A stretch of DNA of 64,000 bases. Source: Rebecca billardiae RCC1528 (lineage: Eukaryota > Protista > Haptophyta). Each line of letters opens with the position of its first letter. The first letter of the stretch is position 1. The stretch is taken from the NCBI GenBank assembly GCA_965240325.2, contig OZ251224.1:2852001-2916000 (forward strand). Direction: 5' to 3'. Positions 1 through 64,000 of this stretch are shown here, piece after piece. Both the position numbers and the translations under genes were made by a program. Under the pieces are notes generated by a model. That model made no database searches. It was given only the letters and a program-made list of their open reading frames with translations, and had not been told where the DNA came from.

Positions 1-760
1 GCGAAGCGGCGAGCGCCGACGAGCGCTTGGACCTGGACGCGTTGTTGCGCAGCGTGGCGGCCGTGCACGACGCCGACGCGACCTTCGCCGAGCCCATCGT
101 GCCCGGAGCGGACATCGGCATCCTCGCGACACACGATCTCAGCTGGCGGCAGGAGGAGATGCTGTCGCGTTATTATTCGTCAGTGAGTCAGGTAGCTCAC
201 CATCATCTGTGTGTCGCATTGTTATTCGTCATCCTGCCCGTCAAACCGCTAAATAAAAGGCGCGAACCCGCTGGGGAAATATTGCGACAGCACTGGCACG
301 GCCCGCCGACCCCCCCGCCCGCCAGGGCAGAGTTTTTATAATTATAATAAACTAAAACGGTCCGCGCGCGCGCCTGGCCCTGGCCCCTGTGGCCTGTGCC
401 CTGATGGCTGATGTGACTGATGTCCGGTCGTAGCACTCGTAGTGTCAGGCATCAGTAAGCAGGCTATATAGCACTTAGCACGGCGGCAGCACAACCGACG
501 ATGCACAATAATGGTCCGCCGCCTGCTCTCTGATCATCAGACATCAGATCAGGGGAGACCGAGGTCCGAGGGAATAATAATCTGCTGGCCAGATGCAACC
601 TGAACTCTGAAGGGCCCATCATCACGCAGAGTGCGGGCGCCTCGGCGACATGGGCATGGCACACGACGGTGACCCTCGATCGATCGCGCAGGGCTTGTGC
701 GCCATCGGCCGAGCGCCGCCACGGTCAGCCCCGGGTCAGCGGTGCGGAGCAGCCGTCCGA

Positions 761-2128
761 TCAGGCCGGACGCTGGGTCGAGGAGCCCGCGCTCGGAGGG
801 AAGCGCTCGAGCAGCAGGATGAGGCGCGCGTCGATGCGCTCGAGCCGGTCCAGCAGCGCGGTCTCGAAGGGCGTCATCTGCGGCTGCGTCGGCGCGGTGG
901 CGTGGTCGGGCTTGGCCACGGCGCCCGCAGCGGGCGTGACGAGGCTACCAGGGTGCCGGGGATGGCGTCCGTTGGCTTCAGAGGGCGAGGGCTGCTGCGC
1001 ATGGCTCGGCCGCTTGGGCGTCCACGGCCCACTCGTCCGCTCCCCGCGCGGCGAGGCGCCATGGTGGCGCGCGGCCGCGGGCTGGGCGGAGCCCCGCTGC
1101 GGGCTGCGCGCCGGAGCGCGCGCCCCGCCCGCCGGGGCCGCCGACGCCGTGCGAGCGGCTTCGGAGCCCTGCGTGGCGGCCGCCGCGCGCTGGCCGCCGG
1201 CGGGCGGAGTAGATTGCGGCTGCTGCGCATGCTTGGCGGAGTGGGAGGAGCGACGGCGCCTCTTCTGCTCCGTCGCAGCTGGCGTGCCCGTCGTGGCGGC
1301 CGCCGGCTGCGGCGTCGCCGCCGCCGGCTGCGGCGTCGCCGCCCCCGCCCCCGCTGCGGGCTGCGACGAGGTCACGCCGTCCGCCGTCCGCCGCGGCATC
1401 ACCGGCGCCGGCGTGGCAGTCGTCGAGGCAGCGGCAGGTGTGCACGTCGGCGTGGCAGCCGGAGCAGCGCGCGCGGCGCTCGCTGGCGCGGGCCCGACGG
1501 CAGCGGTTCCCGCCGCCGCGGCTCCGACGCCCGCCTGAGCGGCGGTCGCCGCGGCTCCGGCACATGATGTGCCCTCCGCCACTGCGGCGGTGGCGGCGGC
1601 AGATGGCTGCTTGGCCTCGTGCGCGGTCGAGTTCCTCTTCTGCCGCTTGCGCTTCTTGGTCGACGCCGTGTCCTTGTCGTTACCCGCGGTGGCCACTGCC
1701 GTCACAGGCGCCGCCGCCGCCGCAGCGTTGTGCTCAGCCTTCGGCGGGCTGGGTGCTTCAGGCGGCGTCGAGATCGCATGCGGCTCGCCCGCCTTAGCGG
1801 CTGTCGGCGCTGGCGCGGCGGCATCCGGCGCGGGAGTCTGCCCCTGCGGCACGGCAGGCCGCGACTGCTCCGGCGCCAGCTGCGCGGCCTCGTTCGCCGC
1901 CTGGTCCTTGGCCGCCTTCCGCAGCTTCTTTTCATGCTTGCGCTTGCTCTCGCCGGCAGCGGTGCCGTCGTGGTCGAGCTTCGGCTTCTTCGCGGCTGGG
2001 GCCACGTGCACCCAGCCATCGGCGTCGGTGAAGGTGGCCACCTGCTTCACTGGCGGCGGCGCCGCCGAGTCTGTGCCGCCCGCCAGCTGCGCGTTCAGCG
2101 CTGCGAGCTTCGCGTCGAACGACGTCAT
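761..2128 (-). CDS. Hypothetical low-complexity Ala/Pro/Lys-rich protein (455 aa), possibly nuclear
   Basis: Single ATG-initiated ORF with coding-like codon use, basic clusters (KKRKRQKR, KRKHEKKLRK) and a short C-terminal helix (LLDRLERIDARLILLLE). No family recognised. Confidence 0.6.
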   Translation of the reverse strand: MTSFDAKLAALNAQLAGGTDSAAPPPVKQVATFTDADGWVHVAPAAKKPKLDHDGTAAGESKRKHEKKLRKAAKDQAANEAAQLAPEQSRPAVPQGQTPAPDAAAPAPTAAKAGEPHAISTPPEAPSPPKAEHNAAAAAAPVTAVATAGNDKDTASTKKRKRQKRNSTAHEAKQPSAAATAAVAEGTSCAGAAATAAQAGVGAAAAGTAAVGPAPASAARAAPAATPTCTPAAASTTATPAPVMPRRTADGVTSSQPAAGAGAATPQPAAATPQPAAATTGTPAATEQKRRRRSSHSAKHAQQPQSTPPAGGQRAAAATQGSEAARTASAAPAGGARAPARSPQRGSAQPAAARHHGASPRGERTSGPWTPKRPSHAQQPSPSEANGRHPRHPGSLVTPAAGAVAKPDHATAPTQPQMTPFETALLDRLERIDARLILLLERFPPSAGSSTQRPA

Positions 2129-2619
2129 GGGGATGCACAGGACCGCGGCCGGGCACGCGCCTTCAAGGAGGACGTGGAGAGCTCGTGGACGCCCTTGCCC
2201 GCGCGGGAGAGCTGGCTCCGCAGCCGGATTCCGCGGTGCTGCTGCTGTTGCGGTACCCGCCTTTCTGCTACTGCGAACCGGACGAAAGAAAATAGAAGAA
2301 CCGCGTCCTGCACTTTTTTTGTCATAGGCTAGCTACGACTACTCTGTACCGGCGGGCTGCTTGGCAACCTGTCGCCGCTGTCCGACGACGGTCCTGCACC
2401 GTGACGCACTTGACGATGCCGGCAAGTGCACGACGTTTCAGCATCAGCGGTAGTCAGCGCAATCATCGTAGTACAGTAGGCCGCGCCTCGACCTCAGCGC
2501 CTGGCCGGACACGGTCTGCGCGCACAGTCTCCGGCGTCCGTGATGCCAATCCGAATCACCTGCCCCTGGCACGGACACGGGCGGGTGCGCCGGCCCGGCC
2601 CGCCGGTCAGGTGCGGACG

Positions 2620-3720
2620 TCAGCTGATGATGCAATGACATCCGCCGCCACCGACCTCGGCCGCATCGGGACCCCGCTCGGCTGCGCGCTGAGGCGATAC
2701 GCGATCGACGTCAGCCGCGCGCGTGCGCGGGGCCGGCCCGTGGCGCGCTACGCTGTCCGCTGACGGTTGCCGCGCAGTCGCAGACGGCTCCGGAGCGGGC
2801 GTCGGGCTCGGCGGCTGCCCGCTCGCAGCCGCCGTGCCCGTGCTGCGCCCGCTCGGCGGCGCGGTCCGCGCGCTCTCGGCGGGCGCCGACACCTCGTTCG
2901 TCGACTCGCGCGGCACGCGCCGGTCCGTGTACCACGTCGCGTGCGGCCGGCGCAGCGCGCGCACGGCCATCACCCGGCGCGCGAGGTTCTCCTTGTCAAC
3001 GTAGACCTCGTGCCCAAGCCCCTCGAGGGCGAGCATGTGCTTCAGCACCTTGATCGGCAGCTTCTTGACGCCGCCGCGGTGGGACTGCTCGACGCGGGTG
3101 CACAGCTCCGCCTTCTCGAGGCAGTCGCCGTACGGGATGTCGCGCAGCTGCAGCACGGCGCGCGCCGCGCGCACCGTGAGCTCGGACACCCTGAGCTCTG
3201 CGCCAGACGCCGAGTTGAGCCGCCTCGCCACCTCGCCGATGAGCCGCGGCCGGTCGAACTCGCCGAGGAGCGCGCGGGCGGTGGCATGGTGCACGCTGTC
3301 CACCGCAGCGTACGCGGCGATGAGCTCCTCGCGCGTGAGCGCGAGGCACAGCGCCGGGTCTAGCGCCGCGTCGCGCTCGAGGCGCGCGGCGGTGAGCGAG
3401 TCGAGCCCGCCCCATTTGGACGCGTCGTCGTCGAGGGCGAGCTTGCAGGCCCACTGCTCGCCGTTGCCGCTGGGGACGTAGTGCTCCGCGCGGCACGTGG
3501 GGCACACGAGCAGGTTCTTCGGCTTCGCCGGCCCTTGCCCGCCGTTCGTCGCGTCGCCCTTGCCAGCGCCCACGAGCGCGATGACGCACGGCCGGCAGAA
3601 GCGCTTGTGGCAGCACGGCATCGTCACGGGCACGTCGGGTAGCAGGCGCATGTCCTCGAAGCACACGGGGCAGTCGTGATCCTCCGCGTCCTCCGCGCTC
3701 TCCATCGCGTCCGCACCCAT
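2620..3720 (-). CDS. RING-finger (C3HC4) protein with two SAP-like helical repeats and a C-terminal CaaX motif
   Basis: RING motif CPVC..PCCHKRFCRPC..CPTC. Repeats LTVRAARAVLQLRDIPYGDCLEKAELCTRV and LPIKVLKHMLALEGLGHEVYVDKENLARRV. Protein ends in CIIS*. Confidence 0.8.
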   Translation of the reverse strand: MGADAMESAEDAEDHDCPVCFEDMRLLPDVPVTMPCCHKRFCRPCVIALVGAGKGDATNGGQGPAKPKNLLVCPTCRAEHYVPSGNGEQWACKLALDDDASKWGGLDSLTAARLERDAALDPALCLALTREELIAAYAAVDSVHHATARALLGEFDRPRLIGEVARRLNSASGAELRVSELTVRAARAVLQLRDIPYGDCLEKAELCTRVEQSHRGGVKKLPIKVLKHMLALEGLGHEVYVDKENLARRVMAVRALRRPHATWYTDRRVPRESTNEVSAPAESARTAPPSGRSTGTAAASGQPPSPTPAPEPSATARQPSADSVARHGPAPRTRAADVDRVSPQRAAERGPDAAEVGGGGCHCIIS

Positions 3721-3982
3721 CCTCTCGGCCTGGGCGTAGGCTCGCGCTCGCCCTCCGGCAGGTTGGCGGACGCCCTGCTGATTTACTCGCGACGACGAGA
3801 TTGACGACCGAGCGACCAGTTGGGACTCTGAAAAAGTGCGAGATGAAAGAAAAGCCCAGATGCATCGCGCGTTGGCTGCTTGGCTCCGGACGAACCGTCA
3901 GCATCAGCTGAAGCACCCCGGGCGCTGGAGCCCGGCCCGGACTGCGCCCGCTTGCTCGGTTGCTCCTCGTCGGCGCGAAGTC

Positions 3983-6900
3983 ATGGCGTCGACGGCGGCG
4001 AGCGAGCTGCTTGTTGATCTGCTCAATGACGCGATGCTCGTGGACACGGAGAAGGAGAAGCTTGAGATGGTGCACGAGATGCAGGTACGTGTGCACGATG
4101 CCGCGCCCAGCGGCCGGGGCTCGCGCCATCGGCCACGCCGCTGACGCGGGGTGGGCCCCGGTGGGTGCGCGCCGTGCCGCCGCGTGCCACGCCGCGGCGG
4201 CCGCGCGCAGGAGATCATACTGAACCGCGACACGAGCCTGCTCGCCGAGTACCTGCCGCACGTGCTCGCGATGCACACGGACAAGTTCGGCGCCGTGCGC
4301 CGCGCCATCGTCAAAATCGCCGAGCAGACCGCCAAGCGGCACGACGCATGTGCGTGCGATTTGCGCGTCTCGGCCCGCCGCGCCCACTCGCCTTGCAAAT
4401 CGCGGCGCTGAGGCGCGCGGCTCGCGCGCGCGCGCGCGCGCGCGCACTCGCGCATGCATGCGTGCCCAGACCTGCCGCGCGTGATGGAGCTGCTGCTCTA
4501 CCGCGTCAACGACGAGGCGCAGAGCGTCACGCGCCGCGCTCTCTCGGCCGTGGGCACATTGCTGAGGCCTGCGCTCGGCATGCTCGGCCGCGCGCGCACG
4601 CCGCTCCCGCGCACGCTGGCGGAGATGCGCGACCACATGGGCGCGCTGGTCGCGCGAGCGCACGCGCTCCTTGACTCCCCGCACGAGCCGACGCGCTCGC
4701 AGGCCGTGCACGTCACGGAGCTCGCCACCATCTCGCTCACGGCGCGCGCCGGCCCCGTGGGTGCGCAGACGCAGCTGCCGGCCGCGGCGCGCGCGTTCGA
4801 CCTAGGAAGGCTTGAGCCGGCGCTGGCGGGTGCGCTGCGCGCGCGCGAGCTGGAGGAGCTGGGCGCGGCGGGCGCGCGCGCGCTCTGCCGCCAGCTCCGC
4901 GCCGCGCAGCCGCGCGCCGCCGATGCCGACGCGGCCGTGCCTGCGCTGCCAGCCGCCGTCGCCACGGCAGTTGTCAACGCCACGGCCACTGTCGCCCGCA
5001 CGTGTGAGATACACGCCGACTCTGCCGGCGGTGCGCTCGCGGAGGCGGCGCAGCGCGTGCACGCGGCGCTGCAGCCGGCCGCCGAGCCGGCCGCGCCGGA
5101 GGCCAGCCGCGCCGCCGCGCGTGAGCTCCTGCCCGCGCTCACCTCCGCGCTGCAGCAGCTCGGGGGCGCCAGCGATCAGCCAGGCGCGCGCGCCGAGCTC
5201 GCGCGCGCGCGCGCGGACGCGCGCACGCGCGCGCGCGATGCGCTCGAGCTGCTGCGCGCGCTGCCCGGCGGCCGCGGGGCGGCGCGCGCGCGGGACGGGG
5301 GCGCGGACGCCGACGCGTCCGCGCCCAAGCGCGCGCGCGCAGGCTCGCGCGCCCCTTCGCCCGCGCCCTCGCCGCCGCCGGCCGTGCCGCTCAGCGCGGC
5401 CATCGCCAAGTCCCTGGGGGGCCTCTCCGCCCAGGCGGTGGCGAGTCTCGTTGTGGCGGGCGTGGGCCGGCTGCCCAAGTTCCTCGCGGCGGAGGCGGGC
5501 GGCGCGCTGGTGCCCGCCGTCCCCGCCGGCACCACCGTCCCCCACCGCGCGGGCGCCGCCGAGCCGCTCAGCGCCGCCGAGTGCGAGCGGCTCCGAGTCC
5601 GGGCGTTCTGCCGGATTCTGTCCGACGACACGGCGGCGCAGGTGGATGCGAGTGAGGCGCAAGCGCTGCACACGCGCGTGCTCTCGGCGCTCGCGCTGCT
5701 GGCGGGCGTGGGCTCGGAGGAGCACGCCGAGCTCACGCAGTACGTGTGCGCGGCGCCCGCCGCGCGCCGCTCGCTCGCGCTCGCGTGGCTCGCCGCCGAG
5801 TTCGCGCCGAGTCAAGTGCTGGCCGGCGCAGGCGGCGGTGGCGGCGGCGCGGACGCGCTCGGCGGCGCGGACGGCGGCGGCGCGGGCGCCGGCGCGCCTG
5901 GCACCGCCGAGTCGCCCGAGCGGTACGAGACGGTGAGCCGGCAGCTACTCCGCGCGCTCCACGCCGACCGCAGCTGGCTCGGACTGGTCGCCACGCTGCC
6001 CGGCGACGGGCTCGACCCGGAGGTGCTCGCGCTGATCAGGTGTGCGCGGCGCGCGCTCGCTCGGCGGCACGTGTCGCCGGGCTACGGACGCGCGCGCGGG
6101 CCGGGGGCTGCCCGCCGGGCAACCCGCCGCTCGCGCCGGCAAGGAGGCCGCGCGCGCGCGCGCGAGAGGGCGGGAGCCCGCGCTGGGAGGCTCTGAGCTG
6201 CGGGCTGCCGGGCCCCGCGCGCGGGGCCGAGCCCCTGCCCCGCCCCTGCCTCCTCCTCCGCGCCCGGCACCGCCCTTCCCGCCAGCGGCGCGCCCGCGCG
6301 CTCCGCGTCGCGCCCCGCCTCACCCGGCTGCCGCCGCGCCTGCGCGCCTGCGCGCCGCGGTGCACGCGCGCCGCGTGCTCGCAGGTCGGACGTCGACGTG
6401 CCCGACCGGCTGCTGCCCGCGCTCGCCACGCTGCGCGACGTGGTGGAGCACAGGCCCGCAGCGAAGGCGGAGGCGCTTGCGCTCACGCTCGAGCTCTCCA
6501 CGAGCGCGCACGACGCGCAGCGCGCCGCGGCGATTCGGCTGATCGCCAGCCGGCTGCACCCGATGGCTGAGCTGTCTGCCACCATCGAGGCGTTCGCCGT
6601 GAGCCAGGCGGAGGGGCTGCTGCAGGGGCACGACGTGGGGCCGAGCGGGGCGGGCGCGCCGGCCGAGCCGGGCGCAGACGGCGCGGACGGCGCGGCCGCC
6701 GCGGACGCGGAGGGCGGCGCGGCCGACGCGGCCGCGGTCGGGCCGACGGAGGCGGAGGCGCGGCGCAGGCTGCTGCTGCTGCTCGCCGTGGCGACGCGCA
6801 AGCCGCCGCTGCTGCTGGTCGCGCTGCGCATCTTCGCGCACGGCGGCGCCGGGCCGCGCGCGGCGCTGCAGAAGCAGATTGGCGGCGTGCTGCCCCACAT

Positions 6901-8195
6901 CCAGCCGGACGAGGCGCGCACGCGGATCCTCCGCGCGCTGATCGACGACCATCCAGTCGGTGCGCGGCGCGGCTCGGGGGGCGGGCGGGGGGCGGGGCGG
7001 GAGGCGCCCGGCCTCACTGCGCCCGGTGCGCGGCGCGGCTCGGGAGGCCGCTCGGGGGGCGGCTCGGGAGGCGCCCGACCGCACGGCGCGCGGGTCGGGA
7101 GACGCCGCGCCGGCGCGCGCGCCGTGCCGTCGCGCCAGAGCCGCGGCGTGGCGCTGCGCCGTCGCCGCCCGACCCGCGCGCTCGCTCCCTCCCGCCGCCG
7201 GCATCCGGTCGGCCTCACGCGCGCTTCCCCGCGCGCGCCCCGCGCCGCGCCCGGCCCCTCCAGGCTCGGAGCTGCTCCTGCTCAAGATGCTCCACGTCGC
7301 GGCCGAGCTGGACGGCGGCCCTCCGCGCGATCTCGCCGCCGAGATCGTGGCGCGCTGCCTGCGCGGCGAGCTCGACGCGCGCTTCGCGCTGCCCGTGCTG
7401 CCGGCGACGTCGCGCTCGGAGATCGAGCCGCTGCTCCCGGCCATCTGCGCGCTGCCGCCCAACGTGACCAAGGCGGCCATCCTGCGGCTGGTCGGCGTGG
7501 GCATCCCGGTGCGCGCGCAGCCCGCCGCCAAGCCCGCCGCGGCGGACGGCGCGGACGCTGCGCCGGACGCGGCCGCGGCAGCCGGCGCCGCGCCCACGGC
7601 CGAGTCGGCGTTCACCCCGGCTGAGCTGTTCGAGGCGCTGCACCGCATCCGCGCGCGCGACGACGGCGACGACAACGTGTCGCGCGCGCCCGCCGCCGCG
7701 CCCGCGCCCGCGCCAACCGGCGCCGAGCCGGCGGCGGGCGCGCCCACGAGCGCGCCGCTTGGCTCACTGGTGGAGGCGACGCACGCCTGCCTCAAGGAGC
7801 GCAAGATCTTCACCGCCGACGCGCTCGCGGCCGCGCTGCCGCGGATCGTGGCGCACGAGCCGCTGCCGCGGCTCGCGCTGCGCTCGGTGCTGCAGGCGTA
7901 CATCTACCACCCCAAGCTCGCCGACCTCGCCTTTGAGACGCTCGGGACCGCCGTCGAGCGCGCCGTGTGGCGCGGGCCGCACGCCGACGAGCAGTTCGAG
8001 GGCTTCGCCCGGCTCGCGAAGAAGCTGCTGCCGCGCTCGCTGCCGACGCTCCTGCGCGTGCCGGCGCGCCGGCTGGCGCCGCTGCTCGACGAGTCGGCCG
8101 ACCTGCGCGCGCAGCTCCTCAAGCACATCACCGACGAGCGGCCCGGCGGGCTCGACCCGGAGGTGGCCGCGCTGCTCGAGGGCGCGGCCACGTGA
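3983..8195 (+). CDS. SYMPK: Symplekin (mRNA 3'-end processing scaffold), 5 exons
   Basis: N-terminus EIILNRDTSLLAEYLPHVLAMHTD..VRRAIVKIAEQ. Symplekin_C-like FTPAELFEALH..KIFTADALAAAL..PLPRLALRSVLQA..HPKL..VW..FEGF. GT-AG introns at 4085-4210, 4350-4469, 6040-6384 and 6960-7263 keep the reading frame. Confidence 0.88.
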
Positions 8196-8352
8196 TCCAG
8201 ACCGCGTTGTTGATTGACGACGAGCAGCAGCAGAGTCCGGGCGCCCGCGCGTAGCAACAACTATAGTGTCAGCGGTTATAACTCATTAGTTGATGTATAG
8301 TAGCAGTATATATATATATATATACAGCGCTGCTGCTATACTCAATATATAT

Positions 8353-9975
8353 ATATGACCGCGTTCCGCGGTCCTTTTCCGTAGAACGAACGTAGTTCGG
8401 GGCCCGCGGTGGCGGTGCACCCTCCGTCGCAGTCGTCCCGTACACGTGTAACTAGACTCCATCCAGCGGCGCGCCGCCCCAGCGCCGCGCCGCCGCCGGC
8501 GTGCGCCGAGTGTGGATGTCGGTCGTCGGCCGAGCTGCCCTCATCACAGACGGCCCTTACCTGACCCCCTGCGCGTGCGCGACGGCCGACAGGCGGATGC
8601 GACTCGGCGTGATCGACGCACGAGCGCGACTCTTGCACGCCAGGCCACCGGCGGAGCTGACTGACAGCCAGGGAGCCGGACGGCGCGGGACCGCGCGGAT
8701 TCGACCGTTCGTTCGGGCCTGCCGCTGACCGTCGTCGCCGCGACGCCAGCAGCGCAGGAGTAGATGATCTGCAGGTCAGTAGGGTTCGACCTGCGCGCCT
8801 GCGCGACGGCCGACAGGCGGGCGCGAGGCGTGAGCGACGCATGAGCGCGACTCTACGTGCACACCAGGCACCACGCGGCCGAGCTGACTGGCCGCGAGCC
8901 AGGGAGCACGGTGCGAGCAGCCATGCAGCACCGGTGCTTGCGCGCGCCGCGCGTGCACGGGGTGACACACCTCGGTCAGGCTCGGCACGCGTCGCAGAGG
9001 CACGGCCAGCTCTGGGCACGCCAGGCGCCCAGGCCACGCGGAGCTGACAGCCACGGGGAGCCGACGGCGCGCGGGGCCGCGGCCAGTTCCGAGTTCGACT
9101 TGCGCCTGCTCTGAAGAAGAGTTCTGGGAGACCCTGGCGGAGAGGCATGGCAAGGGGGGCGTGTGGTGAAGTCGGAGACTCCGAGATCGATCAGTCCGGC
9201 ATCATGCGCCGCTGCCCCCGAGCTTGCGAGAGCCCGAACACAGGGCGGCGGCTGCGGCGGCGGCGGCGCGGCCGCGCGCCGGCCGGCCGCGCAGGCATCG
9301 ACAGGGCGCGGCAGGGGCGTGCGGAGTGACTAGTGAGCGGGCACGAACGCGATGTCGACGGCCGTCGGGACCCGCCGCAGACGCGCGCTCCAGGCGCCAC
9401 TCGGCACTTGCCACGCGCACCTGCCCATCGAGCGCCCCCTTGCGGACCAACCAAGAGTCGTCGAGGCTCGCTCGCCACCCCAGCAGAAGAAACCTGCACA
9501 GCACGTCGTCCTTGCGACGACGGCAGGTTTTGAGCTCGCCAGCTCGGTAAGTCAGTGACTATGGAATGGGCTGGCAACGAATAGCTGCGCGGGTATTTTC
9601 AATAAGGCTTGCGGGTTTTAGACTCTAGATACCAACCGCCGCGAAGCCAAGTTCATATTCATCAAGGCGGAGGCAAACTATCACACATGAACGAGAGTCT
9701 ACCCACAAAATCGCGCTCGTAACGAACCGTTACGTTAATGTCACGTCCAGCTGACGTCCAGATCGCACTTTACTTAAGGGAATGAGCTGGACGCGCTTAT
9801 TTTCGGCCTAATAGACCTCTCTATGCGATCTCAAAAACTCGAAACTCGGTCTCCGCCAGCCCTAAAAATCGCCCCCGTCCCTTTTTTCTTGATCAAAGAT
9901 CTTTTTGAAACGTGGTTCGGGCCCGCTGGTGCGGGCTCCACGCTGCGCGCTCCGCCCTGCACCGCGGGCCATGAC
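8353..9975. mobile_element. Non-autonomous element copy A (terminal hairpin, subterminal inverted repeat, internal degenerate repeats)
   Basis: Both ends match the ends of 39399-41924 in inverted orientation. Hairpin GACCGCG-TTC-CGCGGTC at 8357-8373, TGCACCGCGGGCC at 9958-9970. No credible ORF; flanked by TA-rich tracts. Confidence 0.7.
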
Positions 9976-9985
9976 GGTAACTAGC

Positions 9986-10244
<259 letters not shown>

Positions 10245-10791
10245 TCGCTTATTGACGGCGCGAGCTGGGCGGCATGCGCTGCCTGCATGGCCAGGCCAAG
10301 ATGCTCATCGCCCACGCGCGCATGGCGCACGTGCGCCCGGGGGCACGCGCCCGCGGGGGCGCTGGGTACGACAACTACTTAGTACTTCGAGTCCGAGGCA
10401 CTCCGAGCCGACAGCTGACGACGCGTGGCACCGCGACCACCGCGGTGGCGCGCGCGCGTCGACGCCAGACGGTGCGTCGATGAGCTTCCGCTCGGCGATG
10501 GAGTGATAATAGGCGGCTACGAGCCCGAGGCCCGCGAGCGAGGGGGCCGGGGGGAGCGACGGCGAGGAGCGCTGATCCGGCTGGCGCCAGTGAGTGGCGG
10601 TGTTATTTGTCTCCGTAGAGCTCTAGTAGCTGCTGCTCGAGTCCCGGATCCGGATCTGCCGCGTCAGACACTCTACAGCTTGCTGACTGTCTGACGCCTG
10701 CCCGTTGCATACCACGTCGTTAATATATCGCTTGACGAATTCATCATCACGACTCGCTATATATTATTTATTTCATAAATAAACTTGAACT

Positions 10792-11559
10792 TCAGAGCAG
10801 AGCTTGCTCGGCAAACGCATCTGGGCTGACGACCACCTCAGTGCGCCACCCTGTCAGCCTCACCCACGCATCCGAGGAAAATCCATCGCCACCGACTCCG
10901 CAGGCCGGGCTCAAGTCGTCAAGCTCCACGTACGCACCAAACGCCGCCCTTACGGCCGGCACGTCCGCCTCTTTGAAGCCCGTGAGTGCCACTCGGCCGA
11001 ATGGTTGGATGCGTGCCGCAGCGTCGAGTGCGATGCAGCACAGAGGCCCAGGCAGCATATTGGCGACGAGAATATCAGCCATCGGGCGCGGCGCGAGCGA
11101 GGAGGACAGATGCTCGTAGACGCTGCAATGCGCCTCGACGCCATTCGCGCGCGCATTGGCCCGCGCCCACTCCACTGCCGAGGGCGTGATGTCCGCCATG
11201 ACGGCGCGGGTGCAGGCGCCGAGCCGGACTGCAGCGATTCCAAGCACGCCGGAGCCACACCCATAATCCAAGCAGACGGCGTCATTCGACGCGTCAAGCG
11301 TGTCCAGCCACTCTAGCAGCGTGCGCGTCGTCTGATGTAGGTTGCCCGCAGACGTCACCAGGAATGTGTAGTCGTCTGCGTCCAGTCGAACCTCCACAGC
11401 TCCGGCGGGCTTTGCGACGCTTGCCGGCAACGATGCCGGCGCGACCCAGACGCGGCCACACTGGACAGGGTCGAATGTCGCACGCGCCGTCACACTCGCG
11501 ACGGAGGTCGTGACGAGGGCCGTAAGCAGGGCAGGTCTCTTGGGAATAACGGGCGCCAT
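10792..11559 (-). CDS. Class I SAM-dependent methyltransferase, PrmA (ribosomal protein L11 methyltransferase)-like
   Basis: HQTT, LDYGCGSGVLGIAAVRLGA, DI..SAVEWARANARANGV, DILVANML and ALTGF motifs. Hydrophobic Ser/Thr-rich N-terminus suggests a targeting peptide. Confidence 0.75.
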   Translation of the reverse strand: MAPVIPKRPALLTALVTTSVASVTARATFDPVQCGRVWVAPASLPASVAKPAGAVEVRLDADDYTFLVTSAGNLHQTTRTLLEWLDTLDASNDAVCLDYGCGSGVLGIAAVRLGACTRAVMADITPSAVEWARANARANGVEAHCSVYEHLSSSLAPRPMADILVANMLPGPLCCIALDAAARIQPFGRVALTGFKEADVPAVRAAFGAYVELDDLSPACGVGGDGFSSDAWVRLTGWRTEVVVSPDAFAEQALL

Positions 11560-11782
11560 CGTTTCCGATCACGACATTATGTGATAATTCTCACGGGCGC
11601 CGTTGGATTTGTACAATACTGTCATGGGTTCAAAACCAGTTTCCAGGTCTCTCTTCGGAGAGCGTGCGATGAAGGATGGCGCGGCAACCTGCCACCGTGA
11701 GCCTTACGCACGTTAAAACAAATAAACTGTAGATTGTTGGACGCGAGTGACGCGACGAAGTCGCACGACTTCAACGAAGTAA

Positions 11783-12150
11783 TCGAACGCCCCAGCCGGC
11801 AAGGTGCGCTGCTAAGCCTGATGAGCACAAGCTGGCCGGCATGGTCATTGGTCGAGGCCGCGAGGGGTACAGTTTATTACTAAGAATAATGACGCACACT
11901 GAGCTCAGGCAGGCGAGATTGACGCCCTCTACTACTGTCACCGCCCATAACTCATTGTCATAAGCTTCGAACGCCCCAGCCGGCAAGGTGCGCTGCTAAG
12001 CCTGATGAGCACAAGCTGGCCGGCATGGTCATTGGTCGAGGCCGCGAGGGGTACAGTTTATTACTAAGAATAATGACGCACACTGAGCTCAGGCAGGCGA
12101 GATTGACGCCCTCTACTACTGTCACCGCCCATAACTCATTGTCATAAGCT
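11783..12150. repeat. Apparently perfect tandem duplication, 2 x 184 bp
   Basis: 11783-11966 repeats as 11967-12150 (TCGAACGCCCC...GTCATAAGCT). Confidence 0.95.
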
Positions 12151-12687
12151 AGTGAGTAGTGACGGCGGCGCCCGGCGACGGGCACTCTTGAATTGTTGAA
12201 ACATGGACACTTTAATTCGTTACGAGTTAGAGTCTAAATATGAATAATCCGACTCGTCCTAGACCTAGTCAAGTATTATTAGGCCGTCGTTGCCGGCCGA
12301 GGACGCCCGGGGCTGAATTACTCACTGCTCACGTCGCCGCGCGCGGCCATGGCGCCGCCGGCGCCACGCGAGCTGCCCGATTTGTCCAGCTACTGGCGCA
12401 GCAAGACCGACGCTTGGACCGGACCACCATGCCATGTGCGGCATGACTGTGCCCATGCCCATGCGATCAAAAAACATGCGCCCACATGCTCCGCGCGTTG
12501 CGCGCGCGGCTCCCCTTCGCGAGGGGCCACCGCACAAACAGTCATGCGCTTTGTGCCGCCTGCAGCTGCGAGTGCGTCAGATGTGAGCGCGCTCGCGCAC
12601 TGCCAGGCGGTCGTCTGCGCGGCAGCAAGGCAGCCCCGAGGCTGCTCTGCTCGGCCGCGCGCGCGCACGCGCGGTCATCTCGTCAAC

Positions 12688-15600
12688 TCAATGATGGTGC
12701 TCATTCGCCTGGCGGTGGTAGCGGTGCACCTCGACGAGGAGCGAGCTCAGCTCGCCGCGCTCGAGCTCAATCTGCCGCCGCCGACCGGCACGCACGCACG
12801 TGCAGGCGAGGGCGCGTGGCGCGCGGCGCCGGGGCTTCCGTCAGCGCGCCGCGCGGTGGCGGCGCGCGCCCGGCGCGTTCGCGCGGCGCTGCTCGCACCT
12901 GGACACCGAGGTAGTGGCGCGCGAGCCCGTCTTGCGCGATGCACGGGTGCATCGAGAGGAGGTTCCAGAAGCCGCGCCCGTCTGCGCGCGCGGTGTCGCA
13001 GGGCGCGGTCGCAGGGCAGTCGGTGAGCCGCGCCCAGGCCGGTGCCTACGCGAGCACGGCGCGCCGCCATAGCGAGGCGCGCGCCGTGCGCGCCGTGCGC
13101 GTGCGCGTACGCTGGGTCTGGTTGAAGATCTGCACGCGGCACGGCCGCTTGGCCGCGATCGACCACTTGAGCAGCTGGATGGACGACGGGTCGGTGCACT
13201 CGGTCTGCAGGAAGCGGCAGTTGCGCCCGATGCAGTCCTCGGGCTTGTAACCGCAGATGTCCTGCGCGGCACGCGCGCGCACGCGTGGCACGCGCGCGCC
13301 GGGCGTGTGAGCAGGGTGCCCACGCGCGAATCGCGCGCGCCACGCGGCGTGCCGACCCGCCAGAGGCTCGCCCGCACGCTGCGCGCGCGCGGCTGTGCGC
13401 GTGCGTGTGCGCGGCTGTGCGTGTGTGTGCGTGTGTGCGTGTGTGCGTGTGCGCGGCTGTGCGCGTGCGCGTGCGCGGCTGTGCGTGTGTGTGCGTGTGT
13501 GCGTGTGTGCGTGTGCGCGGCTGTGCGCGTGCGCGCGCGCGTGCGCGCGCACGTAAAAGCCCTGGTTGACGTAGACGAGGGGCTGGTCGAGCTTGTGCAT
13601 GCTCGAGCAGCAGAAGGCGAAGCCGGAGCACTCGACGCACGAGCGGAGCAGGAGCTGCTCGGTGGTGGGCACCTTGAGCTCCTCCTTCGCCACGCTCGCC
13701 TCGTCCTGCTTGTCCGCGATGTCGACCACCTTGCTCACCTCGAGCGGCAGCAGGCCCATGTGCCGAGGCACGCCGAGCAGCCGCGGCTGGTGCACGTCGG
13801 CCGCGGCCTTCTTGCTCTCGAGCGTGGGCTGCCAGCGCGTGGCCGTGTCGGCGTGGACGGTGGGCGCCTCCGACGTGACCGACGTGTCCGAGCCGAGCCG
13901 GCCGTTCGCGCCGCCGTTTTCGCGCGTCGTCGTGCTCACCTTGTCGGCCGTGTTCGAGCCCTCGACGCCCGCAAAGTTGGTCTCGTCGTTGTGCACGGCG
14001 GCGACCTCGGCGGACATCTTGGGCTCCTCGACGACGATGTGCGACATGTCGAGGTTGGCGACGGTGTAGAGCTTGCCCTTCTCCAGCAGCTCGAGGAACC
14101 GCTGGTCACGCCGGTACGCGCGGAGCAGGTGCTTCGAGTTCACCATCGCGTGCTCCTCGTCCGGATCGGACGCGATCGCCTCGGCCGACTCTGCGAGCGA
14201 GAGCTGCGCGCGCGCCTTCCACGCCTCGCGCAGGCTGGTGGTGCAGAGCACGGGCGAGATGGCGCAGAGGTTGACGAAGGGGGTGCCGTCCTTGCGGTGG
14301 TGCACGATCAGCACGCGCGTCGGCTTGTCCGAGACGAACGCGCGCATCAGCTGCGAGCCCGCGACCATCGACGTGTGCGGCCCGTGCAGCAGACGGATGC
14401 CGTGCTGCGACTCGTACACCTCCTCCCGCGTGTATCCCGACATGCGCTCGAAGGCGAGGTTGGCGTAGAGCACCTGCGGCGGGTCGGCGGAGCCGTCGAT
14501 GAGGGTGAAGCCGTCGCCGCACGCCGCGTCGAAGAGCTGCAGCGCCACGTCGCGCGGCACCGGCCCCGCCGACGGCGGCGGCAGCTCGCGCACGAGGCGC
14601 GGCACCGGGTGGTAGCGCGTCGCGCGCGCAATCTGCGAGCGGAGCGCGACCTCGTCGTAGAAGACCATGTGCTTGGTGATCAGCCCGTCCTCGAGGCGCT
14701 CGATGGTGACGCCGGAGCACTCGACCGCCTGCGACGTGGGCAGCAGCACGAGCGGCGCGCCGTCGTAGTCGATCGCGCGGTACTCGCCCGTGTGGGTCGC
14801 CTTCCACTCCCAGTGCGTGATGATCTGCTCGCCGTCGTCTGAGACATCCTGCGCGACCTTGGTGTGCTTCAGGTCGGGGAAGGCGTCGAGGAAGCGCTTG
14901 CGCCGCGCGAGGAAGAGCTCGAGGCCGGAGAGGCTGCTCTTCGGCGCGTCGTCGTCGCCCGACGTCACCGCCAGCGCCGCCTTGATCCCCGACTCCTCGA
15001 AGACGAGGTCGGGCGAGAGAAGCTTCTTGAGCTCGGCGTCCGACACCTTGCCGCCGTACTCACCCTCGATGCGCTTCAGGACGACGCCCTTGTTGAGCTC
15101 GTGCATCGTGCGGTCCTGCACGTCGACGAAGAGGCGGATGCCGTCGAGCGACGTGCCCGCCGCCGCGGCGGCGTTGCCCACCACGTCGATCCGCAGCCGC
15201 AGGTACACCATCTCGTCCTCGTCGGCGGCGGGGCCAGACGGCGCGGCGGCGGTCGGGTCGGCCGTCGCGCGGTCGGGGTACACGCGCAGCAGGACCTCGC
15301 CCGTCGACTTGCCGAAGGTGCCCGAGGTGTACTGCGCGCTGCCGCCGCGGCGGCCGCGCGTCGACTGCCGCCGCGCCGTCGTGGCCACGTGCAGCCCGCC
15401 CTCCGACGTCGCCTGCGTCGCCTTGTCCGCCGCGGCCTGGATGGTTTTGATGAGCTCCGGAACGTCATCCGGGTGCCACACCGGCAGCGACTGCAGCTCG
15501 CGCCCGACGATGGCGGAGGAGAAGCCGAGCGAGTCGTAGCCGAGCATCTGCTCGACGACGACCGAGGCCTTCGACACCGTGCCGCTCGTCGTGAGCTCGA

Positions 15601-17098
15601 GCGTCATGCCGCTCATCTCGAGCGTGCGGCCGGGCGCGGGCGTGGCGAGCTCCTGAGACTTAGTGCTCTTCGACTTGCCCGGCGTCGCGACAAACTGGCG
15701 GAAGCCCTTCTCGAGCTGCTGGAAGCCCTGCTTGGAGGCGCCGCCGAGGTCGTCCTTCTTGTTGGTCGACGCCGACTTGTGCGAGTCGCCGTCGCCCGGC
15801 ACGAACGGCGCGGGCATCGCCTTCGCCTCGAGCGCCTCCCAGTCGATCCCTTTGAAGAATGGGTGCGCCTTCACGCGCTGCAGCCCGCCGAGCGAGCCGC
15901 CGAGCCGCATCTTGGGGTCGACGGTGAGGAAGGCGGAGATGAGCGAGGCGAGCTCGGGCGAGAGCCAGCGCGGCGACTTGTAGTCCGCCACCGCGATCTT
16001 CGACGTGAGCCGCTGCAGGTCGTCGTCCGAGAAGGGCGGCGCGCCGACGGCCATCTCATACACGAGGCAGCCGACCGCCCACCAGTCGACCGCGCGCGTG
16101 TACGGCTTGCCCGCGAGCGTCTCGGGCGCCATGTACACGGGCGTGCCGCAGATCGTCTTGGTCGTGTACGGGTCCTTGTCCCCGCCCAGCGCCGCCGCGG
16201 CCGACTCGGAGCCCTCCGTCACCAGCCGCTTCGCGAGCCCGAAGTCGGTGAGCATCAGGTGGCCGTCGAGCGCCACCATCACGTTCTCCGGCTTGAGGTC
16301 GCGGTAGACGATGCCCTTCTCGTGCACGTGCGCGATGGCCAGCGACATCTCGGCGGCGAAGATCCGCACCCAGTCCTCCGACAGCCGCCGGCGCTGCTCG
16401 ATCAGCGAGAACATGTCGCCGCCGCCCGCGTAGTCGAGGATCATGTAGAGCGAATCCTCGTCCTGAAACGCGTAGTGCAGCGAGACGATGAAGGGGTGGT
16501 GCATCGCCTGCAGCAGGTCGTTCTCCGCGATGGCCTGCGTGATCGACGCGTTCCCCTTCAGCACGATGTGCCGCTTGTCCACCACCTGCGGGCCGCCGTG
16601 GGCGCGCGCGCGCAGAGGCGGTCGGCAGGGCGGGCGCGGCGGCGCGCGCGTCACGCGCGCGCTCGGCGAGGGCGAGCCCAGCGCCCGGCACGGCGGCGTG
16701 CGCCGGGCGCCGGCGTGTGGGCAGGCGACCACCCTCGTGTGTGACGCACGCCCCCATCGCACCGCCGGCCGGACGGCGGGCACGCTGCCCGACGACCACC
16801 AGACGCGTCCCCGCGCAAAAAGCGAGCAGTGCGCGCGCACCTTCATGGCGTAAATCTCGCCGTCGACGGCGGAGCGGACCATGAGCACGCGGCCGTACGC
16901 GCCAGAGCCGCACACACCGAGCACCTTGAAGTCATCGCGGCTAGGCCCCTCCCCCTCACCGTCCGCGCCGCCAGACATGGCCGCGACTGCGCTGGATGAA
17001 GGCTCCTGGCCCTGCGTCGCCCCAGGCTCCGTGGGCCGTCGGAGGGCAGACGCCGCGAGAAGTGACGCACATACGAGGGACCTGAAACGAAGACTCAT
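12688..17098 (-). CDS. AGC-family Ser/Thr kinase fused to PAS, SnoaL-like, Cys-less LOV-like and canonical LOV domains (about 1202 aa, 5 exons); putative blue-light receptor kinase
   Basis: Exons 17098-16841, 16585-13553, 13261-13111, 12981-12899 and 12771-12688, all GT-AG. Kinase motifs [49 protein letters not shown] motifs [17 protein letters not shown]. Alternative start ATG at 16978. Confidence 0.9.
13380..13550. repeat. Intronic (GT/GC)-rich simple repeat
   Basis: GCGTGTGTGC/GCGGCTGT units inside the 291 nt intron 13262-13552. Confidence 0.8.
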
Positions 17099-17506
17099 GC
17101 TTTGTTGGCTGACGAGACACGGGGTACCGACGAACCGCCGCTACCTATTCACGTCCGGGCAGAGAAGCGACGTGATCGCAATCTGCGACGCGTTCACATA
17201 CTGGGAGATGTGAGCTGATCGACCAAACGACCTTCCCGGGCGTCAGCCGCCGCCGTAGCGCGCGCGCCGTTGCTGCGCGCCTGCTCGGGTCTCTTCTAGA
17301 AAAACGTTGACGTCGACAGCGCGACAACGAGATAGATAGGCAGATAGATGGCCAGAAAACGGTGTGCTCCCGCCTGAATATGGTTAGGGCTAAAGGAAAA
17401 ATACAGTGCTGGCTAATTAGAAAAGGGACTAGAGCGGATTCTCGATGAAAGCTCGTTGCACCTATGCAATACCGACTTCACGGGGATCCTGGAGACCTTC
17501 TCATGG

Positions 17507-20454
17507 AGGCCACTCCACCGAAATCGAGCCCGGCCAGGGCTTCGGCCGCCCACTGGCGGACAGGGCTTAGCCCTGGCCGTGCCGAGCGCGGCCAGGGCTC
17601 CGCTCGCCAGCGCGAGATAGTATTGAGCTCATAGGCGATGCCGCCGCGCCGCGTGCGCGCGCTCCGTCTCGCGCTGGCTGCGGCCGCGAGCGCGTGCGGC
17701 GAGCCGTGGCGTGCGGTCGCGCACCGGCGCTGAGGTATGGTGTGCCCATCCGTGCCCTTGGCTTGTGCCCGCGCGCCCTGCTCCGCCGCTGCGGGGCGCG
17801 CGTGTGGTCGCGCCGCCTCGCTCGCTGGGCTCGCCGAAAGCGCGAGCGCGCAACGAGTCACCTGTGGCGTGTCGGACCCAGCGCGTGCGCGCCTGGCGTA
17901 TGGTTTGTGTTTGGCATGGCCCTGGTCACGCGCGGCGCCGGCCGTGCCCAGCGTCTGACCGCGCGCAACGCGCGCAGTACTGGTGGTCCCGGCTAGGGTC
18001 GAGCTGACCCCTCGGGGCTCGGCGGCACCCAGCCACTGGTAGGCGGCCGCGATGGGTCGACGCGTCGGATGGATGGCGGCTACACATCATGCTGGTCGCG
18101 CTCTGCCGCGTGCAGGGCGGTTGCACGGCGACAAGTGCCCCCGCGATCGTGCCGCGCTCGGGTACGAACAGGAGCAGTATGTTGCATGCGTGCCGCCCGC
18201 AGGTGGCGAGCTGAGGCGTGCTGGTCGGTGTGGCTGACGGGCGCGCTCGCGCGCGTGGCATGTGCGAGCGCGCCGCCGCCCACGCGTGCCGCCCACGCCG
18301 CGCGCCGCGCGCCGCGCGGCCTACGTCGCCTCGGCGCTCGCGCGGCCGGCAGCTCCGGACGGCAGCGTGACTCGGGTCCGAGTGGCTGTCGTGTGCCAGC
18401 TGCAGAGCTGGTCCTTACTAGTACACGGAATGGGCGGCGGGTGAAGTGGTTGTAGCCGCGGTCTTGCGTCTGTGGGCGTCCGCATGCCGCGTGTCTCTTC
18501 GTACCCTGATGTACGTCATTGCCCACGGATTCTGGGGTCATATGGGCACAACGGGCTGACTGACGCTGCAACCCTTGGCGCAGGCTCGGCGTAGATGACT
18601 GTGAAGATGGCCGGTCACAAGACACACGAGCAGAAGGTATGCACACGCACCGAGGTGATGCATCGCCCCTCTTACCTTTGTGGTGGAGCCCCGGAGGCGT
18701 GCGGCTGCCTGCGCATGCGCCAGAGTCGAGATGCGTAGCTCGGACGCTGCACGGGCTCGATGAGCGGCACTGCCTCTACTGTACTCGTGAGCGGCTGCAA
18801 GCGCACGCACGCCTCAAGAGCCGGATGCTCGCCGCGGCTGGTTTCGGCATGTAGCGCGGGCCAACGCTCTCAACGAAGTAGGATGGAGCCTCGAATGGCG
18901 TCAGTTGTGGCGTTGGCGCCTGCCACGGCCGCGGTGTCTGATGAACGACTGTGGGAATGATTGTAAGTGCGTGACAAGCGCTTCACTGGAGTATGAGCTG
19001 ACAGCAGCAGTTCCTGGCGAGGCTTCTATTGCACACAATCGTGCCGACCTTCACTGTCTGTGGCTCACAGCAGCACTGGTCTAGTGGGTCCACGCGAGGG
19101 TGCACGCGTGGTGGGAGCAGGCTGCGCTGCTCATCATCCACACATCACAGCTGAACACGACGCTTAGCGCGCGGAGCTGCTCGGCAGCTACCAAGTACGG
19201 GACGCTAGCCAGTGACAAGGCTGAGCCACGGCTACAGTATGCGCGTGCTGATGGCTATGATCGGCTCGGTACCCGGTGATGAAGTTCGCCAACTCCCGCC
19301 CTTCTACGGTGGCCGGCCTGAGCACAACACTGATGGTACACCACGATGCAGCGCAGTTACAGTTGTCAGCTGAACACTTTCCGAATACCCAGTCAAGGAG
19401 CATGCAGACGGTGCTGAACTGCTGTGTATCGTCCATCTCATCATGCGCTCACGGCTTGATACCAAGACAGTGGCAGTGGCCACAAACTACTACGCAGCTA
19501 GCTGTTTCCGTATGCCAAGATGATGGACGACTACTGCAGCTTGTTTGCAAGCCTTGAGCAGCTGGCACACGACAGCCACTCGGACCCGAGTCACGCTGCC
19601 GTCCGGAGCTGCCGGCCGCGCGAGCGCCGAGGCGACGTAGGCCGCGCGGCGCGCGGCGCGCGGCGTGGGCGGCACGCGTGGGCGGCGGCGCGCTCGCACA
19701 TGCCACGCGCGCGAGCGCGCCCGTCAGCCACACCGACCAGCACGCCTCAGCTCGCCACCTGCGGGCGGCACGCATGCAACATACTGCTCCTGTTCGTACC
19801 CGAGCGCGGCACGATCGCGGGGGCACTTGTCGCCGTGCAACCGCCCTGCACGCGGCAGAGCGCGACCAGCATGATGTGTAGCCGCCATCCATCCGACGCG
19901 TCGACCCATCGCGGCCGCCTACCAGTGGCTGGGTGCCGCCGAGCCCCGAGGGGTCAGCTCGACCCTAGCCGGGACCACCAGTACTGCGCGCGTTGCGCGC
20001 GGTCAGACGCTGGGCACGGCCGGCGCCGCGCGTGACCAGGGCCATGTCAAACACAAACCATACGCCAGGCGCGCACGCGCTGGGTCCGACACGCCACAGG
20101 TGACTCGTTGCGCGCTCGCGCTTTCGGCGAGCCCAGCGAGCGAGGCGGCGCGACCACACGCGCGCCCCGCAGCGGCGGAGCAGGGCGCGCGGGCACAAGC
20201 CAAGGGCACGGATGGGCACACCATACCTCAGCGCCGGTGCGCGACCGCACGCCACGGCTCGCCGCACGCGCTCGCGGCCGCAGCCAGCGCGAGACGGAGC
20301 GCGCGCACGCGGCGCGGCGGCATCGCCTATGAGCTCAATACTATCTCGCGCTGGCGAGCGGAGCCCTGGCCGCGCTCGGCACGGCCAGGGCTAAGCCCTG
20401 TCCGCCAGTGGGCGGCCGAAGCCCTGGCCGGGCTCGATTTCGGTGGAGTGGCCT
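17507..20454. mobile_element. Foldback-type element with 897 bp terminal inverted repeats and a target-site duplication
   Basis: 17507-18403 is the reverse complement of 19558-20454 (one mismatch seen). The flanking direct repeat CTCATGG lies at 17500-17506 and 20455-20461. The 1154 bp spacer has no long ORF. Confidence 0.9.
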
Positions 20455-20685
20455 CTCATGGTGCGATCAAGACTGTCGAGCGGGTACCGAAGCATTTGTA
20501 CATCTAAAAATAATGACTTGCGCCTTCCGTCAGAAGCGACATAGCGACTTTGTAACAGTCACTTAGGAGAGACACGGACCCGCCGAGACGGAAATCACTA
20601 TGATAGCAGTCGTTATACCGTACTCAAATCAGGCCCTAACCGAGTCACAGTAGACGACCGTCGTCGCCCGCCGGCGCGCGAGTCG

Positions 20686-22359
20686 CTAGCCCATGCAGCA
20701 GGCTGCTCGTGCCACTGACCCGCCGCCGCGCCGCTCGAGCGCGCTGAAGTGCTCGCGATCGGCGTCGAGCGCCGCGAGCATGCCGTCCAGCTCCGCGACC
20801 ACCTCGTGGAACTCGGGGCGTGTGGCAGGATCGCCGTCCCATGCGCGCGTGACCAGCCCAACGACCTCCGCGGGCCACGCACGCGGGATCTGCGGGCGCA
20901 GCGTCCCCTCGGCGACCAGCTCGGCGATCTGATCAGGGAGGAGGTACATGCCCTCGTACGCGCGCCGGCGCGTGAGCACCTCCCACGCGATGATGGCGAA
21001 CGAGAACACGTCGATCTTGTGGCTGTACATCTGCCGCCGGTGGTTCTCGGGCGCCATGTACTTGCACGTGCCCGTCTGCCCCGTCATCTCGCGAGCCCCC
21101 GCCGCGGCGCGCACGTGGCTGATCATCGGCGCGAGCGCGCCCGTGGCCATCGCGATCGATGCGCGCACGGCCGAGCCCGAGCCGCCGACGCTGAACCGTC
21201 GAATCCCCTTGCTGCGGCCTTTGTACGCGCTGCCCTCGTCCGCCTCGGCGTGCCCGGCCGAGCTCGCGACCGAGAGGCGCGCGGCGCCGCCCCTGTCCAC
21301 CGAGCTCGCGACCGATGACCGCCGTGACCCGCGCGCGCCGCCGCCCACCTCCGTCACGCCGCGCGCGGGCTCGCCGCCCCTCCCTGCGAGCGCCTCGACG
21401 GGCGTCTGCGGCACGGCCTCGACCCGATCGGCCGACGGCTCGGCCGCCGCCGGCGCCGCTTCGGGCACCGGCTTTGCAAACTCCTTGCCGAGGCCGCTCA
21501 CGTCGTGGCCGAACTCCTCGGCGAGGTCAATCTTGCACAGCCCGAAGTCCGCGATCTTCGCCACGCCGTCGGCGCCCACGAGGATGTTCTCGGGCTTGAG
21601 GTCGCGGTGGGCGAGCTGCGCGCCCGACGCGCCGTGCAGGTACGCCATGCCCGCCGCAATCTGCCGCAGCCACAGCAGCGCCTGCCGCGCGTCGTACCGG
21701 CCCGCGGCGATCTTGTCGCGGAGCGTGCCCCCCGGCATGTACTCGATCACGAATTCGAAGCTGTCGCACCCGTCCTCGTCCGCGACGGGCACGCAGCCGT
21801 AGCACGCGACCACGTTCTCGTGCCTGAGCATGCGCAGCAGCAGGCCCTCCGCCTGGTAGTTGGTGACCCACTTGTCCGGCACGCGCACCTGCTCCGTCTC
21901 ATGCGGCCGCTTCGACGAGGGCGCGAGGCGGTACAGCTTCATCTTCTTCACCGCGACGAGCGCCGGCCGCCCGTCCTCCCGCGGCTTGAGCCGCGGGTGC
22001 TCGCCCCGGAACTCGCACAGGTCGACGGTCGCGAACGCACCCTCGCCTAGCCGGCGCACGGCGTGCAGCTCGTCCGCGCGGATCGTCTGGCTGCTCGCGA
22101 GCGAGCCGAGCTGGCGCTGGATGTCACGCTCGTCGTCCGCAGCCGCGGCGAACCGTGAAGCCTTCGCCGGCGAGTGCAGGATTTCGGCGAGCGTGCTGAT
22201 GCGCGAGTTCACCACCGACATCTGCGACGAGTCCTCGCGCGGGCGCAGGATGCCAGCCTTGATCGGGGCCGGTTCCGGCGACCTGGGAAGCGCCATGATT
22301 GGCTCGTCATCCTCCACCTCATCCACCGCGAGCTCGGGCTCCACCTTCGCTGTCGGCAT
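20686..22359 (-). CDS. TKL-group (Ser/Thr/Tyr-like) protein kinase, 557 aa, with long activation-segment insertion
   Basis: LGEGAFATV, VAVK, QIAAGMAYLH, HRDLKPEN, DFG, MTGQTGTCKYMAPE, DVFSFAIIAWE and RPEF motifs. Confidence 0.92.
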   Translation of the reverse strand: MPTAKVEPELAVDEVEDDEPIMALPRSPEPAPIKAGILRPREDSSQMSVVNSRISTLAEILHSPAKASRFAAAADDERDIQRQLGSLASSQTIRADELHAVRRLGEGAFATVDLCEFRGEHPRLKPREDGRPALVAVKKMKLYRLAPSSKRPHETEQVRVPDKWVTNYQAEGLLLRMLRHENVVACYGCVPVADEDGCDSFEFVIEYMPGGTLRDKIAAGRYDARQALLWLRQIAAGMAYLHGASGAQLAHRDLKPENILVGADGVAKIADFGLCKIDLAEEFGHDVSGLGKEFAKPVPEAAPAAAEPSADRVEAVPQTPVEALAGRGGEPARGVTEVGGGARGSRRSSVASSVDRGGAARLSVASSAGHAEADEGSAYKGRSKGIRRFSVGGSGSAVRASIAMATGALAPMISHVRAAAGAREMTGQTGTCKYMAPENHRRQMYSHKIDVFSFAIIAWEVLTRRRAYEGMYLLPDQIAELVAEGTLRPQIPRAWPAEVVGLVTRAWDGDPATRPEFHEVVAELDGMLAALDADREHFSALERRGGGSVARAACCMG

Positions 22360-22888
22360 CGCGCCCCACGGGAGAACGCAACCGTACCCCGCCGGTACGG
22401 CGGTACGGGATCTGCCGCTTGTAGTGGTTTGGGGCGAGGGGGTGCTTGCCGCAGGCTTGGGGCCGAGCCGCGATTCCTTCTAATCAAGTGATCATCAAGG
22501 GTCAGATTTCCACTATGATATGCAGTACTGAATACGATCTGCAAGCTTCCATGCCTATTATCATCAGCTCGATTTGATAGTTGTACTCTCAAGACGGTAA
22601 GATTCCGTATTTGAAGCTTGCACGGCGGGTACGGGGTCCAGGCGGTAAGGCGGCTCGTCAGGCTCATTATTCGAAAGTCACAGGCCAATCACAGGAGGCT
22701 TCACAGCTCATCACGCAGTATTTGGCTCGTGAAGGAAGGTAAAGTGGGTGCTCGATGTTGTTCGCCGAACTGGGTCCGGTCGGGAGCCTGCCCGGACGCA
22801 CGGCTGTCCTGGCCCCTGCGCTGCTGCTGCTATTTTGAAGCCGTGAAATACAGGTTCCCGCACTGAAATTTGCGGAGTCCGCATGGCA

Positions 22889-23590
22889 CTATGAGGTCGT
22901 CCCGCCAAGAAGGCCAGCTGGGCCGCCCGCCCGCCTCGGGGTGCGCTTCGACTGCGCCGCCTGCCGGTAGTGCTTGCCCACGCGCGCGAGCAGCTCGGCA
23001 GCGACGCGCTCGCGCCGCTCGACCTGCTCGGCGAGCACGCGCTGCCGCTCGCGCTCGCGCGCGAGGTCGGCGCGGAGGAGGGCGACGTGGCGCTCAAGCA
23101 CGGCTGCCAGCTCGACGAGATCGTCCAGCGACAGCGCCGCCGCCGAGTTGGCCGAGAAGGAGCCTTGCAGCGGGGCTGAGTGCGACGCGACATGCCGATG
23201 CTCGAGCTCGGCGTCTGCGTCGGCGTCGGCGCCGTCTGCGTGGGGGGCGCAGCCCGGAGGGGGCAGGTACAGGCCGGCAGCTTCAATCGCCGCGTAAAGC
23301 GCATGCATGTCCCCCTCACCGCCGTCCTCGTCAGCCGTTCCGGCCCCGACGGGCGTGCTCGTGCGCCGAGCGCGCGCGCCCTGCTGCGCGCGGAATTGGC
23401 GCTGGAGACCGACAAAGCTGCGCACGTGCTCCGGCCGCGCGGTGCAGAGCACGCGGCGGGCGGGCGGGCGCAGCACGCCGCGCACGTCGTCGTCGAGCCG
23501 GGTGTACAGCCGCTCACCCACCGCGCGTTGTGCGAGGAAGCGGCGCGCGGCGCGCTGGATGCGTGCGGCAGCTTGCTCGTCCGCCGCCAT
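22889..23590 (-). CDS. IQ-motif, coiled-coil protein (about 233 aa)
   Basis: ATG at 23590; IQ motif AAARIQRAARRFLAQR; C-terminal heptad region LVELAAVLERHVALLRADLARERERQRVLAEQV. Confidence 0.65.
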   Translation of the reverse strand: MAADEQAAARIQRAARRFLAQRAVGERLYTRLDDDVRGVLRPPARRVLCTARPEHVRSFVGLQRQFRAQQGARARRTSTPVGAGTADEDGGEGDMHALYAAIEAAGLYLPPPGCAPHADGADADADAELEHRHVASHSAPLQGSFSANSAAALSLDDLVELAAVLERHVALLRADLARERERQRVLAEQVERRERVAAELLARVGKHYRQAAQSKRTPRRAGGPAGLLGGTTS

Positions 23591-23668
23591 GCTGCCGCTA
23601 CAGTAGCGCATATTGGACAACTTTGCAGCACGGTGGGTAGCGCGGGTGGCGCGCTCACCGGCGGCCTC

Positions 23669-26159
23669 ATGGCGCTCGACGCGCGTGACTTTGTGCACGC
23701 GGACTTCAACCCGGCCGCGTTCGTGCGCGCGCAGCGCGGGCGCGTGGACTTTGAGACGCTCTCGACGAGCCTCGACGACGTGCTGCGCACGCTCAAGGGC
23801 GAGCTCGTCGAGGTGATCCACCGCGACTACGCCAACTTCCTCGCGCTCGCGCGCGAGCTCGGCGGCACCAACCACGAGGTGGACGCGCTGCGTACCGGCC
23901 TCGGCGCGATCGAGGCGGAGCTCAGGGTGAGCGGGCGTGGTGGCCTCCGCGCGCATCGGGCGAGCCCTTCCCGCCCCGCCGCACCCGCTGCGCCGAGCCA
24001 CGCGCCGCCAACGCGCAAACTCGCGCGCGCGCTCGCGCACGCGCGCGCCCTCAGGAGCTGCTGGGCGCCGTGCAGGCCAAGGTGCGCGCGGTGGAGGAGA
24101 TCGAGGCGCAGCAGTCGGCGTTTCGGGAGCGCCGCCGCTCGCTGCAGCTGTACATGGAGCTCGCCAGCGGCATCGAGCGCTCGGAGAAGCTGCTCGCCCA
24201 GCTCGAGGCCGCGCCCGCGCCCGACGGCGGCGCGGACGGCGGCGCGGGCGGCGGCGCGGACGGCGCCGACGGCGCCGAGCGCGAGGCGAGCGCGCACACG
24301 CTCGAGCGGATCGCCGACCTGCTGCAGCGCGGCGCGGCGGTGATCGATCTGGAGGGGGTGCCCGCGCTCGGTGTCGACGCGCTCGAGCGCCTCGCGGCCG
24401 CGCGCGCGCGCGCGCGCGCGCTCGTGCTGTTGCACGCCACGCGCGCGCTCGGCGCCGGAGCGACGGGCGCTTGCGGCGCTGAGCTGCCGCCTGCGCTGCG
24501 CGCGGCGGACACGCTCGGCGCGCGCGCCGAGCTTGTGGCGCACGTGCGCGAGGCGGTGGTGCGGCCGCGCGTGAGCGCCCTCGTCGACGACGCCGCGCGG
24601 CTTCCCTCCGTCCCCGACCTCGCCGCCGCCCTTGAGCGCTGTGTACGCGTTGAGCTAGCGAGCGTCGTCCGCGCGCCGCCCGGCGCGAGCGAGGCCGAGG
24701 CGCGCGCGCGCGTGCCGCTGCAGCTGGTGGCGGGCGCGGTGTGGCCGGAGGTGTGCGCGGGGCTGGCGCGCGGGCGCGCGGGGCTGTTCGCGCCTGGCGC
24801 GCCCGACGCGTTCCACGCCAACTACACCGCGTGCGCCCGCCTCCTCGCCGCCGTCGAGGCCGCGTGCGCCGACGCGGCCGAGCTCGCTGCGCTGCGTGCG
24901 CACGCGGAGGCGCAAGCATTTTCGCGCCGGTGGAACCTGCCACTCTACTTCCAGCTGCGGCGCAGCGAGGTGACGGCGGCGTACGAGGGCGCGCTGGCGG
25001 AGGGCGTCGCGCGCGCCTCGGCCGAGGAGCGCGGCGCGGACGCGGGCCACGGCGCGCTGCGGCTGCGCGCGAGCTGCGCGCTTGCGCACGCCCTCAGTCG
25101 GTGCGCGGCGCCTGGCGTCGCGTTGCGCGCGCTCGCGCATCGCTTCGTGAGGCTGGCGCTGCAGCTGCCCGCGCGGCACGTGCGCTGGGTGCACGCGTGG
25201 CTGGGCGGGGACGGCCGCGGCGGCGGCGGCGGCGAGGGCGGCGCCGACGCGGACAAGACCGCCGCCTCCGCCGCCGCGCCAGCCGCCGCCGACGCCGCCG
25301 CGCCCGCCGCCGACCCGCCGCCGCCCCTCAGCGACGAGGGCCGCGCGGCCGCGTGCGCCGCGCTGCTCGCCGACGGCGCCGCGCTCGCTGGGTGGATCGG
25401 CGGCGGGTACGCGGAGGCGCTGGCGGCCGCGCTCGAGCTGGACGAGGAGGGCGGGGCGCACGGCCGCGCCGCCCGCGCGTGCCTGCGCGAGCAGGCCGAC
25501 GAGCTGCGCTCGCAACTGCGCGACGTGAGCGCCGCCGCGGCCGCGGCGCTCGCGCGCGCGTGCGGCGCGCGGCTCGCGCCCGTGCGCTCGATCGCGGCCG
25601 CGTACCGCTTCCAGGCGCGCGAGATGCCGACGCAGCCGTCCGACTTCATGCGCGAGGTGATGCAGCCGTGCCGCGCCTTCGTCGACGCGCACGCCTCGGA
25701 GCTGCCGGCGGAGGAGCGGAGCGTGCGCGCTGCGCGCGCGCGGCCTCGCGCGGCGCCGCGCCCCGCCGCGCCCCGCGCCGCCCGCGTGACACACCGCCCG
25801 CGCCGCGCCGCCCGCCCTCCGCGCCGCGCGCACAGGCGGTGCTCGAGGAAGCGGCGTGCGCCGTAGCCGAGCGGCACGCGCAGCTGTCGGTCGAGCTGAT
25901 CGACACCGTGCAGCGCACGGAGACCTCCATCAAGCGGCTGCAGCCACGGCGCACCAGCGCGGGCGGCCTCGCCGACGACGCGGGCGCGGCGAGCACCGAC
26001 CTCGAGAAGATCGCCCAGCAGCTCCGGCTCGACGCGGCCAGCCTGCGGCGGCAGGCGCGCGAGCTCTTCCCGGCGGCCGCGCAGCTGCCGAGCCGCGTCG
26101 CCGACGCGCTCGACGCGCTCGAGCGGGCGATCTCAACGGCGCCGCCGGCCGGCCCGTGA
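23669..26159 (+). CDS. COG2: Conserved oligomeric Golgi complex subunit 2, 3 exons
   Basis: N-terminal FNPAAFV..LKGELVEVIHRDYANFLALA, plus LFAPGAPDAFHANY, WNLPLYFQLR and DLEKIAQQLRLD. Introns 23927-24054 and 25723-25835. Confidence 0.9.
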
Positions 26160-26597
26160 GCGCGCGAGGGTCACTCGGCCTGGGGCTGCTAAAGGCCCCT
26201 CCCTGGGCCTGGGGGCTGGGGCCGCGTCCGGCGTCGGTCCGTCGGACTCGGAGTGATGAGGACCGGTCGAGCAGCATGCGGTCTCCGACTGCGATCCTCT
26301 GTCTGCTGCTGATGCCACTGAGTATAGGGTATACATGAGTCATCGTCGGTGTATCGTCATCACAACGATGTACGCATGTACATTCATGATCATCGTCACA
26401 GGGTCCGACGACGCAATCTGACTACAGACTTCTCCGGGCTGCGCCGCGGGCTGATCCGTGAGGCCTCCAGCGATGCTCCGATCCGACTCACCGTACTCCG
26501 TAGCCGAGCAGTATAGCTAGCTGACCGTGCGACGATGACGTGGCCTGGGAGCCGTCGCTTTCGAACCTCGCCCGACCGGCCAGTGCCCGGCCGCCGC

Positions 26598-27027
26598 TCA
26601 GTAGATGTGCACCAGGTCGAAGAAGAGCGTCCAGAAGAGGATGAAGGACATGAGGCCCTGCGTGAGCCCCTCCGTCCACACCTGGTTGGAGCTCTTGAAG
26701 TAGGCCGACATCGAGAGGGAGCCCATCTTCAAGCATAGCATGCCAGATGTCAAGAAGCATGACAGCAAAAACATCAGGAACCCCGAGAACCCCTCGATCC
26801 CCATGATGCCAGCCACGCACCCAGCCACGATTGCGCTCGCCACCCGACTGCATGGCGCGGGGTCGCGGCGGCGCTCGGCGCATGCAATCAGCCAGCTGCG
26901 TGGGTCGTCGCGAGGCGCTCGGGCGTGCGCACCAGGTAGAGATGATGTTCGCATTCGCCGCCATCTTATCCATCGCAAACTGCTCGGCCGTCGCGTCTTC
27001 CTTCTCGGGCTCAGGTGGAGGCATCAT
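26598..27027 (-). CDS. EMC6: ER membrane protein complex subunit 6, 2 exons
   Basis: NANIISTCRVASAIVAGCVAGIMGIEGFSGF and the C-terminus GLMSFILFWTLFFDLVHIY*. Intron 26848-26932. Confidence 0.92.
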
Positions 27028-27161
27028 GATGGCTGCCACCCGCGCGCTTGCGCCAGCACGGGTGCGCTTTGCGCCAGCACGGGCAGCACGGGACGCCGCA
27101 CTCGCCGCCAGGCGACAAAGAACAAAGAAACTCAGACGAAACGCATGGCGGCGGCTCCCTG

Positions 27162-28019
27162 ATGCGCGCGCTCCAGAGGGCCGTGCGCGTGAGCGGCCAA
27201 GGGCTGCACACGGGCGCGAAGGTATGCGTCCAGCTGGTGCCGACAACGTCGCGCGCGGTCGAGTTCGTGCGCGTGGACGTACATCCGCGCGTAGCGGTCG
27301 CGGCATCGGCCGCCGCGGTCGTCAACACGAGGCTATGCACGCAGCTCGGCCGTGGCGCAGACCCGATCGTGAGCACCGTCGAGCACCTGATGGCCGCGCT
27401 TGACGGGATGGGCATCGTTGGGTGCCGCGTCGAGCTCGACGGGCCAGAGCTCCCCATCCTGGACGGCAGTGCCGCGCCGTGGGTGCAGGCCCTCGAGGCG
27501 GAGGGCGCGCCGAGCGACGTGGCGTGCGCGCATCCGGCCTTGCGGATACGCGCGCCAGTCCGGGTCACGGCGGGGGATGCGTGGATCTCAGCCGAGCCGA
27601 GCGATCGGCTCCGCTTCAGCTACTCGATTTCCTTTCCAGATGCGGCCATCGGCGCGCAGTCCTTCGACTGGGAGCCGCCCCTGTCGCCGAGTGAGCGCCG
27701 CGCGGAGTTTGCGTCTGAGCTGGCTCCCGCGCGCACCTTCACCACGGCGGCCCAGTTTCGCGCTCTCACCGCCGCCGGGCTTGGGCGCGGCGGCTCGCTG
27801 GAGAGCGCCATCGTGTGCGACGGCGCCGAGTGGCTCAACCCGCCGCTGCGCTTCGCCAACGAGCCCGTGCGGCACAAGCTGCTCGACCTGCTGGGTGACC
27901 TGGCCCTCGGAGGGCGCGCGCTCGAGTTGATGCACGTGCGCGCGCACAAGGCCGGGCACGAGCTGCACGTGCGCTTCCTGCGCGAGCTGCTGGCCCATGC
28001 GGAGGCGGGGCCGGACTGA
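27162..28019 (+). CDS. lpxC: UDP-3-O-acyl-N-acetylglucosamine deacetylase (lipid A pathway), intronless, 285 aa
   Basis: GQGLHTG, TVEHLMAAL, ELPILDGSA, APARTF, GGSLESA, EPVRHKLLDLLGDL and AGHELH motifs. The first in-frame ATG is 27162 (the track start at 27048 is TTG). Confidence 0.95.
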   Translation: MRALQRAVRVSGQGLHTGAKVCVQLVPTTSRAVEFVRVDVHPRVAVAASAAAVVNTRLCTQLGRGADPIVSTVEHLMAALDGMGIVGCRVELDGPELPILDGSAAPWVQALEAEGAPSDVACAHPALRIRAPVRVTAGDAWISAEPSDRLRFSYSISFPDAAIGAQSFDWEPPLSPSERRAEFASELAPARTFTTAAQFRALTAAGLGRGGSLESAIVCDGAEWLNPPLRFANEPVRHKLLDLLGDLALGGRALELMHVRAHKAGHELHVRFLRELLAHAEAGPD

Positions 28020-28178
28020 AGGTAGAACGGCCTGAACGGGCCGCGGAGCGCTCGCACACGCGCACGGTGCTGGTGCGTCTCGTCTTACCGTGGAGCCCGG
28101 GGGCTGAGAGTAGGCAGTAGCCTAACTAATCTAAGACTCGGGAGACGGAGTCGGAGATGCCAGGCTGCGCTTCATATA

Positions 28179-30665
28179 TTACCGATTTTGGGCAACTGAA
28201 AACATGCATTTCGTTTTTGCAAGTTTTGTTTTGTTTTTTGAACTTTTTTCCTTTTTTGAAACATGTTTTGGACAAAACATCTTTTTGAAAAATGTTTTCG
28301 AAAAACTTGTTTTGTTTTGTTATTTGAAAAACGTTTTCAAAACAAGTTTTCAAAACGTGTTTCGAAAAAACAAAACAAAACTTAAGTTTTCAAAACGTGT
28401 TTTGACAAAACAAGTTTTGTTTTGAAAAAGTTTTCTTGGAGAGGAAAGAAAGACCGTTGTCCACCGCGTCGCGCGGCGGGGCAATCGGCGGCGACAGGAG
28501 ATGCCGCGCGAGCCACGGCCGCGGATCGCAGTCAACGCGCACAACGGCGTGTACCGACAGGGTAGGAGCTACGACGTGGTTCTTCGGCAGCGCGTCGTGG
28601 GGACTGCCCTCCGACTGCGCGCGGGCAACTCGTCGTGCACGTACGACGAGATCGCTCATCGACCGTGTTCAAGTGGGTGCGGGAGTACCTCGCGACGCAG
28701 CAGATCGTGAGCACGCAGTCGGGCGGCGTCGCGTCCTCTGGCCCGCCGATCTTCGACCTGCCCCAGCTCTTCCTGCTGAAAGCACTCGTCAAGATGTACC
28801 CGCGAGACACGCTGGCGCAAACGTGTGCACGCCTTGCGCTGTGGTATGGCCTGAGCGTCAGCGAGCCGACCGTCTGCAGGGCAATGCAGGTCATCCGCAT
28901 GACGCGCAAGAAGACCGTTGAGGTTCCGGTGGTGCGCGCGAGTGCGCCGCGGCGACCGCGCATGCGTGCGCGCTTGATGCTTGGTCTCGCCCGGCCATCA
29001 GCGGGTGTGACCCTCAGCCGTGCCCTGCTGCGACAGGGCCAGGGGCGGGAGCTGATGGAGGATCCTGTCGCCGACGCAGTAAGCGCGCCGCTGAGCACAT
29101 CGGCCTGCAGGAGTCCGTGCTTCGTTCGTCATCATGGCGAGCAGCGGAATCTGGGCGCGACGAGCAGCGTGATGATGCGCGCGTCCGGACGAGCCGATCA
29201 TGTCTTTCGACTTTCATCCGCCTCCGCGGGCCCGCGTGCGCTTCGGGCAGGAGCCCTCGTCATCAGTCGTCTGATGCCGTGCATGACGCTGCCATACTAC
29301 TACGACACAAGTACGCGTGAGTCGCTGTGAGTCATATCGATGCGATCGTCGCACGACAGCAGTGACGCTGCACGGCCGCGGAGCCCAGGGCTGACGATCA
29401 GTGGACCGAGCCGTCGGCAGACGCAAAGTCGGCGGACACGACGAGTCGTAGTGCGCGCCGCGTGCGGCCAGGTACCGCCAGGGCCAGGGCCACGCCGGTG
29501 ACGGCGGGCAGCAGAGGATGCAGCACGCGCGTGACGCCAACGTGCCGTGCGAGGGCTACGCCAACGCTGCTCAGGCACCGCAGCAGCCGCAGCTCACGTG
29601 TGAGGACTTCTGCCGACTGTGGTTGGTGGCGGTGCGCGAACTCGTCGGCGGCGTCCGACGACCGCCGCGGAGGTGAAGGTGATGGTGCTTGCTGCGCTCA
29701 ACGCCAGGTGCGCGTATGTGCGTGAGCTCAAGCGGTGGACGAGCACGGTCGCGTGCCACCCGCACGTGGTCGTCGCCATCGCCCTTCGCGCCATCGTGCG
29801 ACTCGGCGGCGAGCTGCACCGCGCGAGCACACAAGCGTCGGAGCACGACGGCAAGATCATCGGCAACACGTTCCGCGACCGCACGTGCCGGGCGGGCGGG
29901 CTGAGCTCGAACAGACGCGGCACGAGCATGCCGCGAGCTGGCCGCGTCGAGCAGGCCGCCAAGCAGGTGATCGTGGGCAAGATGAAGATCATGAAGAAGC
30001 GCATCAACACCGTCGACAAGAACGGCCGGCTGCGACTGCGCGCAGCAAACGGACGGTGCAGCCGGGCGCATCCAGTGGCAGCGGGCCTGCGAGCGAGGTG
30101 CGTCTGCGCGAGATCGTCCATGCGCGTCGCACCGCATCACCACCTCCGCCATCTGACGCCTGCGCACCGCATGCGCGCGCGGCCGCGCGGTCGCGCGACG
30201 CCAGGGCGATTGAGATGACATTCGCGCGTGTCGCGGGCAGTAATAGACGAGGAGACGAAGTGGCAGGGGCTGGTGAGCGGTGCCTGGAGCATGTGTTGGG
30301 TGGTTGCGCACCTGCCAGTGCCCGTCCGCGCCGGCTCAGGGTTCTTACTAGGCCGCCGGCCCGCGTCGCGCGGCGGCACCCTAAAGTGAACATTTGGCCG
30401 CCATTCTGTTCACCGTGTGCTTTCGAGCGTCACTTTTTGGAAAAAGACAAAAAGTGAAAACGTTTTTGAAAAAGGGAAAACAGGTTTGCACTTTTGAAAA
30501 CAGGTTTTGAAAAACGTTTTCGGTTTTTGTTTCGTTTTGGCAAAACTTCTTTTCCAAAAACAAAACAAAACATGTTTTAAATCCGGTTTTCAAAAGTTGA
30601 AACTTTTTGAAGTGCGTTTTTCAAAAAAGTGCAGAATCATGTTTTCAGTTGCCCAAAATCGGTAA
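28179..30665. mobile_element. Decayed IS630/Tc1-mariner-like DNA transposon
   Basis: 28 bp TIR TTACCGATTTTGGGCAACTGAAAACATG at both ends, with flanking TA at 28177-28178 and 30666-30667. AT-rich subterminal repeats (TTTTGAAAA, AAACAAAAC). Confidence 0.88.
28501..28925 (+). pseudogene. Frameshifted IS630/Tc1-type transposase N-terminal HTH fragment
   Basis: RSYDVVLRQRVV in one frame, then STVFKWVREY..YPRDTLAQ..YGLSVSEPTVCRAMQVIRMTRKK in another. No DDE domain is recognisable downstream. Confidence 0.72.
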
Positions 30666-32644
30666 TACATGGTTCATCATGACTCCACCAGTCGCCGCTG
30701 TCCGGGAGAGAGGGAGCTCGCGACTGCTCATCCGCTCCCTGGGCTCGGGGCCCGCGGGCAGCCGGCAGGTGCCGGGACTTATTACTGACACTCACACCGC
30801 GGCGTCCTGTCACTCACTGTCAGCTGTCTGCAGCGATTAGCAGCGAGACGATAGTCCGCGGGTCTCGCGAGACGCGATCGCGGATCGACTGGATGACTCC
30901 GCGGGGCGCGCGCGCCCCCCGGCGGACGGGCCTGGTCAGGCGACCGCTGTCCGCTGTGCAGACTTTGCACGGTGCAGCCGAGCGACTGATGTAGTCAGGA
31001 TGATCCAGTGAGGATGTAGTATTGCAGGACGCCGAGCCGTGAACGTCGTAACACTATTGTAGTCGTGCTGTCTGCGTATTATTTTTTAGATCACAGCTAC
31101 CCGGGCGGCCGGGCGCCGCTCGTCATCGTAAGTCCGAGGCCGTGTCGACGAGGCAGCACTGGCAAGAGTCAATGCCACTGGCCACTGGGCCTGGCACTGG
31201 CTGTCGGTAACTGAACGAGTAGACTGAACGACACTCTCCGAACCCGCTCGGACCGACCAGTCGAGACGAACTTATATACAGTACTCAGACTAACTAATTT
31301 GTCTCTGACCGTCGACTGACGAATCGCGTGGTACGAACTACGATTACGACGCGGAGTACGTGGACGATTATTAGCAGCAGGGCTATACCGAATATTAAAG
31401 AGGCGAACTAGGCATGGCGCCGCTGCCGAGCGCGGAGCAGTGGTCCGGATTGCCGTAGCAGTAGTATTAAGACTCCTGCTCGTGATCAGTTAACCGTTGG
31501 CATTCAGTGACATCGGGCCGCACCCGCGGTGAGCCGTCTGCCCGCACGGCCGCGACAGCCCGCGCGGGCTGACCGTGGCCGTGCGTCCGTGCTTCACTGG
31601 CGTCCCGGATCGGCTTCAGACTAAGATTGGATATATGCGATTATGCGTCGCGACCATGCCGCATTGGCATGCGCCTGCGGTGAGTCGATCAGAGCATCAG
31701 CATTGATGACATATATCAGAATCCGGCGGCGCTCATAATGTCACGATAGACTCTGACTCGTAACTACGACACCGCTACTCACTAGTGACTACTGCAGGAG
31801 TGCTGCAGGACCACGGGTTGAGGTGCCCGACTCAGCGACAGCGCCCGGACTGCTCGTTCCGACCGCGATGAAGATGTGTCATCTGTGAGCATGAGTGTGA
31901 GTGTCTGATGACGACTACTCTAAGACGGTGTGACGCGGCTACTTACTCACTCAACCGTCTGCCAGGCCAGTGCGTAGTAGTAGTACCGACCGTACCGTTG
32001 AGTCCCGCCGGTCCGGCGCGGGCCGCGCGAGTGGTACTGGTAACCGTGACACTGATGCCATCACTCAATACTCACTCTGACTCTCCCACGGCCACTGACA
32101 GCTGACTCCGATGGTAAGTGGTAGCTAGAAGTAGACTGTAGACTCTGTAGCGGTAGAGTCAATATGACTATGAGAGAGTCAGTCGATCGATCTACACGCT
32201 ACCGCCAGTCATCGTGCCGCCGAGGATTGCGCTCAGCAGCTGGCCTGCCAGCACTAGCTGCTAAATAGTCGTCGGAAAAGCCAATCGGTCCCGCGCGGTC
32301 GACTGACAATGGCAGCACGCCTGATTCAAAGGCCCCGCCGGTGTCAGTGTGATGACAGCGTGCGGCCCGAGTCTGAACAGCAGCAGTCAGCAGGACCTGC
32401 ATCGAAGCTGCGCACCACGCAGGCTTCCCGATCCGCCCGACGGGCTCCATCGTGTCGGGCGGAGCGTGTCACCACGCCACCTCCGCACCGCACCGTCTGC
32501 CCTCTGTTGGCATCGAGGCCGCGGCGATGCTGCGGCGCACGCTGCAATGGCGCAGCTCAAGCACGCGTCCTCGCTACCTTGGAGCCTGTCGCGTTGCGGG
32601 GCCTTCCGCGGTGTGCTGTGCGACTGCTGACGCGCCCGGCCGTC

Positions 32645-33264
32645 TTAGAACCGGAGCTTGTTGAAGAACCAGCGGTTCTTGCCCGTCTTGAGCGACGACT
32701 GGTACTTCTCCTCGAGCGCCTTCTTCACCTCCTTGCGCGCATTTGGCCGCGCGTCTGGGCGCGCGACGACCTCCTGGTTGACGACGTGCTTGAGGTCGAC
32801 CTCGAGCGAGTAACGCGTCGGCATGATGTGGTTGTAGTTGACCACCTTGATGAACGGCTTAATGCGCGAGCGCTTGGTCACCTTCTTTGCCGACATCTTC
32901 TTGGTGATCTTGAGCGGGTACTTGTCGATACCCGCCACGATGCAGAAGCCATATGACCGATCCGGGGTGCCCTCGTCCTGCGTCTTGATGACAACGGCCT
33001 TCTTGCCCGCGTACCTGCCCGTGAGCAGGATAACCACCTTCCCCGCCTTCAAGCTGCGCACGCGGCGCGCATACGCATCCGCAGAGGCGGCAGGGCAGAC
33101 GTGAGACCACTGGCATCGCCGGCAGGCCATGTGGCCGAAGGGCCCACCCGCGATCCCGCTGGCGCTACAGGGACGCGCCACCTGCATAGCCGCGGCGGCG
33201 GGCGTGCACACAATTTGGTCTTCTTGACCTCGCCATCGGCGTCGCCCTTGTCCTTCGGCGCCAT
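32645..33264 (-). CDS. RPL27: 60S ribosomal protein L27 (eL27), 2 exons
   Basis: [50 protein letters not shown] and [13 protein letters not shown]. Intron 33054-33211. Confidence 0.97.
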
Positions 33265-33602
33265 GTGTCACCGCTTGCAGGAACACGCGGCCACGCGCCT
33301 CCCCTGACCAGGTGGTCAGGGCGCACCAGCACCAGGTCCGGGCCTGAGTCACCTTGCTTGAGCCTTTGAGCCCCGTCGCCGGACTTTCCGGATAGGTCCG
33401 GGGAGGAGTGGAGACTGGAGAACGGCCTTTCCGGACTTTCCGTCCGTTACGCAATACGCACGGCGGCCGTTGCCCGGCTGTGCTGCTCGAATCATTTTGA
33501 GGACAGCATGCCTGCCGTGGCACTGCAGCGCGACCCTTTGCGCTGCGTGCATCGGTGCCAGTGACGCGACAGCACTCGTGGAGGATGCGACATCGAGCAT
33601 CC

Positions 33603-36600
33603 ATGGGAGCGAGGCCGTCAGCTGCGCACGCGCTGGCCGTGATCGCCGCGGTCGTCGCGACGTCGACGCTGTGCGCAGCGCAGCCGCTGCCTCCGCCGTC
33701 ACCGCCTCCGAGGCCGCCACCGCCTCTGTCACCACCATCCGCGCCGCCCTCGGCACCGCCCTTGCCGCCGCCGCCATTCTCACCGCCTCCAAGCCCGCCG
33801 CCGAGCCCACCGCCGCCGAGCCCGCCGCCGCCGAGCCCGCCGCCCAGCCCGCCGCCACCACTCCCGCCGCCGTCGCCGCCGCCGACACCGCCGCCGCCAA
33901 GCCCACCGCCCTCGCCACCGCCCTCGCCGCCGCCACCCTCACCGCCTCCGAGCCCACCACTTCCCAGACCGCCGCCAAGCCCGCCGCCGAGCCCGCCGCC
34001 GCCGTCCCCGCCGCCGAGCCCGCCGCCACCACTACTGCCGCCGTCCCCGCCGCCCAGCCCGCCACCGCCAAGCCCACCGCCATCGCCGCCGCCGAGCCCG
34101 CCGCCGCCGAGCGCACCACCGAGCCCGCCGCCGAGCCCGCCGCCGCCAAGCCCACCGCCGAGCCCGCCACCGTCGCCTCCACCTGCCCCTCCTCCCACGC
34201 CGCCGCCCTCGCCGCCACCATCGCCGCCACCGCCTTCTCCGCCGCCGAGCCCGCCGCCAGCGCCCCCGCCCTCGCCGCCACCCTCGCCGCCGCCGTCGCC
34301 GCCGCCGCCGAGCCCGCCGCCGAGCCCGCCACCCTCGCCGCCACCCAGCCCACCACCGCCTTCACCACCGCCCTCACCACCGCCCTCGCCGCCCCCCTCG
34401 CCACCGCCAAGCCCACCGCCGAGCCCACCGCCCTCGCCGCCGCCGAGTCCTCCGCCGAGCCCGCCACCCAGTCCGCCACCACCATCGCCGCCACCATCCC
34501 CGCCGCCCTCACCGCCACCATCGCCGCCACCCAGCCCGCCACCGGCCCCGCCGCCTTCGCCGCCGCCGAGCCCGCCGCCGAGCCCGCCGCCAAGCCCGCC
34601 GCCAAGCCCGCCGCCAAGCCCGCCGCCGTCGCCGCCGCCGAGCCCGCCACCCTCGCCGCCGCCGCCGAGCCCGCCACCAAGCCCACCGCCCTCGCCTCCA
34701 CCCTCGCCACCGCCAAGCCCACCGCCGAGCCCGCCGCCCGTGCCGCCGCCGAGTCCTCCGCCGAGCCCGCCACCCAGCCCACCACCACCATCGCCGCCAC
34801 CATCCCCGCCGCCGTCACCGCCACCATCGCCGCCACCCAGCCCGCCGCCTAGCCCGCCGCCTTTGCCGCCTCCTAGCCCGCCACCGAGCCCGCCGCCTGC
34901 GCCTCCGCCCTCGCCGCCGCCGAGCCCACCGCCGCCGTCGCCGCCGCCGAGCCCGCCCCCCTCGCCACCACCATCGCCACCACCGAGCCCACCGCCCTCG
35001 CCGCCACCCTCGCCACCGCCGAGCCCTCCACCCAGCCCGCCGCCGGCGCCGCCACCCTCACCGCCGCCCAGCCCGCCGCCCAGCCCGCCACCGAGCCCGC
35101 CGCCCTCGCCACCGCCATCGCCGCCCCCATCGCCACCGCCCAGCCCGCCGCCGAGCCCGCCGCCAAGCCCGCCGCCCAGTCCGCCACCACCCAGCCCACC
35201 GCCCTCGCCACCTCCCGCGCCGCCGCCCTCGCCGCCACCCTCGCCGCCGCCGAGCCCGCCACCATCACCACCGCCCTCGCCGCCGCCGAGCCCGCCGCCG
35301 AGCCCGCCGCCCTCGCCGCCGCCCAGCCCACCGCCGCCCTCGCCACCGCCCAGTCCACCGCCCTCGCCGCCGCCAAGCCCACCCCCGAGCCCACCGCCCT
35401 CGCCGCCACCCAGCCCGCCACCCAGCCCGCCTCCCAGCCCGCCTCCCAGCCCGCCGCCTAGCCCGCCGCCATCGCCGCCGCCCTCGCCGCCACCCAGCCC
35501 GCCGCCGGCTCCGCCGCCCAGCCCGCCGCCCAGCCCGCCGCCATCACCGCCGCCGAGCCCGCCGCCCTCGCCGCCGCCGAGCCCGCCGCCGAGCCCGCCG
35601 CCGAGCCCGCCGCCCTCGCCGCCGCCGAGCCCGCCGCCGAGCCCGCCGCCAAGCCCGCCGCCCTCGCCGCCGCCAAGCCCGCCGCCCTCGCCGCCGCCAA
35701 GCCCACCGCCTCTGCCGCCACCGAGTCCGCCGCCCTCGCCGCCGCCCTTGCCGCCGCCCTCGCCGCCGCCCAGCCCACCGCCACCCAGCCTGCCTAGCCC
35801 ACCGCCCGTGCCCCCGGCCGCACCGCCTCCGATCATCCCGCCGAGCCCCGCGTCGCCGCCGCCCGCGTCGCCGCCGCCGGGCAGCCCGCCGCCGCCGCCG
35901 CCGCCCGCGCCCGAGTCCGCACTTCTGTGGGGCTTCCCGCTCGGCCTCCTTGGTGCAAACGGTGCCGGGCTGCTGCTGCTGCTGCTGCTCGGTAGCGCGG
36001 CGCCGGCGGGCGGCGGCGCGGCGGGCGCGCCGCCGGGCTCGCCGCCGCCGCCATCGCCGCCGCCGAGCCCGCCGCGCGCGCCCAGCCAGCGCGCAGCCGA
36101 CGCGGACGACGATGGCGCGGGCGCGGCGGACGAGGCAAGCGCGAGAACGGGCGCGCCCGGCGCGCGCGAGCGCGCGCGCGCCGCCGCGCACGCGGTGCTG
36201 CGCGGCGGCGCCCTGCCACGGCTGCTGTGGCCAGGGCGCCCGCTGGCGGCGCGTCGGCACGGGCTGCAGACGCTGAGCACGGGCGCACAGCTCGCCCTGC
36301 TCGCCACCACGCTCGTGCTCGAGCTCGGCGCGGACGCGGGCGCGCTGAGCGGTGCGCGCTTTGCTCACGTGCAGATCGTGTCGCAGCCGGCGCTGTGGCG
36401 GCGCGGCGCGCTGGCGTGCGCGCTCTTTGCACTGCCGCAGCTGGTGCTCGCGTCTCTCTTCCTCGCGCTGCGCCCGGCCGCGCACGCCGAGCACGCGCCG
36501 CCCGCGGCAGAGCGCGGCGGCGAGGAGGAGGCGGAGGCTGCGGACGGCGCGGAGCGCTCGCCGCGGCGGAGCGCGGCGGACCAAGTTGGGACGGGCGAAG

Positions 36601-39305
36601 TCGACGTCGACGGCGACGGCGCCGGCGCGGCGGACGACGACACCGCGACCGCGGCCGAGCGCCAACCGTCGGGCAGCGGCGGACGGCGCGCGGGCGGCAG
36701 CTGGGGCGAGGCGCCCGCGCGCCGCACGTCGCGCCGGCCGCGCGTGCTGCCCGCGCGCCGTCTCGCCTCCACCGCCGCGCCGGCGCCGGTCGACGGTGCG
36801 CCCATGCCACTGCCCGCGCGCTTTGCGCGCGGCGGCACACGCGGCGGCAGCCGGGGCTCGCCCACGCGCGCGCGCTGCGCCGAGTGGCGGCAGGCGATGG
36901 CGGGCGAGGGCGAGGGCGAGGGCGGTGCCGAGGGCGGGCGCGAGCCCGAGAGCCCGCGCACCGACGTGGAAGTCCCCCTGTCTCTGCCGGCCGCGCCGCG
37001 CGCGGCGGCGGGCCGCGCGCGGCCGCGGCCGCGCGTGTGCGCAGCCGCGCTGCCGCCCAGCTTTGGCCAATCGCCGCCGCCCTCGCCGCCCTCGCCGCCG
37101 ACGCCCGCGCCGCCCACGGGCGAGCAGCAGCCGAGTGCGCGCGCGGACGCCGCCGCCGGCGGTGCCGGCAGCGCGCAGCCGCGCGCAGGCGGTGCCGCCG
37201 CCGGCGGTGGCGAGGGCTGGGTGCTGAAGATGCGCGCGCGGATGCGCGCGCTGCAATTCTCGATCGCCCCGCGCGCCAAGCCGGCCGTGCACCCGGAGCC
37301 TGCCGCCAGTGCCGGCACCGCCGAGCACGACGCCGCGCGCCCCGGCCCGGCGCGCGAGGCCGAGATCGCGCTGGGCGCAGACGACCTCGCAAACTTGGAC
37401 GGCGGCGAGGAGGAGGGCGGCGCGGCGCCGAGCGTTCCGCTGCCTCGCTCTGCGTCCGTGAGGCTCGATCGGAGCGACCTGGCCAACCTCGGCCTGGGCG
37501 AGGGCGAGGAGGAGGGGGACGGGGAGCTGTTCGACCTCCCGCCCTCGGGGCAACAGGAGGAGGAGGGCGGCGCAGCAGCGGCAGAGGAGACGGCGGCGGA
37601 CGGCGCAGAGCCAGCCGGCACCGCACTGGCACCCGAGGAGCCCACCCCGCCGCAGAGCGGAAGCGGACGCACGCCGGCTGCCGGCCGCCCGGCGTTCCGC
37701 GTGCGCGACGTGCAGCGCGCCGCGCTCGTCGCGGGCGGCTGGCGCGAGGAGGCGGAGAGCGCGCGCGCCGCACGCGAGCGCGCGGACGCGTACAGAGCCG
37801 CGCAGGCGGAGGCGGCGGCCGCGGCCGCGCCGGCGCCGGCCGAGGCGGAGGAGGCGGGGGAGGAGCAGGCCGAGAGACCCGCCGTGCCGGAGGCTGCGCC
37901 GGCGCCAGAGCCGCCCGCACGCGCGGAGCCGGCCGGCGCAGACGACGCGGCGGCGCAGCTTGGCGCGGCCGCCGAGGCCGAGTCGAGCGGCCGTCGGCCG
38001 CGCACGCTGCGGCCCGCGGCCTACGCCACCGGCTGGGTGTCGGGCAGCTCGCGCGGCGCGGCGGACGTCGGCGAGTCCGCGCTCGAGCCCCGCGGCCCGA
38101 GCCGGAGCACAAGTGCCGCGAGCGCGGCGCGCGCCGGCTCGGGCACGGCCTCAGAGCGCTCGCACTCGGCGCGCTCGACGCTCGCGCCCGCAGCCGCGCC
38201 GGCCGAGGCCGAGGCCGAGGCGGAGTCGAGCGCGCACCGGCCGCGCGGGTGGGCGTTCGCTTGGCTCGCGCACGCGCTCGCGGTGGCGGTGTGCCTGGTC
38301 GCGGTGCTCGCGCGCGCCGAGCTGCTCTCCGAGGCCGCCGCTGCCGTGTTCGCGCAGGCGTGGGCGCTCGCGCTCTTCCTCCTCCTCGCTGTCCTCGAGC
38401 CGTGCGCGCTGTGCTGCGCGGCGCTGCTCGCGCCCGCCGCCTCGCGCCGCGCGCTCGACGCTTACGATGGCGCGTGCGCGCTCGCGCAGCCTCGCTGGGC
38501 GGGCTTCTGCGTGCCGAGCGCGGCGGCGGCAGTGCGCACGCACCCGGCGAGCGAGGCCGCGCGCGCACCGTCCGGCGGGCGTCCTCCCGCGCACGGCGCA
38601 GACGGCGGCTCGGACGACGCCGGCAGCGACGCGCGCGAGCGCGGGTCAGCACTCGCTCGGGCCGAGGCGGGTGCGGCGCGCGGGCTGGTCTATTCGCGCT
38701 CGCGGCCGCCGCCACCGCCGATGCCGCCGCCGCCGCCGGAGGCGCCCGCGCGCGCGGTGAGCAACGCCCCGCCCCGCCGGCTCCCGCCGCTCGCGGCGCG
38801 GCCGATGCCGGACCCGCCCGCAGTGCGCCCGCGCGCGGCCTCTGTGAAGCCGCCGGCCGCGCGCCCGATGGCGGACAAGTATGCGCGCCGCGCGAGCGCG
38901 GGCGCGGCTGGCACGCCCGAGCTCGCGCCGCCTCTGGCTGAGGCGGCGGCGGCGCCTCCGTCGGACCAGACGGCATCGGGCACGGAGCTGGCCAGTCCGC
39001 GAGGAGCCGCCTCCGCCGTGGCCGGCGACGCAGCGGCCGTGCGCGGCAGCTCAGCCGATGGCGACGCGCAAGCGCTCCTAGTCCTGCACGCAGCAGCAGG
39101 CGACGACGCGCCCGGGCCTCAGCCCGTGCCGCCGTACGCCTCGTCGACGCCCAGCGACGGCGGAGATCGCGAGGACGATCACGACGATCTCGAGCAGCAC
39201 TCGGCTTCTTCTCCGCAGCGAGCGCTGTCGGCGCACGACGAGGTGGAGGTGGAGCGCGTGCCGTGGCGCGGGACGGCGAGCAGTGTTGGCCCGCCATCGG
39301 CATGA
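33603..39305 (+). CDS. Large (about 1900 aa) membrane protein: signal peptide, about 740 aa Ser-Pro3 extensin-like stalk, several TM helices resembling polycystin-1-family membrane segments
   Basis: Signal-like [26 protein letters not shown], then (SPPP)n. Hydrophobic segments [74 protein letters not shown] and [14 protein letters not shown]. Confidence 0.8.
33685..35910 (+). repeat. Coding 12 bp-period repeat (SPPP)n
   Basis: CCGCCGCC(G/C)(AGC/TCG) units with synonymous variation. Confidence 0.95.
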
Positions 39306-39738
39306 TGGCGCGCAACCACGTGGCGCGTCGCGCGGACTGCGCGTCGGACTGACAAGCAATCGCGGCGCTATGGGCCAATGTCTGGCCCCCAGTACATGCG
39401 TGATGGCCCGCGGTGCAGGGCGGAGCGCGTAGCGTGGAGCCCCGCCGGGGGCCCTCACTACGTTGTCAAAAAGATCTTTTGATCAAAGAAAAGGGCATGG
39501 GGGACGATTTTGAGGGCTGTTGGAGGGTGAGTTTTCGACGACTTTTTGAGGGGGGGTATGCTGTCCATCACAGCTTAAAAGGCCGCGCCCGCTGCAATTC
39601 TTGTATCTACTATGGACGGACGTGGGATCAGATACCCCGGGGGTGAAACAAGTGAGTATTTTTGTCCTTCTTGTATGCTGGAGTACGAGTTTGCCGAGCG
39701 ACGTTTGATTGTTTTGGGTCGAAAACAGCTATGAGGCC

Positions 39739-40020
39739 AGATTCTTTTGAATAGCGCTTGCGAAAAGAAGTTGCCCGCATGTCTCGATGGATGAACCGCC
39801 TCATGGTATTGAAAGAGATTCTTTTGAATGGCGATTTTAAACCAAGTTACCCACCTGTCTCGTTGGATGAACCTCCTCATCATATTGAAGAGATTCTTTT
39901 GAATAGCGCTATTTAAAGCCAGCTACCCGCTTGCCTCGATGGATGAACCGCCTTGATAATATTGAAAGATATTCTTTTGAATATAGCGCTTGTCACAACC
40001 AAGTTACCCGCCTGTCAGCT
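39739..40020. repeat. Degenerate AT-rich minisatellite, about 76 bp x about 3.5
   Basis: Recurring AGATTCTTTTGAAT...GTTACCCG...GGATGAACC...TATTGAA. Confidence 0.85.
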
Positions 40021-40243
40021 GTCTCGTGCTCGCGAGCGGCGCGACGACATCGGCCCGAGCGAGGATGCCGCCTTCAAAGGCGCGCACCGAGTGCGTGCGC
40101 GACGGGTGCCGGCCGGCCGCTGGTCTCGACCTATCGCCCTCGGCCCTCCCCGAGCGCGCCTGCAGGTACCTCCGGACGCGCATTCGGCTTGCTCACTCGA
40201 TCAGCTCACTCACAGCTGCCGGTCACGCAGCCGCGCGGCGGCC

Positions 40244-40549
40244 CCGCGACCAGGTCCGCGGCCCAAAGTGTGTGTGCGCGCCGCGCCGGTGCCCTCGCGC
40301 CGGTGGCGTGGGCTGGCTGGCCGCTGGTCTCGCCCACGCGCCCCACTCGCCCCAAGCGCGCAACGCCTGCGGGAAGCGCCGGCACCATACCTAACTCCGC
40401 GACCAGGTCCGCGGCCCAAAGTGTGTGTGCGCGCCGCGCCGGTGCCCTCGCGCCGGTGGCGTGGGCTGGCTGGCCGCTGGTCTCGCCCACGCGCCCCACT
40501 CGCCCCAAGCGCGCAACGCCTGCGGGAAGCGCCGGCACCATACCTAACT
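40244..40549. repeat. Tandem duplication, 2 x 153 bp
   Basis: CCGCGACCAGGTCC...CATACCTAACT starts at 40244 and again at 40397. Confidence 0.93.
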
Positions 40550-42454
40550 AACCTGCGCGTCGACGCCCGTCCCGCCGCGGCCCGCGCCTCGATCGATCGT
40601 CGATCGGACCGCGTGCGTGCGACTCCGTCCGCGCCCGCGCGCAGGGTGGGAGGGGCTGATGCAGGAGCAGATGCAGGACTACCTCGAAATTGCACGCGAC
40701 GAGGAGGTGCCCAGCGCGCACTTTACGCTGCGCGCATCATCGAGTGGTCGCCCAGCGAGCGCGGCAGCTGGCCACCGGGCCGGCTGACGGCGGGCGCAGC
40801 TGCCAGCTGCGGACACGCAGCGGGCGCGGAGTGGAAGCCGGCGCAGCGGCCGGGCAGCGGCGGCCGGCGCGGCAGCACGCTCGTATACATCGCGGCAGCT
40901 ACCGCCGTCGTGCGGGGAAAGCACACGCTCTCGGCGGAGCCTTCCAAGATGCCGACGGGCCACGGCGTGGCACTGCAGTGGCTGTGTCGAGCTGCTGCGG
41001 CGTGTGCTCGAGGCGCGGCGCTCGCACGGGCTACGCGGGCGCAGCGGGTGCGCGCAGCTGGCGCACGCAGTGCCACGTCCTGCGGCGCCAGTTTGGCGGC
41101 CGTCCGCCCCCCCGAGCTCGAGTTCTGCGCGCTTTGCGACGGCGCGGCCGGCAGCGCCCATCTGCCTGCTTGCTTGGGCACGCCAGCATGTCCGCCGCCG
41201 GGCCTGCTGCGCGCGCCGAAGCTGGAGGGCGGAGGAGGGCGCTGGGCTGCTCCTATGGCGTGCTGCAGCCCGGGCAGGCTCTACCGCGGCGCGGCGAGGC
41301 CGTCGCGCCTGCTCGCCGCCGTCGAGTCGCCCGTGCTGCGTGACCCTCGGCCGCACGTGCTCGCTCGGCGGCACCGCAGCACTAGCAGGCGTCCCATACC
41401 AGTATACTCGAGCCGCTGTGCGCACCCAAGGCGCGAGCTGCTCGAGCGGGCCAGGTGGGCCCAGGGGGTGCGTGCAGCTGGCACACGCAGCCCCGGCCCG
41501 TGTCATGGGGTGTCGGTTTGACGGTCGCCAGCCCCTGTGGGCTCGAGCGCTGTGCGCTTCACCACGGAGGTGCTGGCAGCGCCCCGCGGCGCGCAACGGC
41601 GGGGCAGCATGGCCGCCGCCGGCGCCGCCGCACATGCCGCCGCTTACGGGCAGTCGAGAGCTTGGGGCAGCACCTACGGCGCATGCTGCAGCTCGGGGCG
41701 GGCTCTGCCAGCCTGCTGTGGCGTGATCGCGCATTTTCCAGACCGTCGACTCGCCCGCGCTGCATAATATTCCATTATTCGTTTGCCGCGCGTGCTCGAC
41801 GGCGCTCCGCGCTGCTGCTGCCGCTACGGCCGCGCGTTGGACGGACAGCATATGCCGACGGAGAGTGCACCGCGGGCCCCTAACTACGTTGGTTCTACGG
41901 AAGGACCGCGGAACGCGGTCATATTACAGCATATAGCATCACATACAGCATACGAATAACCCGCCGCGTAACGGTAATAAATAAATATAAATACTAATAG
42001 TAATAATTAATTAATTAATAATAAACAGCCGACCGGCCGGGCCAGTGACGCCCGGCCAGTGCCGCCGCACGGGCAGCCAGGCCGTCTCGGGCGAGTGGCG
42101 GGCTCTCGGGCGGGAGTGTCGTCAGCCTAGAGTCTCGATCTACTACTACAAGGGCCCCTACTAGGGCGACCCGACGACGGTGCCTGCGCGGCCCGGCGCC
42201 TTGCCCTTCGAGTTCGGCCAGTTCGGGAATCGGGGCGACGGCGGACGGCCCGCCCGCCCGGCCCGCCCGCCCGCCCGGCGCGCAGCACGACGCCGCGCAG
42301 CGCGGCAGAACTACTTGATGATATTGCATGTTATTCGCTCAGAGTCAGGCTGCAGGGAACAGCCCAGTGACCCCAACCGCAACACTCACCAGGCTGAGGG
42401 CGCAGACTCTCGGCAGCTAGACCATGATGTCCTCACGAATAGATAGGCACGATG

Positions 42455-44558
42455 TCAGTCGTCCATGGGCGGCTCAAAGGGCAGGCACTTGCCGTCACGG
42501 ACGGCCAGGATGGCGACCTTCCCAGAGAGGCTGCTGGCCGCTGGCCCGTTGATCGGGCACGTGACACCCCCGGCCGGGAACTCGAAGAGCTCCATGTAGC
42601 GCTCGAGGTACATGTGGCACGCCCAGGCGCCCCAGCCCGCGTTGATGTCCTGATCCTTGCCGCGGCGTGTCAGCTCGAGCTCTTCGTGATCCACGCCAGC
42701 CCACTCGGGCAGGTTGCTGCGGAAGCCCGCCCAGCTGACCACCTTGCCGTTGGGGAAGTTCTCCGCGAGCAGCTGCACGGACGTCCACGTGGTCGCCGGG
42801 TCATGCAGCTCGGCAATCACGAGCGGGCGCACGTTGGGGTGCGAGGAGCCGAGCGGCGGGCCCGGGCGCGGCACGTTGGGCGAGGTTGCGATGTACATCA
42901 GGTCCCACGCGCGCAGGTAGCCGAGTGGATGCCGCGGGCGCAGCTCGTCATGCAGGTAGTTCGCCAGCTCGCGCGCGCCCATCCGGCCGGCGAAGTCGAC
43001 CGAGCGCACGATTGAGAGGGCGTTGGTGTGCTTCTCGTCGCTGTCGAGCCGTGCATCAAATGCAGCCGTGTCTTCTGGCAGCCCGAGCGGCTTTGTCCCC
43101 TTGAAGCAGCAGCCGTCGGCGCGGAAGTCGCCGTAGTCGTACAGCGACTGCACGCAGGCCATCAGAATGGCCCCGTGCGGCTCCACGCCGTTCAGCTCGA
43201 TGCCGTTGCCGGAGATCGCAGCATGCACAACGGAGAGCGCCTTGACCTTGGTGTGGTGCGTGCGCAGCAGCTCGTGCAGCTTGGCAGTCGGGTACGGCGC
43301 GGCCGAGCACTTGTCCTCCTCGAAGATGGCGGTGTCGGCGAAGTAGTCTGAATCGCACGCCGAGGTCATCGCGTTGAGCACCTGCTCGTATGCCCGCGAG
43401 ACCAGCTCGCCGTACTCATGCACGTCGCTGTGCACCGCCTGGTTGCCGTCCAGCACGAGCCGGTCGACCTTGTCCGGGAACACGGTGGCGTACGCTGCCG
43501 CCACCTCAGAGCCGTACGTTTGGCCCCACACCGACAGCTTCCGAGCACCTGCGAGGCGAGAGGAGAGACGGAGGGTGTGTGGCGCATCGGGCATGTCAGC
43601 AGGGTGGGCGCGCGCAGGCTGCGTCGACCGGCTGCTCAGCCGTGATCGGAAAGCGCGCTCGCGGCGCGCGCGCACCGATGGCCGCACGGAATACGTCCAT
43701 GTCGCGCACGAGGTCGATGGTGCCGGCGAAGTCCTGCCACGCCATCTCGCCGCGCACCTCGTTCGTCCCGAGCGCGTAATCCTTGCGGCACAGCCTCGAC
43801 GCCGCCCCCTGCAGCAGCGCGAAGAGCTCGGTCGCATCCCTGCTCGTCTGCATAGCAATCTCAGGGTTGTGGTGGTTGAGGTACGGTAGCGCCTTCGCGT
43901 ACAGGGCGTCGAAGTCGAGGCCGGCGTCCTTGTGCGCCTTCTTCACCGCGGCGAGCGCGTGGTACGACAGCGCGTCGTAGCACTCGATCTGCGGGAACGG
44001 CTTGACGCGCTCGTCGCTCTCCGTCTGGAAGAAGGGCACCTCCGGCGGATCAGGGTCGTCCTTCGCCGGCGTGATGCCGCGCTGCGTGATGGCGAGATTG
44101 TCAAAGCCATTGAAGAGCATGGGCCTCATGAAGTTGTCCAGGAAAAGGCGGCAGTCGTGCGCGCTACCCGGCCCACCGCAGTGCGTGAGCACCGCGTGAT
44201 CCTCCTCGTAGCAGTTGGTGAGCGCCGAGACGCGCACAGCCGTGTAGCCAAGGTCAATGTCCGCCTTGCGAAGGGCAGCATCGTCGTGGACGATGGGGAC
44301 CTTGAGCCAGCCGTGAAGCTCGTGCACGACGTGTTGGCGGAGCCGTCCCGTCGGAACCGCATCCCACTTGAGGAGGTCCGGGTCCGGGTCGCAGATCGCG
44401 CGGCGCGGCGACGAGCCGGCGATGGACCTGTCGCCACGCTCGGCTCCCGCGCGCCAGCTGGCTGGCGCGTCGGGCAGGACGAGGAGCGCGACGCCGAGCG
44501 CACACGCGACGGTCGCGCCCGCGAGGAGAACGAGCACGCGCCTACTCGGCGCTTGCAT
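42455..44558 (-). CDS. Alpha/beta-hydrolase, TAP/tripeptidyl-aminopeptidase (S33)-like, N-terminal membrane anchor, 2 exons; catalytic residues altered
   Basis: LKVP, GGPGS, QRGI, DLVRDMDVFRAAIG|ARKLSVWGQTYGS, YATVFPDKVDRLVLDG and LVIAELHDPAT motifs. Intron 43549-43675. Confidence 0.85.
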
Positions 44559-44822
44559 CGGCCTGGCTGCGGCTGGGAGCGCGAGGTGCGTCGGCGCGGC
44601 GCCGCCGAAAGACGCGATGTCGTGATGATGACGACCGGAAACTCGCAACCCGAGCGAGCTTGCCCTGCGCACCCGCGGCCGGGCGGGGGTTGTTCTCGCG
44701 AGCAGAGGCGAGATGGTTCTCATGGGTCCCAGACTTGTAATCCATATACCATCATTCTACGGCTGACGGCTCAATGATCTCCTAATACTACTACGATTGA
44801 CGAACGGCACTAATGCGCACTG

Positions 44823-44893
44823 CCCAATTGGCTCAACCAATCGCGATCGCTTGCTCATCACGAACGTGTTTTACGCCTGTACAGTTTACCAAT
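44823..44893. promoter_or_regulatory. Cluster of CCAAT boxes in a divergent intergenic region
   Basis: CCAATTGG, AACCAAT and TACCAAT within 70 bp between the head-to-head genes starting at 44558 and 45180. Confidence 0.35.
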
Positions 44894-45179
44894 GAGAGTA
44901 CAACCAGTACTATTATGGTCACCCGCCTCATTATTGTCTTCGCTCGTCAACATGGGTAGGAAGATCTTGCTCGTGCCACCTCTCCGTCGATCTTGATCGC
45001 TCGGGAGCCTCGGCGGCGGCGGCAGTCCTCATCGGATCCGCTCGGTAGCGGGGCCGAACACGCCGCGCGACCCGGCCCTCGTCATTCCGAGGCTTCCGGC
45101 GGCACGCGGCGGAGACCGACTTCCGCGCCGCGGAGCAGCTGATCGCCGAGGACGTCCCGGAAGCAAGTGGTCGAGAGCC

Positions 45180-48014
45180 ATGCTCGTCGCGCGCACGGTC
45201 GCCCTGCTGCTGCTCGCCGCGCATGCCGCGCTCGCCCAGCCGCCCGCGCCGGAGTGGGCTCCGCCCTTCACCGCGATCGTGTCGACCGCCGGGCCGCTCA
45301 CGACGTACCGCGCCAACCCGTACACGGGCTTCCTCACGCGCACGGAGAAGGCTGACACGGGCGTGTGGGATGCAAGCATGGACTATGTCGTCATGCCCCT
45401 CAAGGACGTCGTCGTCGGCCCGGCCAAGTACGACTGGCGCAAGTTTGAGGCCACGCTCGCAGCTGCGGCCGCCAAGTCGCGGCACGTCGTCGCGCGCTTT
45501 GTGCTCGACCTGCCGGAGGAGTCCTCGGCCGTGCCACGGTACCTGCTCGACGGCGGCCTGTGGCTCACGCACTACGACGAGCACGGTGGCGGCCGCTCGC
45601 CCAACTACAACAACGCCACCCTCCAGGCCGCCCTGCTCGACTTCGTGCACGCGTTTGGCATGCAGTACGACCTCGACCCGCGGCTTCCTGTCGTCCAGGC
45701 CGGACTGCTCGGCTTCGAGGGCAACTGGCACACGTTCCCAAGCAGCCTCATGGCAAACACCGGCTTTCAGACCACGCTCGCCAACGCCTTCGCCAAGGCC
45801 TTCACCTCGGGCGAGACGCATGTGCAGTTCCCCTACCCCGTCCCGGGCGAGAGCGGGATGGTGCAGCACGCCTTCGGCTACTACGACGACGGCTTCTGCT
45901 GGTCGACGGTCTGGCCGGACGTGGACTGGTTCTTCCTCACGAAGATCCGGGGTCCGATCATGGGCAACGATGGCGAGTACAACCAGTGGCGGGCGAAGAC
46001 GATCGGCGGCCAAATCTACCCGAAGCTCCAGGACGACATCTTCACCGCGCGGTATGCAGTGCACCCGGACATTGTCATCGACCGCGCGGAAGACGACCGC
46101 CGCGGGGACGTGTACTCGCAGCAGTTCGTGGACGCGGTGGAGCAGACGCACATGTCGTGGGTGGTGAATCCGAGCGCGCTCGCCGGCGACTACACAGACC
46201 CAGCCGTCATCGCCGCCGCGGAGGCCGGCGCAAACACCCTCGGCTACGCGCTCACCGTCACAGACGTGCATGCAGAGCTGATCGACGATGCCACGGCGCT
46301 GCGCCTCGAGGTCCGCTTCCAGAACCTGGGCGTCGCACCCTTTTACTGGGACCTCGGCGTGCAGGGGTGGCTGTGCTCGACTCACGCACCGTGCGCCATC
46401 GCGGATGCGGACGTCATCGTGCCCTTCTTCCCGCTCGACAAGGACATCGTGCTGCGTGGCCTCCAGCCGACGAACCGTGTGCCGTACGTTGGCGTCGCGG
46501 GCGCGCGCCTCGCGCACGAGACGGTTCGGACCAACTGGTGCCACTTCATGACGCCGGCGCTCAAGTGGCTGGTACTCAAGTTCGAGTGCCCGACGTGCTA
46601 CGACTCGCGTCCGGTGTTCTTCCACAACACGGACGTGGACGAGGATGGCACACTTGCCGTCGACCTCCTTGGTGCCTGCAACTCTCCGCCGATGCCGCCA
46701 GCGCCGCCACCAAGCCCGCCCCCGAGCCCACCGCCTTCGCCGCCACCCTCGCCACCGCCGAGCCCGCCGCCGAGCCCGCCGCCGTCGCCGCCGCCGTCGC
46801 CGCCGCCCTCGCCGCCACCGAGCCCGCCGCCCTCGCCGCCGCCCTCGCCGCCACCCTCGCCGCCGCCGAGCCCGCCGCCGAGCCCGCCGCCGTCTCCGCC
46901 GCCGTCGCCGCCGCCGTCGCCACCGCCGTCGCCGCCACCCTCGCCGCCGCCGAGCCCGCCGCCGAGCCCGCCGCCGTCGCCGCCACCGTCGCCACCGCCG
47001 TCGCCCCCGCCGTCGCCGCCGCCCTCGCCGCCGCCCTCGCCGCCGCCGAGCCCGCCGCCCTCACCACCACCGTCGCCACCGCCCAGCCCGCCGCCCTCGC
47101 CACCGCCCTCGCCGCCGCCCTCGCCGCCGCCGAGCCCGCCGCCGAGCCCGCCGCCCTCGCCGCCGCCGTCGCCGCCGCCGTCGCCACCGCCGTCGCCGCC
47201 GCCGTCGCCGCCGCCGAGCCCACCGCCGAGCCCGCCGCCCAGCCCGCCGCCCAGCCCGCCGCCCTCGCCGCCGCCCAGCCCGCCGCCCAGCCCGCCGCCC
47301 AGCCCGCCACCCTCGCCGCCGCCCTCGCCGCCGCCGCCGCCCAAAGAGTGCGACGAGGGCGTCACGCACCACATCTACTTCCAAGACTCCGATGAGGTCT
47401 GGAGCGACGAGCTCTACACGTGTGAGACGCGTATCCGGCCCACATTCGATGGCGGCTATCATGCCGTCAAGCGGTGGCGCCTGCACGTGCCGTCTCCGAT
47501 GACCATCAAGTGGAACGCTTGCGCCGCCTCGCCTGGCTCGCAGCTCAAGCTGCTCGATGGCTGCTGGCGCGAGGGCGGCGTGACGCTCCACTCCGTCGAC
47601 CGCGCCTCCCTGGCCGACTGCGACGCGCCCCCGGGCAAGACGAAGCCCACCCGCGTGGTGAACGCGTCCGTGACGCTGCTGCAGCCAGGCCTGTACACGG
47701 CGGTGCTGTCCGTGCCCAAGTGGACGCCATGCGCGACCTTCACCCTCGAGGCGCACGCTGTGCCGGAGGAGGTCGAGGACGAGCCGGAGGAGCAGCGCGC
47801 GGAGGTCGCAGCCACCGGCGTTGCCACCGAGGCCGTGTCCACGGGTGCGCAGGCTGTCGCGTGGGTGCGCGGCGACAGGGCGTTGCCCTTGCTCGGCGCG
47901 CTCGGCTGCGTGGCCGCGCTCGTGCTGGCGCACGCGCGTGCCGCGCGCCCAGCGCCCGACGCGGCCGAGGGCGGTCGGCAGCCAGCGCAGGGCGCGCACT
48001 CGACCATGATTTGA
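45180..48014 (+). CDS. Secreted/surface protein (944 aa): DUF4832-associated glycoside-hydrolase-like barrel, SPPP linker, Cys-containing beta domain, C-terminal hydrophobic segment
   Basis: Signal peptide; ANPYTGF, YDW, VVARF, VPRYL, SPNYNN, YDLDPRL..QAGLLGFEGNWHT, FGYYDDGF, TIGGQIYP, LGY and NLGVAPFY motifs; (SPPP)n at about 46683-47342. Confidence 0.8.
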   Translation: MLVARTVALLLLAAHAALAQPPAPEWAPPFTAIVSTAGPLTTYRANPYTGFLTRTEKADTGVWDASMDYVVMPLKDVVVGPAKYDWRKFEATLAAAAAKSRHVVARFVLDLPEESSAVPRYLLDGGLWLTHYDEHGGGRSPNYNNATLQAALLDFVHAFGMQYDLDPRLPVVQAGLLGFEGNWHTFPSSLMANTGFQTTLANAFAKAFTSGETHVQFPYPVPGESGMVQHAFGYYDDGFCWSTVWPDVDWFFLTKIRGPIMGNDGEYNQWRAKTIGGQIYPKLQDDIFTARYAVHPDIVIDRAEDDRRGDVYSQQFVDAVEQTHMSWVVNPSALAGDYTDPAVIAAAEAGANTLGYALTVTDVHAELIDDATALRLEVRFQNLGVAPFYWDLGVQGWLCSTHAPCAIADADVIVPFFPLDKDIVLRGLQPTNRVPYVGVAGARLAHETVRTNWCHFMTPALKWLVLKFECPTCYDSRPVFFHNTDVDEDGTLAVDLLGACNSPPMPPAPPPSPPPSPPPSPPPSPPPSPPPSPPPSPPPSPPPSPPPSPPPSPPPSPPPSPPPSPPPSPPPSPPPSPPPSPPPSPPPSPPPSPPPSPPPSPPPSPPPSPPPSPPPSPPPSPPPSPPPSPPPSPPPSPPPSPPPSPPPSPPPSPPPSPPPSPPPSPPPSPPPSPPPSPPPSPPPSPPPSPPPSPPPSPPPSPPPSPPPSPPPSPPPSPPPPPKECDEGVTHHIYFQDSDEVWSDELYTCETRIRPTFDGGYHAVKRWRLHVPSPMTIKWNACAASPGSQLKLLDGCWREGGVTLHSVDRASLADCDAPPGKTKPTRVVNASVTLLQPGLYTAVLSVPKWTPCATFTLEAHAVPEEVEDEPEEQRAEVAATGVATEAVSTGAQAVAWVRGDRALPLLGALGCVAALVLAHARAARPAPDAAEGGRQPAQGAHSTMI

Positions 48015-49089
48015 TGATCGCAAGCGCGGCCGCTGCTGCTGCTTCTGGATGCGAAGCCGTTTCCAGATTCAAGGTACAACACGCGCATCCGTCCTGCGGC
48101 GAATGGCCATTTTCGCACACCGTTCCGCACTCGGTCGCCTGGCTGCTGCATGCGAGCGCCTGTGACTAACTACTATGTCTACTATCTATTGCCTGCCGAC
48201 CAGCTTGTCCAGCTTCGACCGTGACACGAGCCCCGCGGGCGCGGAACGGATGGCGCGGTGCATCGTCGCCGCTGCCGTCGCTATAGATATCGCCAGTGCT
48301 GAGACTCGTGGCTCAAGTCCGGCCCGTGTAACGCGATGCTTAATGCGCGAGCTTTATTAATGTTATCACTCGGATTTACACGGTAGTGATCGCGCAGCAT
48401 TATCGTCTGCTAGGATAAAATAATATTTATAATAACATAAAATATTATTTTATCTCTTTAACAAAATAACGCGTCGCGTAGACCTGTGGCACTATTTATT
48501 ATTATCAATTATATATATAACAATATATATATATATGGGTTGGCGCTGCGCGTCAACTTGGGCTGGAAGCCTGTTTCTTAACTAACGCCTACTGATGGCT
48601 CGCGGCCAGTGGCTCGAGCTTGGAACTTCCGACGCTGCCATGGGCGCAAGCGACGGCGCAGCGGCAGCGGGGCTGACGACGCGCGCGGGCCGCGCGTATG
48701 CACGTCTGAGCACGGCGCGGAGTGCGCGCTGCAATGACTGGCCCGCCTGCACTGGCTGCAGCACCACGCCCCGCACGGTGAGTGAGAGTGTGGCCCGTGC
48801 CCAAGGCCGTCCGCCGACCAGCCTGCGGCCGCCTGCTGCAGCTCGTGGGAAAATATATATTGTTATTACTATTTTTAAAATACAGACGTTTAACACTTTA
48901 ACAGTACTGTAGAGATTTCACCGGCGGAACCGCGTAGTGTCTTCAAGCTACGACTGCATGTATCTAAAAACATTAGCAGCAGGTACTATTAGTAGCTTAC
49001 TCATGAGCTCTTCATAGCTACTCATGTGTGTTGTGTTAATGGACATGAGAATCATCATCCTCGATCTTGTCACAACAATCACGACATCG

Positions 49090-50352
49090 TCAATGCACGA
49101 CCGCCTCCGATGTCGGCTGGTTGCCGCTCAGAAGCTCATCTGCCGCGCCGCGCTGCCGACGGGCGCGCAGCGTCAGCGCGAGCGCCACGACCACCAGCAG
49201 CAGGACGACCGCGAGGCTGAGCATACCGAGCGGCGCGGAGTATGCACCAGGCGCCATCGCAGCACTCCGCATCTCGGCGCGCGCCACCTCGGGGGCCGCC
49301 AGCGTCGCCCTCGTCCTCATGTAGAAGTCCATGCACGGCACCCAGGCTGGCACGGCCAGCGCTGCGGTGTACAGGCCTGGCTGCAGGATAATCGACGCGT
49401 GGAAGCCAAACTTGTGCGGGATGGGGCACTCGCCCCGCTTGGACTGCGCCGTGAGCATCGGCCCGTCAAAGGTGGGCTCGCCCACGCAGCCTTCCACCAG
49501 CATGAGGCGAGCATGCGACGGGATGGCGCAGGCGTCCCACTCGAGGAGCGTTGGCACGGCCACGTGCAGCTTCCACGCCTGCAGCCGGAGGTTCTCGCCG
49601 TCGAATGTGGGGCGCTCGCGCAGCTCGCCGCACGTCTCGTGCTTCGTCCGCCAGCGCTTCTCCCCCTTGATCGTGAGGTTGAGATACATCGTGTCACCGT
49701 GTTCACAGAGAAGCGGCGGCGGCGAGGGTGGTGGCGGCGGAGGCGATGGTGGCGGTGAGGGCGGCGGCGAGGGCGGCGGTGAGGGCGGCGGCGGCGAGGG
49801 CGGCGGCGACGGCGGCGGTGAGGGCGGCGGCGGTGACGGGGAGGGCGGTGGCGGCGTCGGCGAGGGCGGCGGTGACGGCGAGGGCGGCGGCGGGGGAGGC
49901 GACTTCGGCGGCGAGGGCGGTGGTAGTGGCGGTGGCGGTGACGGTGAGGGCGGCGGTGGACGCGGTGGCGGTGGCGGCGACGGTGAAGGCGGCGGCGGCG
50001 ATGGTGAGGGCGGCGGCGTAGGTGATGGTGGCGGTGAGGGCGGCGGCGAGGGCGGCGGTGAGGGCGGCGGCGGCGGCGAGGGCGGCGGCGGTGGCGGTGG
50101 CGGTGACGGTGAGGGCGGCGGCGGCGTCGGCGAGGGTGGCGGTGACGGCGAGGGCGGCGGCGGGGGGGGCGAGGTCGGCGGCGAGGGCGGTGGTAGTGGT
50201 GGTGGCGGTGACGGTGAAGGCGGAGGTGGCGGCGCCGAGGGCGGTGGCGGCGACGGTGAGGGTGGCGGCGGATGCGGATGGGGCACCCGAGGAACCGCGC
50301 CCGCGGCGGCTAGGAGGCAGGCTGCGGCCACCGTGCGGACGGAGGGCGCCAT
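49090..50352 (-). CDS. Type I surface protein: signal peptide, Pro/Ser-rich stalk, Cys-containing beta domain paralogous to that of 45180-48014, TM helix
   Basis: MAPSVRTVAAACLLAAAGA, SPSPPPP repeats, RPTFDG..WKLHV..WDACA..LQPGLYTA..VPAWVPC, and TM LGMLSLAVVLLLVVVALALTL. Start could be 50361. Confidence 0.82.
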   Translation of the reverse strand: MAPSVRTVAAACLLAAAGAVPRVPHPHPPPPSPSPPPPSAPPPPPSPSPPPPLPPPSPPTSPPPPPPSPSPPPSPTPPPPSPSPPPPPPPPSPPPPPSPPPSPPPSPPPSPTPPPSPSPPPPSPSPPPPPRPPPPSPSPPPPLPPPSPPKSPPPPPPSPSPPPSPTPPPPSPSPPPPSPPPSPPPSPPPPSPPPSPPPSPPPSPPPPPPSPPPLLCEHGDTMYLNLTIKGEKRWRTKHETCGELRERPTFDGENLRLQAWKLHVAVPTLLEWDACAIPSHARLMLVEGCVGEPTFDGPMLTAQSKRGECPIPHKFGFHASIILQPGLYTAALAVPAWVPCMDFYMRTRATLAAPEVARAEMRSAAMAPGAYSAPLGMLSLAVVLLLVVVALALTLRARRQRGAADELLSGNQPTSEAVVH

Positions 50353-50770
50353 GCGCGTCATCTCAATCACACTCGTCGTTCGTGGCGTGACCCGGCGATG
50401 CGTGGCGTGTCGTCCGGCGGCGCACGTCGCTGCACCAGCGTGATTCGCCCGTGTCGGAGTAATGAACGCGTCGGAGCCCTCCTCGTCTTCCCGCCGAACG
50501 GTGGCCAATCCGGCTCACGGCCCTGGCGCCGGCACGTTCGCGCTGACGCTGAACCGTCAGAAAGTGAGTCCGTCGTCAGAATAATCTCATACGTGATGTT
50601 ACGGGTAGGCACGATTTGGTATCTCGGGTACTTTTCGTGACCGTCTTTGGCTATCCTTTGCCCTGACTTGGCTTCTTCCTCCCGATTCAGCCTGGGCGGC
50701 CTCGTGCACGAGTCGCCGCGCCCGGCGGCGGGAACCGGCTCTGAAGACGAGCGACGTCAAAGCGGTGCCG

Positions 50771-53113
50771 ATGATGACTCCGTCGGGCATGGCGCGCGCA
50801 GCGGTCACGCTCCTCGCGCTCGCGCCATTCGCGCGCGCGGTCCTGATCGAGAACAGCCTCGTGCGGTTCTGCCTCGCCGAAGTCGGATGCACTCACATGT
50901 GAGTGCGCTCCGCTGCTCTCCAGCGCGGCACGGCGCTCGGCGCGCGGCTCCTGGCACGCGGCCCGACCCCGCCGCGGTTGCAGCCGCGCCGGCTGGGAGG
51001 AGATACCCACCACTGGCCGAGCGCGTGGGCCGTGCAGGCGCTCCAAGAGCGCGCGCGTATCGCTGTCTGACGAGTGGTGCGCACGCTCCTCCGGCTCCGC
51101 CTCGCGGCGTTGCGCTCGCGCGAATGCAGGGGTTTTTGCTCCCAGTCCCTCGAAGGCACCATCCCGACGGAGGTCGGGCACATGGCGGCCCTAACGCGGA
51201 TGTACGCGCTCGGCCAAGCGCTCATGACATTGCTAGCGCCCTCCGAGGGTGCAGCCGAGCCGGTGCAGGGGGAAGGCAGGGACGCGAACGGCGATCAGAA
51301 TGCTCATCCTCGTGCGATTCGGCGCGGCCTGCTTGCGGCTTGCGCCCACGCTGGTGCTGGCGCGTGACTGCAAGGCCAACGCACAGCGTCGGTGTCCTCA
51401 CCTCGGCGCTCTATGTGCCGCGCGATCCCCCAATCGCGCCATCGTCGCTCATGGCAGGGCATTGTGCTACAACTCGCTGCACGGCACCATCCCGACCGAG
51501 GTTGGCCGCATGACTAACCTGGAGGACATGTACGTCCACCGCTGCACCCGTGCGGCCGCGCTCCCCCGCGGCGGCCACCATGTCACTCGGGTGTGCACGC
51601 GGCCAGGGTCCTTTGGGAGTGCATCGAGTTGAGACACGGAGTCCTCTCGGAGGAAGGGCGAAAGCGGCGGGCGCGCACAGCCATCCCATTCCATCGCTGC
51701 ACGTTTGTGCAACCTTCACCACCCGCGTGCGCTCACCCGACCGACCGACTGACGCACGCACACAGGTGGCTTGACAATAACAGCATGCATGGCGGCGTGC
51801 CGACCGAGGTGGGCCACATGACAAGCATGCTTGGAATGTACGCGAGCGTCCCTGCAGCCATCGCGCCCGCCCACCTGTCGGGCCGTGCGCACAGGCTGCA
51901 GCCGAGCCGGCTCGGTCGTGTGTGCTGTAGCGCGTTGCGGGACTGACTGCATGCGCCTTCGCCCACGGGAGCACATACTGATCGGCGCCACCTACCCGCG
52001 CCGACCGCGCACGCAGGTGGTTGGCGATGAACTCGTTCGCGGGGACGATCCCCACCGAGATTGGGGGCATGACCGCTATGACAAAGCTGTACGCGCCATT
52101 CATCGCCGCTGCTCCGCCCTCAAAGCTATGCCACCACTCTCAGACTGCGCGCTCCAGCTTTTGCAAGGGCTGCAGGCGCGCTGCTAGCTGCATCTCGCCG
52201 CCCTCACGCACACCGCCTCCCCCTCTTCTGCGCGTGCAGTGACATGGACGACAATCGCATCAAGGGCACCATCCCGACCGAGGTTGGCTACCTTACGAGC
52301 ATGCTATACTTGTATGCGCTGAGACGCACCGCGCAGCCATGCACTCCCGATTGCCCGCTATCCCGGCCAGCGCGCGCGCCCTACAATGTTGGATTGATAG
52401 CCACCCACGCGTGCCCCACGTGTGCTCGCAGCGACATGGACACCAACTCGATCGAGGGCACCATCCCGACTGAGATGGGCCTCTTGACCAGCATGACGAT
52501 TCTGTACGCGCCTCCTGCAGCTGCAGCACAGCAGCTGTCGGCGTCCGGGGCAGTGGTCACCTCACGCGCGCACTCTACCCCACGCGCATGCGCCCCCCCC
52601 GCACATGAGCAGGGAGCTCGAGACCAACTTGCTGCTTGAAGGCACCCTCCCGACGGAGTTTGGCACTTTGAAGAACCTCTCGCGAGTGTACGCGCACGCA
52701 GCAGGATCCCTCCCCGCCGCCAAGCCACCCGCGCCTATGCCCTGAGCCAAGGCTGCTCGGCTAACTTTCCTCTGGGCGCCCGTGTGCGTGCATGGTGCGC
52801 CGACAACCGTGCCCTGCCGCGTGCCATCCGCAGGGCTCTGTACAACACGTCGATGTGGGGGCGCACGTACGGGATGACGACCGTGACGCCGGCCGAGCTA
52901 TCTCCGTTCCCGCCGTCACCGCCGTCTCCACCGTCTCCGCCGCCACCGCCCCCCCCACCGAAACGCCACGTCGTAGCCTGGGTCCTTGGCAGCCTTGGCA
53001 TCGCGCTATGCATGTGCCTGGTTGTGATTGGTGCCATCGCCTTCATGCAGGCGGAGGAGAAGAAGAAGAAGAAGCAGGGCGGGCGCAACGGATACCAGGC
53101 CCAGCTCCGCTGA
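50771..53113 (+). CDS. LRR receptor-like protein (about 304 aa, 9 exons): signal peptide, plant-type LRRs, SPP stalk, TM, short basic tail
   Basis: Exons 50771-50898, 51130-51201, 51458-51529, 51766-51837, 52017-52088, 52240-52311, 52432-52503, 52613-52687 and 52834-53113. Repeat consensus NxxxGTIPTEVGxMTxM. Spliced length 915 nt, in frame. Confidence 0.9.
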
Positions 53114-53366
53114 TCGAACACATGCACGAGCCTACATACGTGATGCGTCATACGACTGAGACGACTACCGTTGGCCGTGGCGCGGCTGCGCTTCAACGTT
53201 GGCAGCTTAAGCTACAGTAGCTACACTGTTACTGTGTAACTATATATATATATATATAGGAATATATATCTTATATATATTAACGACGTGGCATATAATA
53301 AAATACGATGCTGCTGCATACTCATTCGCTTACGACTGCTCAGAATTTATAGAGTATCGGCTGCTG

Positions 53367-55715
53367 CTAGCCCGCGCGTTCACGAACACCGACGCGCTGC
53401 TCACAGCTCACTAGTACGTAAGTGCTGCTGCTGAGTGCCCCCAGCAGTTGCCATGCTTGCTCAGCGGCCGCGGCACCCTCGCTGCTGTCGTCGTCGCCTG
53501 CTAGATTGCCGCGCACGTCGAGCTCGAGCTCGAGCTCGGGCTCGCCTGCACCTGCAGCGGACGCGCATCGCGCCGCGACCGCCTCGGCGATGGCGAGCAT
53601 GCCGACGCCATCGATCAGGTTGTGTGCAACGCGCAGCACGCGCAGCGCCGGGCACGCGCGCACGCACTGCGCGAGCGCCTTCGCGCCCTCGCGGCCGATC
53701 AGGTTCATGCTCAGGTCGAGATGGGTGAGCGGCAGCGCGCGCGCGCACTCGCCGCCGCCGCCGAACGCGCCGAGCAGCTCGCACGCGCCCGCGTCGTCAA
53801 TGCTGCCGTTGCGCAGCGCGAGCTGGCGCACCTGGCCACGAATGCGCGCCAGGTCGTGGCTGATGAAGACGACGTCGTCCCGCGCCACGTCCGTCAGAGC
53901 CACCACCCCGTGAGATGCGCCGATCGCACCGCCGCACAGCGCTCGCAGCCCGCGGCCGAGCTGCGTGGGCCGGAGCTCCCGCAGCTCGCGCGCGAGGCCG
54001 CGCGCCGCCTCCAGGCTCAGCCGGTTGCCGAGCAGGTTGAGCTCCTGCAGTGCGGGCGTGGCCGCGACCGCCCGGACGAGCAGGGGCGCGGAGGCGTCGG
54101 CCAGGGTGCCGTTCGCGGCGTCGAGCGTGCGCGGCTGCTCGGCGCGCGGCACGCCGAGCGCGAGGTCGTGCAGCAGCAGCACGAAGCGCCCCTGCACGCT
54201 GTGCGCGCGCGGCTGCGTGCACACGTCGCGCGCGGGCAGCACGCTGCACAGCCGCAGCGGCCGGCCGCTCCGTGCGCGTCGCGAGGCGAGTTCGACCGCC
54301 TCGCAGACCGAGAGGCTGGTCTGGCCCAGGGCGAGCGTATGGAGCGGGGGCGTGCGCGCGAGGGCGGCGTCCAGCAGCTCCGCGCGCACGCCCGCGAGGC
54401 AGCTCGTGCGCCGCGTCGGGGCTTCGCTCAGCGACACGGCTTGCACGCAGGCAGGCAGCCGGCGCAGCTCGGCGGTCAGGAGCACCGCCTCGCCCGGGGA
54501 GCTCAGATCGTATCTCCAGCACCGACGAGCCGCCGAGTCGTTGCGGCCGAAGAGCGTGCGCACGGGCGCGCCGCTCCGCGCGCTCGTCGCGCGCAGCACG
54601 GCGCGCGCCCCCTCCGCCCCGAGCTCGCACCGGCCGAGGTGCGCCCACTCGAGCGCGGGGCAAGCGCCGAGCGCCGCCGCCAGCGCGGACGAGAGGGGGG
54701 CGACCCAGCTGCTGCCTGCGAAGTTGAGCGCGTGCAGCGCGGCGGGGCGCACGCGCGCAAGCGTCTCGAGGAGCGCGAGCGCCTCGCGCTCGCGGAGGCG
54801 CTCGCGAGCCCGCCCAGGGGGCAACGGCCACTCCCCCCTGTGCACGCTCAGGTTGAGCACCCGAAGACCCGCGCCGCTGCCTGCCTCCAGTGCGTGCGCG
54901 ATAGCCTGATGCTCGGGCCCGCCAGCGATGGGCAGGCCCACGCGAAGGGCACGCACGTCCCCGGCAGAGAGCGCGCTGAGCACGAGGTCGAGCACAGCCC
55001 GCAGCCCATGCGCCGCGAGACTCTCCGACTGCCAACGGCGCAGCGTGCTCTTCGCCTGTGCGGCAGCGGCGGCTGCAGGCGGGGCGAGGAGCGCGGCCAC
55101 CAGGCCGCCGATCGTGTCCTCTGCGTGGACAAAGAGGTGGCTCGCCAGGCGGAGGCAGACGACGACGTGGGCAGGGCCACGTGCGAGGGCGCGTGACTCG
55201 CCGAGCGCTGCGGTCGCCATGCGACCCCTCGCAAGGCGCACCGGCATCAGAGCATCCGGGGTGGGCGTCGAACACCCCGCATAGTGTGGCGCACCGACGC
55301 GCGCGCGGAGCCCACCCAGCGCTAGCTTGGCGAACTCGGCCTCGGCGTGCCGCATGCGGCCGTGCATGTGCTCGAGGACAATGCCGAACACGAGCTCGCG
55401 CTCCTCCTTGGCCATTGCACGACCCTGCGCTCGGCACGCGTGCGCACGCCCCGCCGGCGTCGGACGAGCGCAGATGGAATCGAGTCGCTGCTGGGAGACG
55501 CCGCACAGCGCGGCGAGGAAGCCGAGCTTGTACTCGTCCTCGCCGATGGCGCGCAGCCTCGCGCTGGCCTTGATGCTGAACTCGACGCCGCTCACGGCCG
55601 CCCCGGCCCGGGCGGATGAGCGCTGCATGCCTCGTTCGTGTCTTCGTTTGCGTCCGCGTCTCCGCCTGGTTTGCTGTGTCCACCGGGTCCACCCTGGTCC
55701 GCTTGGCCGGTTCAC
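53367..55715 (-). CDS. RNI-like (ribonuclease-inhibitor type) LRR protein; 5' end uncertain
   Basis: LQELNLLGNRLSLEAARGLA and LTHLDLSMNLIGREGAKALAQCVRACPALRVLRVAHNLIDGVGMLAIAEAV. Long open frame; true start may be 55628 or 55415. Confidence 0.75.
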   Translation of the reverse strand: MNRPSGPGWTRWTQQTRRRRGRKRRHERGMQRSSARAGAAVSGVEFSIKASARLRAIGEDEYKLGFLAALCGVSQQRLDSICARPTPAGRAHACRAQGRAMAKEERELVFGIVLEHMHGRMRHAEAEFAKLALGGLRARVGAPHYAGCSTPTPDALMPVRLARGRMATAALGESRALARGPAHVVVCLRLASHLFVHAEDTIGGLVAALLAPPAAAAAAQAKSTLRRWQSESLAAHGLRAVLDLVLSALSAGDVRALRVGLPIAGGPEHQAIAHALEAGSGAGLRVLNLSVHRGEWPLPPGRARERLREREALALLETLARVRPAALHALNFAGSSWVAPLSSALAAALGACPALEWAHLGRCELGAEGARAVLRATSARSGAPVRTLFGRNDSAARRCWRYDLSSPGEAVLLTAELRRLPACVQAVSLSEAPTRRTSCLAGVRAELLDAALARTPPLHTLALGQTSLSVCEAVELASRRARSGRPLRLCSVLPARDVCTQPRAHSVQGRFVLLLHDLALGVPRAEQPRTLDAANGTLADASAPLLVRAVAATPALQELNLLGNRLSLEAARGLARELRELRPTQLGRGLRALCGGAIGASHGVVALTDVARDDVVFISHDLARIRGQVRQLALRNGSIDDAGACELLGAFGGGGECARALPLTHLDLSMNLIGREGAKALAQCVRACPALRVLRVAHNLIDGVGMLAIAEAVAARCASAAGAGEPELELELDVRGNLAGDDDSSEGAAAAEQAWQLLGALSSSTYVLVSCEQRVGVRERAG

Positions 55716-55802
55716 GCCGCAGCGAATCCGGTGTGCTCGTCGACATTTTTAGACGACATTCGGCACCCGGAATTCCGGGTATGCGCGGGCCGCACTTGCA
55801 CG

Positions 55803-57524
55803 ATGTCGACGCCCGCCGCCGCCGAGACGCCCGCCCCGCCGTCGGGTCCGCGGCGGCTGACGGACCTGCCCCCAGAAATCGTCGAGCGCGTTGTGAGCGA
55901 GCTCCCAGCGCTTGACGTTGGCGCCGCCAACGCCACGGCGCGCTTCTTCCGCGGCGTGCCCGGTGGCCGCTCGCCAGCCGAGCACGCGCTACGCGCGCGC
56001 GTGCGCGCGCGCGGACATGAGCGCGCGCTGCCAACCGTGCTGCCCGCGGGCGCGTGCACGTGGACGGAGGAGCTGCTCGCGCGCGAGTGCATCTTCGAGC
56101 TCGCCCACGCGCACAGCCACCTCGTCGCCGCGAGCACCGCAAACAATGGCAGGCTCTACTTCAGCGCGTTTGTGGACGCAGAGGGCGCGCTGCACACGTG
56201 CGGCGAACAGGCGTTGGACGATGATGAGGACGAGGACGAGGACGAGCTCGAGTATCGCCAGTGCGCGGCGCTTGGTCTTTCGGAGCAGCTCGACGCGCCA
56301 CCCGTGGCGATGCCGACGCGCGTGGGCTCGCTCTCCGCGGTGCGCGTACGCTCGGTGGCCGCGGGCGTCGCGCACCTGCTCGCGCTGAGCGACGCCGGCG
56401 CCGTGTACGCATGCGGCGGCAACTCGTTTGGCCAGCTAGGTCATGGTCTTCACCACGCGAGCCGCACGTTCGCTTGCGTGCAGGCGCTGGCGCCCGAGGT
56501 CCTCGTCTGCGTCGCCGCCGGCGGCGACCGCAGCGCCGCGCTCAGCGCGGCCGGGTGTGCGTTCACCTGGGGCGGCGTCGTGCCGGCCCCTGCCGGCGGT
56601 CAGCACCACCGTCCCTCCGACGAGCTTTGGGAGCCGGTGCGCGTCCAGGCGCCGGACGGCGTGCGCTTTGGCGGCGTGGGCACGTCTCAGCTGCACACGC
56701 TGCTGCTCTCCATCGCCGGGGACGTCTACCTGTGCAGCTCAGACGGAGCGGCAGACCCCGAGCAGCGCCGTCACAGCGCGAGCGTGGCGAGACGCGTCGA
56801 CATGCCACCCAGCGTGCGCGCCGTGCACGTGAGCGTGGGGCATGCTGGCGGCCTGGTGGTCGGCGCCGAGGGCGGCGTGTACTCGCTTGGGCCGAGGCAC
56901 GGAAGGTACGGGGGCCGCCCCGGCGACTTGTCCCTCTTGCGCAGCAATGTGCTCACTGGCGTGCACGCCGTGCGCGCCTGCTCCTCGGAATCCGACGGCA
57001 GCGCGGTGCTGGGCGCGGACGGCAGCGTGCACACGTTCGGGCCCAACCACGACGGGCGTCTCGGGCTGGGCCGTGCTTCGGGGGTTGTGGCGCAGCCGAT
57101 GCGCGTGTCTGCCCTCGACAGCTCGCGTGTGGTCGACTGCGCGCTCGGCGGCACCCACTCGCTCTTTCTGACGGCGGACGGTATCGCACACTCGTGCGGG
57201 CAGCAGACGGCCGCGCTTGGCCACGGCGCGTGTGCGCGGGACCAGCGCTGGTTGATGCGCACGCCCGCGATGATCGAGCAGCTGCGCTGCGGCCCGATCC
57301 CGCAGGCGTGGGCCGCCGGAGCACCACTCGCCTTGCGCACGAACCGCACCGCAGCCATCCCCCGCCATGTGCCGGGCCTCTCACCGACTGCGCTGCCGCA
57401 GCGCGCGATGTACCGCCCAACGGGGGCAAGGCCACTGAGCCCGCCGGCGACGAACAACCCGCAATCGTCGTCGCGCATCGGAGGACTTCGCACAGCGTTG
57501 TCCAAGCAGATGCTCATCGATTGA
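55803..57524 (+). CDS. F-box-like + RCC1-repeat protein
   Basis: F-box-like LTDLPPEIVERVVSEL. RCC1 repeats VAAGVAHLLALSDAGAVYACGGNSFGQLGHG, VHTFGPNHDGRLGLG and ALGGTHSLFLTADG. Confidence 0.85.
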   Translation: MSTPAAAETPAPPSGPRRLTDLPPEIVERVVSELPALDVGAANATARFFRGVPGGRSPAEHALRARVRARGHERALPTVLPAGACTWTEELLARECIFELAHAHSHLVAASTANNGRLYFSAFVDAEGALHTCGEQALDDDEDEDEDELEYRQCAALGLSEQLDAPPVAMPTRVGSLSAVRVRSVAAGVAHLLALSDAGAVYACGGNSFGQLGHGLHHASRTFACVQALAPEVLVCVAAGGDRSAALSAAGCAFTWGGVVPAPAGGQHHRPSDELWEPVRVQAPDGVRFGGVGTSQLHTLLLSIAGDVYLCSSDGAADPEQRRHSASVARRVDMPPSVRAVHVSVGHAGGLVVGAEGGVYSLGPRHGRYGGRPGDLSLLRSNVLTGVHAVRACSSESDGSAVLGADGSVHTFGPNHDGRLGLGRASGVVAQPMRVSALDSSRVVDCALGGTHSLFLTADGIAHSCGQQTAALGHGACARDQRWLMRTPAMIEQLRCGPIPQAWAAGAPLALRTNRTAAIPRHVPGLSPTALPQRAMYRPTGARPLSPPATNNPQSSSRIGGLRTALSKQMLID

Positions 57525-58259
57525 CTCTCCGTCGGGTGATGCGCGCGCGCGCGCGCAGCATAAGTATCACATCGCACTTCCGTGACTTCGCAGTAGCTAG
57601 TTAGTGCATCATTAGAATCAGATATACGGACCGCCAGCACCGATAGTTAGACGCCGCCGTGGCCACTGTTCAACTTAGCAGTGCCCGACGAAGTTTAGAG
57701 TCACGGGCGTCCGGCAGCCATCATATCATATATCATGATCATCATCGCGTCATCATGTCATCACTACTACTGCGTGCTATATACGACTACGTCTACTGAT
57801 GGGCGGCAGACTCGGATGGCTTCGCGATGATGATGAGCAGATCAATTACGCAACGTTACAACCGCCGCGCTGGATCCACCGCCTGCCTCGTCTAACTGAA
57901 ATTCGTAGTCCGTCCAGCGCGGTCCAGTTAATAAATATATAATAAACCGAAGCGCAGCCGACCCGCCTGACTCTGACTCACTCTGAGCGGGCACTGCATG
58001 ACTGGCCCGTGTGCCACCGCAGACCCGCGGGGGCGGGGCGTCGGGCAGGCGGCGTCGGAGTGCTCATCATTCGTCATCAACTCGTGCGCGTGCCAGGTCT
58101 AAGACTGTTACCGCACCGACGAGCGGCACATCCGCGCGAGATGGTGCATACTCCGTGCTATTCCGACGATGCCGGCAGAGGCAGCGGCGTGTGCCAACTT
58201 TGGGCCGGCCTCGACGATGACCGCCGCCAGGCCCAGCTGCTGGCAGTTGTCGTTGATTG

Positions 58260-60170
58260 CTATCGCGCCGGCTCTGCGGGCGGGCGTGCGCGCGCTGCCC
58301 CCAGACCCGCCTTTGCGCCGTGCCACTTGGCGTACACACGGATCGTGACGGACTGGCGCGCGACGAAGCCGTCGCGCTTGGTCTGCACGCCGTGCAGCCA
58401 GCAGCACGAGCAGCGCTGGTGCGCCACCTTCCCCGCCGCGCAGTGCTCCGTGCGCCCCTGCGCCTCGCGCGTGAGGATATAGCCGGTGCCCGGCGGGAGC
58501 GGCACGTCCACGCAGTCGTGCGGCGCGCGCGCGCTGCCCCTGCGCATCATCAGCGTCCAGGGCTCGCCCTCCGGCCGCTCGAGGCCCTCGCCCTGCGCGG
58601 CGGGAGCGCGCGGGCCGCGCGTGAGCCTGCGCGTGCGCGTGCGCGCGAGCGCGCAGCGGGCGGCGCGCAGCGGGCAGCGCGCGCGGGGCGCGTCGGAGGC
58701 GAGTCGTCGCACCTGTCCCCAAGCCATCGACGCGATGCCCTCGCCCCAGCGGTCGCGCGAGTCGTAGTGCGGCGCGAGCTCCTCGTTCGGCCGCATCTGC
58801 GTGAACTGCATCATGTCCGCCGCGTGCTCCGCGTCATCCCAGGGCAGCCGCTGCCCAAACACCGAGCGCACGCGCGCCTGCAGCAGCGCGAGCAGCCGCG
58901 TGCGCGCGGCGCCAATCGGCCACATGGGCGACTGCGACGCGACCACCCCCTCGGGCATGCAGCCCACCGGGCCGAAGTCGATGCGCTGCAGCACCGAGTT
59001 GAGGTCCGCGCGCTCGGGCACCACCTGGCTCGTGCCGTAGATGTACTGCGCCCAGCACTTGTGCGCGTCGAAGAGCAGCCGCAGCGCGCGCACCTCGTCC
59101 GGCGCGAGCAGCCCGTGACAGACGTGCAGACCGCGCACGCCGCCCACGTCGGTCTGAGCGGGGAGCGGCGCGGCGGCCGGAGGGCGCGGGCCGCGCGGGC
59201 GCGCGGGCGCGAGCGCGGGTGAGCGCGCGCGCCGGACACCGCCACGCCACGCCTCGCCACGCGCGCGCAGCGCGGCTTGCTACTGCGCGCGGGCGCGCGC
59301 GCGGCGCTCGCACCGGCGCGCGGCGCGCGCGGTGCGGCGCACCAACACCTCCGCCCCGATGTGCGGGCCCCTCCACACGCGCTCAAAGTGCTTGAGCGCG
59401 GCCCAGAGCTGCGTCGTGTCCGCAGGGTCGCCCACGTGCCGCACGCGCCCCGAGCGCCGCTGCCCGCCGATCGCGAAGCCGAAATGCTGCGCGAGCGCGG
59501 CGGCGGGCAGCTCCGGCACGGCGGCCGCGGCGGGCTCTGCCGACGGCGCCGGCTCGGCCGCGGCCGCGGCGGCGCGCGGCGGCGCGGCGGCGGCCGGGGG
59601 CGGCGGCGGCGCGGAGGCCTCTCCGGGAGCCGCGTCGGCCGTTTCGCTCTCGCCCGGCGCCACGCGTGGCGCGGCCGCGGCTGCGGGCGCGCCGGCCCTG
59701 GCGGCGCTCGGCTCGTCCGCCGGCGTCGGCACGGCCGCGGGCGGCGCGTCGGCCGCGGCGCGCTCGCTCGGCGCGCCGGCTGCGCGGCGGTGCGGCGGCG
59801 CGCCGACGCCGGGCGGCGAGTCCGCGGACGGTGCGGACGTGGCCGCGGTGAGCCGGCACGCGTTGTCGCGCGCCTGCGAGCCACGCTCTGGGCGCGAGGG
59901 CGACGGCTTGCGCTTGCCGCTCCGGCTCTTGCCCTTGCGCGCGGGCGTGGGCGCCGGCGGCGCCGCGGCGGGCGCGCCGTGCGCGCCTGGGGAGGCGGAG
60001 GCGGCCGAGGCGACAGCCGCGGGCGGGGCGCTGGGGGGCGCGGGCGGATGCGCTCGTTGACGGGGCGGCGGCGGCGACGACGCGCGGTTCAGCGCGGCAC
60101 CGTTCGGCGCGCCGGCAGCGCGGCCATCGGGATCCTCGGCGCTACTGCTGCGCGCACGCGCCGACGCCAT
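58260..60170 (-). CDS. AlkB-like Fe(II)/2-oxoglutarate dioxygenase preceded by a low-complexity region; 5' end may extend to 61375
   Basis: GLHVCHGLLAPDE, LAPHYD (HxD), LPPGTGYILT, WLHGV and RQSVTIR motifs. Frame-preserving introns 59154-59342 and 58593-58712. Confidence 0.75.
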
Positions 60171-60745
60171 CCATCGTCCGCAGCGGCGCGCGGCAAGCGG
60201 CCGTGGCGGCGCGGCGAGCGCGGCGCGCGGTGGGCGGCCGGTTTGGGGCGGGGCGGAGGAAGCGGCCGGTCAGAGCGCAGTTGGGTGCGCGCTCGCGCAG
60301 CAGCGCAGCGCGAGGTCGCCCGCCCCGCGCGACGCCGCACTCCACGCCCGCATCAACGCCGGCGCGCGCTGGGCGCGAGGTGCGCGCGCCGCGCGCCGCG
60401 CGCCCGCACCGTGCGCGGGAGTGCGCTGCCGACACGGCAGGCGTCACATCGGCACGCTGCGCGCGCGCGCGGGCGAAGTGCGCGAGGGGCGAGCGTGAGC
60501 CGCGGCGCGCGCATGCGGTGCGCACGTGCAGCTCGAGCCGGGCAGGCGCGACGCCGCTCGGCCGCACAGGCGCGCGGGGCCCACGGCGCCGCCAGTGCGC
60601 GGCGGCGTCCGCCGCGCGCGCGCCGGCCGGGCCGACACCGGCGCAGAGGCCGGCGGAGGCGGCGGCGCGCGCGCACGATCGGCCCGAGACGAGCGGGCTC
60701 CTTTGTTGCGGACGAGCGGGCATATCGAGCACCACGCGCGCGTAC

Positions 60746-61375
60746 CGGCGGGCATCGCGGCGTGGCGGGCAGCGCGGTCCGACTGCCGATGACGACGTGC
60801 GGGGTGGGCAGCTGGAGCCACTGCGCCGGCGCGGACGAGGCGGGCGGCGGCGGGCGGCGGGGGCGATGCGGCGCGCGGCGCATCCGTGCGCGGGTGAGCT
60901 CGGCACCCAGAGCACGGCCGAGGGCGCTGCGCTGCCGTGGCGTGGGCATGCGCGGCGCTCGGCATCCGCGTGCGCGGGCGAGCCATCCACACGCCAGTGC
61001 ACGCCACCCACGGAGCCCAGCGCAGCCGCGCGCCGCGCCGCACCGCGTGCTCGCCATCGTCGTACACAACCTGCGCGCGCGCCGAGCGCGCGCGCGCGCG
61101 CGCGCGCGCGCAAGGCGTGATGAGGTGGTGGCGGCACGAGGAGCACGATCGGACGCGAGCAGCGCGTCACGAGTGCGAGCACGTACGAGGTACCACCCTT
61201 TGCGATCGTGCGCTTCCTTGGCGCCCTCGCTCTCGAGCACCGACTCGGGCGCGGTCGAGGTCCAATGCGCCACGGTGCCGCCGTACCACCGTTGGTCGCC
61301 AGGCCACCACACGCGGCAGCGCTTCTGCACCGCGTCGATCAGCGGTCGCTCCTTTCCGGCGCCCCGCGTGCTCAT
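60746..61375 (-). CDS. Exons encoding a Tudor-like domain (MSH6/PDS5 N-terminal type); downstream connection unresolved
   Basis: Exons 61375-61187, 61070-61044 and 60820-60746 splice to KRCRVWWPGDQRWYGGTV...WYL|VVYDDGEHA|WLQL. Confidence 0.62.
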
Positions 61376-61805
61376 CGGCCGGCTGGTTTTGGGTGGGGTG
61401 GGTGCGCGCCTCCGCGCGTGTGAGCCCCGCCTCCGCCCGCCCGCCCGGCGCCGCAGGCCGTGGTCGCGCCGAGGAGCGAAGAGCTTTCACTTTCACGACC
61501 GCGGGCTTGTCTTTGACGAGACGCAAACGAGCCGCCAGCAAAGAAGAGGCTTCGTTCGACCGGTACCACTACAGACGAATCAGGAGAGCTGCGCCCTCGT
61601 GCCTGTGTCTTTAAATCATAGAAGGAGAATTAGTCCGGTACCTGGCGAAGAGCTATTTAAGCCGCGGTTTTTCGCCGCCGCCGAGCTCTCCAGCAAAAGA
61701 GAGCCGCACGAGGCCGACCGGTGGCCGAGAGCTACTGCAGCCTCGGTGGTGAGCCGCCAGGCGCTCAACAACTTGGGCCGAGGGGCCGCCTCGAGCCCAG
61801 GCGCG

Positions 61806-63588
61806 ATGAGCAATGGCAACTTCGAGCCGTGGGAGGTGGACATCTGGAGGGCCTTCTACGAGGACAACAAGCTCGTCTTCAAGGGGCTCGCCGAGCCCGA
61901 CGAGTTCCTGCTGCTCGACGGCCCGTGCCCGCCCGGCACGGTGCCGGGCGTGTGCCCCGCGGGCATCATCACGTTCATCCTGATGCTGATCATGGTGCTG
62001 ATCATCTGCTGCGTGCCGCCGTGCTGCTGCTTCGCGATCTGGCGCGCGAGGCAGAAGCCCAAGCACAACGCCGACGAGACCATCCTCAAGATGCCCGCCG
62101 GGCTGCAGATGTGGGTCCTCGGTCCGATGCTGCACGAGCACCCGCAGATGAGGCGCGACCTGGAGAAGCAGGCGGAGCTCGAGCGCAAGCGCGCGGAGGA
62201 GGAGCGGCGCAAGGGCCACGCGAGCGGCGACCCGCGCCTCGCCAACGACCTGCGCCTCGACGGCCCGAGCCGCGGCGCCTCGGGGCGCTCGCGCTCGCAG
62301 CCGCAGCGCGCGCGCGCCGCGCCGTCGTCCAACTTTGTCGTGCAGAAGGACGCGTGGGTGGTGGCGCGCGCGGGGCGCGTGCCCGAGCCGGGCGGGGCGC
62401 GCGGCGCGGCGGGCGCGGGGCCGCGCGACATCGACGAGGACACCCTCCGCTTCTTCCTCACCGCCGCCACCTCCGCCAAGCTCGCCGCGCTCGACGACGG
62501 GCTCGGCGCGCTTGACGGCCGAGAGAGGCGCCGCTGCGCGTGCACGCCCGGCGCGGACGCGCTCGAGTGGGCGGTGGCGCTCGGCGCGATCGAGGAGTGG
62601 CTGCGCCGGCCGCCGCCGCCGCCGCCCGCCCCCGCCGGCGGCGCGCCCGCCTCCGACGAGCCCGCGCCGCACCGCCACGCGCAGTACGCGCGGCTCGAGG
62701 GCGAGCTCACGGCCGCGCGCGTGAAGGCGCTCCTGGCCGAGTACTTGGCTCAGGCGCGCGTGCGCCGCTTCCGCATGGCGACGGACGAGAAGGCGGTGGT
62801 GCGGCTGCGCGCGGAGCTGGGCGTGCGCGCGCTCGACCTGCGCAGCCCGCCGCCCGCCGACCAGCCGCGCCTCCTCGAGCTCCTCTGCCTCCCCGAGTTC
62901 TGCGGCGACGACGGCATGCGCGCGCTGCTCACGTGGCCAGACCAGTTTGGGCTGAGCAGGCCGACGGCGCGCGCGTTCGTCGCGGCCTTCTTCGGGCTGC
63001 TGTGGGGCGGGACGCACGCGTCGAAGCTCGAGCTCGTCGTGCACACCGGCCCGCGCGCCGAGGTCGCCGTCGTGCGCATGCTCGGCCCCATCCTCGCGCC
63101 CTCCGCCCTCGTCTCCGCGCCCGAGCTCGGCGCGCTCGGCTCGCACGCGGAGGAGCGTATCTCTGTGCTGGCGCTGCACCCGCTGCGCGCGCGCGTGTCA
63201 CGCGAGCGGCTGGCGCGCTTCTTCGTGGCGGAGCAGACGGTGCAGGCGCTGCCGCCGTCGGCGAGCGTGGACGAGCTGCGCGCCGTGCTCGAGGCGCGCG
63301 GCGCGGCCAACGCCGAGCGCGTCCTCGCCCTCACCGCGCCGGGCCTTCCAATCTTTGACGTGAAGCGGCACGCGGGCGTCAGCCTGGCGCCGATGCGGCC
63401 GCCGCGCGCGCACGCGCCTCCGCTGCCGCTGCCGACGGCGCAGCCCGCGAAGGCGGCCGAGTCCGCCGCCACGCCCAAGACCGAGCGGGCGGCGCCCACG
63501 GCGCCCACGCCGACGCGCACGCACTCTGCCACCAAGCCCACCCACCGCGAGCCGCCCTCCGCCGCCAAGGCCGCCGCCGAGACGAAGA

Positions 63589-63619
<31 letters not shown>

Positions 63620-64000
63620 CGCGGCCGCGGCCGCAGTCGCGGCCGCGGCCGCGGTGACGCCCGCCTCGTCGACGCCGCCGCGGCCCGTCGCGCCGGCGCC
63701 TTCGACGCCGCCGCCGGCCGCGTCGCCTGCCCCGCAGCTTAGCGCGATCAGCGCCGAGCGCTCCGTCGGCGGCGGGCCGCTCGCCGACTGGCGGCTGGGC
63801 GCGCGGCCGCACCTGATGCGAGCGCGCCGCGCGCCGCCCGGCCCGGCCAAGCCGCTCTCCGACCAGGATTCGTTTGTGCACCTCGCGCACGGCTGCGTGC
63901 CCGGCGGCGACCTGATCGAGATGTTGCTCGTGCTCTCGCTCGTCGACGAGGCGCGCTCGGGCACGGGCGTGCTCGCCGCCGGCGCGGCCGCCGACGACGC
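61806..64000 (+). CDS. Hypothetical single-pass membrane protein, 3' partial
   Basis: MSNGNFEPWEVDIWRAFYED..., then TM GIITFILMLIMVLII followed by CCVPPCCCF. The frame appears open to the window end. Confidence 0.7.

Follow-up and report, generated by a model that had tools for sequence, protein, structure and literature searches.

[quoted passage not shown]

To our knowledge, phototropins stand alone as established light-regulated Ser/Thr kinases that are built on LOV domains. Canonical phototropins, with the order LOV-LOV-kinase, belong to the green lineage, and phototropin-like transcripts have been reported in cryptophytes. In plants and green algae, these proteins consist of LOV1, LOV2, the Jα helix, and an AGCVIII kinase. 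In a 64-kb stretch of DNA (the whole of which we call the window) from an alga that is GC-rich and probably a haptophyte, we analyzed a gene whose predicted product shares with phototropin the combination, in one polypeptide, of an AGC-group Ser/Thr kinase and a flavin-type LOV domain that contains the reactive Cys. By sequence and fold, the closest match to its LOV core is LOV1 of Chlamydomonas phototropin (CrPhot), and in both proteins a helix follows the last strand. In contrast to phototropin, the kinase comes first and the sensor last, a single LOV domain predicted to be photoactive replaces the two N-terminal ones, and a SnoaL domain and a Cys-less PAS domain sit between kinase and LOV.

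Other described systems resemble this protein in part. Aureochromes (bZIP-LOV proteins of stramenopiles) also place the sensor C-terminal to the effector and have a LOV domain flanked by N-terminal and Jα helices, and the modeled structures suggest that a logic of light-induced dimerization may be common to both. However, the aureochrome effector is a bZIP domain, which Pfam did not find in the window protein, whereas here it is a kinase, with ~700 residues and three further domains between effector and sensor. The LOV-histidine kinases of Brucella and Ostreococcus (LOV-HK) likewise couple LOV to a phosphotransfer enzyme and contain a LOV-PAS tandem, but they combine an N-terminal LOV with a histidine kinase, while the window protein combines a C-terminal LOV with a eukaryotic Ser/Thr kinase. 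CaMKII is built from a kinase, a regulatory segment, and an NTF2-like hub; the analogy lies in an N-terminal Ser/Thr kinase followed by an NTF2-superfamily domain, although the window protein has no Pfam CaMKII_AD match or CaM-binding segment and its SnoaL domain is of the ester-cyclase type. PASK is similarly analogous as a PAS-regulated Ser/Thr kinase, but its PAS domain is N-terminal and it lacks LOV.

The initial annotation of this DNA knew of no named family with this domain order. The same held for the literature we searched, the scope of which lay outside the catalogue of Glantz et al. (2016): it contained no named or studied family with an N-terminal kinase and a LOV domain and nothing relevant on a phototropin-like protein of Emiliania. 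The sole trace was a 2026 study of pole-to-pole metatranscriptomes, which mentions in passing a combination of SnoaL (PF07366) and LOV that was found once or a few times, calls it previously uncharacterized, and gives no kinase, domain order, or mechanism for it (PMC13737086). This combination very probably represents the family described here, in the form of partial transcripts. The gene described here suggests that the ocean holds a second family of LOV kinases, assembled independently, and it offers a candidate blue-light kinase pathway for lineages in which the LOV proteins described so far have other effectors (aureochromes, helmchromes). It would also allow one to ask, in a natural protein, whether a C-terminal LOV domain can control an N-terminal kinase across ~700 residues, and it might serve as a new scaffold for optogenetic kinases.

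Gene structure and the marine plankton family

The gene (17098..12688, reverse strand) comprises five exons and four GT-AG introns, and its 3609-nt coding sequence, which contains no internal stop and no frameshift, encodes 1202 aa (Table 1). The coordinates thus assemble cleanly into the model first proposed, which had four such introns and about 1202 aa. All four introns begin with GT[GA]CG[CA]GC and end with GCAG. Introns 1 and 2 are free of stops and have lengths divisible by three, so the mechanical ORF 13046..17098 reads through both; it then enters intron 3, where it ends, and exons 4 and 5 are missed, as the initial annotation had pointed out.

Table 1. Exons, introns, and predicted domains of the kinase-SnoaL-LOV gene; positions are those of the window, (-) is the reverse strand
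Feature	Residues (aa)	Position	Content or basis
Exon 1	1-86	16841..17098 (-)	Unconserved N-terminus, kinase G-loop GSGAYG, AMK lysine
Intron 1		16586..16840 (-)	255 nt, GT..AG, phase 0
Exon 2	87-1097	13553..16585 (-)	Remaining kinase, PAS-like region, SnoaL, Cys-less PAS, linker, LOV start (first helix and two strands)
Intron 2		13262..13552 (-)	291 nt, phase 0; mostly GTGCGTGT / 64-bp repeat array
Exon 3	1098-1148 (H1148 codon: first base only)	13111..13261 (-)	LOV core with GRNCRFLQ, Cys1112 (codon 13219-13217), Asn1144
Intron 3		12982..13110 (-)	129 nt, phase 1
Exon 4	1148-1175	12899..12981 (-)	Final LOV strands, Asn1154 and Gln1175
Intron 4		12772..12898 (-)	127 nt, phase 0; position after GVQ kept in L002
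Exon 5	1176-1202 and stop (TGA, 12690-12688)	12688..12771 (-)	Conserved C-terminal amphipathic helix, Jα-like
AGC-type Ser/Thr kinase	57-330	15854..16930 (-), spans intron 1	Pfam Pkinase, PDB matches, motifs, clade
Family-conserved PAS-like region	412-595	15059..15610 (-)	AF2 topology
SnoaL/NTF2-like domain	604-738	14630..15034 (-)	Pfam, Foldseek, invariant columns
Cys-less LOV-like PAS	769-876	14216..14539 (-)	PAS_9, hhalign
Canonical LOV	~1062-1175		GRNCRFLQ, Cys, Asn, and Gln residues

The four splice junctions are supported by comparison with homologues, from which expression and splicing are predicted. Junction 1, between YAMK and VVDK, aligns colinearly with protein P0195 of Pavlovales sp. 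CCMP2436, and junctions 2 to 4 leave no gaps in the alignment to family LOV domains. We also compared the gene with L001/L002, which we term a homologous locus only, since no synteny was found between it and the 64-kb window. The interior of intron 1 shows no conservation with L001, an intron is also present at the intron 2 position in L001/L002, and intron 3 is absent there, the junction being read through uninterrupted. A tblastn match of the protein to L001 begins at aa 46. Translation may well start at M41 (ATG 16978-16976) instead of at 17098: in the homologous locus, the Met that corresponds to M41 is closely preceded by a stop. Given this probable start and the lack of conservation in aa 1 to 40, we considered but did not adopt a signal or transit peptide there.

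Exon 2 alone spans from the kinase into the LOV domain, which places both in one polypeptide. The domain order could nevertheless be an artefact, with a kinase gene and a neighboring SnoaL-PAS-LOV gene joined by a chance open frame, or the gene an unexpressed pseudogene; DNA of 70% GC gives long spurious ORFs, and the opposite strand carries ORFs of 626 and 511 aa. However, the gene is free of frameshifts and stops, and the same order occurs as uninterrupted Pkinase-SnoaL-PAS_9 ORFs in three lineages (P0164, 1255 aa; P0170, 1103 aa; P0162, 1034 aa), on transcript-like contigs of 3.7 to 4.4 kb with UTR-like flanks. On several genomic contigs (L001, L009, L010/L011, and L012), a Pkinase ORF immediately precedes SnoaL on the same strand, and across the family sequence conservation continues unbroken through the inter-domain regions. 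Such an artefact is therefore highly improbable and has been largely refuted.

In marine metagenomes and metatranscriptomes, we found a kinase followed by SnoaL and then LOV in at least 11 further lineages. By sequence, this order is that of a conserved marine-protist or plankton family and not of a single gene; the architecture of the putative new kinase of the initial annotation is real, but the gene has many relatives of the same kind. At least some members derive from haptophyte-type algae, the nearest named relative being the Pavlovales sp. CCMP2436 protein. The family was recovered only by an exhaustive HMMER search: a word-index search with the non-kinase half returned one relative, and a search with the LOV region of P0164 retrieved nothing beyond the cluster of P0164 itself and PAS proteins of bacteria. 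No phototropins were among the ten PAS matches scanned from the HMMER search, which were bacterial histidine kinases or GGDEF-EAL proteins. The ESM Atlas held no large cluster with the kinase-SnoaL-LOV architecture, and its clusters nearest by features were those of PASK and phototropin.

An AGC-type kinase distinct from that of phototropin

The initial annotation had described an N-terminal kinase with a DFG motif and a sequence like S6K, RSK, and Akt, and each of these points was borne out. On exon 2, Pfam matched Pkinase at 1.5e-55; the best solved relatives in the PDB were S6K1, Akt, RSK2, and PKA (~5e-60), and the best named database matches were RSK, SGK, and RAC/Akt. A motif check found every catalytic motif, including DFG (DFGLAK) and APE, so the kinase is active-looking as judged from its sequence. 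The AGC C-terminal tail starts typically (HPFF..IDW), and at the position of the hydrophobic motif (FxxF[ST][FY]) the protein has GFRQF, a degenerate version without a phospho-acceptor. Pfam Pkinase_C gave no match in the window protein.

AGCVIII kinases, the group of phototropin, are marked by a DFD(LS) motif, a 36- to 118-aa insertion between subdomains VII and VIII, an AEP motif, and an activation segment of 55 to 137 aa (PMC3499706). These hallmarks are absent from the family kinases, which have DFG instead of DFD, no AEP, and an activation segment of 28 to 42 aa (42 aa in the window kinase and 28 aa in most members). In a tree that took in RSK/MSK, SGK, and Akt-like kinases, the family formed one clade with 100% SH-aLRT, apart from the kinases sampled. 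The tree predicted a downstream SnoaL domain for an unnamed clade member, P0225, and SnoaL was found there. The motifs, together with a clade apart from the sampled RSK/MSK, SGK, and Akt-like kinases, support placing the kinase outside AGCVIII. A clade of its own and the missing phototropin-type hallmarks also support the assembly of this LOV kinase independently of phototropin, for which phototropin kinases were compared by their described motifs and not in the tree. The earlier proposal of independent assembly is supported to this extent.

The LOV domain and proposed control by blue light

The protein contains a single canonical LOV domain, which ends it apart from a C-terminal helix. Cys1112, Asn1144, Asn1154, and Gln1175 align with C57, N89, N99, and Q120 of CrPhot LOV1, so the adduct-forming Cys, both Asn, and the Gln that the initial annotation listed are all in place; R1113 and Q1116 are also present, and the phosphate-contacting Arg (R74 in CrPhot LOV1) is replaced by Lys1129, a conservative change. 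With the Cys-less PAS ahead of this domain, the sensors do lie C-terminal to the kinase as first described. The PDB matches to exon 3 alone were all photoactive LOV domains (Brucella LOV-HK at 2e-9, CrPhot LOV1 at 2e-8, YtvA, and EL222), and the LOV core of a homologue matched CrPhot LOV1 at an E value of 1e-18. In an AF2 model, the homologue LOV had a core pLDDT of ~90 and superimposed on CrPhot LOV1 with a TM score of 0.93 and an rmsd of 1.0; with flanking helices included, its TM score to PtAureo1a LOV was 0.82 to 0.86. The exon 5 helix is conserved in L002 and across the family, and a helix is predicted after the last strand in P0170.

From these residues, we infer that the window LOV binds FMN and acts as a photoreceptor. 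The C-terminal domain could instead be a PAS domain that senses flavin, redox state, or a ligand, or one that binds no cofactor, which would make the protein a PAS-regulated metabolic kinase like PASK. Several members have indeed lost individual LOV residues (the motif is NRSCNRLQ in P0162, the terminal Gln is missing from P0164, and there is no second Asn in P0156, P0160, or P0010), so photochemistry may not be universal in the family; moreover, the R74 equivalent is Lys, and the same protein contains another PAS that is clearly not photoactive as well as a SnoaL pocket of small-molecule type. Against this, the window LOV has the full set of GRNCRFLQ, both Asn, and Gln, its PDB sequence matches are confined to photoactive domains, and Lys conservatively replaces the phosphate-binding Arg. 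We therefore regard a function other than photoreception as quite unlikely for the window protein.

Our favored interpretation, which we hold to be probable, is that the locus is a single genuine gene encoding a Ser/Thr kinase that is regulated by blue light and was assembled independently of phototropin. In the proposed mechanism, LOV would bind FMN and blue light would drive formation of a Cys1112-flavin adduct; Gln1175 would pass the change to the β-sheet, with release of the flanking helices. This release would alter LOV-mediated dimerization or relieve an intramolecular contact, as in aureochromes, and the N-terminal kinase would turn active, most likely when its activation loop is autophosphorylated in trans. 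Whether light activates or inhibits the kinase, and what dimerization contributes, are proposed by analogy only.

Light can switch LOV proteins, whether natural or engineered, in either direction. The kinase might thus be inhibited by light, if dark-state LOV and PAS domains keep it in an active dimer that light dissociates or occludes. The order is reversed relative to phototropin, so the rule of dark repression by LOV2-Jα need not transfer, and neither the LOV alignment nor the AF2 comparisons fix the sign. However, in aureochrome, the analogue nearest in topology, dimerization in light brings a gain of effector function, and proximity-driven trans-phosphorylation is the usual mode of activation for kinases of this type. 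Light inhibition thus appears unlikely, and activation remains the direction that we favor.

SnoaL and PAS-like regions between kinase and LOV

The SnoaL domain is the most conserved part of the family. It was found in 19 of 19 members, with R647, R648, and an AFPD motif invariant, and on exon 2 Pfam matched it at 6.9e-14 (52.2 bits against a cutoff of 28.4). By Foldseek, it had TM scores of 0.7 to 0.84 to SnoaL2, AclR, and AknH and of up to 0.93 to bacterial ester cyclases. SnoaL and the Cys-less PAS are probably scaffold or oligomerization modules, and SnoaL may also bind a ligand. A more far-reaching interpretation, which we consider doubtful, is that the protein is a multi-input signaling hub in which the strictly conserved SnoaL pocket binds a small molecule or the domain oligomerizes the kinase in the manner of the CaMKII hub. 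If so, kinase output would integrate blue light with a metabolite or assembly state, and SnoaL-PAS(-LOV) would be a portable sensor cassette that is also joined to other effectors.

The initial annotation had also placed a LOV-like domain and, before it, a first PAS domain ahead of the canonical LOV. The former corresponds to the Cys-less PAS, which Pfam matched to PAS_9 on exon 2 at 4e-7 and which hhalign related to the family LOV profile with a probability of 91.7% (E value, 7.8e-7). At the position of GRNCRFLQ in LOV, it has HGIRLLHG, and no family member has a Cys there. The first PAS, at aa 412 to 595, fared less well. This region has a PAS-like N-terminal motif, a predicted five-strand sheet, and a variable basic and Ser-rich insertion, and its AF2 model has PAS-like topology with strand pLDDT values of 70 to 90. 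However, it gave no Pfam PAS match in the window, one of eight members reached PAS_9, at 0.075, and the hhalign probability against the LOV profile was just 8.6%. Its identity as a PAS domain, which AF2 topology suggests and neither Pfam nor profile comparison supports, is thus unconfirmed.

A linker of ~180 aa separates the Cys-less PAS from the canonical LOV. Among the structure matches to the SnoaL and PAS pair are two proteins with bZIP domains and one from Ectocarpus.

Gene structure and splicing

The mechanical ORF (13046..17098, minus strand) lies within 17098-12688 in DNA of approximately 70 to 74% GC, and GC falls to 55 to 58% on either side of it. Splicing of the five exons of the initial annotation yields 3609 nt with 0 internal stops and a product of 1202 aa. 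The four introns are 255, 291, 129, and 127 nt long, and all begin with GT[GA]CG[CA]GC and end with GCAG. Since introns 1 and 2 are stop free and multiples of three in length, the ORF track reads across both, ends inside intron 3, and loses exons 4 and 5, which agrees with the annotated loss of the last two exons. For the same reason, six-frame ORF tracks render introns 1 and 2 as Arg/Ala/His/Thr-rich filler; intron 2 is mostly a GTGCGTGT/64-bp repeat array (13380-13554).

Exons of the window gene
Feature	Coordinates	Strand	Basis
Exon 1	17098-16841	-	spliced model
Exon 2	16585-13553	-	spliced model
Exon 3	13261-13111	-	spliced model
Exon 4	12981-12899	-	spliced model
Exon 5	12771-12688	-	spliced model

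Comparison with homologues supports this splicing pattern. A homologous locus found in two Logan assemblies, L001 and L002 (42 to 58% protein identity), aligns to the window exon by exon and not within the window introns. Introns interrupt this locus where the window has introns 2 and 4; intron 3 is missing, the junction being read straight through, and the last exon is conserved. In addition, a Pavlovales sp. CCMP2436 protein runs colinearly across junction 1, and junctions 2 to 4 align without gaps to LOV domains of the family. A stop is found in the homologous locus just upstream of the Met equivalent to window M41, so the true start may be ATG 16978 (M41), and the first 40 residues, which are not conserved, may be untranslated.

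LOV, SnoaL, and PAS-type regions

When exon 3 was compared by itself with the PDB, it matched only photoactive LOV domains (Brucella LOV-HK, 2e-9; LOV1 of Chlamydomonas phototropin [CrPhot], 2e-8; YtvA; and EL222), and the LOV core of the homologous locus, which is uninterrupted, matched CrPhot LOV1 at 1e-18. We mapped the established CrPhot LOV1 positions C57, R58, Q61, R74, N89, N99, and Q120 onto the latter alignment and found that their window counterparts are C1112, R1113, Q1116, K1129, N1144, N1154, and Q1175, the sole change being from the phosphate-binding Arg to Lys. Thus, the adduct-forming Cys, two Asn, and Gln reported previously are present. Exon 5 encodes a conserved amphipathic helix past the last LOV strand, and the LOV region of the homologue P0170, when modeled with AlphaFold (core pLDDT, ~90), shows an N-terminal helix, a LOV core, and a C-terminal helix. 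This model superposes on CrPhot LOV1 with a TM score of 0.93 and an rmsd of 1.0 and, with its helices, on the Phaeodactylum aureochrome 1a LOV with TM scores of 0.82 to 0.86.

Pfam analysis of exon 2 identified SnoaL (6.9e-14, exceeding the gathering score) and PAS_9 (4e-7). In an AlphaFold model of aa 400 to 900, mean pLDDT was 69 overall and ~90 within the SnoaL domain, which resembles SnoaL2, AclR, and AknH (TM, 0.7 to 0.84) and bacterial ester cyclases (TM up to 0.93). The PAS domain at aa 769 to 876 matches the family LOV profile (hhalign probability, 91.7%; E value, 7.8e-7); it reads HGIRLLHG at the GRNCRFLQ position of LOV, where Cys is absent from every family member. The first PAS domain of the initial annotation (aa 412 to 595) was not confirmed: this region is kept across the family, has no Pfam support, and reaches just 8.6% hhalign probability against the LOV profile, with a PAS-like sheet seen in the AlphaFold model only.

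A variable insertion in this region (aa 484 to 510, ~15315-15395) is basic and Ser rich, with RRQS in the window; equivalent loops occur in the homologues P0011, P0027, and P0008, that of P0011 being very long and Arg/Ser/Glu rich. These insertions could be basophilic (auto)phosphorylation sites. In the AlphaFold DB, the SnoaL-PAS pair superposes on two "BZIP domain-containing proteins" (A0A7S4RGQ4 and A0A7S2XIU1), and it also matches a PAS fragment (A0A7R9ZM03) and Ectocarpus D8LMT6; from these models, the cassette may also be joined to bZIP effectors. The giant proteins P0007 (3055 aa) and P0009 (4197 aa), recovered by the HMMER search described below, each match the Cys-less PAS in 10 stretches and are therefore multi-PAS/LOV arrays.

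Kinase domain and family

Exon 2 also encodes a Pkinase domain (1.5e-55) with an APE motif. Its closest solved structures are S6K1, Akt, RSK2, and PKA (~5e-60), and among named database entries, RSK, SGK, and RAC/Akt are the best matches (38 to 46% identity); a partial Pavlovales sp. CCMP2436 protein (P0195) is 57% identical. The kinases have a DFG motif and an activation segment of 42 aa in the window protein and P0195 and 28 aa in other members. In contrast, AGCVIII kinases, the phototropin type, are defined by a DFDLS motif and a 36- to 118-aa insertion (activation segment, 55 to 137 aa), usually with an AEP motif (PMC3499706). The domain order of the window protein is also reversed relative to phototropin. 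Together, the DFG motif, short segment, and reversed order support the earlier proposal that this LOV-kinase fusion was built independently of phototropin. The 14-aa insertion in the activation segment (window aa 200 to 241, ~16376-16501) is common only to the window protein and P0195, suggesting that the origin of the window is pavlovophyte-like; RSK also has a 28-aa segment.

In a maximum-likelihood kinase domain tree, sampled outside the family from RSK, MSK, SGK, and Akt-like kinases, the family clusters at 100% SH-aLRT, separate from those sampled. Two unnamed fragments fall within this clade, and one, P0225, has a SnoaL ORF downstream on its own contig. The kinase-SnoaL-LOV fusion thus seems to have arisen once and to constitute a separate AGC subgroup.

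When aa 400 to 1097 served as the query of an exhaustive HMMER search, 16 cluster representatives that have the SnoaL region in common were recovered, so the implied uniqueness of the window gene does not hold. The Pkinase-SnoaL-PAS_9 architecture is complete in the longer members P0164 (1255 aa), P0170 (1103 aa), and P0162 (1034 aa), whose unbroken ORFs are bordered by short flanks on JGI contigs measuring 3.7 to 4.4 kb from independent assemblies of several samples. Since the window gene and the homologous locus contain introns, these contigs look like spliced mRNAs. The kinase C-lobe is present in partial members P0048, P0088, P0027, and P0124, SnoaL is found in all 19 of 19 aligned members, and genomic metagenome contigs, one a TARA scaffold, carry a Pkinase ORF directly 5' of a same-strand SnoaL ORF.

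The only trace of this architecture in the literature searched is one sentence listing "SnoaL (PF07366) + LOV" among combinations that had not been characterized before and that turned up one or a few times in metatranscriptomes (PMC13737086), consistent with the earlier statement that no named family has this order. Coesel et al. found no environmental contigs with LOV and Pkinase together (PMC8017926), and we found no large cluster with the kinase-SnoaL-LOV architecture in the ESM Atlas. Judged from sequence, the window gene is a member of an unnamed, uncharacterized, and evolutionarily independent LOV-kinase family of predicted function; apart from the first PAS and uniqueness, the original observation is confirmed and its interpretation supported.

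Predicted signaling and gene neighborhood

We infer that light signals to the kinase through FMN, Cys1112, and Gln1175 and may regulate it in either direction. The LOV domain would bind FMN, Cys1112 would form the adduct, and Gln1175 would relay the signal to the β-sheet, releasing the flanking helices. Light-induced LOV dimerization or a loosened intramolecular contact could then turn the kinase on via trans-autophosphorylation; both are favored by the aureochrome-like topology, in which the sensor follows the effector. The SnoaL domain and Cys-less PAS most likely act as scaffolding or oligomerization modules, and SnoaL may also sense a ligand.

In the lower-GC intergenic DNA just 3' of the gene, we observed a perfect 184-bp tandem duplication (11783-12150; 2.0 copies, 100% identity), as a result of which small ORFs occur in duplicate, at 11841 and 12025. 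The downstream neighbor, an ORF of 255 aa (10792-11559, minus strand), is class I methyltransferase-like by eye, and its VCLDYGCGSGVLG resembles, also by eye, a Rossmann-type SAM-binding glycine motif.
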